Assembly (NCBI GenBank): GCA_963777605.1 | Contig: CAVZRV010000030.1 | Span: 320,001-384,000, forward strand | Direction of reading: 5' to 3' | Length of the DNA stretch: 64,000 nucleotides | DNA from: an uncultured Acidobacteriota bacterium | GTDB taxonomy: Bacteria; Acidobacteriota; UBA6911; RPQK01; JAPXNP01 | Part shown: positions 1 to 64,000 of the stretch, piece by piece | Layout: every line of letters starts with the position of its first letter | Numbering within the stretch: position 1 is the stretch's first letter | Program-made: the position numbers and the translations under genes | Notes under the pieces: generated by a model | Database searches by the model: none | Told to the model about the DNA's origin: nothing | What the model saw: the letters and a program-made list of their open reading frames with translations, nothing else

Positions 1-1
1 A

Positions 2-742
2 GGTATCGATTTGGTTGTGTTTCGGGAGAACACTGAGGATCTCTACTCCGGGGTCGAGTTCAGCCCGGTTCCTGCGGGTATTTCTCAGCGCTTGAGCGAA
101 CTCTCGAAGCCATTTGGGAAGTTCAGGAACCTCGGGCCTGATGACTACGCGATCTCGGTCAAGGTGAACACCCGGGCAAGCTCGGAACGGATCGTCCGGG
201 CGGCTTTTGAATTTGCCCGCAAGCATGGAAGGAAGCGGCTCACCGTGGTCCACAAGGCCAACGTGGTTCGGGCCAGCGACGGCCTGTTCCTGGAATCGGC
301 CGGCCGAGTCGCCGGCGATTTCCCCGAGGTATCGATGGATGACGCCAACATCGATGCCATGACGATGTGGTTGTTGAAGAACCCCTTCAATTACGACGTT
401 CTCGTGGCACCCAATCTCTACGGCGATATCATCTCGGATCTTTGTGCGCAGATGGTCGGAGGACTCGGCTTCGCGTGCTCCGGAAACATCGGTGAGCGGT
501 TGGCGGTCTTCGAACCGACTCACGGATCGGCTCCCAAGTATGCAGGGCAGTACAAGGTGAACCCGGTGGCAACGATCCTGGCGGCGAAGATGATGCTGGA
601 GTGGTTGGGTGAACTGGAAAAGGCCCAGCGGCTCGATCGGGCGGTTGCCGATGTCATCGTCGAGGGGAAGGTGCGGACCTACGATATGGGAGGATCATCG
701 ACAACTCTGGAGATGGCGGAAGCGGTTGCGCGCCGGCTCTAA
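2..742 (+). CDS. Isocitrate/isopropylmalate/homoisocitrate dehydrogenase family protein, 5' end outside the window
   Basis: Frame open from the window edge (GIDLVVFRENTEDLY); motifs VHKANV, NLYGDIISDLCA, FEPTHGSAPKYAG. Confidence 0.9.
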   Translation, partial: GIDLVVFRENTEDLYSGVEFSPVPAGISQRLSELSKPFGKFRNLGPDDYAISVKVNTRASSERIVRAAFEFARKHGRKRLTVVHKANVVRASDGLFLESAGRVAGDFPEVSMDDANIDAMTMWLLKNPFNYDVLVAPNLYGDIISDLCAQMVGGLGFACSGNIGERLAVFEPTHGSAPKYAGQYKVNPVATILAAKMMLEWLGELEKAQRLDRAVADVIVEGKVRTYDMGGSSTTLEMAEAVARRL

Positions 743-753
743 CTGCGATACAT

Positions 754-814
754 GGTGCTCGAGAGGGTTGCGGCGGCCGGGATGATTCCCGGAGCCGCAA
801 ACTGGCAGAGCACC
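754..814 (+). other. Long intergenic hairpin between the dehydrogenase and leuC-like genes
   Basis: Nested inverted repeats ggtgctc/gagcacc, ttgcggc/gccgcaa, ccggga/tcccgg. Confidence 0.55.
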
Positions 815-836
815 GAAGACAGCGGAGGATTGGCAT

Positions 837-2125
837 ATGGGCCTGACGGTAGTGGAGAAGATCCTGGCAAGGGCTGCCGGGTTGGAAAGTGCGTCGCCCG
901 GGGATGTGGTTGAGCCTCGAGTGGATCTGGCCATGTCCCACGAGAACGCCGCGCTGGTCATGAATCAGTTTCGGGAGATTTATGCCGGAACGGGTTTGGA
1001 AGAGAAGGTCTGGGCTCCCGAAAAGATCGCGATAATTCTGGATCACCGAGTCCCGGCCGAAAGCGCCAAGACGGCAACCAACCAGAAGCGGATTCGAGAA
1101 TTCGTAAGATCTCAGGGCATCGAGCGGTTTCACGACATCCGGGGCGACGAGGGGGGGATCTGTCACCAGGTTCTCCCTGAGAACGGCTATGTACTGCCCG
1201 GGCAGGTTGTGGTTGGAACCGACAGCCACACCACCAGCCACGGTGCCCTGGGCGCCTTCGCTTTTGGTATTGGTGCGACCGAAATGTCGGCCGTCTGGGC
1301 GTTGGGCTGCGTGCTTAACGTTGAGGTGCCTGCTGCGATCCGGGTCGAGGTCGATGGGGCGTTTGCCCCACGGGTGGGTGCCAAGGATCTGGTCCTCAAC
1401 CTGATCGGCCGGTTGACGGCGGAGGGGGCCAACTTCCGCGTGCTCGAGTATCACGGAAGCACCATCCGGGAGATGCCCACTTCGGGACGGCTCACGATCT
1501 GTAACATGGCAGTCGAGGCCGGGGCGACTTCGGGAATTGTCCCGGAGACGACGAGACCGAGCGCTACCTCAGAGAGGTTGCTGGGTACCAGGGGCCGATC
1601 GATCCGGTCGTCGCCGACGAAGATGCCCGTTACCAGCAGGTCGTCCAGATCGACGCCGCAAGCCTCGATCCGCAGATTGCCTGTCCCCACCGGGTGGACA
1701 ACGTGCGTCCGGTGGGCGAGGAGGCCGGCAGAAAGATTGACCAGATCGTCATAGGTTCCTGTACGAATGGGCGCCTGGACGACCTCGAGGTGGCGGCCAG
1801 CCTGCTCAGAGGCAAGCGGATCAGCCGTGACGTCCGTATGCTGGTTTTCCCTGCCACGTGGCGCATCTACCGGGAAGCAATGAAGCTGGGCTACCTCACC
1901 GACTTGATCGACGCGGGAGCCGCGGTCATGAATCCCGGCTGCGGATGTTGTCTCGGCGTCCACCAGGGTGCATTGGGTGACGGCGAAGTGGCTCTCTCCA
2001 CGACGAATCGCAACTTCAAAGGCCGCATGGGCAACGCGGCAGCCGAAGTTTACCTTTGTTCGCCGGCAACGGCAGCCGCCAGTGCGTTGAGCGGAGTGAT
2101 CACCGATCCGCGGGAGGTTCAGTGA
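837..2125 (+). CDS. leuC: 3-isopropylmalate dehydratase/homoaconitase large subunit (LeuC/HacA type), frameshift near 1543
   Basis: DHRVP, GICHQ, DSHT, IGSCTNGR, PGCGCCLG, STTNRNFKGRMG; adding one base near 1543 restores IVPGDDETERYL...IACPHRVDNV and joins ORFs 837..1754 and 1694..2125. Confidence 0.88.
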
Positions 2126-2126
2126 A

Positions 2127-2612
2127 ATGGCTCGTGTCGTTCTGAAACTCGAAGACGATGTGTCTACCGATATTATCTATCCCGGCCGTTTCATGGCGAC
2201 GGTCCTTCCCTCTGAAACGCCCCAGTACGCATTCGCCGACGATCCCGAGTTCAACCGGGCGCTGCGGGCGGGTCAGGTGCCTGAGGGAAGCGTAATCGTG
2301 GCCGGATCCAATTTCGGCAGTGGGTCCTCGCGGGAGCAGGCGGCTTCAACGCTCAAAGGTTACGAGCTGATTATCGTGGCGCGGAGTTTTGCCCGGATCT
2401 TCCTCCAGAATGCGGTCAACCTGGGCTTGCAGACGGTTGCGTGTGGGGATATTGAGGCAGATCTGGATGACGATCTGGAGATTGCGGGAGGCCGGGTGGT
2501 CAATCACACTACCGGAAGGAGTTTCCCCATCCAGGAGATGTCCGAAACGAGGCGCGCGATTGTCGCTGCCGGCGGCCTGATCCCATACGTCCGGCAACGC
2601 TTGGTGGGGTAG
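2127..2612 (+). CDS. leuD: 3-isopropylmalate dehydratase/homoaconitase small subunit (LeuD/HacB type)
   Basis: VSTDIIYPGR, NFGSGSSREQA, SFARIFLQNAVNLG, AGGLIPY; starts 1 nt after the large subunit stop. Confidence 0.88.
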   Translation: MARVVLKLEDDVSTDIIYPGRFMATVLPSETPQYAFADDPEFNRALRAGQVPEGSVIVAGSNFGSGSSREQAASTLKGYELIIVARSFARIFLQNAVNLGLQTVACGDIEADLDDDLEIAGGRVVNHTTGRSFPIQEMSETRRAIVAAGGLIPYVRQRLVG

Positions 2613-2764
2613 GATAACCGTCCCCGAGGGTGTCTCGTGGGAAATACGACCTATAGGACGTATGGGACTTGATCTTGTGAATCCTGCGTCCCATTGGGGC
2701 GATGTCCTCCGATAGGGTCCCATCCTGGATTCCCGCGGTGACAACCAAGGATAGTCATCCTACT

Positions 2765-3694
2765 CTAGAGTTGCACTCCCGACTCTTGGGCGATGCGGCG
2801 AATGTGGTCGGCTGCTTCCCGGAATTCGTCCGGGCCCGAGAGATGTTCGATCATCAGGGGCACATCGGATTGGAGGCGCGCAATTTCCCTGAGGTAGGTT
2901 GAATAGTCCAGTTCGCCGCGGCCCGGGATGACTTCCTGGAAGTGGACCTGGGAGCCCTTGACCCATGCCACGTCTTTTGCGTGACAAGAGACGATCCAGG
3001 GGCCCAGTTTCTGGAAGCAGTCCCGGATCAGGCTGGAGGAATCGTAGATCTTCTCCGGGCTGTTGATCATGTTGCAGACATCGACATGGACTCCGAATGA
3101 CTTGCGGTCGACTGCCCGAATCAACTCCAGGTACTGTTCCGGTGTGCTCGGCAAGGTCCACCCCATCATCTCGATCGTGAACCGGGTCCGGGTTGGTCGG
3201 ACGGCATCGATGACCTGGCGGACGGTGCTGACAGTGTCGTCGAAGAACCGTCGGCTGAAGTTGTCGGGGTGGGGGCCGTCCCACGCCTCGGGATTGTAGC
3301 TGCCGGCGATGTCAACGCAGCAGCGGGCGCCCAGTTCGTCGGCCATGGCCAGTCGCCTGGTCACGAATTCGACGTTCTTCTTCCGTTTTTCACGGTTGAG
3401 ATCGAGCAGGTTCACCCAGGCTCCGACCTCGGCGATGACCACGTCCTGGCGGGCGAATTCCGCGGCGCAGGCGCGAATACGCTCGCGGTCTCCGGCTTCC
3501 ATTTCCGGAGCATAGGCGGCCCGATAGCCCAGTTCCCGGTGACGGGCGGCCAGCGCACCGGGATCGTCGTTTTGCAGGAAGACCGGCCCCCCGAGGCGCA
3601 GTGCAGGAGAGGAGGCCGCCGATGTTCGGGAAAGCCTCGACAAGGCCAATCCCGCAGAAGCGCCCACCATGAATTTCCGTCTTGTCAGAGCCAT
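2765..3694 (-). CDS. Tat-exported sugar phosphate isomerase/epimerase (xylose isomerase-like TIM barrel)
   Basis: ATG at 3694 after AGGAGG; MALTRRKFMVG twin-arginine signal; IEMM, HVD, CHAKD, PGRGELDY, IEH metal-site pattern. Confidence 0.8.
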   Translation of the reverse strand: MALTRRKFMVGASAGLALSRLSRTSAASSPALRLGGPVFLQNDDPGALAARHRELGYRAAYAPEMEAGDRERIRACAAEFARQDVVIAEVGAWVNLLDLNREKRKKNVEFVTRRLAMADELGARCCVDIAGSYNPEAWDGPHPDNFSRRFFDDTVSTVRQVIDAVRPTRTRFTIEMMGWTLPSTPEQYLELIRAVDRKSFGVHVDVCNMINSPEKIYDSSSLIRDCFQKLGPWIVSCHAKDVAWVKGSQVHFQEVIPGRGELDYSTYLREIARLQSDVPLMIEHLSGPDEFREAADHIRRIAQESGVQL

Positions 3695-3729
3695 TGCGTT
3701 AGCCTCCTGGTTGTTTCCGCCCGGCAAAA

Positions 3730-4923
3730 TCAAATCACTCCGTCGCGGCGCAGGCTGGTGATCTCCTCTGGAGAATACCCCAACTCCTGGAGAATTTCCT
3801 CGGTGTGTTGAGAAAGCTTCGGTGGTGCCGTCCGCAGTTCTCCCGGTGACTTCTCGAAATGAGCCGTCAGGTTGAACAGCCGCAACTCCCCGATCTCCGG
3901 TTCCTGAACTGAACCAAGCGTCTGGCGATGCCGAACCTGGGCCGCTTCCAGGGCGTCCTGCATGGAGAGAATTTCTCCCGAAGGCACTCCTCTCCGGTTG
4001 AGTTCCTCGACCCATTGAGTAGTCGGCTTCGTCCTCAGTTTCTCCTCCAGCAGGGGAGTGAGCGCTTTACGGTTGAGCTTGCGGTTGTCCCGTTCCGCAA
4101 ATCTGGGATCGGTCTTCAGCTCAGGAACTTCCAGCACCTCTGCCACCGCTTCCCACTGCTCCTGTTTGTTGGCCGCGATATTGATGAAGCCGTCGGCGGT
4201 CGCGAAGGTTCCCGAAGGTGCGGCCGTGAAGTTGTCGTTGCCCATCAGGACGGGCGGCTTGCCGCCGATCAGCCAGTTGGCTGCAACCCAGCCCAAGAGC
4301 GGCATGATCGAGTCGAGCAGGGCGATATCGATGAACTGCCCCTCTCCGGTCCGTTCCCGATGGAAGAGCGCCGCCATGACGGCAAACGCTGCGTTCAGAC
4401 CGCCCACCGTGTCGCAGACTGGAAAACCGCAGCGAAGAGGATTGAACGCCTCATCCCCGTTGATGGCCATAACCCCGCTCAAGCCTTGGATGATCTGGTC
4501 GTAGGCCGGCTTCAGGGCGTCCGGGCCGGTCTGTCCGAAGCCTGAAATCGCGCAGTAGATCAAACGTGGGTTGAGTTCCCGCAGCAGATCGTAGCCGAGA
4601 CCGAGCCGGTCCATGACACCGGGCCTGAAATTCTCGACTACAACGTCGGCCCTGCGAACCAGTTTAAGGAAGATTCCCTTTGCCTTCTCTTCTTTCAGGT
4701 TGAGCGTCAACGACTTCTTGTTGGCGTTCTGAGCGAGGAAGCTGGTCCCCATCTGCTTCTGATTGAACGCGGGAACGTTTCCCAGTTTCCGGGCCAGATC
4801 ACCTCCTGTCGGGTTCTCGACTTTGATCACGTCCGCACCCAAAAGCGCCAGGTGAAGGGTGGCAAATGGACCGGAGAGTACGTTGGTCAGGTCCAGGATT
4901 CGAACGCCGGATAGGATGTCCAT
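3730..4923 (-). CDS. Class III CoA-transferase (CaiB/BaiF family)
   Basis: LSGVRILDLT, GPFAT, GADVIKVE, NANKKSLTLNLK, ENFRPG, SGFGQTGP, AYD; start may be 4944. Confidence 0.93.
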   Translation of the reverse strand: MDILSGVRILDLTNVLSGPFATLHLALLGADVIKVENPTGGDLARKLGNVPAFNQKQMGTSFLAQNANKKSLTLNLKEEKAKGIFLKLVRRADVVVENFRPGVMDRLGLGYDLLRELNPRLIYCAISGFGQTGPDALKPAYDQIIQGLSGVMAINGDEAFNPLRCGFPVCDTVGGLNAAFAVMAALFHRERTGEGQFIDIALLDSIMPLLGWVAANWLIGGKPPVLMGNDNFTAAPSGTFATADGFINIAANKQEQWEAVAEVLEVPELKTDPRFAERDNRKLNRKALTPLLEEKLRTKPTTQWVEELNRRGVPSGEILSMQDALEAAQVRHRQTLGSVQEPEIGELRLFNLTAHFEKSPGELRTAPPKLSQHTEEILQELGYSPEEITSLRRDGVI

Positions 4924-5001
4924 AATGTGCTCCCTGGTTGACATCGCCCACCAGCGTGGTCGTGGGCAGCTGGTGTCAACGCCCGGTTCATTGCTGTGGT
5001 A

Positions 5002-5934
5002 TCACTCCGTTGGACTCGCTGCCGCTGATGCAGTGATGGGGCCGGCCCGGTAGACGGAGCCGGGCAAGTCCCGGCCGATTCGGGTGGCCAGGGCCCGGGC
5101 CGTCTCGACGAGTTGTTCCAGCCGGATATCCTGTCGAAGCCCCATGCGTTGCAGCATGTGGACCAGATCTTCGGTGGAGGCGTTGCCTCCCGCGACGGCC
5201 GTGAACGGGCAACCCCCGAGTCCGGCGACTGAAGTCTCCAGGCTTCCCACCCCCTCCTCGAGGGCGGCATAGCAGTTGGCGAGGGCCAGTCCGAAAGTGT
5301 TGTGAAAGTGACAGGTGAGGTGAATCGAGGAACTGCAGTCCTTCACTTTCTGGATCAGCCGCCTGACGCTGAGGGGGTCGGCGTGACCCGCCGTGTCGGC
5401 AAGGCTGATCTCATCCAGTCCGGCTTCCAGGTAGCGCCTGACGATCCGAAGCACCTGTTCGTGGGTGATTTCACCTTCGTAGCCGCATCCGAACGCCGAT
5501 TGAACCGAAACCTGAACCGGAAGGCCTGCGCGAAGGGCCGAATGGGCCATGGGGATTATCCGTCCGAGAGCCTCATCCACGGACATCCGCGTGTTCTTCC
5601 GGCTGTGGGTTTCGCTGGCGGACACCCCCATACAGAACATCTCGACTCCGCAGGCCAGGCCGCGCTCCAACCCTTTCTCGTTCAGCACGAGTCCCGACAA
5701 GATCGGTGCCGTCCCTCTCCGACGTGCCCGTGCCTCTCTGAAAAGCAGGTCGGTGTCTGCCATCTGAGGGACGAGTTTGGGGTGAACGAAGGATCCGAGT
5801 TGGAGAATGTCCAACCCGCTCCCGAGAAGACCCTGGATCCAGTCCAGCTTGACCTCCGTCGGATAGGTCTCCGGCTCCATTTGAAGACCATCCCGCAACC
5901 CAACCTCGTGCACTGTGACCCGATTCTGTAACAT
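5002..5934 (-). CDS. HMG-CoA lyase-like DRE-TIM metallolyase
   Basis: EVGLRDGLQ, SFVHPKLVPQMAD, LADTAG, HFHNT, GLGGCPF, GNASTED; ATG 5934 with GAGGTG RBS. Confidence 0.9.
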   Translation of the reverse strand: MLQNRVTVHEVGLRDGLQMEPETYPTEVKLDWIQGLLGSGLDILQLGSFVHPKLVPQMADTDLLFREARARRRGTAPILSGLVLNEKGLERGLACGVEMFCMGVSASETHSRKNTRMSVDEALGRIIPMAHSALRAGLPVQVSVQSAFGCGYEGEITHEQVLRIVRRYLEAGLDEISLADTAGHADPLSVRRLIQKVKDCSSSIHLTCHFHNTFGLALANCYAALEEGVGSLETSVAGLGGCPFTAVAGGNASTEDLVHMLQRMGLRQDIRLEQLVETARALATRIGRDLPGSVYRAGPITASAAASPTE

Positions 5935-6133
5935 GCACCCCACCTCGTTCTCCGGACAGGATTGACCGGTTCTCGTTCGCGATATCAGCGAGCAAATTCC
6001 GGGCCAGCGTGAACGCGGCCGGCCCTCCCGAAATCCCAACGATCGGTTCTGGTTCGCTCACGGAGACTCAACGGCTAAGATGCCAAGATTCTGGGACGCT
6101 TTCTGGAATTGCCCTGATCGAAGTATGCGGTGA

Positions 6134-6189
6134 ACTTAGGGGTAAATGACGCAGCGTTGTGGGATTTCACTTAGTGTTAAATGACCCAG
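6134..6189. promoter_or_regulatory. Pair of 21-bp direct repeats in a divergent promoter region (candidate operator)
   Basis: acttaggggtaaatgacgcag (6134) and acttagtgttaaatgacccag (6169), 18/21 identical, 35-bp period. Confidence 0.5.
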
Positions 6190-6310
6190 GGGACTCGTCC
6201 GCGTCGTTTCTGTATTCTGTTGTTGCTGATGTTCTGAAATTCCGAAGAAAAATCAGGCAGCGAAGCATGGTTCTAAGAAGTGTTCTCGGGGGCGAAGGAG
6301 GGGACGTCTG

Positions 6311-7061
6311 ATGTCAGAGAAGGGGAGAGTCAAGGTCGGGATCATCGGATCAGGATTCGAAGCGGACATTCATGCGGCCTCGTTTCAGATCATGGCGGAC
6401 GAAGCAGAAGTTGTCGCGGTGGCTTCTCCAACTCCCGGCAATGCGGCCAGGTTGGCCGGTCGCTACGGTATTCCCCGTGTCTTTGCCAGACTACCGGGAG
6501 ATGTTGCAGGAGCCGGACATCGAACTCGTCACGATCACCGCGCCGAACACGCTCCACGCCCAAATGACAATCGACATTGCCTCCGCCGGCAAGCACGTAG
6601 TCTGCGAGAAGCCCTTCTGCATCCTCGAGTTCGAGGGGGGCGCCATCGGGATTGCGGAGGACAGTTGGGCCCATCGAGGTGGAATGGACGACTGCATCGA
6701 AGGGCACGGGGAGGGCGGCGTGACCTACGCTGACCTGCACATGGGAAATGCCCTCCCAACCTATAGCGAATACGGATACGGCTATGCCGTTGAAAAGGCG
6801 CCCACTACCCGGGGATGGACCTACCCGGTCTTCGAGGAACTTTGGAACTACGGGTTTCCCCAGGAGATGCACCACTTTGCACGATGCGTTCGGGGCAAAG
6901 ATGAACCCCAGGTCACTGGGGAGGACGGCCGGCTGGTTCAGGAAGTTCTCTTGGCGGGCTATCAGTCGGCGGGCCTTGGGCAGAAAGTCAGCCTGCCGTT
7001 TCGCCCCCGGGGTGTGAAACGTCCGATTGATCTCTGGTTGAATTCAAAACAGGCCGGCTGA
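6311..7061 (+). pseudogene. Gfo/Idh/MocA oxidoreductase with frameshift near 6485 and a large internal deletion
   Basis: VGIIGSGF Rossmann start, then HVVCEKPF fused directly to C-terminal CILEFEGG...SW; the central part of the family fold is missing. Confidence 0.75.
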
Positions 7062-7249
7062 ATTCTGGATTTCGGGGCTTCAGAGCCGGCCGGGGAGGAA
7101 AAGGGGGCGGGCTATGGGACGGGTGAGACTCATCGGACACGGGATCAACAGGACATCGGACACCTCCCCAAAGGCAAACCGTCCAACCCTGGAACCCCAT
7201 GATGCCGGGCGCTCCTGATGGCCCGGCATCATGGTTGAAAGGATAGCGC

Positions 7250-9163
7250 TTACGCCGCCGGTTCCTCATCTGAAAGCCCGCGAATGGACAAATGCCGCCA
7301 GATGATCACCGCCGAAATGACCCCAAGCAGGAGGAGCCCAAGGCCGGTGAGGTAGTCTCCGAACAGTATGTCGCCGAAGCCGAAAAGCACCGAGTAGACC
7401 ATCACGATACCCAGGAACCAGTCCAGGAAGAGCCGTCCGAAACCGGTGTCTCCCTTGACCTCCGGGACCTTGGCGGCAATCGCCTTCCAGCCGATCCCGC
7501 CGGGATGAACCCGCTTGTAAAAATCGATCAACTTGTGATCCGGCACGGGTCGGGTCAGGAAGGTAACGACCAACCAGACCACGGTGGTTCCCAGGACGGT
7601 CGGGTAGAGGGTAATCGGCGGTTCGATTCCAAAATGGTAACGCGCAATCGGGTAGATGATCAGTGGTGCGATCATCGCGGAAATCTCCGACCATGCGTTG
7701 ATCCTCCACCAGAACCAGCGAAGGATGAGAACGGCTCCCATACCCGCGCTGGCATTGATGACGAATTCCCATGCGCCGGAAACCTGGGTTAGGAAGTAAC
7801 GCGAGACGACCAGAGAAAACACCGTCATCAGGAGAATTCCGACCCGAGAGATCAGGACATAGTGCTTCTCTGATGCGGTAGGCTTTATAAATCGCCTGTA
7901 GAAATCATTAATCAGGTATGACGTTCCCCAGTTCAGCTGCGACGCCAGCGTCGACATGTAGGCCGCCAGGAACACGGCGATCAAGAGTCCAAGGAGCCCC
8001 GCTGGAAGGTTTCGGATCATGAGCTTGGGATACATGACTCCCGGATCGACGGTGTTCTCGTAGGTCTCATACATCAGCCCGAATTCAGGTGATTTATAGA
8101 GCGGCTCTTCACTGGTCAGCAGGACCGGGTTGTTGTGTGCCAGGACGACCTGGTCGTAGAGTTGCGGGTTCTGTGCCCGAAGCATCTCCGGGTCTTCAAC
8201 TCTTGGCAGAACGACCAGGGCGACCAGCGCCACCAAAATCCAGGGCCAGGGGCGCAATGTGTAGTGTGCGACGGTGAACCACAGGGTTGCGAACAGACTG
8301 TGGTTCTCGTTCTTCGCCGACATCATCCGCTGGGCCACGTAGCCACCGCCGCCCGGATCGGCCCCGGGATACCAGGCCGACCACCACTGAACGCCGACAT
8401 AGGCCAGAAAGGCACCGGTCGTGATCGCCATTGCGCCCCCCGTGACACCGGAGAGGGAGGCGTCTCCAATCCGGGGCAGAAAGTCCAATACCTGGGGTGA
8501 CAGTTTCGATTTGAGCGCCATCAGGCCTCCGACTTCCGGAAGATTGACAACGATATAGGCCAGAATGATGCACCCGCCCATGGCGAACACAAACTGGAAG
8601 CTGTCGGTCCGGGCTGTTCCCACCAGTCCCGATGCCGAGGCGTAGATTGCGAGAATGCTCGCCGTAATGACGACCAGGAGAAAGGGATCGATCTCGGGGA
8701 TAGTGACCTTGAAGATCTTCTCCATGGCCTTGTTGACCCAGCCCAAAACGATCGCATTCATGAACAAGCCGAGGTAGACGGCGCGAAAGCCCCTCAGTAC
8801 CGCTGCAGCCTTGCCATGGTAGCGGAGTTCAACGTACTCAACATCCGTCATGATCCCGGCCCGGCGCCAGAGGCGGGCGAAGAAGAATACCGTCAGCATT
8901 CCGCCGATGGCCAGGTTCCACCAGAGCCAGTTTCCCGCGATCCCGTTCTTGGCCACGAGTTCGGTCACCGCCAGAGGCGTGTCGGCCGCGAAGGTCGTCG
9001 CCACCATTGCGGTTCCGGCGATGTACCAGGGCATGTCACGGCCAGAGAGGAAGTACTGATCGGTGTCTTTACCCGCTTTGCGTGAGTAATAAGCCGCGAT
9101 ACCAAAAATGATCAAAAAGAAAGCCAGGACTACGGCTATATCCAGGAACTCGAGATTCTGCAT
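7250..9163 (-). CDS. Na+/solute symporter (SSS family)
   Basis: YFLSGRDMPW, ATTFAADTP, YVAQRMMSAKNE, GLLGLLIAVFLAAYMST; many hydrophobic helices. Confidence 0.92.
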   Translation of the reverse strand: MQNLEFLDIAVVLAFFLIIFGIAAYYSRKAGKDTDQYFLSGRDMPWYIAGTAMVATTFAADTPLAVTELVAKNGIAGNWLWWNLAIGGMLTVFFFARLWRRAGIMTDVEYVELRYHGKAAAVLRGFRAVYLGLFMNAIVLGWVNKAMEKIFKVTIPEIDPFLLVVITASILAIYASASGLVGTARTDSFQFVFAMGGCIILAYIVVNLPEVGGLMALKSKLSPQVLDFLPRIGDASLSGVTGGAMAITTGAFLAYVGVQWWSAWYPGADPGGGGYVAQRMMSAKNENHSLFATLWFTVAHYTLRPWPWILVALVALVVLPRVEDPEMLRAQNPQLYDQVVLAHNNPVLLTSEEPLYKSPEFGLMYETYENTVDPGVMYPKLMIRNLPAGLLGLLIAVFLAAYMSTLASQLNWGTSYLINDFYRRFIKPTASEKHYVLISRVGILLMTVFSLVVSRYFLTQVSGAWEFVINASAGMGAVLILRWFWWRINAWSEISAMIAPLIIYPIARYHFGIEPPITLYPTVLGTTVVWLVVTFLTRPVPDHKLIDFYKRVHPGGIGWKAIAAKVPEVKGDTGFGRLFLDWFLGIVMVYSVLFGFGDILFGDYLTGLGLLLLGVISAVIIWRHLSIRGLSDEEPAA

Positions 9164-9443
9164 TCATTCACCCCCGCTCATCTTTTCAGAAAGTTGGTCG
9201 TTCTCTCCCATTTTGTATCCGGGATAGTAACACTTGGCCGAGACCATTTGTAGATGGAGTCTCGAATCGAGAGTAGAACCGAGTTGGCGCGGACCTCTCT
9301 TCCCCAGGCGGCCGTTTTTCGGGCAGATTCAGCCGGCCTGAGTCGCGTGTAAAGACGGGGCTATTCCCGGCAGTGGCTGCCCAGCAGTGGCTGCGTGGAC
9401 AACCATGTTGCGTGGTGCTATAGAGAAAGAAGGAGATCAAAAC

Positions 9444-11121
9444 ATGGCGGTCCGGACTACGGTTCAATCTACCCCCATTCGAGCGCCGAGAGGAGCCCAG
9501 ATCAGCTGTCGAGGCTGGCACCAGGAGGCCGCACTTCGAATGCTGATGAACAATCTGGACCCGGAAGTCGCGGAGAAGCCGGAATCGCTGATAGTTTACG
9601 GCGGTGCGGGGAAAGCGGCGCGCAACTGGGAGTCCTATCACTGCATTGTCGAAACCCTGAAGCGACTGGGAAACGATGAGACGCTGCTGGTTCAAAGCGG
9701 CAAGCCGGTAGGGGTTTTCAAGACACACGACGAAGCTCCTCGCGTCCTGATCGCGAATGCGCACCTGGTTCCCCGCTGGGCCACCTGGGACGAGTTCCGC
9801 CGGCTCGAAGACACTGGGCCTCACCATGTACGGACAGATGACCGCCGGGTCCTGGATCTACATCGGAACCCAGGGAATTCTTCAGGGGACCTACGAGACC
9901 TTCGCGGAATGTGCGCGCCAGCACTTCGGTGGCACTCTCAAGGGGCGACTGGTGGTGTCGGCGGGTCTCGGAGGGATGGGCGGTGCCCAGCCGCTGGCGG
10001 CGACCCTGAACGGGGGAGTATTCCTCGGCGTCGAGGTGGACCCCGAGAGGATTCAGCGGCGAGTCCGTCAGGGATACTGTGACGTCTACATCAACGACCT
10101 GGATCACGCCCTGACGGTCATCGATGCGGCTCGTCGGGAGGAGCGGGCGGTTTCGATCGGGTTACTGGGTAACATCGCCGAAGTTCTCCCCGAACTGGTC
10201 CGGAGGGACGTAGTGCCCGATGTTCTGACTGACCAGACGTCGGCGCACGACCTGCGTGCCGGTTACATCCCGGCTGGAGTGACCTTGGCGGAGGCGGCCA
10301 ACCTGCGGGAGCACAACTACCCGGACTACGAAAAGGCCGTGCTGGATTCCATGGTCGTTCAGGTGGAAGCGATGTTGGAAATGCAGCGCCGGGGGGCGGT
10401 GACGTTTGACTACGGAAACAACCTTCGGGGACAGGTGGCCGATCGCCGGGGCCTGACCAATGCCTTCGACATTCCCGGGTTCGTGCCTCGCTTTATTCGC
10501 CCTCTGTTCTGCCGTGGCTCGGGTCCGTTCCGGTGGGTTGCACTTTCGGGAGACCCGGAGGACATTCGCATAACGGACGAGGCGGTGCTCGAGACGTTCC
10601 CGGAAAACGAGCCGTTGGGACGGTGGATTCGGGAGGCGCGCGACAAGGTCCACTTTCAGGGCTTGCCGGCGCGAATTTGCTGGTTGCAGTATGGCGACCG
10701 GGCCACGATGGGCCTCAAGTTCAACTGGCTGGTCAAGAAGGGGAAGGTGAAGGCTCCCATCGTCATCGGCAGGGACCACCTGGATGCCGGCTCGGTGGCT
10801 TCCCCCAACCGTGAGACTGAAGGCATGCGTGACGGTTCCGACGCGATCGCCGACTGGCCCTTGCTCAACGCGCTCCTGAATACGGCCTGTGGCGCCAGTT
10901 GGGTTTCGATCCACCACGGCGGGGGTGTCGGAATCGGCTATTCGATCCACGCCGGAATGGTCTGCGTTGCGGATGGGTCTGAACAGGCGGACCGTCGGCT
11001 GCAGCGGGTGCTCGATGCCGATCCGGGGACGGGGATTATGCGACATGCGGACGCTGGTTACCCGGAAGCCGAGGAAGCAGCCCGCATTCACCAACTTGAT
11101 CTGCCGATGCTCGGACGATGA
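9444..11121 (+). CDS. hutU: Urocanate hydratase, frameshift near 9810
   Basis: [18 protein letters not shown], then [21 protein letters not shown] in the next frame; GRDHLD, HHGGGVG; AAGGAG RBS. Confidence 0.95.
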
Positions 11122-12620
11122 GAACCCTCTCACTGGCCACTCTTGAAGCTGACCTGAACGCAAGCCTGGACGAGCTTTCACAGGACCCGTTCCGGGTTCG
11201 GGAATCCAGGCTGCGGGTCGAGTCCGCACTCGAGCACGGGGATGCCTTCTACGGTATCAACACGGGGTTCGGAGCCCTTGCTCAAAAGAGAATCGAAGCC
11301 GACCAGATCCGTGAACTTCAGCGAAACCTCATCCTGAGCCATGCCGTAGGCGTTGGCGACCCGGTTCCACGGGAGATCAGCCGGCTGATCCTAAAGCTGA
11401 AGATTCACTCGCTCGGGCTTGGTTACTCCGGTGTCTCACTTCCCACGTTTCGAAGGCTGATCGACTTAACCGAGGCCGATCTGATTCCGGTGGTGCCGAG
11501 CAAGGGAAGTGTTGGGGCATCGGGCGACCTGGCTCCGCTTGCTCACTTGTCGCTTCCTCTGATCGGGTTGGGTTATTTCTGGGACGCGGACGGAAAGTCC
11601 CCGGAGGCGGCGGGACCAGTGCTGGAGCGGCACGGACTTGTCCCGATCGAGTTGCAGGCCAAAGACGGACTTTCCCTGATCAACGGGACCCAGTTCATGG
11701 CCGCTTACGGGACGTGGGTGCTGGAAAAATCCCTCCGCCTGGTCCGGACGGCGGACCTCTTGGCGGCGATGAGCCTGGAGGCGCTGCAAGGCTCGGTCCG
11801 CCCTTTCGATGCCCGGATTCAGGAAGTCCGACCGCACCCGGGACAGATCCGAGTAGCGCGGAATGTGAGAAGGTTGCTCGAAAAGAGTGAGATTCTGGAA
11901 GCTCACCGGCACTGCGGAAAGATCCAGGATCCCTACTGCCTCCGCTGCGTTCCGCAAGTTCACGGGGCCAGTCGCGACGCCCTCAGCTACGCCGTCGGGA
12001 CGGTCGAGACCGAGATCAACTCGGCCACCGACAACCCGCTCGTCTTTTCGGATGGGACCATCATCAGCGGGGGCAACTTTCACGGTCAGCCTCTCGCCCT
12101 GGCTTTGGACACGAGTGCGATGGCCCTTGCCGAGTTGGCGTCCATTTCAGAGCGACGGACTTTCCTGCTGCTCGGCGGCCACGACGGTCTGCCCGCCCTG
12201 CTGATGCGCGAGACCGGCGTCAACTCAGGTTTCATGATTCCCCAGTACACGGCCGCCGCACTGGTTTCGGAGAACAAGGTGCTTTGCCACCCGGCCTCGG
12301 TTGACTCGATCCCGACCAGCCTGGGTCAGGAGGACCACGTCTCAATGGGCAGCATCTCGGCGCTGAAGCTCTACCAGGTCTTCCAGAATGTCGAGATGGT
12401 ACTGGCTGTGGAGCTCTTCACAGCCGCCCAGGCTCTCGATTATCGTCTTCCCCTGCGACCGGGAGTCGGGGTTGAGCAAGGCCATCAATTCGTTCGCGGC
12501 GTTGTAGGCCACCGCGAGCGTGACTACTACTACAAGGACGATCTGAACCACTGCTGGAAGTTGATTCGAAGCGGCGGCCTGCTGGATGCCGTGGAAACCT
12601 CGATCGGGGAGTTGGACTGA
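11118..12620 (+). CDS. hutH: Histidine ammonia-lyase
   Basis: [22 protein letters not shown] (ASG/MIO), [23 protein letters not shown]. Confidence 0.96.
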
Positions 12621-13837
12621 TGCCGGTCCTTCGCAAAATCGGGCTCCTGGTAACCGGACCGAAGCCTGATGACCCGGGTGAACTCGAGATCATTCCGCGG
12701 GCGGCTCTGGTCTGGACGGGAGAGCGCCTCGACTGGATCGGTCCGGAAAGGCAATTGCCGAGTCGCGCTGACGTTGAAGAGGAGGAGATCGATGCCGGCG
12801 GTGCGATGGTAATTCCGGGATTGGTGGACTGTCACACCCACCTCGCTTTCGGCGGTTGGCGGGAGCGCGAATTCGTGCTTCGGGCGCGCGGCGCCGGTTA
12901 CCTGGAAATCGCCCGGTCGGGTGGAGGAATTCGGGCTACTGTCGAGGCCACGCGGGCGGTCGAAGAGTCCGCGCTTCTCGATCGGTGCCTGCGCTTCCTG
13001 TCTGAGATGGCCCGACTCGGAGTCACTACCGTGGAGTGCAAGAGCGGTTACGGGCTCGACCTGGAGACGGAGTTGAAGATCCTTGAGGTCTATCGACTGG
13101 CGGCTGAGCGCCAGCCGGTCCGGCTCGTCCCCACCCTGCTTGCGGCGCATGCCCTGCCCGAGGAGTACCGGGAGCGTCGGCCGGAGTATGTCGAGTACGT
13201 TTGCCGCTCCCTGATCCCGACCGTCTCCCGGCTGGGGCTGGCTGAGTTTTGCGATGTGTTTGTCGAAGAAGGTGCTTTCACGGCAGAAGAGGGACGGGCC
13301 ATCCTGAATGTGGCCATCGACTGCGGGCTTGCGGTCAAACTCCACGCCGAGCAGCTCTCCGATTCGGGCGGCGCGCTCCTGGCCGGCCGGCTTCGGGCGG
13401 CCTCGGCGGATCACCTGGAACGGGTCTCGGACGAGGGGATCCAGGCCCTGGTGGAGGGCGGAGTGACGGCAGTGATCCTGCCCCTGGCCTCCCTCTATCT
13501 TCGCCAGCCGCCGACCGATGCGCGCAGACTGCTCGACGCCGGGCTCGCGGTGGCGGTCGCCACCGACTTCAACCCTGGATCGGCCCCCAGTTACCACTTG
13601 CCGCTGGCGATGATGCTGGCCTGCGCTCAGTCGGGGATGACTCCGTCGGAAGCGTTAATCGGGGCGACCGCCGCGGCCGCCCGTGCCCTGCGCTTGGACC
13701 GGGAAATCGGTACGCTGGAAATCGGGAAGTCGGCCGACTTCGCCATCGTCGATGCTGAGAGTCCGGATCACTGGCTCTATCACTTTCGACCAAACGCTTG
13801 CCGGAAGACGTGCGTTCGTGGGAGGGTTCTGAGCTGA
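12620..13837 (+). CDS. hutI: Imidazolonepropionase
   Basis: PGLVDCHTH, ECKSGYG, LHAEQL, SADHLE, ATDFNPG. Confidence 0.95.
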   Translation: MPVLRKIGLLVTGPKPDDPGELEIIPRAALVWTGERLDWIGPERQLPSRADVEEEEIDAGGAMVIPGLVDCHTHLAFGGWREREFVLRARGAGYLEIARSGGGIRATVEATRAVEESALLDRCLRFLSEMARLGVTTVECKSGYGLDLETELKILEVYRLAAERQPVRLVPTLLAAHALPEEYRERRPEYVEYVCRSLIPTVSRLGLAEFCDVFVEEGAFTAEEGRAILNVAIDCGLAVKLHAEQLSDSGGALLAGRLRAASADHLERVSDEGIQALVEGGVTAVILPLASLYLRQPPTDARRLLDAGLAVAVATDFNPGSAPSYHLPLAMMLACAQSGMTPSEALIGATAAAARALRLDREIGTLEIGKSADFAIVDAESPDHWLYHFRPNACRKTCVRGRVLS

Positions 13838-14216
13838 AACTTCAATTTGGATGAACTGGAGAATCTGGATGAATTGGCTGCGTCTGGATGGAGACGGAGG
13901 CGATGGGTGGAGAGCCAGGGACGCGATTATCGGCTGGATACTGTTTCCTGGCCGGTGCCAGACGTGGATGAGTGATGATCACAGGATCGGCGCCGGGCTG
14001 GCCCCCGAAGGGGGCCTGTTTCCAGCCCAGGCATTTGCCTGGGTTCACGGTCCACCCATCAAGAATCCAGCCCTGAAGGGGCTGACCACCTCTTCGGGTG
14101 AGGTGAATCCGGGGCGCGACCTTACAGGCCGCAATCGAAGTGCAGGACCACAGACCCAGGGCCAGCTCTGGGCTGAAACCAAGGCGCCCGGTCCAGTTTC
14201 ACTTCTGCGTGTGGTC
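13834..14216 (+). repeat. ~380-bp structured dispersed element, copy 1 (REPIN/MITE-like)
   Basis: Colinear similarity to 55097-55492 from ctgaaacttca to gtccaNtttcact...tggtc; shared cagcccaggcatttgcctgggt and ggcgcgaccttacaggccgc. Confidence 0.8.
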
Positions 14217-14242
14217 TTCGCAGCGCGGAGGGGTGGGCTGAT

Positions 14243-15205
14243 TTGAACACAACCGAGTTTGTGCCGCCGAGACTGCCTGAAGTCGGTTACGACCCGGATG
14301 ATCTCCGCGTGGGCTCCGTGATCGGCACCGCCCTCGGCGGGGGAGGCTGGGAACTCGTTCTGATCGGATTCCCAAGTGACGAGGGCGTGCGCCGAAATCA
14401 TGGTCGCCCGGGCGCGGCGGAGGCACCGGACGAGATTCGGCGAAACTTTTACCGCTCGACGCTCCCCGCCGGGAACAGCCGTTTTCGGGAATTGCTTCGC
14501 CGGACCCGGGACTTCGGAAACCTGCGGATGAGCGGGAACCTGGAATCGGACCAGGATCGGCTGGGGAAAGTAGTGGGAGGCTTGTTGAGCGAGGGGATCC
14601 TGGTGGCGATTCTGGGCGGGGGACACGAAACCGCCTTTGGGCATTTCCTGGGCTATGTCGCGGCGGGTCGGCCGGTACACATCGTCAACTGGGATGCGCA
14701 TCCCGATGTCCGCCCGCTCAGGAATGGCGTTGGGCATTCGGGGTCTCCGTTTCGGCAGGCGCTTGAGCACCCATCGGGGAGCTGTCTCTCCTACTCGGTA
14801 CTGGGGATTCAGGAGCGCTCGAGCGTGGAATCCCACCTCGAGTTTGTTCGCGACCGGGGTGGGAAGGTCGTCCCGATCGATGGCCTGGGACCGGATGCGG
14901 GGCAGCGTATTCTCGACCAGCTGGAGGGGCCTGTGATGGTCTCCTTCGACCTGGACGTCGTCGATCAGGCCTATGCCCCAGGGGTCAGCGCACCGGCGAC
15001 GGGCGGGATGAGCAGCCGGGAATGGCTTCAGGCGGCACGGGCTGCGGGGCGGTGTGCAGCCGTCACTTCGGTGGATTTCGTGGAGGTCTGCCCGACGCTG
15101 GACCGAGACCGCCAGACCAGCCGCCTGGCGGCGGCCGGTCTGTGGAATTTCCTCTGTGGAGTCAGCCTCCGGGACTCCCGGGTCCGGGAGTCCCGGCAGA
15201 CTTAA
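14243..15205 (+). CDS. hutG: Formimidoylglutamase (arginase/ureohydrolase family)
   Basis: DEGVRRNHGRPGA, GGGHE, DAHPD, SGSPF, DLDV, APGVSAP; follows hutUHI; TTG start after GGAGG. Confidence 0.9.
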   Translation: MNTTEFVPPRLPEVGYDPDDLRVGSVIGTALGGGGWELVLIGFPSDEGVRRNHGRPGAAEAPDEIRRNFYRSTLPAGNSRFRELLRRTRDFGNLRMSGNLESDQDRLGKVVGGLLSEGILVAILGGGHETAFGHFLGYVAAGRPVHIVNWDAHPDVRPLRNGVGHSGSPFRQALEHPSGSCLSYSVLGIQERSSVESHLEFVRDRGGKVVPIDGLGPDAGQRILDQLEGPVMVSFDLDVVDQAYAPGVSAPATGGMSSREWLQAARAAGRCAAVTSVDFVEVCPTLDRDRQTSRLAAAGLWNFLCGVSLRDSRVRESRQT

Positions 15206-17956
15206 GAGTTTGGGATCGTCGGTGTTGAGTTCGCGGCCGGCGGATCGACCTCAACCACGTAGTTGAACCCGCTCAGTAACCGGATCGTGTAGTTCCCATT
15301 GTCGTCACTCTGGGCCGTCGGCTGAGAAAACCGCGTTGGGTGTTCCCACGAGTCCTCCGGTGGTCGTGGCCGAGACGGTCGCTTCCTTCACCGGGCTTCC
15401 ATTTGGGTCCGTGATCATTCCCGAAACGACAACGGTCGCCGACTTGGCTGGAACCGCGCGGTTGAGCGTATTGGTTTCCTGACTGAACGTGCGTCGATCG
15501 GAACCGGGGAGAGGCGCGGACGTGGTGCCGTCGGTATCGGTGATCGGGACCGCGCCGAGCACATCGTAGGTCTTGTTCTTGACCAGGGTCAGCTGGTAGT
15601 CCCCGTCAGCCGTCGGCTGGGAGAAGCTGGCACCGATACCGGCAATAGGAACGCATTGGGTGACGATGGCATTGGACGGGAACGCCAGGTCAAAGGCCAG
15701 GACCTGCGATTCGCTGAAATCGACCGTGTTGGGCTGGGAGAGCTTGCCGCTCACGGTAGCCAGGTCGGGAAGTGCCAGGTTCACTCCGGTGACGGGCGAC
15801 CCGGCCACGGTGATGCTTCCGATATTCCACAAGATCGCCAGTTGCTGGTAAGTGTCGGGAATGCCGTCTCCGCTAGTATCGTCACCCTGGCCCCAGGCCA
15901 GGCCGGCGGTGTAGGTTCCCGCCGACAATCGCACGGAGAACGCTCCCGAATCGTCGAGGGTACTGAACGCCTGGGTCGTGGTATTGTCCGAGGCCAGCAC
16001 CAGAAAGAGTGTTTGAGACAACGGCGTCACAGGTAGTTCGCCGAGGTTGGTGACGGTTCCAGTAACCACGCGGTACTGGGGCGATGAGACCTCGACATCC
16101 TGAGCCGTGTCACCGTTGACGATGACGTTCTGGGTTTGTCCGGCCTGAAGGACAGCCGAGTAGTCTAGATTCGCCGCCGGGGCGATTCCAGACTCGAAAG
16201 GAAGTCTCGAATTATTGACGTCAACCGCGCAGGCACGGACCAGGTAGGTGCCTTTCGGAACGACCATCGAATACTCGTAGGTCACCGACGGGAACTGGAT
16301 GACGACATTGGTGGAGGTCGTGAGAACGTCGCCTGCCGGGCTGATGGCCTGGACGAAGCCGATCGGGTAGAAGGTGCCGCCGGAACCTTCGACTGCGCCG
16401 CTCAACTTGTAGCCGGCGTCGAGCTGGACGTTGAAGTCGGACGTATCAGCATTGAAATTCAGCCCTTCGATCGTCTTGCGAAGCAGGTTGGACTTCGAAG
16501 GCGTTGGGCTGTTCCCCTGGTCCGGGACTCCCTCCAGAACCGGGAGCGTGGTCAGGTTGGCCGTGGAAAGCTGCTGCCGGAGGCTCAGCGCGGTTACCGG
16601 CAGCGTCGATTCCAGGTTGAGCTGTCCCTGGACGTCGGTAACGGAGGGGAACAGTTCGGCGGACTGGACGAAAACCGAAATGTGCCCGTACGCGGGGATC
16701 GTGAGTTCCTTCTGGGCGGTAGTTGAACTGTCGCTCTTGAGGAAGGTGACCTGGACCTGCGTGCTGTCGGGATTCGGGTTGAAAATCGCCACGCCCGTGT
16801 TGAAGCCTCCGGTGAGATCGACCGGGAGGCTGAACTGGGTTCCCAGGGGGGAATCGCCAACACCAGCCTCAACCGTCACCGTTCCCTGCGCGTTCAAAAG
16901 ACTGAAGACCGCGGTGACCCCGATCGGTGCGTCCGAGGTGACCTGGGCCGCACCGGTGGTGATGGCGCCCTGGGCATCGGTTTCCACGAAGACCGCCCCT
17001 CCGGCCGGGATCTCGAGGTCGAATTCACTCCCGGTCTCCCCATTCGAGAGGCCGACTGAGAGGGGGTTCCCGCTGTCGTTTGTGAGCGAGAGGTGAGCGG
17101 TGGCCTCAGTCCCCAGGCTGAAAAAGATGAACTGGGTCTTGATCCCCAGCGTGCCCGCGAAACCGTTGGCGACGTTGGAGAGGTTGAACTTCCGCTGGTT
17201 GGATGTAGTTGCGACTGCGGGAAGAGTCGTCAGGGGAGCCGTGCTCGCAGTGTTCTGGCGCAATGTCAGTGCCGAAACCTGGGTCACACTCGAGGACACT
17301 ACGAGCCGGCCTTCAAAGTTCACCGCGTCGGGGAAGAGACCGCCGTCTCCCGCAACGAATTTCGCCAGGTGCCCCTGTTGCGGGATGGTGACGTCATTCC
17401 GGGTCGCATGCTGGTTCCCGTTCTTGTCGATGAGAGTCAGGGTCAAGGTCGTTGATTCAAACCCAAGGTTTTGAATGGCGACGCCGGTGTTGAACGGTTG
17501 CTTGGTGTCAACCGCGATCGAGAATTCAGAAACCGCCTGCGAAGCGCCGATCCCGGCTTCGGTCAACAGAGTGGAGCCACCTCCCTCCAGGAAGGAGAAG
17601 ACTGCTGCCACCCCGATATCGGACGTTGCGGTCACCAGGCCGGAGCCGATTTTGAGGTCACCCGAGGGGTCACTCGTGAAGAAGCGGCTCTCGCGGGCGG
17701 GCAGCGTAAAGACTTTGATCGAGTCCCCGGTCATCCCCGGAATCGACAGACTCATGGAGTTCCCGCTGTCATCAGTCAACTTCAGTGTAACGATAGACTC
17801 TGTATCACTGTTGTTGACGAAGATAAACGTGGTGCGGATCACGTTGCCTCCGCTGGCAATCTGCGGCAGGCGGTAGACTCCCTGGGCGTATGCCGTGGAA
17901 AACAGGACAAGTGTCGCCAGTGAAAACAAAAACAGAAGAGAAAAGCCCCTTTTCAT
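15202..17956 (-). CDS. Large secreted/surface protein with two tandem ~240-aa repeats and C-terminal beta-sandwich (carboxypeptidase regulatory-like) domains; frameshift near 15320
   Basis: Signal peptide MKRGFSLLFLFSLA..AYA; repeated EAGxG..F..VD..FNTGVAI.N..IP..GH...FV..LFP..ALxLRQ..LTTLP; shifted frame continues TAQSDDNGNYTIRLLSG to a stop at 15202. Confidence 0.75.
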
Positions 17957-18161
17957 ATGACCCCCTCAAGGTGAGTTTTAGACATCCAATGAAGGCATTT
18001 TATTCCAATTCAAGTCAATCTCAACTCCAATTCCACACTGAGTGATTTGGAAAGGAGGCGGTTTGTGGCTGGCCGACTTCCCTTTGAACGATGGAATTGA
18101 TACCTTCTTGGGATCTTGGGCAGCCGTTTGTAAATCAACTGATTATCCGGAGGCGTGTGTG

Positions 18162-19283
18162 ATGAAGATCGCGGTTGCGAAAGAATTGACCGTGCAGGAC
18201 CGCCGGGTCCCGATAATTCCGGCAAGTGTGAAGAAATTGGTGGATATGGGCGCCGAGCTGGCGATTGAGTCGGGCCTCGGCTTGAGCGTGGGATATTCTG
18301 ATTCCGAGTATCAGAATGCAGGTGCGCAGGTTTCGAGGGACCGCAGTTCGCTGTTGAAGACTGCGGAGATGGTCCTCCGGTTGGGAAAGCCGTCGGCCGA
18401 AGAAATTGACGAACTCCCATCGGGTGCAATCCTTGTCAGCTACCTGGATCCGTTCAACGCGAAGCCGTCGCTCGGCCGGTTGGCGAAACGCGGAGTCACT
18501 GCGCTCTGCATGGAACTGATTCCGAGGACGACGATTGCCCAGAAAATGGATGCCCTGAGCTCCCAGGCCAACCTGGCGGGTTACGTGGCGGTAATTCTGG
18601 CGGCAGACAACTCCCCGAAGATTCTGCCCATGATGAGCACACCGGCGGGAACCATTTCGCCGGCCCGTGTTTTCGTGATTGGTGCAGGCGTCGCGGGCCT
18701 GCAGGCAATCGCAACTGCGAAGCGACTCGGGGCCATCGTGGAGGCTTACGATACCCGGCCCGTAGTTGAAGAGCAGGTCCGCTCGGTCGGCGGACGATTC
18801 GTCAAGTTTGACATCGGGGATACCGGAGAAACGGAGCAGGGATACGCCCGTGAATTGACCGAGGAACAGTTGGCTCGCCAGCGCGAGGCCATGGCCAAGC
18901 ACTGCGAGAAATCCGACATTCTCATCACTACCGCCCAGGTGTTTGGGCGACAGGCACCCCGGATCGTGACCGAGGAGATGGTGAAGCGGATGCGTCCTGG
19001 CAGTGTGATTGTCGATCTGGCCGCCGATTCAGGGGGGAACGTCGCCGGAAGCAAGCCTGGCGAGATCGTCGAAACAGACGGGGTCAAAATTGTCGGGCTC
19101 GGGCCGTTGCCGGCGAGGGTTGCGGTTGATGCCAGCCAGATGTACTCGAGTAATGTGGTTAACCTGGTCGGTCATTTTTGGGACAAGGAGTCGAAACGAT
19201 TCGTCCTCAAGCTGGACGACGAGATTATCAAAGGGTGCCTGGTGACCCACCAGGGCGAAATCTGCCACGAATTGTTTAAGTGA
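18162..19283 (+). CDS. pntA: NAD(P) transhydrogenase alpha subunit part 1 (domain I)
   Basis: MKIAVAKE, QKMDALSSQANLAGY, GAGVAGLQAIATAKRLGA, VDLAADSGGN. Confidence 0.95.
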   Translation: MKIAVAKELTVQDRRVPIIPASVKKLVDMGAELAIESGLGLSVGYSDSEYQNAGAQVSRDRSSLLKTAEMVLRLGKPSAEEIDELPSGAILVSYLDPFNAKPSLGRLAKRGVTALCMELIPRTTIAQKMDALSSQANLAGYVAVILAADNSPKILPMMSTPAGTISPARVFVIGAGVAGLQAIATAKRLGAIVEAYDTRPVVEEQVRSVGGRFVKFDIGDTGETEQGYARELTEEQLARQREAMAKHCEKSDILITTAQVFGRQAPRIVTEEMVKRMRPGSVIVDLAADSGGNVAGSKPGEIVETDGVKIVGLGPLPARVAVDASQMYSSNVVNLVGHFWDKESKRFVLKLDDEIIKGCLVTHQGEICHELFK

Positions 19284-19294
19284 GGTGAGATGAT

Positions 19295-19591
19295 ATGAAT
19301 GCCGAGTTTGTCTACCTGGCCTTCATTTTGATGCTTTCGATTTTTCTCGGCTTTGAGTTGATCTCGAAGGTTCCAGCGACCCTGCATACTCCGCTTATGT
19401 CGGGTTCCAACGCCATTTCGGGGATTACGATTGTCGGAGCCCTGATTGCAGCGGGGGGAGAGAACCAGCAGCTCAGTATTATCCTGGGGACCTTGGCCGT
19501 TGTTTTCGCCACGATTAACGTAGTCGGTGGTTATCTGGTGACCAACCGGATGCTGTCCATGTTCAAGAAGAAAGAGGATGGAAAGAAATGA
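19295..19591 (+). CDS. NAD(P) transhydrogenase alpha subunit part 2 (PntAB)
   Basis: LHTPLMSGSNAISGI, NVVGGYLVTNRMLSMF. Confidence 0.95.
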   Translation: MNAEFVYLAFILMLSIFLGFELISKVPATLHTPLMSGSNAISGITIVGALIAAGGENQQLSIILGTLAVVFATINVVGGYLVTNRMLSMFKKKEDGKK

Positions 19592-20979
19592 GCGTACCGA
19601 TCGAACTCACTTACATCCTCTCGGCACTGCTGTTCGGAATTGGCCTGAAGCTGATGAGCTCGCCGGCGACCGCCCGGCAGGGAAACCTATTGTCGGCTTT
19701 CGGGATGTTTCTCGCCGTGGTGGCTACCCTGTTCTACCAGGGCATCATTGATTACCGTTACATAGCCGTCGGCATTGTTGTCGGGTCGATCATCGGCGTG
19801 CTGGCGGCGCGGTTCGTCGCCATGACTGCCATGCCAGAAATGGTGGCTCTGCTGAACGGTTTCGGAGGCATTGCCAGTCTGCTCGTGGGTTGGGCCGAGT
19901 ATCATAATAATGTCACCCCGGACACGTATGCGGCTGTTACGATTTTCTTGACCGTCCTGATCGGCGGCGTGACTTTCTCGGGAAGCGTGATTGCGTGGGC
20001 CAAGCTTAAAGAATTCTGGATCGGGAACTTCGGTATCAGCCGGCCGCTTATTTTCAAGGGGCAGCATATCTTCAACTCGGGACTGGTACTCGCGATTCTG
20101 GCCAGCGGCGTCACCTTTGTGATCAGCGTCGAGTACGGCTACACCGCGTTCGGGATCCTCATCGGACTTTCGTTCCTGCTCGGAATCATGGCTGTCATGC
20201 CAATCGGCGGCGCGGACATGCCGGTCGTTATCTCCCTGTTGAACTCTTACTCCGGAATGGCGGCATGTGCGGCCGGTTTCGTTATCGAGAACAACATCCT
20301 GATTGTGGCCGGATCCCTTGTCGGTGCCAGTGGCATCTTCCTGACCAGCATCATGTGCAAGGCTATGAATCGGTCACTTGCCAACGTCCTGTTCTCCGGA
20401 TTTGGTGCCGTCACTGCGAGCGGCGGAAGCAAGGGGGGGGAACAGGGCGAGGTTCGGCCGATTTCGGTTGGGGACACCTATCTGCTGCTCGAGGCCGCCA
20501 GTTCGGTCGTCTTTGTTCCCGGATATGGTCTGGCAGTTGCCCAGGCTCAGCATGCGGTGCATGAACTGAGTGAATTGCTCGAAGAAAATGGCTGTGAAGT
20601 CCGCTTTGCGATTCACCCGGTGGCCGGCCGAATGCCCGGCCACATGAACGTTCTGCTCGCCGAGGCCAACGTTCCTTACGACAAGCTGGTGGAACCGGAC
20701 GACGTCAATCCCACCATGGAGATGGTTGATGTCTGCATGGTGGTGGGAGCAAACGACGTCGTCAACCCGGCAGCTCGTGATGACGAAACCAGTGCCATCT
20801 ACGGAATGCCGATCGTTGAGGTCGATCGGGCGCGAACCTGCATCGTTATGAAGCGGTCGATGGCAACCGGATTTGCAGGAATCCAGAACCCGCTCTTTTT
20901 CAACGAAAATACGCGAATGCTTTTCGGCGACGCAAAGGCCTCCATGCAGGGCCTGGTTTCCGAGTTCAAGCGCGACTAG
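19588..20979 (+). CDS. pntB: NAD(P) transhydrogenase beta subunit
   Basis: MTAMPEMVA, IGGADMPVVISLLNSYSG, PGYGLAVAQAQ, HPVAGRMPGHMNVLLAEA. Confidence 0.97.
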   Translation: MSVPIELTYILSALLFGIGLKLMSSPATARQGNLLSAFGMFLAVVATLFYQGIIDYRYIAVGIVVGSIIGVLAARFVAMTAMPEMVALLNGFGGIASLLVGWAEYHNNVTPDTYAAVTIFLTVLIGGVTFSGSVIAWAKLKEFWIGNFGISRPLIFKGQHIFNSGLVLAILASGVTFVISVEYGYTAFGILIGLSFLLGIMAVMPIGGADMPVVISLLNSYSGMAACAAGFVIENNILIVAGSLVGASGIFLTSIMCKAMNRSLANVLFSGFGAVTASGGSKGGEQGEVRPISVGDTYLLLEAASSVVFVPGYGLAVAQAQHAVHELSELLEENGCEVRFAIHPVAGRMPGHMNVLLAEANVPYDKLVEPDDVNPTMEMVDVCMVVGANDVVNPAARDDETSAIYGMPIVEVDRARTCIVMKRSMATGFAGIQNPLFFNENTRMLFGDAKASMQGLVSEFKRD

Positions 20980-20980
20980 C

Positions 20981-21020
20981 GGGTTTCTGGTTCCGGGTTC
21001 CTGGTTCTGGTTCGGGAATC
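20981..21020. repeat. Heptamer tandem repeat (TGGTTCC-like) right after the pntB stop
   Basis: gggtttc tggttcc gggttcc tggttc tggttcg; same unit at 27931-27979. Confidence 0.75.
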
Positions 21021-21024
21021 GGGA

Positions 21025-21410
21025 GGCGCAGTCCAGCCCGGAGGGCGGAATGGAGTTGCCCAGGATGGAGCCGAAGGCGGAATCCTGGGTCTCCAGCTTA
21101 GCTCTATGCTTGAGTCCCGCTCTGCGGGACGACATGGCCGAATAGAATCCGTGTTGTTTCTACCGGGGAACGGAGGCAACGGAAGCTTTCGCTTCCTGAC
21201 CTCGGCCGCAGGTAAAACAGCGACTGGCAAAAGCGGAACCTGTCGATTCCGCACTCCAAATGGCGCAATTTTGGCTTGGATGAAGGCCGCCTTCATCCAG
21301 GCCAAGTCATGTAAGTATGTTCGGTGGGCAGCCTGCCCGCCGGAATCCGCGGCGCTCCATCCAAGAATCCCGATCACGCCACTCACATGCCGCAGCCGCA
21401 AGCCCCGGCA
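21025..21410. repeat. Mosaic of REP-like palindromes in the pntB-M14 intergenic region
   Basis: cccaggat..atcctggg, gtcccgc..gcgggac, ggaagc..gcttcc and a 17-bp near-perfect inverted repeat at 21271-21305. Confidence 0.6.
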
Positions 21411-21416
21411 CCACCG

Positions 21417-21451
21417 AAAAAAAGGGGGTGATCCCGCCAGGGAGCACCCCC
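21417..21451 (-). terminator. Intrinsic terminator of the M14 peptidase gene
   Basis: Minus strand gggggtgctccc-tggc-gggatcaccccc followed by T7. Confidence 0.8.
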
Positions 21452-21485
21452 CAATCACCCATCACAAATCATAGATCACAAATGT

Positions 21486-24146
21486 CTAGTGCGCCGGCCC
21501 GAAGAAGATCGCATTCATCAGGAGCAGGTGGTCGGCGACCACGAACCCACGGAAGGTCGGGTCTTCGGCGAAAGCAACCACGTTCCCACGGCCCATTCGC
21601 TCGTGCATGAGGTAGGCCTTCTCGCCCATCTGCTCGCGAGTCTCGTTCCAGGCAAAACCGCTCAGAAGCAGCTTGTCCGACGGGAAGTAGACACCCACGT
21701 TGGTACCCTGGTCCAACTTCAGCGGAGTGAAGATCCGGTTGCCTTCAACCAGGGCCGTCGTTTCGGCGTCGTAACCAAAGGCGAGCCAGTGCTCAGGATT
21801 GAGGCGGACCCGGACCAGGGCCCCGGGAATCGGCGCCGGGGCCTCGTCGGTCGGCTGGATCATTTCCTGGTAGGTTTCTTCGCCCTTCTTGTCACCCGCT
21901 TCTTTGGACTCGGACTTCTCAGTTGACTGCTTTCGCTCGGCCTTGGTCGAGAGCAGGCCGACCTTCTCACCGGCGAGCCACTGGCTGGCTCCGGCCAGGG
22001 AGATGAGCGTGCCGCCGGAACGGACCCAGTCCTTGATTCGGTTCACGCCTCGTTCACCCAGGGTTTGCGAATATCCGCCCCCCCACGGGGAAGCATCGGG
22101 AAGAACCAGGACGTTGAACTTGGAGAGGTCGGCCGAGCCAAGGTCGCTCGTGTGAAGCACCGTGACCGGGTAGTCGAAAAGCTGTTCGACGATGAAACGG
22201 GTGGCGCCGGCCGAGGCAGAACGGGTGGGAGCACTATAGGCAATCGCGACCAAAGGCTTGTGCAGGTAGGCCACATCATTACTGCCGAAGTTGATACCGT
22301 CGTCCACCCAGGCCGAGTTGGTGGGAACTACTTCGGCACCGGTCTCCGCGGCGATTTGAGCGAGAGTGGCGTGCAGATCCGAGGGGTTGTCCTTGCACTT
22401 GACGATCAATGTGCCGGCAGGGAACTCGCGACCGGAGAGGGTGAAAGACTTTCCTGCCGAGTAAACCCGGATCTTCTTCAGGAAGAGAGCAGAGAGCAGT
22501 CGGGCTGAGGCGCGACCGGTCCAGGGAACCATGTAGGCAAGTTCGGCGGTGCCCGGAGCCGGGGCAGCGAGGGTGATGGAATCTGCCGCAACGGGTACAG
22601 CCGCGGCTCCCGATTCTTTTGCCGACCGGTAGGCCTCTACGTCATAAAGAAGCGGGAGCGTCCATCCCGTTAAGTCGTAGAACTCGTCCCGCTCCCGCAG
22701 TTCCTGCCTGCGTTCCTGCTCGGCCAGGAAGTCCTTGGGCATGGGAACCTGCTGATCCAGCAGGTTGCGCACAAGACGGCCCGCGGGCTGGGCAGCAGAG
22801 ATGATGAAAGTTCCGGCCGGAAAATCCCGGGAGACCGCCGCAGTGTCCCGGTAACCGTGAAGACCGGAAACCGAAAATGCGTCGCGGGCTCGGAGAACCT
22901 GAATCCCCTGGCTGGCGAGATTCTTCATCAGCGCGTTGACTCGCCCGGTACCGGGATCGGGCGGAAACAGGTATTCACGAACATCACCCTTCTTTCCTTC
23001 TTCAATGGCCGATTTCCGGTTGGCTGCGAACGAATCCACGATGGCCTTACTGTTTCGAGCGGCCGTTTCCAGGGTCGCCAGAGACGACGTGAAGTGGTTG
23101 CGGACCGAGTCGCTGAACCGAAGGATGGTCTCGTCCTCCCTGCGCAGGGTCAGTCCGCGGACCGATGCCTCTTCGTAGGTCATGCCCACCGTTCCCTGGA
23201 ACATGGGCCAGTCTTCACCGTAGCCGGGATAGAAGGAGTCAAATACTTCCCGGGTGAAATAGTCGATACCCTGCTGGTCGAACCAACGCGCGTTGTTCTT
23301 ACCGAATTCGCTGAGCCAATGGACTTGGGATTCGGTGAGCCACGGGTTCAAGGGCTCGGCCGGGGGAGCAAAGTAATAGGTGGAGTCTCCGCCCATCTCG
23401 TGCAGATCGACGATGATCTGGGGATACCACTCCAGATAAACCTGGACCCGGCCCCGGGTCTCCGGCTGGGTGCGTCCGAACCAGTCTCGGTTCATGTCAA
23501 ACAGGTAGTGGTTGCTTCGACCGCCGGGCCACTCTTCGTTGTGTTCCGCGGCGTCGGGACTCGGATCGGGCCAGCGCCCCCGGGTTTGCCGAAAATACTG
23601 GACGAAACGAGTTCTCCCGTCCGGATTCTCGAGCGGGTCGATGATCACGACGCAGTCCTTCAGAATGGAATCCACCAGGCTGTCTCCCCGCGAGGCAGCC
23701 AGGTGATAGGCGACCAGCAGTGAGGCATTCGGGCTGGAGATCTCGTTCCCGTGGACACCGTACATCAGCCAGACGGTACAGGGAATATCCCCGGTCTGGC
23801 TGGATCCGCCCTCCGGGAATGCGAGTTGGTGGGTCGCCGCCTTGATCTGATCCATCCGGGCCAGGTTCTCCGGAGAAGATATGACCATGATGTAAAGGCT
23901 TCGGCCCTCCCAGGTCTTTCCATACTCCCTGAGTTCGACGACCGGAGAAGCGTCGGCAAGCCGGTGGAGATAGCGCTCGATCTCGCCATAACTCGAGACT
24001 TCCTCACCCCAGTCGTAGCCGACAACATCCTTCAGCGTCGGGATGTCGGGTGCGTATTTGGCTCCGGGGTAGTACTCGACTGCTTGTGCAGCGACGAGGG
24101 GGATCGACAGGCCCAACAACAGGACAGGAATCAGCAACCGCTTCAT
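21486..24146 (-). CDS. Secreted M14 zinc carboxypeptidase with C-terminal GATase-like domain
   Basis: Signal peptide; VHGNE, NPDGR, FDMNRDW, VDLHEMG. Confidence 0.9.
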   Translation of the reverse strand: MKRLLIPVLLLGLSIPLVAAQAVEYYPGAKYAPDIPTLKDVVGYDWGEEVSSYGEIERYLHRLADASPVVELREYGKTWEGRSLYIMVISSPENLARMDQIKAATHQLAFPEGGSSQTGDIPCTVWLMYGVHGNEISSPNASLLVAYHLAASRGDSLVDSILKDCVVIIDPLENPDGRTRFVQYFRQTRGRWPDPSPDAAEHNEEWPGGRSNHYLFDMNRDWFGRTQPETRGRVQVYLEWYPQIIVDLHEMGGDSTYYFAPPAEPLNPWLTESQVHWLSEFGKNNARWFDQQGIDYFTREVFDSFYPGYGEDWPMFQGTVGMTYEEASVRGLTLRREDETILRFSDSVRNHFTSSLATLETAARNSKAIVDSFAANRKSAIEEGKKGDVREYLFPPDPGTGRVNALMKNLASQGIQVLRARDAFSVSGLHGYRDTAAVSRDFPAGTFIISAAQPAGRLVRNLLDQQVPMPKDFLAEQERRQELRERDEFYDLTGWTLPLLYDVEAYRSAKESGAAAVPVAADSITLAAPAPGTAELAYMVPWTGRASARLLSALFLKKIRVYSAGKSFTLSGREFPAGTLIVKCKDNPSDLHATLAQIAAETGAEVVPTNSAWVDDGINFGSNDVAYLHKPLVAIAYSAPTRSASAGATRFIVEQLFDYPVTVLHTSDLGSADLSKFNVLVLPDASPWGGGYSQTLGERGVNRIKDWVRSGGTLISLAGASQWLAGEKVGLLSTKAERKQSTEKSESKEAGDKKGEETYQEMIQPTDEAPAPIPGALVRVRLNPEHWLAFGYDAETTALVEGNRIFTPLKLDQGTNVGVYFPSDKLLLSGFAWNETREQMGEKAYLMHERMGRGNVVAFAEDPTFRGFVVADHLLLMNAIFFGPAH

Positions 24147-24203
24147 GGAGTCTCCCTAGTTCTAAAAGTTTGTCTTCTAGAAAACCACGACACCGGAAAG
24201 CCG

Positions 24204-25212
24204 TCATCTGCGCGGATCCAGGACGGCCGCCCCGGAGATCTTACCATCTCGCAAACGGTTCAGCGCCTCATTGGCCGCCTCCAGCGGGAACTTTTCAATT
24301 GTCGCGTGCACCGGAACCTGCGGGGCGATTCCCATGAACTCATCACCATCCTTCCGGGTTAGGTTGGCGACCGACTCAATCCGGCGCTCGCCCCACAGGA
24401 TCTCGTATGGGAACTCCGGAATAGGGCTCATGTGAATGCCGCCGCAGACTACGATCCCTCCCTTTCGGACTGCACGCAGGGCGGCGGGGACGAGGGAGCC
24501 GACCGGGAGCGAAAATGATTGCGGCGTCCAGCTCTTCGGGAGGCGGTTGGTCGGAACCTTCCGCCCAAACTGCCCCGAGCTTCCGGGCAAACTCCTGGGC
24601 AGTCCCATCGCCGGGCCGCGTGAAGGCGTAAACTCTTCTCCCCTGGTGGATGGCCACCTGGGCGACGATATGGGCGGCCGCTCCAAATCCGTAAAGCCCG
24701 AGAGCCTCGGCATCCCCGGCTTTCTTGAGGGACCGGTAGCCGATCAGCCCGGCACATAGCAGGGGAGCCGCTTCCGCGGATTCGTATGCGTCGGGAATGG
24801 GCACGGCGAAGCGCTGGTCCGCTGCAGTGTACTCGGCATAGCCGCCATCGATGGTGTAGCCCGTGAAACGGGCCTGGTCGCAGAGGTTCTCGAGTCCCGA
24901 CCGGCAGTAGCGGCACTTGCCACAGGTCCAACCCATCCAGGGGATTCCAATCCTCTGACCTACCTCGAGGTTGGTCACCTCGGGTCCGGTTTGAACCACG
25001 GAGCCAACGATTTCGTGCCCGGGAATGAGCGGGACCTTGGGTTCGGGGAGTTCCCCATCTACTACGTGAAGATCCGTCCGGCAGACGGCACATGCATCAA
25101 TCCTGACGACAACCTGGCCGGCTCCGGCTTGAGGGATGGGAACCCGTTCCAGGCTCAGTGGCCGGGACGCATCCCTGAAGAGCATTGCTCGCATGGTTTG
25201 GTTGTCCGACAC
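24204..25212 (-). CDS. Zinc-dependent alcohol dehydrogenase (AdhP-like), frameshift near 24506
   Basis: CAVCRTDLH, GHE, CGKCRYC..ENLC, APLLCAG, GFGAAAH; IIFAP continues as VGSLVPAAL in ORF 24204..24713. Confidence 0.9.
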
Positions 25213-25363
25213 GACAGATCACTCCTTTCTCCGAATGACGATCAATCGTCAATGTTCTGGTAGACCAGGACGCAGGGATGCCATCTTATCCCCTTTGGAA
25301 CTTACTCTCCATTCGTCTTAGACTCCTGTGAGGCAGTTGGTCTGATAGAGGAAGAGAGGGTGA

Positions 25364-26509
25364 GTGCATCAGGGTTCGCTTCAATATATCGATGCCGCGA
25401 ACATCGACCGGGCACCTTGGCCGGACAGCCCTGAGGCGCAGAAGGCGGCGCGCTACCTGGCCCCGCTCATTCGCTACGGAGTAAGGCCTTACCTGCTCAA
25501 TGCATCGGTCGTTGTGAGCGCGCTTGTAATCGGCGCAAAGGTTGTTCCCGTTGTCGCTGCCGAGCCGCGGGAAGGGCAGACCAACTCCCTTTCGATTCTC
25601 AGCCACTACGTCGAGTATCCCAAGCGCGAACTGCACAAGCTTCGCTACCCGGTTCTCGCCTACCCAATAAGAATCGGCCTGGTTCTCCTGGGATGGATCA
25701 GCCGGCTTTTCGTTCTTGACCGCGTTGTCTACCTGAACAACTGGCTTTGGCCAACCAATCCACCGGTGGCTCTGAGCGAAGAGGAAATCGACCAGGTCCG
25801 AGACTTCCTCGTGGGCCGGTTTCCGGGGAGGGCGATCGTAGTGCGCTCGCTCAACCCCGCCGTGTGCGGGGAGCTTGTCGATCGCCTGTCCGGCGCCGGG
25901 TTTCGACTGATCAGGAGCCGCCGGATCTTTCTCCTCGACCCCTCCGATGAGCGCCTGAAGCGGAGCCGGGACTTAGCCAAGGATGAGAAGCTCCAACTGC
26001 GGGACCCGCTCCCCATCCGGACGCCTGATACGCTGTCCGAGGAGGAATCTCAACAGGTCGCAGAGATCTATCGGCAGCTCTACATCGAGAAGTATTCCGA
26101 GCTGAATGCGCAGTTCACTCCGGAGTACTTTCGAATTCTGGTAGAGAGCGGTGTGGTCGAAGTTCGCCTGATCGACTGTGACGGGAGGATCGCCTGCATA
26201 ACGGTCTGGGCGGAGCAGGACCGCAACATGACCGGCGTGATGATCGGATACGACATGTCGATTCCGCGATCACGTGGGTTGCTTCGCCGTGCCTTTCTGG
26301 CCAAGATCAAGGAGGCTCAGAGGACGGGCAGCCGGTTTAATATGAGTGCCGGCTCGGGCCGATTCAAGGTGAATCGGGGAGCGGTTCCCGTGACCGAGTA
26401 CGATGCCGTCTATTACTCCCACCTGAAGCTCGGAAAACGCATGGCGTGGAGCACGCTTCGTCTTCTGATGAATGTTTGGGAGAGGGTTGAGTTCCGGTTC
26501 TTTGGCTAA
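25364..26509 (+). CDS. GNAT/FemAB-like fold hypothetical acyltransferase
   Basis: YLNNWLWPTN, IVVRSLN, LYIEKYSELNAQFT, IGYD, NMSAGSGRFKVNRGA, EYDAVY resemble an uncharacterised GNAT family. Confidence 0.65.
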   Translation: MHQGSLQYIDAANIDRAPWPDSPEAQKAARYLAPLIRYGVRPYLLNASVVVSALVIGAKVVPVVAAEPREGQTNSLSILSHYVEYPKRELHKLRYPVLAYPIRIGLVLLGWISRLFVLDRVVYLNNWLWPTNPPVALSEEEIDQVRDFLVGRFPGRAIVVRSLNPAVCGELVDRLSGAGFRLIRSRRIFLLDPSDERLKRSRDLAKDEKLQLRDPLPIRTPDTLSEEESQQVAEIYRQLYIEKYSELNAQFTPEYFRILVESGVVEVRLIDCDGRIACITVWAEQDRNMTGVMIGYDMSIPRSRGLLRRAFLAKIKEAQRTGSRFNMSAGSGRFKVNRGAVPVTEYDAVYYSHLKLGKRMAWSTLRLLMNVWERVEFRFFG

Positions 26510-26539
26510 TCCGACCCGCTTTTTGGTAGACTTCGCCTC

Positions 26540-27931
26540 GTGGAAATCGATACCAATTCTAAACCGTGGTCGCCCAGTTCCTGGCAGGAAAGTCGGATAT
26601 CCCAGATCCCTGACTATCCGGACACTGCGATGCGGGACCGGGTGCTCCAGGAGTTGACCAAGCTTCCCCCTCTGGTTACCAGTTGGGAGGTTGAGGACCT
26701 CAAATCCCAGTTGGCGGATGCCGCGCTGGGCAAGCGCTTTCTTCTGCAGGGAGGGGATTGCTCGGAAAGCTTCGAGGACTGCAACTCCACTGTCATAGCC
26801 AACAAGCTCAAGATCCTGCTTCAGATGAGCCTGATCCTGGTGGTCGGCGGCAAGAAGCCGGTCATCCGGGTGGGAAGAATTGCGGGACAGTACGCTAAAC
26901 CCCGGTCTTCCGATCTGGAGTCGAAAGGACCCAAGAAGCTGCCGAGCTACCGCGGCGACCTGATCAACCGGTACGCGTTCACGGACCGGGACCGGGTTCC
27001 GAATCCGGAACTGATGCTCCGCGGGTATGAGCGATCCGCTCTGACTCTGAATTTCATACGCGGCCTGGTTGACGGCGGGTTTGCCGACCTTCATCATCCG
27101 GAGTACTGGGATATCGATTTCGTGGCTCACTCCCCCGAGTCGGCCGAGTACCGGCGCATTATGGAGTCGATTTCTCACGCGGTCGGGTTTCTCGAAACGA
27201 TCCTCGGTGGTCGGGTCGATGAATTCAAGCGGGTGGACTTCTTCACCAGCCACGAGGGTCTCCATCTTCCCTACGAACAGGCGCAGACCCGGCACGTCCC
27301 CCACCGAACGGGCTGGTATAACCTTGCCACCCATTTTCCCTGGATCGGAAATCGGACCCGGGAACTGGATGGGTCTCACATTGAGTTCTTCCGCGGCATC
27401 GCCAACCCGATCGCGGTCAAGATTTCGAAGATGCCTCCAGAAGAGCTTCTGAATTTGATCGAGATTCTCAGCCCCAGGAACGAGCCGGGACGGCTTACGT
27501 TGATCCACCGGTTCGGCGTGGACCGGGTTGAAGACGAGCTGCCACCGTTGGTCGAAGCAGTCCAGCGGCGTGGTCAGATGGTTCTCTGGTGTTGCGACCC
27601 GATGCATGGAAATACGGAGAAGACGGCCTCGGGAAAGAAGACCCGGAATTTCAGCAAGATTCTGAGGGAGTTGGAACAGGCTTTTCGGGTGCACCGGGAA
27701 ATGGGTTCCTACCTCGGGGGCGTCCACTTCGAGTTGACCGGCGAGAACGTGACCGAGTGCATCGGCGGCGCCAGGGGGCTTTCTGAGGGGGACCTCTCAC
27801 GGGCCTACCGGACCCAGGTCGATCCCCGGCTCAACTACGAGCAGGCGCTGGAGATGGCTCTACTGATCTCCCGACTGATGAGCCGAATGAACGGCGGCGA
27901 AAAGGAACCGAAGATCGGGTTGAAGGTGTAG
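26540..27931 (+). CDS. Class II DAHP synthase
   Basis: FLLQGGDCSESF, GRIAGQYAKPRS, SYRGD, TSHE, WIGNRTR, DPMHGNT, GGVHFELTG, DPRLN. Confidence 0.95.
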   Translation: MEIDTNSKPWSPSSWQESRISQIPDYPDTAMRDRVLQELTKLPPLVTSWEVEDLKSQLADAALGKRFLLQGGDCSESFEDCNSTVIANKLKILLQMSLILVVGGKKPVIRVGRIAGQYAKPRSSDLESKGPKKLPSYRGDLINRYAFTDRDRVPNPELMLRGYERSALTLNFIRGLVDGGFADLHHPEYWDIDFVAHSPESAEYRRIMESISHAVGFLETILGGRVDEFKRVDFFTSHEGLHLPYEQAQTRHVPHRTGWYNLATHFPWIGNRTRELDGSHIEFFRGIANPIAVKISKMPPEELLNLIEILSPRNEPGRLTLIHRFGVDRVEDELPPLVEAVQRRGQMVLWCCDPMHGNTEKTASGKKTRNFSKILRELEQAFRVHREMGSYLGGVHFELTGENVTECIGGARGLSEGDLSRAYRTQVDPRLNYEQALEMALLISRLMSRMNGGEKEPKIGLKV

Positions 27932-27979
27932 GGTTTCTGGTTCCTGGTTCCTGGTTCCTGGTTCCTGGTTTCGGGTTTC
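27931..27979. repeat. Heptamer tandem repeat, 7 units
   Basis: gggtttc (tggttcc)x4 tggtttc gggtttc. Confidence 0.85.
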
Positions 27980-28034
27980 ATTGGTAGCCGGGAACCCGCC
28001 GAGTCCCATGTCCTATGGGTCCCATTAACTACGC

Positions 28035-29825
28035 TTACTGCGCCGCGGCAAGCTCCTCGGCCTGCTGAATAAAATTCTCGATTTCGCGCAGCCCGAACTT
28101 CCAGAACTGAGGATCCCTCAGATCGACTCCCAACCGCGTGAGCAGGTTGTGGGGCCAGTCCGACCCACCGGCTTCCAGAACCGAGAGGTATCGGTCGGCA
28201 AAGCCTTCGGGTTCTTTCCGATAGATTGAATACAGGGCAAGGACAAGGAGTTCACCAAAGGCGTAGGCATAGACGTAGCCGGGCGTGTGAAGAAAGTGGG
28301 GGATGTAGCTCCACCAGATTGAATAGTGCCGGCCGAGCGTCACACTACCCTGGAACATCTCGTTCTGAGTCTCGTTCCAGAGGGTGCTGAACCGCTCTGA
28401 TGGAAGCTCCCCTTCCTCACGTCGCGCCTGGTGGATCCGCGCCTCGAAGCGATTCATGGCGACCTGGCGGAACACGGTGGCCGTCGTGTCGTCGATCTTG
28501 CCCACCAGCATGGCCAGGCGCCGGCGGTCGTCGGTCTCCAGTTCAAGCATCCGGCGGAAGACCAGCATCTCTCCGAAGACCGAGGCGGTTTCAGCGGTCG
28601 TCAGCGGGGTATTGCACTGCAGGCTTCCGCGGGCACGAGCCAGGTACTGGTGGATTCCGTGGCCCAGTTCGTGGGCAAGGGTCTGAACGTCGCGGCTGTT
28701 TCCCGTGAAATTCATGAGAATGTAAGGATGAACCTGCGGAACCGCACTGTGACTGAATGCTCCACCACGCTTGCCGGGCCGGATCGGGGCGTCGATCCAG
28801 TTCTCGCTGAAGAAGGGCTCTACGATCTCGGCCATCCGGGGCGAGAAGTGACCGTAAGCGGACGTGACGATCTCCCGGGCCTGCTGCCAGGTGTAATGGG
28901 AATCGCTCTCGAAAACCGGAGCGTAACGGTCGAAGTCCTGGAGTTCGTCGAGGCCGAGCAACCTCTTCTTGAGGGTGTAGTAACGCGCGACCAGGTCGAA
29001 TCGGCTCGATACCGCACTGACCAGCGCCTCCACGGACTCATCGCTGATTTCGTTCGAGAGGTTGCGGGCTGACAGCCAGTGAGGGTAGTTCCGGAGTCGG
29101 TCATCGGAGGCCTTCTCGCCCAGCAGGGTGTTGAAGATATAGGTGAGCGTCCGGAGCCTGCTTTGAAGCCCTTCGGTGAACGACTCAGCTGCACGTCGGC
29201 GAAGGGAACGGTCCTTTTCGTAGAGTTTCGAAAGGATTTCCTGTTCGGTTAGGCTCTCGCCGTCGAGTTTGAACCGGGCGGCTCCAAGGACTTCGTCAAA
29301 GAACCGTGTCCACGCGCCGACGCCTGTCACCGATTTTTCCGCGACGATCTTTTCTTCCGGCTCGGTCAGAACATGCCGCTTACGAAGAGCCAGAGTTTCC
29401 AGGAAGTGCGCGTAGTGCTGCAGTTCGGCCGACTCCCAGAGGGAAGGGCCACGTTCTGCTGCGACATCGATCAATTCGATGTCGAAAAAGATCAGCATTT
29501 GGGCGATTGCGGTGTACTGTTCCCTGACCTTCTGGAGGAGGGCGCCCCGGTGGGCATCCTCGGTGTCGGTGCTCCAGTTGAGGAATGCGTAAGTAAATGC
29601 CCGATCAAGGGTTCCCTGGCAGGATTCAAAACTTGCCAGAGACTCGCGCAGCTCCTCGGGCGACAGGTTTTCAATCTGGCCGCGGTACCGGGTGGCAAAT
29701 GCTTCAACCTGGGCGGCAACGTCTTCGAGGGCCTGGACCAGTTGCTCCTCGCTGCTATAGAGGTCGGAGAGGTTCCATGCCACATTTTCGGCACCGGTCT
29801 TGAATGGCTGCTTCGATTCAGTCAT
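28035..29825 (-). CDS. pepF: Oligoendopeptidase F (M3B)
   Basis: WNLSDLY, GKRGGAF, HPYILMN, TLAHELGHGIH, AETASVFGE, IPHF, YVYAYAFG. Confidence 0.93.
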   Translation of the reverse strand: MTESKQPFKTGAENVAWNLSDLYSSEEQLVQALEDVAAQVEAFATRYRGQIENLSPEELRESLASFESCQGTLDRAFTYAFLNWSTDTEDAHRGALLQKVREQYTAIAQMLIFFDIELIDVAAERGPSLWESAELQHYAHFLETLALRKRHVLTEPEEKIVAEKSVTGVGAWTRFFDEVLGAARFKLDGESLTEQEILSKLYEKDRSLRRRAAESFTEGLQSRLRTLTYIFNTLLGEKASDDRLRNYPHWLSARNLSNEISDESVEALVSAVSSRFDLVARYYTLKKRLLGLDELQDFDRYAPVFESDSHYTWQQAREIVTSAYGHFSPRMAEIVEPFFSENWIDAPIRPGKRGGAFSHSAVPQVHPYILMNFTGNSRDVQTLAHELGHGIHQYLARARGSLQCNTPLTTAETASVFGEMLVFRRMLELETDDRRRLAMLVGKIDDTTATVFRQVAMNRFEARIHQARREEGELPSERFSTLWNETQNEMFQGSVTLGRHYSIWWSYIPHFLHTPGYVYAYAFGELLVLALYSIYRKEPEGFADRYLSVLEAGGSDWPHNLLTRLGVDLRDPQFWKFGLREIENFIQQAEELAAAQ

Positions 29826-29885
29826 GGAAAGCAGTTTCTCAAACTCGGCCCCTGAGAGGAAGGAGGAACCTGCTTGGAAGCCGTC

Positions 29886-30170
29886 TCAAGAGGCGAGTCG
29901 GACGATAGTGGCACCCCATCCGGAAGAGTCCTGCGCCAGGCGAAAATCGATTACGCCGGGGGTCTTGCGGAGAATCGAGTGAACGCGCTCTCGGAGGACG
30001 CCGGTGCCTTTGCCGTGAATGATCCTGACATCGAGGATGCCTCGCTTCCGGCACTCTTCGAGGTAGTCCGGAACCAGGGTGCCTACTTCACGTGGAGCGA
30101 AGTTGTGCAGGTCCAGGATCCCGTCGATGGGGAATTCGACCGGTTCTTCCCCCCAGTCGTCCTCAGCCAT
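29886..30170 (-). CDS. Stand-alone Smr/MutS2 C-terminal domain protein
   Basis: LDLH, VRIIHGKGTGVLR, GWGATIVRL. Confidence 0.9.
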   Translation of the reverse strand: MAEDDWGEEPVEFPIDGILDLHNFAPREVGTLVPDYLEECRKRGILDVRIIHGKGTGVLRERVHSILRKTPGVIDFRLAQDSSGWGATIVRLAS

Positions 30171-30267
30171 GTGTCGATCCGAACCTCGAAGCTGCTAGTA
30201 TTCGGTCTGCAAGCATGCTCCAGATTGTGGCCGAGGTGAGCGCTCAAGACAAGAGAGGGATTGATCG

Positions 30268-31419
30268 ATGGTACCAACTTCAAAACGGATTGAAACTGAA
30301 GTGATTCATGGTGGGGACCAGAATGAACGGTACGGAGACGCCGTCGTGTTGCCCATCTTCCAGTCGGCCACCTTCCTGTATCGGGGGGAGACCTCCTATG
30401 AGGCACTCCGCTACATCCGACTCAACAACACGCCGAATCATGTCGTGCTGCAAAGTCGCCTCGCTCGACTGGAGGGAGGGGAATCGGCGCTGGTCACTGG
30501 CAGCGGAATGGCCGCGATCTCCGCGACTTTGCTCTCGGTCTTGAAGACGGGAGACCACCTCCTCGCTCAGCGGACTCTGTACGGAGGCACGTTGGATCTG
30601 CTGGCCAAGGATTTTCCGTCCCTCGGAATCGCCTTCGATGTGATCGATGTAGATGACCCCGAATCGTGGGAACCTTTGCTCCGGCCTACCACCCGTGCCA
30701 TCCTGGTCGAGGGTATCTCCAACCCGCTCGTGGAAATCGGAAATCTTCCGGCGGTGGCTGGTTTTGCCCGCGAACACGGGCTGGTCAGCCTGATCGACAA
30801 CACTTTTGCGACACCTGTGAACTTCCGGCCGCTCGAACATGGTTTCGATTTGGTCGTCCACAGTGCCACCAAGTACTTGAACGGACACTCCGACATCGTC
30901 GCGGGGGCTGTTATCGGCTCTGGAGACCGGGTGGCGGAGGCGAATCGAAAACTCCTTCACTTCGGTGGCTGCCTGGATCCTCACGCGTGCTTCCTGCTGG
31001 AAAGGGGGCTGAAGACGCTGGCGTTAAGAGTGCGGTACCAGAATGAAAGTGCCTCTCGAATTGCCGGCTTTCTGAGCAGTCATCCAAACGTCCGCCGCGT
31101 GTTCTACCCGGGGCTCGAGAACTGGGGGAACCCGGAAGGAAAAGCCCTCTTTTCGGGTTTCGGTGGGATGCTCAGCTTCGAGTTGCAGGGAGACTCGGAA
31201 AAGACCCGTGATTTTCTCTCCCGCCTCGAGATCCCGGTAGAAGCTCCCAGCCTTGGCGGGGTCGAAAGCCTGATGACACGGCCCTCGACGACCTCTCACT
31301 CGGGGCTTTCGCCCCAGGAAAGGGAAGCGTTGGGGATTCGAGACGGCCTGATTCGATTCTCGGTGGGGATCGAATCTACTGATGACCTGATCGAAGACCT
31401 TGACCGTGCGCTTCGGTGA
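30268..31419 (+). CDS. PLP-dependent Cys/Met metabolism enzyme (cystathionine gamma-synthase/lyase or methionine gamma-lyase)
   Basis: PIFQSATF, SGMAAI, YGGT, DNTFATP, HSATKYLNGHSD, SLGGVESL, RFSVGIE. Confidence 0.93.
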   Translation: MVPTSKRIETEVIHGGDQNERYGDAVVLPIFQSATFLYRGETSYEALRYIRLNNTPNHVVLQSRLARLEGGESALVTGSGMAAISATLLSVLKTGDHLLAQRTLYGGTLDLLAKDFPSLGIAFDVIDVDDPESWEPLLRPTTRAILVEGISNPLVEIGNLPAVAGFAREHGLVSLIDNTFATPVNFRPLEHGFDLVVHSATKYLNGHSDIVAGAVIGSGDRVAEANRKLLHFGGCLDPHACFLLERGLKTLALRVRYQNESASRIAGFLSSHPNVRRVFYPGLENWGNPEGKALFSGFGGMLSFELQGDSEKTRDFLSRLEIPVEAPSLGGVESLMTRPSTTSHSGLSPQEREALGIRDGLIRFSVGIESTDDLIEDLDRALR

Positions 31420-31432
31420 AGTGCCGAACTCC

Positions 31433-31567
31433 CAGCACTGGACTTCGAGTTACCCGGAGACCAATCACAACGTTGAGGGGATTCTCCCCGAAGCCGACGA
31501 GGCACTTTATCGGGCCAAGAACACGCGGCGGAACCAGGTCCTTGCGGCGCAGGGATTCCTTGTCTGA
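31433..31567 (+). pseudogene. Remnant of a GGDEF diguanylate cyclase C-terminus
   Basis: Intergenic frame reads SSYPETNHNVEGILPEADEALYRAKNTRRNQV, matching the SIGvAxyP...ADxALYxAKxxGRN tail of GGDEF domains; no start codon or N-terminal part. Confidence 0.6.
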
Positions 31568-31592
31568 AGTCTTGAGGGTATGATCATCGCCG

Positions 31593-31904
31593 ATGAGGGA
31601 AGTTCACACAAAAGCTGACGTTGACGATATCCTGAGACTCCCGTACGCGGTGGTCTTCAAGCACAGTTCACTTTGCCCCTCAAGTGCGCGCGCCCACTCG
31701 GTAGTGCGCGATCTCGCCAAAAGCAAACCCGACGTCCCGATATTCCTGATCCTGGTGATCGAGTCTCGGGAGGCATCCCTTTACCTGGCCGAACGCGTGG
31801 GTGTGACGCACCAGTCCCCTCAGTTGCTGGTACTGCGTAATGGCGTCGTCGAATGGCACGTGTCCCATTTCGACATCACCCCCAGCCTGATGGATCAATT
31901 GTAG
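31593..31904 (+). CDS. ytxJ: YtxJ/BrxC-family monothiol bacilliredoxin-like protein (DUF2847)
   Basis: FKHSSLCPSSARA, R..S..LA...GVTHQSPQLL, WHVSH. Confidence 0.8.
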   Translation: MREVHTKADVDDILRLPYAVVFKHSSLCPSSARAHSVVRDLAKSKPDVPIFLILVIESREASLYLAERVGVTHQSPQLLVLRNGVVEWHVSHFDITPSLMDQL

Positions 31905-31969
31905 AATCGGCTGCCCAGCCTGTTTCGCCACCAACGGCTGCCGACGAGACACCCTCGGGGGTGGTTGTC

Positions 31970-33013
31970 CTACGCTGAAATCGAAATTTCGTTCAGGTCG
32001 GCGGGCGGGTGAAAGGCCTTGCGGCATTCCCCGATGGTGTTTCCGACCACCTGGATTTTGCCCAGGTCCGCCTCTCCCATTCCCGCCTCGGCACAATAGC
32101 AGTAGTGGCCGATCTTGCGGAAATCCGCACCCATCACTTCGATCCCCACCCGGTCGGTTGCGAGCCAGTCGAGACCGGCGATGGCGAGTTTACTTTCCAC
32201 CGGATCGCCGTTGAGGGGACCTTCCCCTTCCATGCCGACAAACCCGTCGATGGTCACGAGGTCGGGAGTAACGATCCGGCTCAGTTGGAACAGGTTCCAG
32301 TTGAAGGGGCGCGGGTCCTTGGAGACCGGGTCGCGGTGCATCTTGGAGCGGTCGTTCCCGGCTGCCCCGAAGTTCATGGGTGTCGCCATCACCAGGTTCT
32401 TCAGGCCGAGCGTCACCACCGAAAGGGAATGGGTTTTGAGTACCGCAGCCGATACCAGGAAGACGTCGTCCCGAGTCATCAGGTTGGACACGCTGACTTT
32501 AACGGGCCGAAACGCGTGATCCAGGATGAAACTAGCGTGATGCTCGTCGTCCTGGAGGTCCACGAATTCCACGTTGAACCGGCTCTTGAGGGCCAGGTAA
32601 TCGTAGTTGGTCAGCGCCTCGGAAAGGGGTGTTCCCGGACCTGTACCCTCAGCAATGATGATCTTGCCGGCGTTCATGGAAGCGAAGAGATCGCACAGGG
32701 CCCACACCGAATCGGCCGGCGTCGAAGCCAGCCAGTCTTCCTTCTTGATCCGGGTGAAGTTCGGCTTGATGACAACCTGGCGACCGCCGACCGCCTTTCG
32801 GACCTCGGGTTCAATAATCTCGAGAGCCTTCATCATGTTGGCCCTGCGGTCGTTACCCCGAACCAGGCCGACGCGCGGTTCGGCCGGTTGCACCGAAGGC
32901 CTGGGGGCCGCAACGCCGGAGAGGCCGGCAGAAAGCACCGACCCGGTTGAGAGAAGACTGCCGGCACCGGCTGCTGTCAGGGCTCGCAAGAACTGTCTTC
33001 GATGAGGAGACAT
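31970..33013 (-). CDS. Tat-exported DUF362 domain protein
   Basis: HRRQFL Tat motif; VVIKPN, IAEG, LKTH, TLGLKN, DGFVGMEGEGP, D.LATD. Confidence 0.82.
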   Translation of the reverse strand: MSPHRRQFLRALTAAGAGSLLSTGSVLSAGLSGVAAPRPSVQPAEPRVGLVRGNDRRANMMKALEIIEPEVRKAVGGRQVVIKPNFTRIKKEDWLASTPADSVWALCDLFASMNAGKIIIAEGTGPGTPLSEALTNYDYLALKSRFNVEFVDLQDDEHHASFILDHAFRPVKVSVSNLMTRDDVFLVSAAVLKTHSLSVVTLGLKNLVMATPMNFGAAGNDRSKMHRDPVSKDPRPFNWNLFQLSRIVTPDLVTIDGFVGMEGEGPLNGDPVESKLAIAGLDWLATDRVGIEVMGADFRKIGHYCYCAEAGMGEADLGKIQVVGNTIGECRKAFHPPADLNEISISA

Positions 33014-33030
33014 GTGCGCTCCTTTTCTCA

Positions 33031-34347
33031 TTAGTCGAGTACCTTGATGGAAATGTCGCGATAATTTACCGGATCGTTGTGACCCGCCAATCCGAAGAAC
33101 CCCGAGGTTCGATCTTTGCCGGGGTGGGGGCTGCCGTGCATGAAGTCATGCGCCTGGCTGACGTCCGCATCCAGGATGACGGTACCGTTGAGCTCGACCT
33201 TGATCCGGGAACCCTTCACCGTGACTTCCTGGAAGTTCCACTCGCCTACCGGTCGCTGGTAGCCTCGTTTGGCTGCGACCATCCCGTAGACGGAACCGTG
33301 AAACTGTCTTGGATCGAGATTCTCATACTGCTTCGCCGAGTTGTCGATGACCTGAAGCTCACACATCCCGACGTAGGCAGTGTCCCCTTTCCCGGGATAG
33401 CGGATCGCCAGCCCGTTGTTTCCTCCGGGGGGCACCTTGAACTGGAGCCGGGCCTGGAAGTCCCGCAGTTCCCGGTCGTAATAAATCGTCCCACCCTTGC
33501 CCGGCAGGCAGGTGACGGTCCCGTTTTTCACGACGTAGTTGTCGATGGGGCCCGCCCAGCCGTCAAGGTTGCGGCCGGCGAAGATGATGTTGTACTCGTT
33601 GTTGTCGTGGGATGCCAGGATTTCGTTGGCCTCTTGTCCCGGGATCTCCCGTACCTGGATGTTGCGCCAGCGGATCTCACCTCCATGAGTCTGCAGCTGG
33701 ATCGGCCCCCGGCGCGGAAGTGGTTTGGAAAGATCCCAGAAGTTTTCCATCCGGGCGTGATCAACGACCAGGGAGCCATTCAGAAAGACGGTCGTGCGTT
33801 CTCCTACCTGGATGATCCGGAGATCGTTCCATTGACCGAAGGGGCGGTCCGCATAAACCCGTGGGTATTTGCCAGGGGCACTTTCACTGTTGTTCCAGAG
33901 ACCGCCTGAACCCTTGTCGGCTCCACTCTTCCATTTACCTCCAGCCTCAGTCGTGTCCCAGATTTGAACCTGCGGGCATCCACGGAGATAGATCCCGGAA
34001 TCCGCTTTGGGGACCGTCTTGTATTCGAGTGTGAGTTCGATGTCGCCGAAGTCGCGATCGGTAGTCAGGAAAGGACCCTGTCCGTCATTGACGATCTCGT
34101 TTCCCTCAACCCGCCAGTGAGCCGCGAGTTCACGGTTTGACTTCTCGATCATCTCGTCGCGCTCGGCCTTGGACATCGCCTCGAGCTTGTAGGGGGATAT
34201 CTGCTCCATCCCGTGCCAGCCGGTGAGATCCCGCCCATTGAAGAGGGGTTCTACCCCCTGTTCGGGAGCGTTCTGGCGGGCGACACCGGCAGTGGGCCAT
34301 AGGAGGAGTAGGGAAAGGAACAGGAGAGACTGCAGTCGCATTTTCAT
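33031..34347 (-). CDS. Secreted tandem DUF1080 (3-keto-disaccharide hydrolase family) protein
   Basis: Signal peptide; LFNGRDLTGW, DSGIYLRG, GQWN, GPIQLQTHG; second domain GNNG, GEWN, GLAGH. Confidence 0.88.
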   Translation of the reverse strand: MKMRLQSLLFLSLLLLWPTAGVARQNAPEQGVEPLFNGRDLTGWHGMEQISPYKLEAMSKAERDEMIEKSNRELAAHWRVEGNEIVNDGQGPFLTTDRDFGDIELTLEYKTVPKADSGIYLRGCPQVQIWDTTEAGGKWKSGADKGSGGLWNNSESAPGKYPRVYADRPFGQWNDLRIIQVGERTTVFLNGSLVVDHARMENFWDLSKPLPRRGPIQLQTHGGEIRWRNIQVREIPGQEANEILASHDNNEYNIIFAGRNLDGWAGPIDNYVVKNGTVTCLPGKGGTIYYDRELRDFQARLQFKVPPGGNNGLAIRYPGKGDTAYVGMCELQVIDNSAKQYENLDPRQFHGSVYGMVAAKRGYQRPVGEWNFQEVTVKGSRIKVELNGTVILDADVSQAHDFMHGSPHPGKDRTSGFFGLAGHNDPVNYRDISIKVLD

Positions 34348-34393
34348 GCACTCATAATAGCGATCTGGAGACCCAATTGCACTCCTGGAAATC

Positions 34394-35030
34394 TCAGAAG
34401 TCGGCCAGGGACAGATCTTTCGATTCCGCGGGAAGAACGAGTCTTTGCTCGTCCTTCTTGGAGTGCCCGTTCGGTTTCGCCTGCTGGCTTCGCCCCTCGA
34501 ACGGACGCGTGGCAGGATGATCCTTATCTTGGAATGAATCAACCTGTGGCGTCCTCGCAGAATGTGCCGCACGCTTCGATCGCCCGTTCTCGGACAAGCT
34601 GAATTCGCCGACCAGGTTCTGCATTTCTTGCGCCTGGCTGGAGAGTTCCTGGGCTGCACTGGCGGACTCTTCCGCATTCGCCGCGGGCATTGCGGGTAAG
34701 ACCACTCAGGGCCTGATCTACCGATTTGAAGCTCTCCACCATGGCCACGATAGAGTGGCCGAGAACGTCGTCCTTCCCAGCGACGTCAATCGTGGCGCCA
34801 AGATTTCCCTGCGAGATTGCTTCGGCCGACCTGGCCTTGGATTGTGCTGCACTCAGGGGAATGTAGGCATTGAGGGTTCCCATGACGATGTTGCGGCTCG
34901 TGTCCGCCCCAGTCCCTTCGACTTCGGCAAAGTGGCATTCCGCGCAGCCCTGATGGGCCCCGCTGGGGAGCGGAATAGCGATGCGCAGGTAACCTTCGCC
35001 GATCTCTTCAACCGAAATTCCGATCAAATT
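34394..35030 (-). pseudogene. Collapsed methyl-accepting chemotaxis protein remnant with heme-c (CxxCH) sensor fragment
   Basis: YLRIAIPL..GCAECH..MGTL sensor piece, HAMP-like AEAISQGNL..I....DD.LG piece, and MCP tail NAEESASAAQELSSQAQEMQNLVGEF in a second frame. Confidence 0.7.
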
Positions 35031-35202
35031 GAGCGGGCAATCCCCCCACCCGCCCATCTCGACCGTTGGCGGAGACCCATTAGATCGATCTGCTTCAACT
35101 TCCCACCTCTGTTGGGTCGGCGAATCCGGAGTGGGTAATTCGAGGTGCGGAGTTCTCTTGAAGGCGCTCTGCGCCACTTGAACGGTGGTGTATAGTGCAT
35201 TC

Positions 35203-35766
35203 ATGAAGTGGTTCGTGGGGAGCGCTCTCTTCGTAGCCCTGCTCTTGGCCGGATTTGGCCAGCAGACTTACCCACCGATCGACCGAAGCATTGAAATGCA
35301 CCGGAAGAGCATCCGGAGCAAGAATGAAGTCGATCAAACAGGCTTGCAGCAGTCCTACAACAAGGCGCGGGAAGCCGCTGCGGAGATGGTGGTCGTAGCC
35401 GGGGAACTCCGCAAGCTCCAGGATCAGCCATTTTCGGCCTCCGCCGAAGACAAGTCCTTCCGAGACGCCGTGAAGCGCCGCTGCCGGAAGGTCCGGGACC
35501 TGACCAAGCCGATTCAGGAAGTGAGTTTTCTCGACCCGGGAGAGTCGGAGCGGAGCGAGTCCTGGGATCGGGCCAAAGACCGCGACGAGTTGACCGTGCT
35601 GGTGGACCAGTTGTCCTCGTTGGCTGAATCGATTCGGGTGCGCCTCGATTCCCTGACTGGACACGGGGTTGCGATTCGTGAACTGAAGAGTCCTTCCCTG
35701 GATTCCCTGGTTGAGGATACGAAGCGCCTGTCGAAGACGATTGAAAAGTCTGCGGCGAAGTTGTGA
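35203..35766 (+). CDS. Hypothetical secreted helical protein
   Basis: MKWFVGSALFVALLLAGFG signal-like start; stop overlaps the next gene start (GTGA). Confidence 0.6.
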   Translation: MKWFVGSALFVALLLAGFGQQTYPPIDRSIEMHRKSIRSKNEVDQTGLQQSYNKAREAAAEMVVVAGELRKLQDQPFSASAEDKSFRDAVKRRCRKVRDLTKPIQEVSFLDPGESERSESWDRAKDRDELTVLVDQLSSLAESIRVRLDSLTGHGVAIRELKSPSLDSLVEDTKRLSKTIEKSAAKL

Positions 35767-36974
35767 GAAGCATGTCGCGGCGTGATCCGGTGCGCAACCA
35801 GCTTGATCGAAGTACGATCCAGGTGAGTCGGAGAGCTGCGGGAATTCGCCCTTTCATCGTGATGGAAGTGCTCGAGCGGGCGCAGGAATTGGAACGCCTC
35901 GGCCGGAAGATCGTCCATCTCGAAGTCGGCGAGCCGGACTTCGAAACTCCCGATGTGATCCGGGAGGCGGGAATCCGGGCCATCCGGGACGGACACACCC
36001 ACTACACCCATTCGCTGGGAAGGCGGGAACTCCGTGAAGCCATCGCGGGATGGTATGCGGCGCGCTACGGGGTAGCTCCGGACCCCGATCAGGTGGTCGT
36101 CACGGTGGGTAGTTCAGGGGCGATGCAGCTGATTTTCGCTGCTCTCCTCAACCCTGGAGATGAGGTTCTCCTGCCCGATCCCGGCTATCCCTGTTATGAG
36201 AAATTCGTTCGCGCCTTCGGCGGCGTCCCGGTGCCGGTGCCTGTGCGGGAGGAGGAGAACTTTAATCTCGAACCTGCTGCTGTCCGTGCCTTGACATCGA
36301 GTCGCACCAGGGCGCTGATCCTCAACTCTCCCTCGAATCCCACCGGCGCCGTTGCGTCCCGGGATCGATTGGCCGGGCTCAACGACGAAACCGCGGGGTC
36401 GCTGGCCGTCGTTTCCGACGAGATCTATCACGGACTGGTCTACGAGGGAGAGGCCCATTCCATGCTCGAATTCAACCCGGACGCCCTCATCGTGAACGGT
36501 TTTTCGAAGCTGTTCGCAATGACCGGTTGGCGACTCGGATACGCGATCGTGCCCCGTATCCTGGTCAGGCCGATCCAGAAGCTGCAACAGAACCTGTTTA
36601 TCTCGGCTCCCGATTTCGCCCAGATCGCCGCGGTCGCGGCTCTGGAGTCGGCGGGTCCTGACATTGAGCAAATGCGCCGGGAGTATGACCGGCGGCGAAG
36701 ATATCTTCTTGTAAGGCTTGGGGAGATGGGATTGAAGGTAGCGGGCTCTCCCGAGGGAGCGTTCTACCTGCTGATCAACGTCCGCGACGTCACCCGGGAC
36801 GTGTATAAGCTGGCCTTTCGCATTCTCGAGGAAGCGGGAGTTGCCGTGACGCCGGGAGTCGATTTTGGCGCCAACGGCGAAGGCTATCTTCGGATCTGTT
36901 ACGCCACTTCGATGGAACAACTCGAGGAAGGCATGGAACGCCTGGAGCGCTTTTTCGAGACCGTCCAGGCATGA
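35763..36974 (+). CDS. Aspartate aminotransferase-like class I/II PLP aminotransferase
   Basis: GEPDF, HYT, NSPSNPTG, SDEIY, GFSKLFAMTGWRLG, GAFY. Confidence 0.93.
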   Translation: MRSMSRRDPVRNQLDRSTIQVSRRAAGIRPFIVMEVLERAQELERLGRKIVHLEVGEPDFETPDVIREAGIRAIRDGHTHYTHSLGRRELREAIAGWYAARYGVAPDPDQVVVTVGSSGAMQLIFAALLNPGDEVLLPDPGYPCYEKFVRAFGGVPVPVPVREEENFNLEPAAVRALTSSRTRALILNSPSNPTGAVASRDRLAGLNDETAGSLAVVSDEIYHGLVYEGEAHSMLEFNPDALIVNGFSKLFAMTGWRLGYAIVPRILVRPIQKLQQNLFISAPDFAQIAAVAALESAGPDIEQMRREYDRRRRYLLVRLGEMGLKVAGSPEGAFYLLINVRDVTRDVYKLAFRILEEAGVAVTPGVDFGANGEGYLRICYATSMEQLEEGMERLERFFETVQA

Positions 36975-37057
36975 CCCGGACGCGGGCTTTGAGTTGAGGA
37001 ACAGGCCTCAGCGTCGGGCAGGGGGGCGTCTGCCTCCAGGGATGAGCTTGCTGCGCC

Positions 37058-37651
37058 ATGGGAAAGACCGGAAAGAAGCGCCTCCGGCGAGGTACCCGAA
37101 AACGGTCCTCCCGCCCGGCTCGTTATTGGAAAATCATCGTGCTGGCGGCTTCGGCGGCGATCATTCTGATGGCCGGCTACCGGCTTTACCGCATCCAGCC
37201 CTTTCCGTCCCTGCGGTCCTTGATCTCCGGCTCTCTGGGGCCTGAGCGGGGTCGCGGAGAGATGACCGTTCAGCTTTTCTTTGCCAGCTCGGAATTCGAT
37301 CCTCAGGGACTGGACTGCAGCAAGGTTTACCCGGTCGATCGAAGGATCCACCGGACGGACGCCGTGGCGCGAGCGGCCGTCGAGGCTTTGCTCGTGGGGC
37401 CGACGACGGATGAGCAGTCCCGCGGCTACTACACGTCGCTCGACCCCAATATCGAACTCAGGGGTGTTGAGATCAACCGGCAGGGGGAGGCTGATGTCGA
37501 TTTCGGCCCGGCTCTCGACCGGGACCTGGCTGGATCGTGCAGGGTGCAGTCGGCTGAAGCCCAGATCCGCCAGACCCTGCTCCAGTTTCCCACCGTTCAT
37601 ACCGTTCGTATTACTGCAGAGAAGCAGGACGCCTCTCCCCTCCAGCCCTGA
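37058..37651 (+). CDS. Membrane-anchored GerMN domain protein
   Basis: Basic N-terminus plus one TM helix; [39 protein letters not shown]. Confidence 0.8.
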
Positions 37652-37739
37652 AACCCGCCCTCGTAACCGGCGCCTTGACAATTGTTTGCGGGTTGCGGGT
37701 TTTAACCCAACCCGGCAAGATGTTGTAAAATCGGACGCA

Positions 37740-38999
37740 ATGCACAATCGGCGTCAATCGATTCCAGTTCGTGTCGGAGATGCGGTGATTGGGGGAGAAA
37801 GCCCGGTCGTCGTCCAGTCGATGACCAACACCGATACGGCGGACGTTGAAGCCACCACCAAACAGGTACTCGAACTCGCCCAGGCCGGTTCCGAACTGGT
37901 TCGTGTGACAGTCAACACCGAGGAGGCGGCCATGGCCGTGCCCCGGATCGTTGGAGCACTCGGGGCGGCGGGTTGCGGCGTGCCGGTCGTGGGAGACTTT
38001 CACTACAACGGGCACCTCCTTCTGACCCGTTATCCGGAATGTGCGAAGGCGCTCGCCAAGTACCGGATCAATCCCGGAAACGTGGGTATGGGTCGTCACT
38101 GGGACACCAACTTCGCCCGCATGATCGAGGTCGCGCTGGCTCAAGACAAGCCGGTCCGGATCGGCGTCAACTGGGGCTCGCTGGACCAGAAACTCCTGGC
38201 CGTGCTGATGGACGAGAACGCCCGCCTGGCAACACCCCGGCCTTCAGAACTGGTCTTGCGGGAGGCACTGGTTCGGAGTTGCCTCGATTCGGCGCAGGTC
38301 GCGGAATCGATCGGGCTTGCTGCGGAGCGGATAATCCTCAGTGCCAAGGTTTCTTCGGTTCCCGAGTTGATCGCGGTTTACCAGGACCTGGCGGCGCGCT
38401 GCAAGTATGCGCTCCACCTGGGCCTGACCGAAGCCGGGATGGGAACCCGTGGAACGGTAGCCAGCGCGGCGGCGTTGGCGATTCTCCTGGAGCAGGGTAT
38501 CGGCGACACGATTCGGGTCAGTCTCACGCCGGATCCCGGCGGGGACCGGCGGGAAGAGGTCCGAATTGCCCAGCAGGTACTTCAGGTCCTCGGCATTCGC
38601 CATTTCTCTCCCCAGGTGAGTGCCTGCCCAGGGTGCGGAAGAACAACAAGTACGTACTTCCAGCAACTCGCAGCCCAGATTCAGCATCGTCTCAATATAG
38701 CTATGGGTGACTGGCGTAACCAGTATCCAGGTGTTGAGCAGCTGAAGGTAGCCGTAATGGGATGCATCGTGAATGGACCTGGTGAGTCGAAGCACGCGGA
38801 CATCGGTGTCTCCCTGCCAGGTACCGGGGAAGACCCTAAGGCACCGGTCTTCGTTGACGGGCGCCACTACCGAACTTTGAAAGGTCCCGAGATCGGTCGG
38901 GACTTCATCGAGATCCTCGAAGAATATGTCAGCCGGCGTTATGGACGCCAAATGCCCGATGGGGACGACCTCGTCCACTCGTCGGGCCCGCCAATCTGA
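37740..38999 (+). CDS. ispG: (E)-4-hydroxy-3-methylbut-2-enyl-diphosphate synthase
   Basis: [56 protein letters not shown]. Confidence 0.96.
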
Positions 39000-39103
39000 T
39001 CCTGGAAAGATCGTCGAGGGAGAACCGCCTCGGTTCTCAATCCCCGGTCCGTTATTGAGTTTGGAGATAGAGGTATGAGGTACATAGGTACAGGAGATTA
39101 ATC

Positions 39104-40057
39104 ATGATTGAGGTGAAGAATCTCACGAAGCGTTACGGTGTGCGGACAGCCATCGACAACGTGAGCTTTGATGTGGGCAAGGGAGAGATCCTGGGATTTC
39201 TCGGTCCCAACGGGGCCGGAAAAACGACGACGATGCGGGTCCTCTCCGGGTTCTTGCCGGCAGATCTGGGGCGTGCGGTTGTGGCTGGGTTTGATGTGTT
39301 CGAGAAACCCCTCGAGGCGAAGCGTCGCGTCGGGTATCTCCCCGAGAATCCACCCCTTTACACGGAGATGACGACCAACAGCTACCTGCGGTTTGTCGCC
39401 AAGATCAAGGGAGTTCGCAATGCCGATATCGAGCGCAGATCGAGCTACGTCAAGGAACGCTGCGGGTTGACGGAACATGGCAACCGGCTGATCAAGCACC
39501 TGTCGAAGGGGTTCCGGCAGCGCGTCGGCCTGGCCCAGGCGCTCATTCACGATCCCGATGTCTTGATCCTTGATGAGCCGACCGCCGGTCTCGACCCCAA
39601 GCAGATCATCGAAGTTCGGGAACTGATCAGGAGCCTCGGAGGCGACCACACGATCATCCTCTCGACTCACATCCTCCCCGAGGTCAGCATGACCTGCGAG
39701 CGGGTGATCATCATCAACAATGGCCGCATCGTTGCAGTCGATACGCCGGAGAACCTGACCAGCCAGCTGGACGGCGGGCAACGGGTGGAATTGGAGTTTT
39801 CGGGCCCGGCGCCTGCCCTCGAGGTTTCCCTTAACGAGATTACCGGGGTCAAGCGGGTTTCGGGTGTCGGGGACAGCGAAGACGGCCGCCATCAGCGGCT
39901 GGTGGTGGAGTCCGAGGGTTCGGAGGAAATCCGGCACCTGATGGCCCGGGCGGTTCTCCAGTCCGGCTGCGAGCTTTATCAACTCCGTACCGAGAGGATG
40001 ACGCTGGAAGAGGTATTCCTGAAGCTGACCACCGAAGAAGAGGAGACCGCGGCATGA
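39104..40057 (+). CDS. ABC transporter ATP-binding protein (GldA-like)
   Basis: GPNGAGKTT, LSKGFRQR, LILDEPT, STHIL. Confidence 0.93.
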   Translation: MIEVKNLTKRYGVRTAIDNVSFDVGKGEILGFLGPNGAGKTTTMRVLSGFLPADLGRAVVAGFDVFEKPLEAKRRVGYLPENPPLYTEMTTNSYLRFVAKIKGVRNADIERRSSYVKERCGLTEHGNRLIKHLSKGFRQRVGLAQALIHDPDVLILDEPTAGLDPKQIIEVRELIRSLGGDHTIILSTHILPEVSMTCERVIIINNGRIVAVDTPENLTSQLDGGQRVELEFSGPAPALEVSLNEITGVKRVSGVGDSEDGRHQRLVVESEGSEEIRHLMARAVLQSGCELYQLRTERMTLEEVFLKLTTEEEETAA

Positions 40058-40827
40058 GGAACGCACTGGCGATAATCGGGAAGGAACTCCAGACGCTCTT
40101 TGTCAGCCCCATCGCCTACGTGGTGCTGGCCGTCTATTACGGAGTTTCAGGGTACTTTTTCTACATCATTCTGAGTTTCTACGTTCAGCAATCGACCATG
40201 CGGCAGTTCGGTTCGGCGCCTCTCCAGTTGGATGTTCCGAGTGTTGTGATGGAGAGTTACTTCGGCGTGATGAGCACGATCCTGCTCTTTCTCCTGCCGA
40301 TGGTGACCATGAGCATCTTCGCGGAGGAACGCAAGCGGGGCACCATGGAACTGTTGCTGACCTCCCCCATCACCCGCCTTCAGTTGATCCTCGGCAAGTT
40401 CTTCGGCGCCCTGGTTTTTCTGTTCGTGATGCTGTTGCCGGCGGTGCTGAACATCTTCCTCCTTTTTGCCTACAGCGACCCGAAGCCGTCTCTGACGCCT
40501 TACCTGGTTGGCCTTCTGGGCGTGCTGTTACTCGGCGGGAGCCTGATCGCGGTGGGCCTGTTCGTGTCTTCCCTGACCGAGAACCAGATCGTGGCGGCTG
40601 CATCGACCTTCGGGATCTTCATTATCCTCTGGGTTCTCGATGCGGCTGCTGAAAGCACGACGACGGTCGGGAATGAAATCCTGAGATACCTTTCCGTGCT
40701 CAATCATTACGAAGACTTCACGAAAGGGATCCTGGATACGCAGCACATCGTGTTCTACCTCTCATTCATCTTCCTGGGACTCTTCCTGACGTCGCTGTCC
40801 CTGGAATCGGAGAAGTGGAGAAAGTAG
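40054..40827 (+). CDS. ABC-2 type permease (GldF-like)
   Basis: KE....F.SPIAY, AEERKRGTMELLLTSP, SSLTENQIVAA. Confidence 0.9.
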   Translation: MRNALAIIGKELQTLFVSPIAYVVLAVYYGVSGYFFYIILSFYVQQSTMRQFGSAPLQLDVPSVVMESYFGVMSTILLFLLPMVTMSIFAEERKRGTMELLLTSPITRLQLILGKFFGALVFLFVMLLPAVLNIFLLFAYSDPKPSLTPYLVGLLGVLLLGGSLIAVGLFVSSLTENQIVAAASTFGIFIILWVLDAAAESTTTVGNEILRYLSVLNHYEDFTKGILDTQHIVFYLSFIFLGLFLTSLSLESEKWRK

Positions 40828-40829
40828 CC

Positions 40830-42443
40830 GTGGTTAAGAAAATACTGAGCAATCTTGGGAGTTTTGGACTGATTCTGCTGGTCGTGGGACTGTTCAATTA
40901 CTCGGTTACGGGTCTGTGGAACTGGATCGCCCAGGTCGGCGTTTACGGTGGAGCAGCCCTACTTGTCATCTATCTGGTCACCAATTTCTCCGAGGTCAGG
41001 AGCGCGATTCAGTCCCGTTCTGCACGACTCGGGGGTATGGCCCTGGCAACACTGCTTCTCGGGGTGGGAATCCTGGCCCTGGTCAACTTCCTCAACTTCC
41101 GGCACCACGAGCGCATCGACCTGTCCGAAGGCGGGGTTCACGCCCTGTCCGATCAGACCCGGAAGGTCCTGGACAATCTCGACCAGAATATCCAGATCAT
41201 CGCTTTCTACGAGGACGAACAGGGTGCCCGGCGTTTTCAGGACCTGGCCGACGAATATCGCTACGCCAGCCCCAAGGTGACCTACGAGGTCATCGATCCG
41301 CTCAAGGACCCTTCCCGGGTTTCCCAGTACGAGGTAACGCGCAATGGGCAGATCGTCGTGGAGGGGGCCAAGAAGAAGGAGACCATCGAGGATCCCACGG
41401 AAGAGAAGTTGACCAACGCCATCATCAAGGTGACCCGGGACGTGGAGAAGAAGGTCTACTTCCTGTCCGGGCACGGTGAGCGCTCGCTGGACGACCCGGA
41501 AGGCGACGGCTATTCCACCGTCAAACAGGCAATCGAAAAGCAGAACTACAAGGTAGCCACGTACAACCTGGCCCAGGAGAACAAGATTCCCGAAGACGCC
41601 GCGGTGCTTATCTCGGCCGGTCCGAAGGTGAACCTGTTTCCGAACGAAGTCACACTGCTGGAGACGTTCCTGGCCGACGGCGGCAAGTTCTTTCTCCTGG
41701 TCGATCCGGAAAACGATTTCAAGATGAACGATTTCCTGAAGCAGTACGGGCTCGAACTGGACGACGACTTTGTCGTCGATGCCAGCGGCCTCGGCCAGTT
41801 GTTCGGATTCGGCGCGGGCGCCCCGCTGGCGGCCGAATACGCCTCGAACCCGATCACCAAGGACCTGCAGGGAACCATGACCATCTTCCCGGCGGCCCGC
41901 AGCGTTCGCACCGTGGACAGTTCCCTCGGCTACAAGACGGTGGAACTGGTCAAGACGTCCCCCCAGAGTTGGGGCGAGACCGAACTCAAGCAGAGTGACA
42001 AGGTCGGCTTTGACGAAGGGAAGGACCGCAAAGGACCGCTTCCGATCGCTGCCGCGGCAACCAAGGAAGAGCCCACTGCGGATGCCGGAGCTGAGTCTGC
42101 GGGCAAAGCCAACGAAAATGGCGAGGATCCCGCGGCCACTGCAGATGCCAAGGCTGCCGATTCCGATTCCTCGTCGAAGGAAGCCCGTCTCGTGCTTTTC
42201 GGAGACACGGACTTTGCAACCAATTCCCTGTTCGGCACTTCGGTCAACGGGGACCTCTTTCTCAACACGGTCAGTTGGCTGGCCGAGGACACCGATCTTC
42301 TTTCCATCCGGCCTCGGGATCCTCTGAATCGGAGCGTCACATTGACGGCGACCGAGAGCCGGCTCATCTTCTGGGCCACGGTGATCCTGTTTCCGTTGGT
42401 AACCCTGATCTTCGGGATGGGGGTCTGGTACCGGAGGCGCTGA
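40830..42443 (+). CDS. GldG-like ABC transporter auxiliary component
   Basis: N-terminal TMs, RIDLS....ALS.QT, KVYFLSGHGE, LFGDTDF, N.DLFLN...WL, C-terminal TM then YRRR; start may be 40815. Confidence 0.87.
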   Translation: MVKKILSNLGSFGLILLVVGLFNYSVTGLWNWIAQVGVYGGAALLVIYLVTNFSEVRSAIQSRSARLGGMALATLLLGVGILALVNFLNFRHHERIDLSEGGVHALSDQTRKVLDNLDQNIQIIAFYEDEQGARRFQDLADEYRYASPKVTYEVIDPLKDPSRVSQYEVTRNGQIVVEGAKKKETIEDPTEEKLTNAIIKVTRDVEKKVYFLSGHGERSLDDPEGDGYSTVKQAIEKQNYKVATYNLAQENKIPEDAAVLISAGPKVNLFPNEVTLLETFLADGGKFFLLVDPENDFKMNDFLKQYGLELDDDFVVDASGLGQLFGFGAGAPLAAEYASNPITKDLQGTMTIFPAARSVRTVDSSLGYKTVELVKTSPQSWGETELKQSDKVGFDEGKDRKGPLPIAAAATKEEPTADAGAESAGKANENGEDPAATADAKAADSDSSSKEARLVLFGDTDFATNSLFGTSVNGDLFLNTVSWLAEDTDLLSIRPRDPLNRSVTLTATESRLIFWATVILFPLVTLIFGMGVWYRRR

Positions 42444-42469
42444 ACGGCCGACGAAGGAGGGAATAAATC

Positions 42470-43781
42470 ATGAAGAAACTCATCATCCTGACGGCCTGCT
42501 TCGCCGGGCTGGCCGCGTTCGTCTATTTCTACGAGATCTCGGGAAAAGAGGCCCGGGACCAGGCGGAGGAACTGCAACAGAGTGTGTTGCGGGTCGAGCA
42601 GGACAAAATCCACTCGGTGGAAATCGACCACCAGGGCCAGGAGCCGATTGTCCTCGAGAAGGTGGATGACAACTGGGTGTTGCGGAAGCCGATTGACGCT
42701 CTCGCCGACAACGGTGCCGTTGACGGCCTGCTGCGAGACCTGTCCGCCGCGAAACGGGACCGGACCCTCGAAGCTGTCTCCGGAGATGATCTCAAGACCT
42801 ATGGACTGGACGATCCCGGGATCCGGGTCAAGGTGGACGCAGAGGGAGGTGTCAAGACTCTCCGGGTGGGAAACAAGGACTTCTCCGGAAGCAAGCTCTA
42901 CGTCCAGCTGGAAGGGTCCAAGGATGTGCTGGTGACTTCGACGTCGCTGGAGACGTCGGTGAACAAGCCGACGGCGGACTGGAGAAGCAAGGATGCCCTG
43001 AAGTTCGACCGGGCCAAGGTCGAGCAGATTGAAATCCATCGGCCGGCCGGAAACCTGGATCTTCAGAAGCGCGACGGGAACTGGGTCCTGACTTCTCCTG
43101 AAGAGGGGGCTGCCGACGAGACCAAGGTGACGAGTCTTCTCTCGACCTTGGAGTTTGCCAAAGCCGTCCGGTTTGTAGAAGAAGATCCCGAGGATCGGAT
43201 CCCAGTACGGACTCGACAAACCTCCGGTTTCCGTGCGCCTGCGCGAAGTGGGCTCGGAAGCCTGGCAGGAACTCGATCTCGGCAAGCAGGACGGGGAGAA
43301 CTATTTCGCCCGCAGTTCCGACCGGAGCCCGGTGTTCACCTTGAAAAAGGAGGTCTTCGACGCTCTCACCCAGGATGCCGGAAACCTCCAGGAGAAGGGC
43401 GTCGTGGACGTCAAACAGGACCAGGTGTCAAAGGTGCAGATCCAGAGGGGTGACGAAGCCCTGGTGGTTCGACGTGAGGACTTCAAGTGGATCGTGGAGG
43501 AACCCTCGGAGTACAAGGATAAAGAAGCGCTCGCATACAAGTTCTGGTACCCCATCGACGACATGCAGTTCGAGGAGATTCAGAAGAACGCCCCTCGCCC
43601 CGAGAAGGCCGACGTCGAAGTGAAGGTCACCCTGACCGACGGTTCGGCGAAGGAGTTCTGGTTCTGGAAATCAGGTGACGACTACCGGGCCCTTCGATTG
43701 GGGACCAACACCGGGGGCAAGGTCAAGGCGGAAGACTTCGATAAGCTTCAATTCAAAATCGCTGATATTGTTGGAGGTTAG
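42470..43781 (+). CDS. DUF4340 domain protein, frameshift near 43197
   Basis: N-terminal anchor; repeated W....P....AD...V..LL..L and YGLD.P motifs; the second YGLDKP lies in the frame of ORF 43233..43781. Confidence 0.82.
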
Positions 43782-43884
43782 CGGGAAGCGGTCCCTTGAT
43801 GCCTTTGAGGGAGGGCGTCAGAATAGAACCCGGGACAGGCGCAGCCGCCGGTCCTGATTACCATTAGGAAGGAAGTTGGGGGGT

Positions 43885-46587
43885 ATGGCTGATCCAGCTG
43901 GAAGAGCAAAGAAGGACAATTTGACCGAACTCGAGGCGGTTGAGACCCAGGAATGGCTGGACTCTCTGGAATACGTGATCCAGGAAGGCGGCCCGGAACG
44001 GGCCATTCAGCTGCTGAGAGATCTTCAACTTTACGCAACCCGGCGCGGCGTGCACCTGCCGTTCTCCGCGAATACGCCTTACATCAACACGATCCACGAA
44101 TCCGAGCAGGTCCCGTACCCGGGAAACAGGGAACTGGAACGCAGGATCAAGAGCCTGGTCCGCTGGAACGCCATGGCAATGGTCGTTCGGGCCAACAAGG
44201 AAGCCGATGGCATCGGGGGACACATCTCTACCTTCGCTTCCGCCGCGACCCTTTACGAGGTCGGCTTCAATCACTTCTTCCGGGGCCCGGAGCACGAGAG
44301 CGGAGGCGATCTTGTCTACTTCCAGGGGCACGCGTCTCCCGGGATCTACTCCCGAGCGTTCATGGAAGGGGTGCTCTCAGCCAAGAAATTGGAGAACTTC
44401 CGCCGTGAACTGGCTCCGGAGGGTGGACTTTCGTCCTATCCCCATCCCTGGTTGATGCCTGACTTCTGGCAGTTTCCGACTGTCTCGATGGGCCTTGGCC
44501 CGATTCAGGCGATTTACCAGGCCCGTTTTACCCGGTACCTGGAGCATCGCGGCCTGACCCCGGCGACCGGCAAGCGAATCTGGGCGTTCCTCGGCGACGG
44601 GGAAACCGACGAGCCGGAAACCCTGGGTTCGATCAGCCTGGCGGCCCGGGAAGGCCTGGACAACCTGGTCTTTGTGATCAACTGCAACCTGCAGCGCCTG
44701 GACGGCCCGGTTCGTGGAAATGGCAAGATCATTCAGGAACTGGAAGCGATCTTCCGTGGAGCGGGCTGGAATGTGATCAAGGTGATCTGGGGTTCGGAAT
44801 GGGATCACCTCCTGGAAGAGGACAAGGACGGCCATCTCGTCAAGCGGATGGAAGAGGTCGTCGATGGCCAGTATCAGAAGTACAGCGTCGAGTCGGGCGG
44901 ATTCATTCGCAAGGACTTCTTCGGCAGGGACCCGGAACTTCTGCAGATGGTGAGCCACCTTTCTGACGAGGAACTGCGCCGCCTGAAGCGGGGCGGCCAT
45001 GACCCCCTGAAAGTGTATGCGGCCTTCCGGGCTGCGACGCAGAAGAAGGGCGCCCCAACGGTCATTCTGGCAAAAACGATCAAAGGGTACGGACTCGGTG
45101 AAGCGGGAGAGGGCAAGAACATCACTCACTCCCAGAAGAAGCTCAACGAAGAGGAACTGCGGGTATTCAGGGACCGGTTTGGAATACCCATCTCGGACGA
45201 GGAGGTCAGCAAGGCTCCCTTTTATCGTCCCCCGGATGACAGCCCCGAGATCCAGTATCTGAAGGAACGGCGCAAGATCCTGGGCGGCTCCCTTCCGGCA
45301 CGTCGCGTCCGAACCGAGCCGATCCGCACTCCTGCCGACGAAGTCTTCTCCGAGTTCTATTCCGGTACCGGCGGGCGTGAAGTCTCGACCACGATGGTCA
45401 TGGTCCGAATCCTGGCCAAGCTCTTGCGGGACAAGGAAATCGGCAAGCTGATCGTCCCGATCATCCCGGACGAGGCGCGCACCTTCGGCCTCGAAGCGCT
45501 TTTCTCCCAGGTGGGGATTTACTCCAGCAAGGGGCAGCTCTACGAGCCGGTCGATGCCGGCGGAATCATGTACTACAAGGAAGCCAAGAACGGGCAGATT
45601 CTGGAAGAGGGGATCACCGAGGCCGGTTCGCTCAGCTCATTCATCGCGGCGGGAACGGCCTACTCTACGCACGGCGTCAATACGATTCCGTTCTTCCTTT
45701 TCTACTCCATGTTCGGGTTCCAGAGGGTCGGCGACTTGATCTGGGCCGCCGGCGACCTCCGCTGCCGCGGTTTTCTTGTCGGAGCGACGTCCGGGCGGAC
45801 GACCCTGAATGGTGAGGGCCTGCAGCACGAAGACGGGCACAGTCACCTGCTCGCCTACACGGTTCCCAGCGTGGTCGCCTACGACCCGGCTTTTGCCTAT
45901 GAACTGGCCGTCGTCGTCCGGGACGGCATCCGAAGGATGTACGAGAACCAGGAGGACGTCTTCTACTACCTGACTGTCGGCAACGAGAATTACGACCAGC
46001 CGGCTTTCCCCGAGAAGAACCGGGACAAGATACGGGAAGGCATCATCAAAGGCATCTACCGCTTCAGGGAGGCCGACAACAAGGACGCCGAGCTGCGTGT
46101 TGACCTGTTTGGCAGCGGGGCCATCATGAACTGCGTCCTGCGGGCCCAGAGCCTCCTCGCGGACGAGTTCAACGTGTCGGCTGACGTCTGGAGTGTCACC
46201 AGCTACAAGGAACTTCACCGTTCCGTTCTTGACGCGGAGCGGTGGAACATGCGGCACCCCAAGCAGAAGGCCCGCAAGGCATACGTATCCAAGGTTCTTG
46301 AAGGATCGTCTGGAATCTACGTTGCCGCTTCGGATTACATGAAAGCGCTTCCCGAATCGATCGCGCGCTGGTTGCCGGGACGGCTGGTATCGCTCGGAAC
46401 CGACGGTTACGGCCGGAGTGACACGCGGGAAGCACTGCGGGACTTTTTCGAAGTCGATCATCGACACATTGCCCTGGCCGCGCTCTACGGGTTGATGCAG
46501 GAAGGGAAGGTGTCGGCGGCCGTAGTTGAGAAAGCGATCAAGAAGCTGGACATCGACACCACCCGCGCCAACCCCTGGCTGTTGTAG
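43885..46587 (+). CDS. aceE: Pyruvate dehydrogenase E1, homodimeric type
   Basis: ETQEWLDSL, GGHIST, SSYPHP, PTVSMGLG, GDGETDEPE, NCNLQRLDGPV, GEGLQH. Confidence 0.97.
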   Translation: MADPAGRAKKDNLTELEAVETQEWLDSLEYVIQEGGPERAIQLLRDLQLYATRRGVHLPFSANTPYINTIHESEQVPYPGNRELERRIKSLVRWNAMAMVVRANKEADGIGGHISTFASAATLYEVGFNHFFRGPEHESGGDLVYFQGHASPGIYSRAFMEGVLSAKKLENFRRELAPEGGLSSYPHPWLMPDFWQFPTVSMGLGPIQAIYQARFTRYLEHRGLTPATGKRIWAFLGDGETDEPETLGSISLAAREGLDNLVFVINCNLQRLDGPVRGNGKIIQELEAIFRGAGWNVIKVIWGSEWDHLLEEDKDGHLVKRMEEVVDGQYQKYSVESGGFIRKDFFGRDPELLQMVSHLSDEELRRLKRGGHDPLKVYAAFRAATQKKGAPTVILAKTIKGYGLGEAGEGKNITHSQKKLNEEELRVFRDRFGIPISDEEVSKAPFYRPPDDSPEIQYLKERRKILGGSLPARRVRTEPIRTPADEVFSEFYSGTGGREVSTTMVMVRILAKLLRDKEIGKLIVPIIPDEARTFGLEALFSQVGIYSSKGQLYEPVDAGGIMYYKEAKNGQILEEGITEAGSLSSFIAAGTAYSTHGVNTIPFFLFYSMFGFQRVGDLIWAAGDLRCRGFLVGATSGRTTLNGEGLQHEDGHSHLLAYTVPSVVAYDPAFAYELAVVVRDGIRRMYENQEDVFYYLTVGNENYDQPAFPEKNRDKIREGIIKGIYRFREADNKDAELRVDLFGSGAIMNCVLRAQSLLADEFNVSADVWSVTSYKELHRSVLDAERWNMRHPKQKARKAYVSKVLEGSSGIYVAASDYMKALPESIARWLPGRLVSLGTDGYGRSDTREALRDFFEVDHRHIALAALYGLMQEGKVSAAVVEKAIKKLDIDTTRANPWLL

Positions 46588-46659
46588 GAATCGTGGAAGA
46601 TCTGGGGGAGTGAGCGGTTCCTTGACTCCCCGGTATTGAATTGTAGATAGAGGAGAGTC

Positions 46660-48051
46660 ATGGCGATTGAGTTCAAACTTCCGGAACTGGGCGAGAACGT
46701 AGTCGGCGGGGACGTCGTGGCGATCCTGGTCAAAGAGGGAGACACGATTTCCCGGGACCAGTCTATCCTCGAGTTGGAAACCGACAAGGCGACCGTGGAG
46801 GTCCCGTCGGAGGTCGCCGGAACGGTGACCAGGATTCACGTGTCGGATGGGGATCACATCGAAGTGGGACAGGTGATCCTTTCGGTTGACGAGTCCGACG
46901 CGGACGGCGAGGCTGCCGGCGCGGACGATACGGGCGCTGGCGAACCGGAAGAATCGGCGCAGCCCGAACCTGAGCCGGAACAGGAAGCCGAATCGGAAGC
47001 CGAACCTGAGTCGGAACAGGAAGCCGAATCGGAAGCCGCGGAGCCCGAACCCGGCACCGAGGCAGGTGGCTCGGAGGCCGCCTCCCGGAAGCCTGCTGAC
47101 GGAGGCGCCCCTGAAAAGAGCGCTCGGGCCCGAGCCCGGGATCGGGCACCTCAGAAACTGGTCCCGGCATCTCCCGCGGTGCGCCGATTTGCCCGGGAGA
47201 TCGGAATCGACATTGCCGAGATTTCGGGAACGGGGCCCAGAGGCCGGATCTCGATTGATGACGTGAAGGCCTTCTCCAGGGAAACTCGATCGGCAGAGGG
47301 GGCTGGAGGAGTTCGCCCGGCATCCGAGTTGCCCGACTTCTCCCGCTGGGGGACCGTTGAGCGGGAGCGCTTCAACAATGTCCGGCGGGTGACGGCCAGT
47401 CGCCTGGGCGAGGCGTGGGCCCAGGTCGTCCACGTCACAAATCACGCCCAGGCCGATGTGACGCGGCTGGAGGAACTTCGTGAGCGACATTCCGCCCGGG
47501 TCGAAGAGGCGGGAGGGAAGTTGACCGTAACGGCAATTCTTCTCAAAACCGTGGCTGCGGCCCTCAAGGTCTTCCCCAAGTTCAACGCCAGCATCGACAT
47601 GCGCAACGAAGAAGTCGTGTACAAGCAGTACTGCAACATCGGGGTGGCGGTTGACACACCGAAGGGACTGCTGGTTCCAGTGATTCGCGACGTGGACCGC
47701 AAGAACATCGTGCAGTTGTCGATCGAGTTGAAGGGGGCCGCCCAGAAGGCCCGTGACGGGAAGATTTCTCTGGATGACCTTCAGGGAGGCTGTTTCACCG
47801 TGACCAACCTGGGTGGTATTGGAGGGACGTCTTTTACTCCGATCGTGAATTACCCGGAGGTGGCGATTCTGGGAGTTTCGCGTACCCAGGTGGCCCCGGT
47901 GTTCCAGGACGGGGAGTTCGTTCCCAGGAAGATGCTGCCGCTTTCTCTCTCCTATGATCACCGCCTGATCGACGGCGCGGATGCCGCCCGTTTTCTGAAG
48001 TGGTTGGTCGAGGCCCTGGAGGAACCATTCTTCCTGCTTCTGGAGGGTTGA
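46660..48051 (+). CDS. aceF: Dihydrolipoamide acetyltransferase E2 with one lipoyl domain
   Basis: LETDKAT lipoyl site, ASPAVRRFARE, GTGPRGRI, LSYDHRLIDGA. Confidence 0.95.
   Translation: MAIEFKLPELGENVVGGDVVAILVKEGDTISRDQSILELETDKATVEVPSEVAGTVTRIHVSDGDHIEVGQVILSVDESDADGEAAGADDTGAGEPEESAQPEPEPEQEAESEAEPESEQEAESEAAEPEPGTEAGGSEAASRKPADGGAPEKSARARARDRAPQKLVPASPAVRRFAREIGIDIAEISGTGPRGRISIDDVKAFSRETRSAEGAGGVRPASELPDFSRWGTVERERFNNVRRVTASRLGEAWAQVVHVTNHAQADVTRLEELRERHSARVEEAGGKLTVTAILLKTVAAALKVFPKFNASIDMRNEEVVYKQYCNIGVAVDTPKGLLVPVIRDVDRKNIVQLSIELKGAAQKARDGKISLDDLQGGCFTVTNLGGIGGTSFTPIVNYPEVAILGVSRTQVAPVFQDGEFVPRKMLPLSLSYDHRLIDGADAARFLKWLVEALEEPFFLLLEG
46966..47037 (+). repeat. 36-bp tandem duplication in the E2 acidic linker
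   Basis: gaacctgagYcggaacaggaagccgaatcggaagcc twice, 35/36 identical. Confidence 0.9.
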
Positions 48052-48072
48052 GTTCGGTAAGGAGGATTGGGC

Positions 48073-50256
48073 ATGAGAGGTTGCATTGTTCGTTTCGCGG
48101 TATTTGTCTGTCTCCTGGTTCCAGGTCTTGCCGAGGAAGGGATGTGGCCGCCTGAGCAGCTACCCGCCATCGGCAAGCAGCTCAAGGCGGCGGGCCTCGA
48201 GCTCGATCCGAATCAGTTGACCAGCCTCACCGGGTACCCGATGAATGCCGTGGTCAGCCTCGGTGGCTGCTCGGCTTCCTTTGTCTCACCCAAGGGGCTG
48301 GTGATCACCAACCATCATTGCGCGTACGGGTCGATCCAGTACAACTCGACAGCCGATCGCAACCTGCTGGCCGAAGGTTTCCTGGCTCATTCCACCGAAG
48401 AGGAACTCCCCGCAGCTCCCGGATCGCGGGTGTACGTCACGGTGGAGTTCAAGGACGTCACCGACCAGGTGCTGGCCGATCTGCCCGAAACCCTCTCGGG
48501 CCTGGAGCGCTACAAGCAGATCGAGAGGCACGAGAAGGAAATCGTCGCAGCCTGTGAGAAGGAGCCCGGGTACCGCTGCCGCGTTGCTTCCTACTATGGC
48601 GGTTTGCGTTTCACGATGGTACGCCAGTTGGAGATTCGAGATGTCCGGCTCGTCTACGCTCCGCCGTCCGGAATCGGAAAGTTCGGCGGGGACATCGACA
48701 ACTGGATGTGGCCGCGTCAAACGGGTGACTATTCGTTCTACCGAGCCTACGTCGGAGCGAACGGAGGACCTGCCGACTATTCGAAGGACAATGTTCCCTA
48801 TCAGCCCAGGCACTACCTCAAGGTGTCCCCGGAAGGGGTTAAGCCGGGAGACTTCGTGATGGTCGCCGGCTATCCTGGTTCGACCGGGCGCTACCGGCTC
48901 GCCGTCGAGGTCAAGAACACCTTTGAGTGGGGTTACCCGGTGCGGACCGAGGTGTACCGCGACTGGTTGAAGATCATCGAAGACGTTACCCGTGACAAGC
49001 CTGAAGCGGCAATCAAGTACGCGAGTCTCGAATCGGGACTGAACAATGTGCTCAAGAACAACGAGGGCATGCTCGACGGTTTTGCCAAGAGCAACATGGT
49101 GGAAGAGAAGGAGCGGCTGGAAAGCGGCCTGGTCCAGTGGATCAACGCCGATCCGGGCCGGCGCAAGGAATTCGACGACATCCACGAGAAACTGGTCCGG
49201 GAAATTGAATCCGCCAACGCCAGGCAGGTGCGGGATTTTTATTACGGCCTGGCGGGGAGATCTTCGTTGCTCAGTGCGGCCAGGACCCTTTACAAGCTGG
49301 CGAAGGAACGGACCAGGCCCGACCTGGATCGGGACATGGGTTTCCAGGAGCGTGACATCTCCAGGATCCGCCAGTCGATGGAGGCGATCGACCGGCGGTT
49401 CGACCCGGCTGTGGACCGGGCGGTCTTCGAGCACTTCGTGCTCGAGTACGGGGATAAGGTGCCCGAACGCAACCGCGTAGAGGCGTTCGATCGCTGGTTC
49501 GACCTGGGGAAGGGCGGGGATGCCGATGAAGCGGTGAGCGCGCGGCTCGCCGGGATGTATTCGAAAACGAAGCTGACCGACGCGAAAGTAAGGTTGGGCT
49601 GGATCGATCGCTCGACTTCCGACTTCGAGTCCTCGGACGATCCCTTCATTCAGCTCGCGGTGCGGCTCTATCCCGCCGACGAAGCCCTGCAGCGGGAGGA
49701 GGAAGAGCAGGCCGGTCGGGAGCAGTTGCTCCGTTCCCGCTACATGGCGGCGCTGCTCGAATACCTCCGTGGCCAGGGCAAGGAAGTCTACCCGGATGCC
49801 AATGGGACCCTGCGGGTGACCTACGGGACGATCAAGGGCTACACTCCGAGGGACGCGGTCTTCTACGAACCATTCACGACGATCCGGGGAGTCCTGGAGA
49901 AGGATACCGGGAAGGAACCCTTCGATACTCCGCCGGCCGCGCTCAAGGCCATGAAGGATCTGCAGGGAGGACGCTACGTGGTGTCCTTCCTGAATTCGGT
50001 GCCCGTGAATTTCCTTTCGACAGTTGACACCACCGGTGGAAACTCTGGTTCCCCAACCCTCAATGGCAAGGGGGAACTGGTCGGTCTCCTCTTCGACGGA
50101 AACTACGAGAGCATGATTTCGGACTGGGATTTCCTGCCCCAGATTACCCGCTCCATCCACGTGGACATTCGATACGTCCTCTGGTTGATGACCAACGTGG
50201 ACCACGCCGATTGGCTCCTCAAGGAGATGGGTGTGCCGGTGAAGTTCGGAGAGTAG
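48073..50256 (+). CDS. S46 family dipeptidyl peptidase
   Basis: Signal peptide then EGMW, GCSASFVS, TNHHC, DNWMWPR, YPDANGTLR, DTTGGNSGSP, FDGN. Confidence 0.95.
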   Translation: MRGCIVRFAVFVCLLVPGLAEEGMWPPEQLPAIGKQLKAAGLELDPNQLTSLTGYPMNAVVSLGGCSASFVSPKGLVITNHHCAYGSIQYNSTADRNLLAEGFLAHSTEEELPAAPGSRVYVTVEFKDVTDQVLADLPETLSGLERYKQIERHEKEIVAACEKEPGYRCRVASYYGGLRFTMVRQLEIRDVRLVYAPPSGIGKFGGDIDNWMWPRQTGDYSFYRAYVGANGGPADYSKDNVPYQPRHYLKVSPEGVKPGDFVMVAGYPGSTGRYRLAVEVKNTFEWGYPVRTEVYRDWLKIIEDVTRDKPEAAIKYASLESGLNNVLKNNEGMLDGFAKSNMVEEKERLESGLVQWINADPGRRKEFDDIHEKLVREIESANARQVRDFYYGLAGRSSLLSAARTLYKLAKERTRPDLDRDMGFQERDISRIRQSMEAIDRRFDPAVDRAVFEHFVLEYGDKVPERNRVEAFDRWFDLGKGGDADEAVSARLAGMYSKTKLTDAKVRLGWIDRSTSDFESSDDPFIQLAVRLYPADEALQREEEEQAGREQLLRSRYMAALLEYLRGQGKEVYPDANGTLRVTYGTIKGYTPRDAVFYEPFTTIRGVLEKDTGKEPFDTPPAALKAMKDLQGGRYVVSFLNSVPVNFLSTVDTTGGNSGSPTLNGKGELVGLLFDGNYESMISDWDFLPQITRSIHVDIRYVLWLMTNVDHADWLLKEMGVPVKFGE

Positions 50257-50506
50257 TCCAGGCAGCCCTGCCTGAAATGTCGGCCGGGCAGCCTTGCCCG
50301 GCGACAGACAGGTGCCACCGTTGCGCTTGACCGGGCTGGCAGCCCGGTTGACCCAACAGGCTGGCAGCCTGTATTACTTCGATCGTAATCCAGGTAGCCC
50401 TGCCTGGGATGTCCCCGCGGGCAGCCTGGCCCGGCGGTTGCCGGAACCGCCACACCTGCCCGGGCTGGCAGCCCGTTCGACCCAGCGGGCTGACAGCCTG
50501 GATTAC
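50253..50506. repeat. Two tandem REPIN-like units of ~125 bp
   Basis: 50253-50377 and 50385-50506; each opens with gtaRtccaggYagccctgcctg and closes with inverted ggctgRcagcctgKattac. Confidence 0.8.
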
Positions 50507-50677
50507 CTCCCATCCGCCGTCACCTCCGGATTGCCTGCTAGAATACTTTCCACATGCCTGCTGAGTCTCGTGACCCGCTGATTCAAGTCCGGGGTATGGA
50601 CCTGGAACTTCTGCCCGAGCGTCTGCTCTCCCTGCCGAACCGCGGGAGCATTGCCTGAATTGGAGAGCAGAAGACGG

Positions 50678-51358
50678 ATGGACTCACCCGCCCTGAAGTT
50701 CGAAGGTGTTTCGAAGGTCTATCGGAGTTCCTCCGGAAAGGAGTTGGTTGCGCTCAGCAGCGTGTCGTTCGAGATTGTTTCGGGACGCGTGATCTCGGTC
50801 GTCGGGAGAAGCGGGAGCGGAAAATCGACCCTGCTGCACCTGGCGGCGGGCATCGACGTTCCGACCGGCGGGGAAGTGCAGATTCAGGGGCGGGATTTGA
50901 GCAGGCTCTCTGAGCGGGAACGCAGCCTGCTCCGTCGCAACACTGTAGGCCTCGTCTTTCAGTTTTTCCACCTGCTCCCACACCTCAGCGTGCGCGACAA
51001 CATCGCGCTGCCCGCGTTCATTTCCGGGAAGCGCCTGGCCGACGTCGAAGAACGCCTTGTTCACCTTCTCGATCGGGTTGATCTTGCCTCCCGTGCGGAC
51101 GAGAGTGTCGATCGATTGAGCGGGGGTGAGATGCAGCGGGTTGCGATATGTCGAGCGCTGCTCTCGTCTCCGCCCATCCTGCTGGCCGACGAGCCAACCG
51201 GCAACCTCGATGACGACAGTGCCCACGGGGTCATGCGGCTGATGCTGGAACTGGTTCGCGACGAAGGCTGCACGCTGGTGTACGTCACGCACAGCGCCGA
51301 GATTGCCTCGCTTGCCGACGAAACCTGGACCATTCACAGTGGCCACCTCGAGACGTAG
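50678..51358 (+). CDS. ABC transporter ATP-binding protein (LolD/AttE-like)
   Basis: GRSGSGKST, VFQFFHL, LSGGEMQRVAI, LADEPTGNLD, VTH. Confidence 0.93.
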   Translation: MDSPALKFEGVSKVYRSSSGKELVALSSVSFEIVSGRVISVVGRSGSGKSTLLHLAAGIDVPTGGEVQIQGRDLSRLSERERSLLRRNTVGLVFQFFHLLPHLSVRDNIALPAFISGKRLADVEERLVHLLDRVDLASRADESVDRLSGGEMQRVAICRALLSSPPILLADEPTGNLDDDSAHGVMRLMLELVRDEGCTLVYVTHSAEIASLADETWTIHSGHLET

Positions 51359-51367
51359 GAAGCTGCC

Positions 51368-53892
51368 GTGATTCGCTATTTCACCAGGGCACTGTTCGCC
51401 CAGATTCGATCGGCATCGGTTCTCTACCTGCTGACGATACTGGGAGTAGGTGTCGGAGTTGCGGCGGTTGCCGCCATCCAGTTGATCAATCACAATGCCA
51501 TCAACGCCTTTGAGGCCGGTATCGATGCGGCGACGGGCCCCGCCGATATCATCGTCGAGGGAGCCACCCCGTCGTTCCCCGAGACCGTCCTGGGCCGCGT
51601 CCTTCAGACCAAAGAGGTTTTGGATGCCAGGCCGGTCTTTCAGGCCGAGGCGATACTGGACGCGCCGAAAGCTGTCCGGGTTGAGGTCCTTGGGCTCGAT
51701 CTGAGTCGTGGAGTCCCCCTTTCCCGGTCGCAGGCGGTAGACCTGCAGTCCGCCCTTGCGACTCCCGGCTGGTGCCTTGTCAGCAAAGCCTTCGCAGGGC
51801 GCGTCGGGGCAGCGCCAGGTGACCGCCTTCCGCTTTCGGTCGGATCTCACACTGCGACGCTCGTTGTCGGGTCCTTGCTCGATTTGCGGCGCCTCGGGCC
51901 CAGCTCCGGGCGGGCTCTCGTGATTCTCGACATCTCGCAGGCCCAGGGCCTTTTCGGGGACCGCGGAGAGATCCAGAGAATCGAAGTCGAGGTTCAACCC
52001 GGTTCCGACCTGCGTGCCGTTGAGCAACGGCTGCGGACGGCTCTTCCCGTGGGGTTCCAGGTGTTGACCCCGGGAGAACGGCGAGAGCGGGCCAGGGCGC
52101 TCCTCGGGGCTTTCCGCCTCAACCTGACCGCGCTTAGCCTGATCAGCCTGTTCGTCGGCCTGTTCATCGTATACAGCAGCACCCAGGCCTCACTGGTTCG
52201 CCGCCGCCGGGAGTTCGGGTTGCTCCGTTCGCTGGGTGCCACGCCGGGACAGGTTCTGGGCCTGATCCTGAGCGAAGTCTCCCTGCTGGGCGTTCTGGGC
52301 GTCGCGGTGGGGATTCCGCTGGGCTACTGGGCGGCCGAGTCCAGCATGACCTCGGTCAACTCGACCCTGACCAACATCTACCTCCTGGGACGGGTCGAAC
52401 ATCTCCGGTTCGACCGCTCGATCTGGGCGCTGGCCGTTGGAATCGGTCTGGCCAGCGCGCTCGCCGGAGCGATCCTCCCGGCCGTGGACATGAGCCGTAG
52501 AGATACTCGCTCCCTTCTGGCTGCGTTCTCCATCAGGGACCGACTCTTCTCATCCGCTCCGACACTGCTGAAGGCGGCGATTGTGATTCTGTTTTCGGCC
52601 GGAGTTGTGGCCCTGGTCGGGGGAAGTTCGTGGAAACCCGGAGGTTTCATTCTCGGTGTTGCCGTCCTGGTCGCATTGCCACTGTCCGCTCCCTGGCTGC
52701 TGATCACTCTGGCGGGACGGGTAACGATCAATGATTTTGGCTTTCGATTTGCCTTGCGGACTCTCGCGGATCGGATTCACAACACCGTCTTCCCGATCTC
52801 GGCCCTGGCCATTGCTGTGTCGATGCTGGTCGGCATCACCCTCATGATTGGCAGCTTCCGGGAAACGGTGAAGGTCTGGATCGAGACCACCGTCGTCGCC
52901 GATCTCTATGCAACTGCCCGGTCCTGGCGCGGAGCCGGCTCGGAGGGCGGGTTCGACGAAGCGACAGTGCGGCGGTTCGCCGCGCAGGACGGCGTATTGG
53001 CGGTGGACCGGATTCGAACCATCCCCGTCTACGTCGACGGTAGCAGGATCCTTGTTTCAGGCGTCGATCTTCACACTCCGGAGAGCCGCCACCGCTATCC
53101 GCTGCTCTATGGCGACCGCAGTCGTGCCTACCGGGAACTCGAGGACGGGGAGGCGGTCCTGATCAGTGAACCGCTTGCCCGAAAACGTGGTCTCGAAGTC
53201 GGAGACAACCTCGTTCTTCCCGGCGTAGCCGGGCCCACGGCCTTCCGTATAACCGGGGTATTTTACGACTACACGAGTGAGTGGGGCCTGGCGGTGATTC
53301 GGTTCGACCGAGATGAATGCGACCTTCGGTCCGGGACGGCCTCACAGCCTGGCCCTGTACCTCGATCCCCAGTCGGATCAGGAGGCCGTGCGGTCCGGAC
53401 TGGAGGAGAGGTTCGCGGATGACCCGGTTCGCATCATTAGTAACGGCCAACTCCGGAGCGGGGTCCTGGACATCTTTGACCAGACCTTCGCCGTGGTGCG
53501 CCTGCTTCAGTTGATGAGTCTCCTGATCGCCGCCTGTGGAATCACGCTGACGCTGCTCATCCTGGCCCGGGAAAGAGTCTCCGAACTGGCTCTCTACCGG
53601 GCACTTGGGGCCGAACGGACCCAGGTCTTTCTGGTGTTTCTGGCCAAGGGTGCCGGTATCGCGGCAGTCAGCAGCATCCTCGGAGTGGTGGGCGGGACGG
53701 CCCTGGCCCTGATCCTGGTCCTGCTGATCAATCGAGCCTATTTCGGCTGGACGATTCAGCTCAGCGTGCCCTGGATCGACCTCGCAGCGAGCCTGCTGCT
53801 GATTTTTGCAGCGGCACTCTTAGCCAGTATTTACCCGTCGGCTTCGCGCCAGTCGAACACCGGTGACGGAACTCAGTCGGGAGGACCTGTGA
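51368..53892 (+). CDS. FtsX/MacB-like double permease (AttF/G-like), frameshifts near 53310 and 53838
   Basis: AFRLNLTALSLISLFVG, RRREFGLLRSLGA, MIGSFR.TV, IFDQTFAV, INRAYFGW; shifted frame ends LRASRTPVTELSREDL at 53892. Confidence 0.82.
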
Positions 53893-55082
53893 GACCACTT
53901 TCAGTCCGATCATCAACTGGAACTCTTCAGGTGCGCGAGTGGAACATCGTCCGATTCCTGCTGGTGCTCCTTTTGGCTGGGGGGGGGCTCCTGCCGGTTC
54001 TGGGCGCGGTCTCGGCGTGGAGAGTACCGGATGACGCTTTCCCGTGGAAGTTTCCGGAGGACCACTGGGCCCACCGGGACTTCCGTATCGAGTGGTGGTA
54101 CTTCACTGGCCACCTGCTCGAATCGAAGTCCACGAACCCAAGGTTCGGCTACCAGTTCACCATCTTTCGCATCGGACTGAGCCCGACGGTTGCCGCTCAG
54201 GACTCCGACTGGTCTTCGGGACAGTTGCTGATGGGGCACGCGGCGGTATCCGATCTGGAAAGAAAGAAGCACCGATTTGCCGAACTCGTTTACCGGGAAC
54301 ATCCTGCGTTGGCAGGATTCGGAGAGTCGCTTCGGAACCCGGTTGCCTGGTCGATCGGCCCGCCTGGGACCGCCGGACGCTGGGAGCTCAGCTGGACGGA
54401 GGACGGCTTCAGCTTTTCCTCCGAGGCCGGCAAGGACTTCGGTTTCTCGCTCGAGACTCGACCCGCGACCGGTCCCGTCCTCGAAGGGCCCGGCGGCTTA
54501 AGCCAGAAATCGACTGAGCCCGGGGCGGCCAGCCTCTACTACAGCTTCCCGCGCCTGGAGACCTCGGGGACGGTGCGTCTCGGTGACGAGGAGTTCACGG
54601 TGACGGGGGAGTCATGGATGGACAAGGAATTCAGTTCCGCCTTCCTCTCGAAGCAGCAGTCCGGTTGGGACTGGTTTAGCCTCCGGATGGAAGACGGGCG
54701 AAGCCTCATGCTGTACCAGCTCCGACGCGAGTCGGGAGCGGTTGATTTCCGGGGTGGAACACTGATCGGGACCGGCGGAGAAGTCCACTACCTTGGAACG
54801 GGAGCCTGGGAAGCTGAGATCGAATCGTGGTGGACGAGCCCGGAAACCGGAGGCCGCTATCCGGTGGCCTGGAGGGTGCGGTTGCCTGAACAGGCGCTCG
54901 ATCTCAGGGTCGAGTCCGATTTTGCCCAGCAGGAGAATGTCTCGAAGATGATCCCGTCGCTCGCTTACTGGGAGGGTTCGGTACGGGTCTCCGAAGCGGG
55001 GAGGCTCGTGGGCCGGGGGTACCTGGAAATGACCGGATACGTCCCCGGAGGACGCCTTCCAGTCCGCCTCGGCCAGGAGTGA
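53889..55082 (+). CDS. Lipocalin-like/CrtC-family protein (AttH-like)
   Basis: FPEDH..H...RIEWWYFTG, GYQFTIFR, ASLYYSFPRL, SWMDKEFSS, GWDWF, YWEG, GYLEMTGY; its fusion to the permease in the ORF track is caused by the 53838 frameshift. Confidence 0.85.
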   Translation: MRPLSVRSSTGTLQVREWNIVRFLLVLLLAGGGLLPVLGAVSAWRVPDDAFPWKFPEDHWAHRDFRIEWWYFTGHLLESKSTNPRFGYQFTIFRIGLSPTVAAQDSDWSSGQLLMGHAAVSDLERKKHRFAELVYREHPALAGFGESLRNPVAWSIGPPGTAGRWELSWTEDGFSFSSEAGKDFGFSLETRPATGPVLEGPGGLSQKSTEPGAASLYYSFPRLETSGTVRLGDEEFTVTGESWMDKEFSSAFLSKQQSGWDWFSLRMEDGRSLMLYQLRRESGAVDFRGGTLIGTGGEVHYLGTGAWEAEIESWWTSPETGGRYPVAWRVRLPEQALDLRVESDFAQQENVSKMIPSLAYWEGSVRVSEAGRLVGRGYLEMTGYVPGGRLPVRLGQE

Positions 55083-55096
55083 ACTCCTGGGCAAGC

Positions 55097-55492
55097 CTGA
55101 AACTTCATCCCTGGCATGGGTTGGAAGACCTGGAAGGATTGCAGGTTCGGATCGAGGCAGCGGTGAGCGGCAAAGCGCCAGGTAGACGATTGTCGGCTCG
55201 ATGCTGGTTCGTGGTCTGGTATCAGACGTGAAGGGGCGATGACCCGGGAATCTGGGCCGGGCCCTGAAAGGGCCAGGTTTCAGCCCAGGCATTTGCCTGG
55301 GTCTGGGTTCGCCTGGTTAGAACAATTTAGCCCTGTAGGGGCGGCACACCTCTGCAAGCGAGAATAATTAGGCGCGACCTTACAGGCCGCGATCGCGGTG
55401 CCGGGACGACAAACCCAGGGCAAGCCCTGGGCTGAAATCGGCGGCGCCTACAGCGCCGTGGACGTCTGTCCACTTTCACTGTCTGAATGGTC
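55097..55492 (+). repeat. ~390-bp structured dispersed element, copy 2
   Basis: Colinear with 13834-14216; hairpins gccctgaaagggc, cccaggcatttgcctggg, cccagggcaagccctggg. Confidence 0.8.
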
Positions 55493-55522
55493 CGGCGGCC
55501 GCCGGGGGCAAGCCTGACTTGT

Positions 55523-56545
55523 CTAAAGCCGTGCGATCACCGAGTCCGCGAACGCCATGGTGCCCAGATCTCCGCCCAGGTCGCGCGTCTTGCAGCCGTC
55601 GGCCAGGGCCTGGTTATAGGCGGCCTTGATTCGGTCTCCAACCTGGCGAAGCTCCGGTTTCCCCTGCTGATCCGACATGTAGTTGGCCATCGTGACCGCC
55701 GACATCAGCAGGGCCAGGGGATTGGCCAGGCCTTTTCCGGCGATGTCCGGGGCCGACCCGTGAACGGCTTCGAAGATCGCCACGTTCTCGCCGATATTGG
55801 CACCGGGGACCACGCCGAGCCCGCCGACCAGACCCGCACAGAGGTCACTGACCACGTCACCGTAGAGATTCTCCAGCAGGAGCATGTCGAACTGGCCCGG
55901 GTCCTGAACCAGTTTCATGCAGCCGGCGTCGATGATGACCTCTTCGTACTCGATGTTGGGGTAGTCCACGCGGTGAACTTCTGCCGCACAACCGATGAAG
56001 AGGCCGTCGGTCATCTTCATGATATTCGCCTTGTGGAAGACGCTGATCTTCTTCCGGCGGCGCTGGGTGGCATAGCGGAACGCCCAGTGGGCGATGCGGC
56101 GGCAGGAATGCTCGGTGGCGACCTTCATGCTCATGACCACACCCGGCGTAACCTCGTTTTCCACCCCGCTGTAGAGACCTTCCGTGTTCTCCCGGATGAT
56201 GATCAGGTCGATATCCTTGAACCGCGTCTCGACGCCCGGCAGGCTCCGCACCGGGCGAACCGCGGCATAGAGGTCCAGTTTCTTGCGAAGTCCCACGTTG
56301 ACCGAAGTAAACCCTTTGCCGACCGGCGTGGTGCAGGGACCTTTGAGTCCGATGCCATACTGGCGGACCGCGTCTACAGTGGATTCGGGCAGCACGCTGT
56401 CCCCTTCCGCCAAAGCTGCGATCCCGGCTTTATGTTCGATCCAGCGAATACCTGAATCAGCCGCCGCGAAGATCTTTTTTACTGCCTCGGTGATTTCGGG
56501 GCCGATTCCATCCCCGGGAATTAGTACCACGTCGTTTGAATTCAT
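55523..56545 (-). CDS. NAD-dependent isocitrate dehydrogenase-like (ICDH/IPMDH family)
   Basis: GDGIGPEI, LKGPCTTP, SVNVGLRK, RENTEGLY, HKANIMK, NLYGDVVSD, EAVHGSAPDIAG. Confidence 0.92.
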   Translation of the reverse strand: MNSNDVVLIPGDGIGPEITEAVKKIFAAADSGIRWIEHKAGIAALAEGDSVLPESTVDAVRQYGIGLKGPCTTPVGKGFTSVNVGLRKKLDLYAAVRPVRSLPGVETRFKDIDLIIIRENTEGLYSGVENEVTPGVVMSMKVATEHSCRRIAHWAFRYATQRRRKKISVFHKANIMKMTDGLFIGCAAEVHRVDYPNIEYEEVIIDAGCMKLVQDPGQFDMLLLENLYGDVVSDLCAGLVGGLGVVPGANIGENVAIFEAVHGSAPDIAGKGLANPLALLMSAVTMANYMSDQQGKPELRQVGDRIKAAYNQALADGCKTRDLGGDLGTMAFADSVIARL

Positions 56546-56665
56546 GATTCCCCCAAACTGATGCGGACATTATAACTTAGCCTGGTGGTGCTGGCTTCCG
56601 GCTCACGGTGACGGAAATTTCGGGAGTTGACCTTCGTCTTCTTCCATCTTATGGAATAGGGGTAC

Positions 56666-59119
56666 ATGAAAAACCAAGATCACATTGAAGAAGAACAAGT
56701 TGACGCCGTTGATCCCGTGGATGAGACAGGCCAAGAGGAGTCCGAGGCAACCCCGGAGGCTGAAGACGGGGGACAACTGGTCCTGGCCGGCGAGATCCTT
56801 CCCGAGTCCATAGCGATTCTCCCGGTGCGCCCGCGACCCTTTTTCCCGGGAATACACATTCCACTGCAGGTTTCCCAGGAGCACGTGGCTTCAATCGAAA
56901 GTGCCCTCGAGACCTCACATCGCACCGTCGGATTGGTTCTGGCGCGCGACTTCACTCGTTCGGAAAAGCCAGAAAACCTTTATTCAGTGGGAGTTGCGGC
57001 CCGGATCCTGAAAGCGTTTAGACAGGAAGATGGGTCAGTCAGCATCCTGGTCGGCTGCCTCGAGCGGTTCGAGATCGAGAAGATCCACCTGGTCGATGGT
57101 CAGTTTTTCGCTCACGTGGCCTATCATTATGCGACCGAGCTCTCTGTCAACCAGGAGTTGAAAGCCTACTCGCTGGCGATCATTTCGGTCCTCAAAGAGC
57201 TGATGAAGCTGAACCCTCTCCAGGAGGAGTCCATCCGGATGTTCCTGAGCCGATCCTCCTTCGAGGATCCCGGCCAACTGGCCGATTTCGCCGCCAACCT
57301 GACGACGGCCGACGGCCCCGAACTGCAGGAAGTCCTGGAAGAATTCGACGTCCGTCACCGGATCGACAAGACTTTGGTGCTGCTGCGCAAGGAACTGGAG
57401 GTTTCCAGGATCCAGCAGAAGATCACCAAGCAGATCGAAGAGAAGATGACGAGCCAGCAGCGGGAATTCTTCCTCAAGGAACAGCTCAAGGCGATCAAGA
57501 AAGAGCTGGGCCTGGAGAAGGACGGGAAATCGGCCGAGATGGACAAGTTCCTGGAACGGCTCCGCACGCTGAAGCTGAACGAGGAGGCGCGTCAGGCGGT
57601 GGAAGAGGAGATGGAGAAGCTCCAGGTCCTGGAGCCGGCGTCGCCGGAGTACACCGTAACCCGCAACTATCTTGACTGGCTCACTATTCTCCCCTGGGGG
57701 CGGTTCAGCAAGGACGCCTTTGGCTTGCGCCGCGCCCGCCGGATCCTTGACCGGGAGCACTACGGCCTGCAGGACGTCAAAGACCGTATTCTGGAGTTCA
57801 TCGCCGTCGGGCGCATGAAGGGTGATATTGCCGGGTCGATCATCTGTCTGGTGGGTCCTCCCGGAGTGGGAAAGACTTCCGTCGGGAAGAGCATTGCCCA
57901 CGCCCTTGCTCGCAAGTTCTACCGATTCTCGCTGGGCGGGATGCGTGACGAAGCCGAGATCAAGGGCCACCGGCGGACCTACATCGGAGCCATGCCGGGC
58001 AAGTTCATCCAGGCGATGAAGACCGCCGGCACCGCGAACCCGGTGATCATGCTTGACGAAATCGACAAGATCGGCGCTTCTTTCCAGGGCGATCCGGCTT
58101 CGGCTCTGCTGGAAGTACTCGACCCCGAGCAGAACATGACTTTTCGTGACCACTACCTGGACGTTCCATTCGACCTTTCGGATGTCCTCTTCGTGACGAC
58201 GGCCAACCAGCTCGACACAATTCCGGCACCCCTGCTCGACCGGATGGAAGTAATTCGGCTCTCGGGCTACATCATGGAGGAAAAGGTCGAGATCGCGAGG
58301 CGTTACCTGATCCCTAAAGCTCTCGAGCGGCACGGTCTGGATTCTTCCCATGTTACGGTCACCCGGAAGGCACTCGTTCGCATGATCGAGGGATGGGCGC
58401 GCGAAGCCGGCGTTCGCGGACTGGAGAACCTGATCCGGAAGATCCTGCGCAAAGTCGCTCTTGAGATTTCTGAAGGACGAAAGGCGAAGGTCAATGTCAC
58501 TCCGAGGAGGCTGGAATCGTTTCTGGGCAATCCGGTGTTCAACGACGAAGAACCGGCCGAACCCAAGCCCGGGGTCGTCAACGGGTTAGCCTGGACCAGC
58601 ATGGGCGGCGCCACCCTGCAGATCGAGGCGGCGGCGATTGCCAGTGAGCGGAAGGGATTCAAGCAGACCGGGCAGCTCGGCCAGGTGATGGTTGAGAGCT
58701 CCGAGATCGCTTTTACCTACATCATGGCTCACCTGGCGGACTACGGAGTCGAGGCCGATTTCTTCGATCACCACTTCGTCCACCTCCACGTGCCGGCGGG
58801 CGCGACTCCGAAGGACGGTCCTTCGGCCGGCGTGACGATGGCAACCGCGCTGCTTTCGATGGTCCAGGGCAAGCCGGTCGTCCCCGACATCGGAATGACC
58901 GGCGAGTTGACTCTGACGGGCCGAGTGCTGCCCATCGGCGGCGTTCGCGAAAAGGTGATCGCTGCCCGGCGAGCCCGACTGAAGATGCTGATTTTTCCCG
59001 AGGCGAACCGAAAGGACGTGGAAGAATTGCCCGATTACCTGGGGAAGGGAATCACGATTCATTTCGCGAAGGATTTCGGCCAGGTCTACCGGTGGGCATT
59101 CGATTCGGTGGTACATTGA
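56666..59119 (+). CDS. lon: ATP-dependent Lon protease
   Basis: Lon N-domain, GPPGVGKTS, GHRRTYIGAMPG, DPASALLEVLDPEQN, PKDGPSAG, PIGGVREK. Confidence 0.97.
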   Translation: MKNQDHIEEEQVDAVDPVDETGQEESEATPEAEDGGQLVLAGEILPESIAILPVRPRPFFPGIHIPLQVSQEHVASIESALETSHRTVGLVLARDFTRSEKPENLYSVGVAARILKAFRQEDGSVSILVGCLERFEIEKIHLVDGQFFAHVAYHYATELSVNQELKAYSLAIISVLKELMKLNPLQEESIRMFLSRSSFEDPGQLADFAANLTTADGPELQEVLEEFDVRHRIDKTLVLLRKELEVSRIQQKITKQIEEKMTSQQREFFLKEQLKAIKKELGLEKDGKSAEMDKFLERLRTLKLNEEARQAVEEEMEKLQVLEPASPEYTVTRNYLDWLTILPWGRFSKDAFGLRRARRILDREHYGLQDVKDRILEFIAVGRMKGDIAGSIICLVGPPGVGKTSVGKSIAHALARKFYRFSLGGMRDEAEIKGHRRTYIGAMPGKFIQAMKTAGTANPVIMLDEIDKIGASFQGDPASALLEVLDPEQNMTFRDHYLDVPFDLSDVLFVTTANQLDTIPAPLLDRMEVIRLSGYIMEEKVEIARRYLIPKALERHGLDSSHVTVTRKALVRMIEGWAREAGVRGLENLIRKILRKVALEISEGRKAKVNVTPRRLESFLGNPVFNDEEPAEPKPGVVNGLAWTSMGGATLQIEAAAIASERKGFKQTGQLGQVMVESSEIAFTYIMAHLADYGVEADFFDHHFVHLHVPAGATPKDGPSAGVTMATALLSMVQGKPVVPDIGMTGELTLTGRVLPIGGVREKVIAARRARLKMLIFPEANRKDVEELPDYLGKGITIHFAKDFGQVYRWAFDSVVH

Positions 59120-59125
59120 GAAGTT

Positions 59126-60148
59126 ATGGTGAAATTGCAGTCTGAACGCCTTCCAGAGTCCCGCTGGATGTTTTGGGTTCTCTGGATGGCAGCGCTGTCC
59201 AATTTCGTGTTCGGCGCCCTGCTCTCCGTGTTCACTGGGAATGCCTTCCGGATGCTCGGCGTCGAGTCCCCGGTGGTGTCTCTGGTCTGGGAAGTCGTCG
59301 GGGTTGCGGTGGCAATTTACGGAGTTGCTTACGCGGTCGCCGCGTTCGACCCTGCCCGCTACTGGCGCCTGGTTCTGATCGGCCTGGTTTCGAATGTGGC
59401 CGGGCTCGCTGTTTTTCTGTATGCGGCCGTCTTCCACGGTTTTCCCTGGAAGTTCGGCTGGCTGGTCTTGCTGGTTGACGGAATCTGGCTGGTCCCGTTC
59501 GGGGCCATCCTGCATTACACCTATCAGCGTTTCCGAACGGAGCGGTCCGCCGCCTACGGTTCGATCCGGGAGGCTCTTTGCGTATACCGGAACGGCGACG
59601 GAGAGGATCTCCTGACTCTCTCCTCGCGGGGCCCTCTACTGATCGTTTTTCTGCGGCACGCGGGGTGTACGTTCTGCCGCGAGGCGATGGGAGACCTGGC
59701 CGCGGTCAAGCGCCGCATCGACGAACGAGGCACCGAGTTGGTGGTGGTCCAGATGGGTTCGGCCCGCGAGGGTGCGGAACTGGCACAGCGGTTCGGCCTG
59801 CGCCCCGGACAGGCGGTCAGCGATCCGTCCCGGCGCCTTTACCACACCTTCGAACTCCGGAGAGGCTCCCTCTGGGAGTTGATCAACCCGAAAGTGATAT
59901 TCCGTGGTTTCACGGCCGCTTTTCTGAAAGGGTACGGGATGGGGAAGGTTCGGGGGGACAGCACCCAGATGCCCGGCGTCTTCCTGGTTCGGGACGGGAA
60001 AGTGGTCCGAGAATACCGTCACCATTCGGTAGCCGATCGCCCCGATTATATTGCCCTGGCCTCCCTGAGTGCGGAAAACCCGGCAGGCGGAGCGGGCGCC
60101 GGGGACACGGCGGACTCGAGCCTGGTCGGATTCCGCACGAATTCGTGA
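59126..60148 (+). CDS. Membrane protein fused to a peroxiredoxin-like (AhpC-TSA_2/SelL-related) redox domain
   Basis: About four N-terminal TM helices; VFLRHAGCTFCRE, SDP...LY..F.L, GD..QMPGVF, ADRPDY. Confidence 0.82.
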   Translation: MVKLQSERLPESRWMFWVLWMAALSNFVFGALLSVFTGNAFRMLGVESPVVSLVWEVVGVAVAIYGVAYAVAAFDPARYWRLVLIGLVSNVAGLAVFLYAAVFHGFPWKFGWLVLLVDGIWLVPFGAILHYTYQRFRTERSAAYGSIREALCVYRNGDGEDLLTLSSRGPLLIVFLRHAGCTFCREAMGDLAAVKRRIDERGTELVVVQMGSAREGAELAQRFGLRPGQAVSDPSRRLYHTFELRRGSLWELINPKVIFRGFTAAFLKGYGMGKVRGDSTQMPGVFLVRDGKVVREYRHHSVADRPDYIALASLSAENPAGGAGAGDTADSSLVGFRTNS

Positions 60149-60339
60149 GATTGCAGCAGTTTGGGTGGCTTGGAGAACTGGATGAATTGGCTTTTTGGTG
60201 CCCGGGGGAGGGGCGACTTTGAAAGCATGTCGCTGCTCGCAGAGCCGGGGGTAAGGCGAAGCCGCCCCCCGGGCTCCGGCATTCTGCATTGAAGAGAATT
60301 TCGCAGTTTCCCTTGCACTGACAAATCGCTCCGGCGACT

Positions 60340-60369
60340 TTGCCTGCGGACCGGAACTTCAGGTATAAT
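60340..60369 (+). promoter_or_regulatory. Sigma70-type promoter for tRNA-Arg
   Basis: TTGCCT-18 nt-TATAAT, 17 nt upstream of the tRNA. Confidence 0.6.
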
Positions 60370-60386
60370 CCCCTTTCGTTTTGAGT

Positions 60387-60463
60387 GCGCCCGTAGCTCA
60401 GCTGGATAGAGCGCCGGTCTACGAAACCGAAGGTCGCCCGTTCGAATCGGGCCGGGCGCGCCA
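60387..60463 (+). tRNA. tRNA-Arg(ACG)
   Basis: Cloverleaf: acceptor gcgcccg/cgggcgc, D-arm gctc/gagc, anticodon loop ctACGaa, T-arm gcccg-ttcgaat-cgggc, encoded CCA. Confidence 0.96.
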
Positions 60464-60538
60464 TTTTTTTCAACAGCTTACGACCCGCGTAGCAACGGTG
60501 GCTCGACCCACCTTTCCTGTTTGTGTCCTGCGGGGCCA

Positions 60539-61630
60539 TCATGCGGCCCCTTCCTTCTCTTCTTCCTGCTTCTGCTTGGCACCTTCGATCAGATGCAAAC
60601 CCCGTTGAACCGCCAGCCGGTGTGAGTGGAACGCGTAGAAGCGTTCCGTTGTCGACAGCCGCGAATGTCCGAGCAGCGTCTGAATCGTGTGCTTTTCGAG
60701 GCCCGGAGTGTTCGAGAGCCGGATTCCAAAGGCTGTGCGCATGTCCTTGATACGAAGCCATGAATAGCCTGCGGCTTTGCGGGCCGAATCCCAAGGCTTG
60801 CGACAGTCGAACCAGCGATCCAACGTCTTCGGGTTGTAAAACACGTGCTCACCGACTCTCGGCATTCGGCGGATAGCCTCGCTCGCCGGCTGCGTCAGTG
60901 CGATGTAGCGAAGCTCTCCGGCTTTCGTCTTCGGCAGCACGACCAGGTGATCCTCGAGGAAAACCTGATCGTGCTTCAAAGAGAGTGCCTCTTCCCGTCG
61001 GCAACCCGTCTCATAGAGAAAGCGAAACACCGGCTCGCACTCCGGTCGGAGCTTTGCTAGGGTTTCCTGCAGCGCCTGCTCGAGGATCGGCAGGTACCGA
61101 TCGGCGATCGCCGGCTTGTGCTGCTCGTGGAGCTTGCGCAGGCGCGGAATCGGATTGCGTGAGATGAGCTCCTGCTCGACCGCCCAGTTCAGCATGTGCT
61201 TGAGCACGGCCAAGTCTCGATTGATCGTGGCCGCGCTGAGGCCGTTCCGCATTTTCTTTCTCTCGGAGATGAACACCGTCACATCGAAGGGTGAAAGCTC
61301 CTCGACAGGGATGTGCCCGAGCTGATCCGTCAGCAGGCGCAAGCGACTGAACTTGGTCTGCGGATCACGATTCGCAACGAGAACGTACTGCTCGTAGTAC
61401 ACGTCTGCCAGTTCCTTCAGCGACGAGGTCGGTCCCTCGGTCTTGTTCAGCTCGGCCAGAGCTTCCTTCACTCGACCTTCCAGCCGCGCGATCTTTAGCT
61501 TCAGTTCGGCCGACTGAGCCAATTCCTCGGTCGGATAACGGCGTCTCCACCTTCGATTTCTGTCTCGACGATTTCCGGGCAAATAGATGCTGATCTCCCA
61601 AGACCCGTTGGGGAGTTGTTTAATGCCCAA
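60539..61630 (-). CDS. Tyrosine recombinase/phage integrase
   Basis: TTG start after AGGAGG; SAATINRDL, ETGCRREE, PKTK, IKDMR, LLGHS..STT..FY. Confidence 0.9.
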   Translation of the reverse strand: MGIKQLPNGSWEISIYLPGNRRDRNRRWRRRYPTEELAQSAELKLKIARLEGRVKEALAELNKTEGPTSSLKELADVYYEQYVLVANRDPQTKFSRLRLLTDQLGHIPVEELSPFDVTVFISERKKMRNGLSAATINRDLAVLKHMLNWAVEQELISRNPIPRLRKLHEQHKPAIADRYLPILEQALQETLAKLRPECEPVFRFLYETGCRREEALSLKHDQVFLEDHLVVLPKTKAGELRYIALTQPASEAIRRMPRVGEHVFYNPKTLDRWFDCRKPWDSARKAAGYSWLRIKDMRTAFGIRLSNTPGLEKHTIQTLLGHSRLSTTERFYAFHSHRLAVQRGLHLIEGAKQKQEEEKEGAA

Positions 61631-61958
61631 GGGAGTCCTCCTTTCGGTAGAGTCTAGCCGGGTCTTGAGAAGGCATCTTAAGCGCTCGGCCATCAACCGG
61701 CAAGCTTCCTTTCCGATCAGCCGGCAACTGGGCCATGCGATCGACTGGCAGACTGGGCGGAATTTCCTCGAGATCCTGCCGGAGATCAATCCGGGTCTTA
61801 CCCAACAGCCGAAGGAGGATCCGGTCATCTTTGACGAGTCCCCGATAGAGATGGTTCCCAACGCCCAGAAACTGAGCAGCCCTTCTCTCCCGAAAACCCT
61901 CGGGAACGGCATCCTTGATCATGTCTGGAACCATCACCAATCGAAGTCTTCCCATCAT
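61620..61958 (-). CDS. Excisionase-like HTH protein
   Basis: AAQFLGVG...YRGLVK..RI....LGKTRI.LRQDLEE resembles HTH_17/Xis; 3' end overlaps the integrase start. Confidence 0.55.
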   Translation of the reverse strand: MMGRLRLVMVPDMIKDAVPEGFRERRAAQFLGVGNHLYRGLVKDDRILLRLLGKTRIDLRQDLEEIPPSLPVDRMAQLPADRKGSLPVDGRALKMPSQDPARLYRKEDSLGH

Positions 61959-62218
61959 GAGGTCAAACAAAGAGAGCAACATCCCCGACCACAGAACTCA
62001 ACCGGAGACCGTGGCTTCATGACCTGGCCCCTACCTAACAAGAGAGCTGGAAACCGGAAAACCTCAAAGAGCCGCGGTCCTCAATCGATGCCGAGAAGGA
62101 CGACTCCAACAGTACGGCCATCTCCGATACCCTCCCGCCAGCCTTGAAGTCTCTAGCCGATCACTTGCCGCAATTCGAGATCGAAGGGCTGATCGGCTAG
62201 GGCGGTATGGGGGGGTAC

Positions 62219-62932
62219 TGTCAACTTAACAGGCCATCGCAGACAATCGGAGAATGCCAACCGATCCCAGTTACTCCCGCCACCGGTCTTCACCTCAGAT
62301 CATCAGCTATACCAGCCCCAATTCTTGACCAGCAGGTTGGTGGCATCGGTCTGCCACTGCTCGTTCGGCGCCGTGGTCTTGATCGCGTATTCCGATCCGG
62401 CCGGAAACGTCTTCTGTTCGAGATCTGGAATCAGCGCTTCCGCCTTCAGGATCCGGTAAACGGACGACTCGGAGATCGTAAAGCCGCACTGGTCGGTGAT
62501 GTGGCAACTGACTTCGCGGGACGACCACTCCGGGTAGAGCAGAGCAATTTGCAGAACCTGATCCCGTTCGGCGGGCAGGATCCGGTTCCAGGCTCGCCGT
62601 CTGGACGAAGGCTGATCGTGCAGTCCTGCCCGGCCCCGTCGGCGGAAGTTCGTGCGCCAGCGGTAGTAGGTCGATCGAGGAATGCCCAGCTGCGCCAGGG
62701 TTCGATTAACGGGCACAGAAGCGGCCTCCACCGCCCGCAGGATTTCGAGTTTGATTTCGGCGGTCATCCGTTCGTATCTCCGCCGATTCAGAGGCCCAAA
62801 CTTTTTTTGAGCCGCTGGTTCTCGAGGACCATCTCGGCCACGGCCTGCTTGTGAACTTCGTGGTCTCCGTTATCCTGGGCGTTTCGATTGACATAGTCGT
62901 TCGCCATCATCGACCTCCAGTAAGAGTCGACA
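62219..62932 (-). mobile_element. Internally deleted IS3/IS481-type insertion sequence retaining both ends
   Basis: Ends TGTCAACTTAACAGG and TGTCGACTCTTACTGG; flanks gtac/gttc; orfA remnant LENQRLKKS with A7G slippery site; orfB stops after WQTD...WGWY. Confidence 0.75.
62303..62767 (-). pseudogene. Truncated DDE transposase (HTH plus first catalytic Asp only)
   Basis: LGIPRSTYYRW, AWNRI, SESSVYRILK, TTAPNEQWQTD, then a premature stop. Confidence 0.85.
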
Positions 62933-63084
62933 GTTCGTTTGTGTCGTCTCTTCTGACTCAACGCCGCGCCTTCACGCAGACGCTGCCGCACACCATCACT
63001 CGCCCGCCGACGTGCCGCTCGTTAACGCGTTGGCGGGAATGGTGAATGCTCCAGATGGCAGGGCAAGATCCGCCCAACCTGCAT

Positions 63085-63495
63085 TCAGGCTCTCGTGAAG
63101 ACGTTGCAACCCGCCAGAATGCCCGCCCAGAGCCTTTCCGGCTCGTCCTGGTCCGGAACGTTTTGGGCCAGGTGCCACAGCGTGTGGATCTTTTCGACGC
63201 CGCTGTCGACTGTGTGTTGTCCCGCCCAGGCCGTCAACGACCCGTAGGCCCCAAAATTCACCACAAATGCAATGAGATCGCCTGAGGCAAATCCGCGAAG
63301 TTCGAACTCCTCCGTCGGCGGGGGCAAACCCACATTCGTCTTGTACGTCCCTTCAACGAGGCCGCTAGTCAGAACTTGCAGGGTCATCTCCGACCCAAGG
63401 CCGTTCTTCCATTCCCCCGAGAAGTCGATCGACGGAATCGGTGCCGGTTTGGGCGTAAACCCGCTGATCAAGTTACGGAGTAAAGGTGTGTTCAT
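63085..63495 (-). CDS. Avidin/streptavidin family biotin-binding protein
   Basis: SGEWKNGLGSEM, GTYKTNVG, FVVNF, SLTAWAGQ, IHTLWHL, W....G.NVFTR; GGAGG RBS. Confidence 0.88.
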   Translation of the reverse strand: MNTPLLRNLISGFTPKPAPIPSIDFSGEWKNGLGSEMTLQVLTSGLVEGTYKTNVGLPPPTEEFELRGFASGDLIAFVVNFGAYGSLTAWAGQHTVDSGVEKIHTLWHLAQNVPDQDEPERLWAGILAGCNVFTRA

Positions 63496-63644
63496 CAGTT
63501 ACCTCCCAATCGGTTGAGCACGTTTGCAGGGGATCTATTCATCAAGCATCGAGCCCAATCGGACTTGAGCAAAATTGTCTTTGAGCCGCACTTCCTTGCC
63601 CAACTGCAGGCATCGGCGCCCTGCCATCTCATGAACTTGCTCGG

Positions 63645-63968
63645 CTATCGATCGCAACCACCTGTCTTTCGGTGGAGTCGGGCGGGATCTTGAACCGACT
63701 TCCGGCACAGCTCCAGGAGGCGATCCGCCAGACGGCCTGCCTGCTGTGCGGTTCGATCGATTTCCGTCAACGCCTCATGTTCCGGTCGCCCGGGACGCAG
63801 ATGGCTCTGGGCCAACTGGGAGCGGACCGCAATGATCGTCAGCATGTTCTTGAAGTCATGGACCACGTCGGCCGTCAGTAGACTGAGTGCCTCCAGTTGA
63901 GAGATGTCTGGGTGTCGAGGTGGGGCGGCTTCTGCTGGAGAAACGTTGGATCTCGATTGAATCGTCAT
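63645..63968 (-). CDS. HisKA dimerisation/phosphoacceptor domain only (truncated kinase or stand-alone)
   Basis: LEALSLLTADVVHDFKNMLTII...IDRTAQQAGRLADRLLELCRK; stop before any HATPase domain; 5' start uncertain. Confidence 0.65.
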   Translation of the reverse strand: MTIQSRSNVSPAEAAPPRHPDISQLEALSLLTADVVHDFKNMLTIIAVRSQLAQSHLRPGRPEHEALTEIDRTAQQAGRLADRLLELCRKSVQDPARLHRKTGGCDR

Positions 63969-64000
63969 GAGAAAGAGACGCCGCTCGGGAAGTCCCGCAG

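Follow-up and report, generated by a model that had tools for sequence, protein, structure and literature searches.

A leaderless avidin-family gene near a tRNA-Arg(ACG)-associated integrase in a probably biotin-auxotrophic acidobacterium

Streptavidin is a secreted protein without a pocket disulfide. According to the available sections of PMC5398887, it is made as a precursor that is trimmed at both ends, and vertebrate avidins are glycosylated and carry a 24-residue signal peptide for secretion. The same sections describe the biotin pocket of avidin, in which Asn12, Ser16 and Tyr33 contact the ureido oxygen, Asn118 and Thr35 contact the ureido nitrogens, Thr77 contacts the sulfur and Ser75 the carboxylate, and Trp97 is complemented by Trp110 of the neighboring subunit, which closes the pocket in tetramers (PMC5398887). 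The closest functional analogs of the protein described here are tamavidins 1 and 2 of the fungus Pleurotus cornucopiae, which are fruiting-body-specific, cytoplasmic and tetrameric, and which we liken to it by function and not by sequence. As reported in the part of PMC6238071 available to us, tamavidins poison C. elegans, Acanthamoeba and Drosophila, strongly inhibit fungivorous nematodes and do no harm to E. coli or A. gossypii producing them. For bacteria, the accessible portion of a 2021 survey gives a predicted signal peptide in only ~50% of the putative avidins, places more than 10% of them in mobile elements and reports that recombination and defense GO terms are enriched nearby (PMC8033661); the portion of its main text that is available does not mention Planctomycetes, Kiloniella or Photobacterium.

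We analyzed a 64,000-nt stretch of DNA (hereafter the window; C30:320001-384000) from a 6.73-Mb, 53-contig genome (G000) and characterized the single avidin-family gene copy of that genome. Named homologs of the host's isocitrate dehydrogenase, at 73-79% identity, bear the labels Planctomycetota, Phycisphaeraceae and Maioricimonas as well as those of Acidobacteria and Latescibacterota bins, and so hint at Planctomycetota only weakly. The features of the locus and of the loci compared with it are collected in Table 1. As the original prediction had claimed, the gene is an open reading frame with a good ribosome-binding site, and its product has one cysteine, C130. The N-terminus cannot be extended because an in-frame TAA, read from the sequence, stands two codons 5' of the start. 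On the strand of the gene, no sigma-70-like promoter was found within positions 62200-64000, the repeat search around the gene returned no flanking repeats, and an Rfam scan of the whole window returned tRNA only. A search of sequencing runs listed no RNA run and seven DNA runs, each containing less than half of the sampled words (best share 0.27).

Table 1. Positions of the features discussed in the text (without a prefix: positions in the window)
Feature	Position	Strand	Remarks
SelL-related redox protein	59126-60148	+	Just upstream of the tRNA; NCBIfam 145 bits, cut-off 120; N-terminal half long and hydrophobic
tRNA-Arg(ACG)	60387-60463	+	Putative integration target; tRNA scan, Rfam
Tyrosine recombinase (integrase)	60539-61912	-	457 aa; Pfam Phage_integrase 8.3e-14, Int_N
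Transposase N-terminal fragment	62303-62767	-	154 aa; HTH_32, HTH_23; stops roughly where a catalytic domain would start
67-aa ORF	62788-62991	-	No Pfam match; between transposase fragment and avidin gene
Leaderless avidin-family gene	63085-63495	-	136 aa; barrel at residues ~25-135
Shine-Dalgarno-like GGGAGG	63502-63507	-	Five bases 5' of the ATG
PAS-HisKA sensor kinase fragment	63645-64000, on to 64451	-	268 aa; 3'-truncated, without HATPase_c
Pair of 57-nt palindromic elements	L002 4609-4665 and 6600-6656		77% complementary; bracket a 1.9-kb segment
RHS protein	L002 7432-13131		1899 aa; past window end
ORF after the RHS gene	L002 13620-15179		Also bears an SLT domain; past window end
IS66-family element	L002 16282-19125		Apparently intact; perfect 24-nt inverted repeats at its ends
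Orphan 3' halves of tRNA-Arg(TCT)	C35:87326-87358, C35:96364-96392, C31:138799-138823		Two of them 9 kb apart
Two tandem tRNA-Arg(ACG) in relative G002	L032 2178-2340

The open reading frame is real and is a bona fide avidin-family gene. Its product scored 76.7 bits (cut-off 24; E-value 2.4e-21) on the Pfam Avidin profile (PF01382), residues 25-134 aligning to profile positions 2-116 of 116, so that the family assignment of the original prediction, for which this search had been proposed as a check, is confirmed over the whole profile. A phmmer search against the PDB sequences returned 174 distinct avidin-family chains at E ≤ 1, led by dual-chain avidin (1.5e-13) and xenavidin (1.8e-11); chicken avidin followed at 4.3e-7 (query residues 25-135 on avidin 6-122), and rhizavidin, bradavidin 2 and core streptavidin lay in the 1e-5 to 1e-4 range, core streptavidin itself at 2.6e-4. 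The AlphaFold2 monomer, built from a 23-sequence alignment (mean pLDDT 84.8, pTM 0.73), has eight strands and a short helix at residues 4-10, and the model together with Foldseek identifies the eight-stranded antiparallel β-barrel of the avidin family. Foldseek returned 467 PDB matches at E ≤ 0.001, and the matches listed, which include streptavidin, rhizavidin, xenavidin, avidin and relatives, are avidin-family structures only (target-normalized TM up to 0.88). Chicken avidin and xenavidin (PDB 1AVD, 2UYW/2UZ2) are the closest sequence matches among solved structures, with 31-34% identity in the fold alignments and TM up to 0.88. Streptavidin is also bacterial and has the same fold, a streptavidin structure being the top Foldseek match (3t6f, E 6.5e-8), but its identity in fold alignments is 22-27%. 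We considered whether the protein is a streptavidin orthologue, and ruled this out because it scored 25.3 bits against a cut-off of 300 in the NCBIfam streptavidin equivalog, far below what orthology would call for.

To place the pocket residues, the HMMER alignment was read against avidin. N12, S16, Y33, T35 and S75 of avidin correspond to N31, S35, Y51, T53 and S86 here, and T77, W97, W110 and N118 correspond to T88, W107, W123 and N131; all nine biotin contacts listed in the available part of PMC5398887 are thus retained, including the inter-subunit tryptophan. In a clade alignment of 23 sequences, N31, S35, W107 and W123 are present in all 23, Y51, T53 and T88 in 21 and S86 in 20, and position 131 is N or D throughout. 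Two aromatic positions differ from avidin, W70 being replaced by F81 (F81 in 23/23 clade members) and F79 by W90. The original prediction had described the pocket as largely kept with few substitutions, and its list proved correct; it used streptavidin numbering, which we take to denote, substitutions included, the avidin-aligned positions given here. From this conservation we infer that the protein binds biotin, and judging from the sequence, the W70 to F81 replacement could lower the affinity.

The changes around the pocket leave some room for another ligand. The barrel might bind a biotin analog, a biotinylated protein or peptide or a small molecule instead, or bind biotin only weakly, and several features fit this: the clade of 23 differs from avidin in the second shell, where, besides the invariant F81, the position of avidin F72 is variable and that of avidin S73 is a tyrosine in 18 members; a motif specific to the clade, centered on Pro58, Pro60 and Phe64, lies in the loop that follows strand 3; and the avidin family does accept peptide ligands, as with the Brad-tag (PMC5398887, in the sections available). 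However, all of the nine hydrogen-bonding and stacking residues for biotin are kept and strongly conserved, and we regard a ligand other than biotin, or feeble biotin binding, as distinctly unlikely.

The original prediction had also called for a structure prediction of the tetramer. A four-copy model scored 0.85 against 0.07 for the best control, its runs sharing at least 51% of contacts with partner pLDDT of at least 74, and in the calibration of the tool the mark was reached by 20 of 30 solved homomers and 1 of 23 single chains. Strands 65-93 and 106-112 make up the modeled interface together with the loop at 123-129. The PDB holds many solved avidin tetramers, so the good score may stem from resemblance to these and not be independent evidence. 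The tryptophan that tetrameric avidins carry in the L7,8 loop is W123 here, and 22 of the 23 clade members have no or one cysteine, so that they are free of the L3,4-L5,6 disulfide. Judging from the model, the protein probably forms a tetramer, as avidin and xenavidin do, in which W123 of a neighboring subunit seals each pocket.

The N-terminus differs from that of the secreted avidins. The 24 residues 5' of the barrel form a non-hydrophobic extension relative to avidin, with a maximal 8-residue Kyte-Doolittle mean of 0.84, neither Cys nor RR, and no run longer than 6 residues free of charged residues, N/Q/H or Pro. By this hydropathy heuristic of our own and the scan for RR and Cys, the protein has no Sec, Tat or lipoprotein signal, which separates it from the vertebrate avidins and from secreted bacterial avidins of the streptavidin and bradavidin type with their N-terminal Sec signal. 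With the stop upstream of the start, these values agree with the earlier claim that the protein lacks a hydrophobic core and a signal peptide. The same holds for the clade, in which none of the 23 members has a hydrophobic core (maximal 8-residue hydropathy 1.56) and several start directly at the barrel. The protein is thus presumably cytoplasmic, and non-classical export may occur.

To see how widespread this architecture is, a profile search was run over 1.84 billion cluster representatives; it recovered 1202 relatives with E ≤ 1e-3, of which 431 passed a threshold of 1e-10 and 33 one of 1e-30. Among the best 149 representatives, 139 were usable (Met start and domain N-terminus covered), and a signal-like hydrophobic region, defined by our own heuristic as a 9-residue hydropathy of ≥ 2.0 with at least 17 residues before the barrel, was present in 29 and absent in 110 of these 139. 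Leaderless avidins are therefore a large group, and the missing leader is no oddity of this gene. Together with the 2021 survey (PMC8033661, in the portion available), this count weakens the novelty of a leaderless, mobile avidin that the original prediction had implied; such bacterial avidins are already known, and the gene overturns nothing.

In many leaderless avidins the barrel is preceded by a short amphipathic helix at the N-terminus and then a linker rich in proline; the corresponding helix in our model, at residues 4-10, has a pLDDT of ~60-70. Others of the same broad leaderless group end in a tail. A C-terminal tail containing Ser-His-Pro was found in 22 of the 140 nearest representatives with a covered barrel C-terminus and in the clade member P0051. 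The tail motif resembles Pro-Ser-His-Pro, and P0157 contains SHPQF, which we take to be the core of the Strep-tag II peptide; these tails look like natural intrinsic ligands of the pocket. The protein studied here ends one residue past the last strand and, having no C-terminal tail, lacks such a plug, in which it differs from the Ser-His-Pro-tailed avidins, and from bradavidin and full-length streptavidin with their intrinsic peptide ligands.

The gene is scattered among distant bacteria. A word-indexed search gave 65 homolog clusters with 48-93% identity and 91-151 aa, including a full-length metagenome homolog of 93% identity (P0001); a scan of species-representative genomes gave 26 loci, and metagenome contigs added 38 further loci. 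Carriers are labeled Nitrospirae, Myxococcota, Methylomonas, Kiloniella, Nibrella, Vicinamibacteria, Pseudomonas, Serratia, Tatlockia (two copies), Pirellulaceae, Thermodesulfobacteriota, Binatia and Acidimicrobiales, among others, so that the leaderless clade is spread patchily over at least nine phylum labels. In a quick tree of 26 proteins (25 loci, with L026 left out, plus the window protein), the phyla are mixed: their labels change 11 times, where 8 changes would be the minimum. Since only 3 of its 23 inner branches have strong support, the tree fits transfer but falls short of proof. Closer to home, the query found no homolog in any of the 60 relatives searched, of which 15 belong to the same family and 45 to the same order (0 of 59 without G018). 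We also searched mobile DNA. Of 138 pattern matches among IMG/VR viral contigs none was a relative, and a phage collection gave no match. An avidin-family gene is present in 85 of 72,556 plasmid records (45 from Xanthomonas, 39 from Burkholderia and 1 from Rhizobium), and 53 of these plasmids are predicted to be conjugative; all of these avidins have less than 60% identity to this protein and only two more than 40%, and one Xanthomonas record names export in its annotation, 'exported avidin family protein'. The family thus travels on mobile DNA, as the accessible part of PMC8033661 also says. We conclude that the gene was probably acquired horizontally.

The surroundings of the gene are rich in mobile-element remains. 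The integrase stop codon lies 76 nt from tRNA-Arg(ACG), so that a tRNA and an adjacent tyrosine integrase are found together, and the avidin gene is situated 1.2 kb from the integrase between the truncated transposase and the truncated kinase. The C-terminal part of the 67-aa reading frame presumably resembles the leucine-zipper end of an IS3-type OrfA. Beyond the kinase fragment follow, in order, an HTH protein, the RHS protein with a duplicated 3' cassette, an SLT-domain protein and a TonB-C protein, and further downstream the apparently intact IS66, an adenylosuccinate synthetase fragment, an IS6/IS240 transposase, a subtilase and an IS21 IstB; the variable region spans at least 33 kb. The reading frame after the RHS gene repeats 300 nt of the RHS 3' part with 93% identity, exactly 2000 nt downstream, and looks like an orphan RHS tip cassette. 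The segment bracketed by the palindromic elements contains an HTH_3 gene and two reading frames without an assigned family.

These surroundings raise the possibility that the gene is a passenger without a current role among decaying mobile-element debris. The flanking truncated genes and the lack of a promoter-like site on its own strand speak for this, but the reading frame is intact with a strong ribosome-binding site, the metagenome homolog of 93% identity is full-length and the pocket is conserved across the clade. We give this explanation only a slim chance.

Whether the region is a delimited island is less clear. To look for att sites, the 77 kb that follow the tRNA on C30 were searched with exact k-mers (14-30 nt) and, using the tRNA and its flank as query, with blastn-short. 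The k-mers revealed no exact direct repeat of the 3' end of the tRNA measuring ≥ 14 nt, and blastn-short gave no match. Fragments resembling a tRNA 3' end came only from tRNA-Arg(TCT), on other contigs (Table 1), and these orphan halves are possible att scars left by other elements that integrated. Two paralogous integrases are encoded elsewhere in G000, on C8 beside tRNA-Asp and on C29 at 5.5 kb from tRNA-Arg(CCG); together with the one described here they look like a family of tRNA-targeting integrases. In composition the gene is typical of its genome, with a GC of 58.4% and a GC3 of 71.5% (49th percentile) against long-ORF means of 59.7% and 70.9%, and it does not show the atypical composition of a genomic island. 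The upstream gene and tRNA-Arg(ACG) are arranged in the same way in three relatives of another genus (G002, G010 and G014). In G002 the two tandem tRNA-Arg(ACG) are followed by a homologous integrase with an 84% identical translated segment, and in G010 and G014 no match to this integrase was found downstream of the upstream gene and tRNA. Synteny with all three stops right after the tRNA, so that the borders of an island cannot be set from these relatives.

The original prediction had called the gene cargo on a tRNA-integrated island, and this was upheld in part. The integrase beside the tRNA, the abundance of IS elements and gene fragments, and the lack of a homolog in the 60 relatives agree with it; the missing att repeat, the undefined far border and the ordinary GC3 do not. 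With a gene that does not stand out in composition from its genome, and with no att repeat to be seen, a recent island transfer is unsupported.

The host appears to depend on external biotin. Its genome, rated 96.7% complete, encodes BirA (118.6 bits against 83.1) and BCCP (164.4 against 115.2), but its best bioB match reached 21.1 bits against 225, and bioD and BioY, the transporter family covered, had no match. Given BirA and BCCP without these genes, the host is probably a biotin auxotroph. Only 1 of 15 family relatives had bioB above the cut-off, and the lineage is probably auxotrophic as well; overall, bioB exceeded the cut-off in 7 of 31 genomes (counting G000 and G018, both without bioB). 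In these circumstances the protein could serve to hoard or buffer biotin: a cytoplasmic sink would trap the scarce imported vitamin, limit its leakage and its loss to competitors, and release it on turnover. The gene set of the host and the rarity of bioB in its family are in line with this. However, bioB is present in 16 of the 25 other genomes with clade homologs, whose completeness is not stated, so that avidin carriage is not tied to auxotrophy; moreover, avidin-biotin complexes are protease-resistant and very tight, which would make release difficult (PMC6238071 and PMC5398887, as far as available), and none of the 25 most recurrent Pfam families among the neighboring genes is biotin-related. 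Literature searches for intracellular avidin, or for avidin in connection with biotin auxotrophy, returned nothing relevant. We regard hoarding as unlikely, if still worth weighing.

A more specific version, in which release is built in, is more speculative and has little probability in our view: the avidin of an auxotroph would be a vitamin trap and not a weapon, drawing scarce biotin into the cell and banking it, and the N-terminal helix and proline linker would gate and release biotin, making it a regulated, reversible avidin. The conserved helix and linker, which most tail-less leaderless avidins have, would then gate the pocket much as the Ser-His-Pro tails may.

We examined the neighbors of the homologs for a conserved partner. 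An all-against-all BLAST of reading frames within 6 kb at 27 loci found no conserved neighbor outside four syntenic gammaproteobacterial bins. A Pfam scan took in 147 neighboring reading frames of up to 900 aa from 23 loci, with a single locus standing for the four syntenic ones; 137 families were found, the most recurrent only 3 times (Resolvase 3, Phage_integrase 2), and the 25 most recurrent families contained no biotin-related gene. The Pirellulaceae homolog lies between two tyrosine recombinases, a Nitrospira homolog beside an nSTAND3 / PDC-S73 candidate defense protein and a Methylomonas homolog beside a C5 DNA methylase, so that 2 of the 10 closest homolog loci inspected have a defense-like immediate neighbor; apart from the Pirellulaceae recombinases, the other neighbors are ordinary or unassigned.

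These data bear on the idea that the protein acts as a self-starvation module, in which an induced avidin would starve biotin carboxylases and thereby abort phage infection or enforce dormancy. The position of the gene in a variable region and the defense-like neighbors in Nitrospira and Methylomonas are compatible with it. However, PADLOC found no match for the avidin or eight other proteins of its own locus, barring weak HTH matches, and no partner or antidote is conserved across the 27 loci, the 147 neighboring frames falling into 137 families; neither mark of a known anti-phage system (a PADLOC match or a conserved multi-gene module) was found. Biotinylated enzymes would presumably stay active without free biotin, so that arrest would be slow, and a full-text literature search on avidin in anti-phage defense gave only a phage methods review. 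With no relative on phage records or viral contigs either, the growth-arrest or defense role put forward in the original prediction is not supported, and we consider it highly improbable.

The reading we prefer, to which we give an even chance of being right, is that of a leaderless, cytoplasmic, tetrameric biotin binder encoded by a horizontally acquired, stand-alone accessory gene and sequestering biotin against others. The protein would fold into the eight-stranded avidin barrel and assemble into a tetramer in which each pocket is sealed by W123 of a neighbor. As nothing in its sequence directs export, it would remain inside the cell and capture free biotin in the cytoplasm. The gene would have entered, as a stand-alone accessory gene, the IS-riddled variable region that starts with the integrase at tRNA-Arg(ACG). 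The sequestration of biotin would then harm others and spare the producer: upon lysis or ingestion of the cell, the protease-resistant binder would keep biotin from grazers or competitors. A role against grazers may be proposed by analogy only, the model being the tamavidins, which are cytoplasmic, tetrameric, safe for the producer and toxic to grazers (PMC6238071, in the part available). Since tamavidins are harmless to E. coli and Ashbya producing them, a cytoplasmic avidin need not poison its producer. This harmlessness is less certain here, because the BirA of an auxotroph would compete with a tight binder for scarce biotin, and the E. coli of the tamavidin work is a biotin prototroph, unlike the probably auxotrophic host.

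Full-text literature searches turned up no work on the function of any bacterial avidin that lacks a leader. If the protein described here is a tight biotin binder, its clade would consist of small, cysteine-poor avidins with neither a disulfide nor a signal peptide, and such avidins should fold in the bacterial cytoplasm and be useful as reagents. Leaderless avidins are numerous, and grazer protection, vitamin hoarding or something else are candidate roles for them; a carrier without biotin synthesis, such as this acidobacterium appears to be, would be a pointed test case for what leaderless avidins do.
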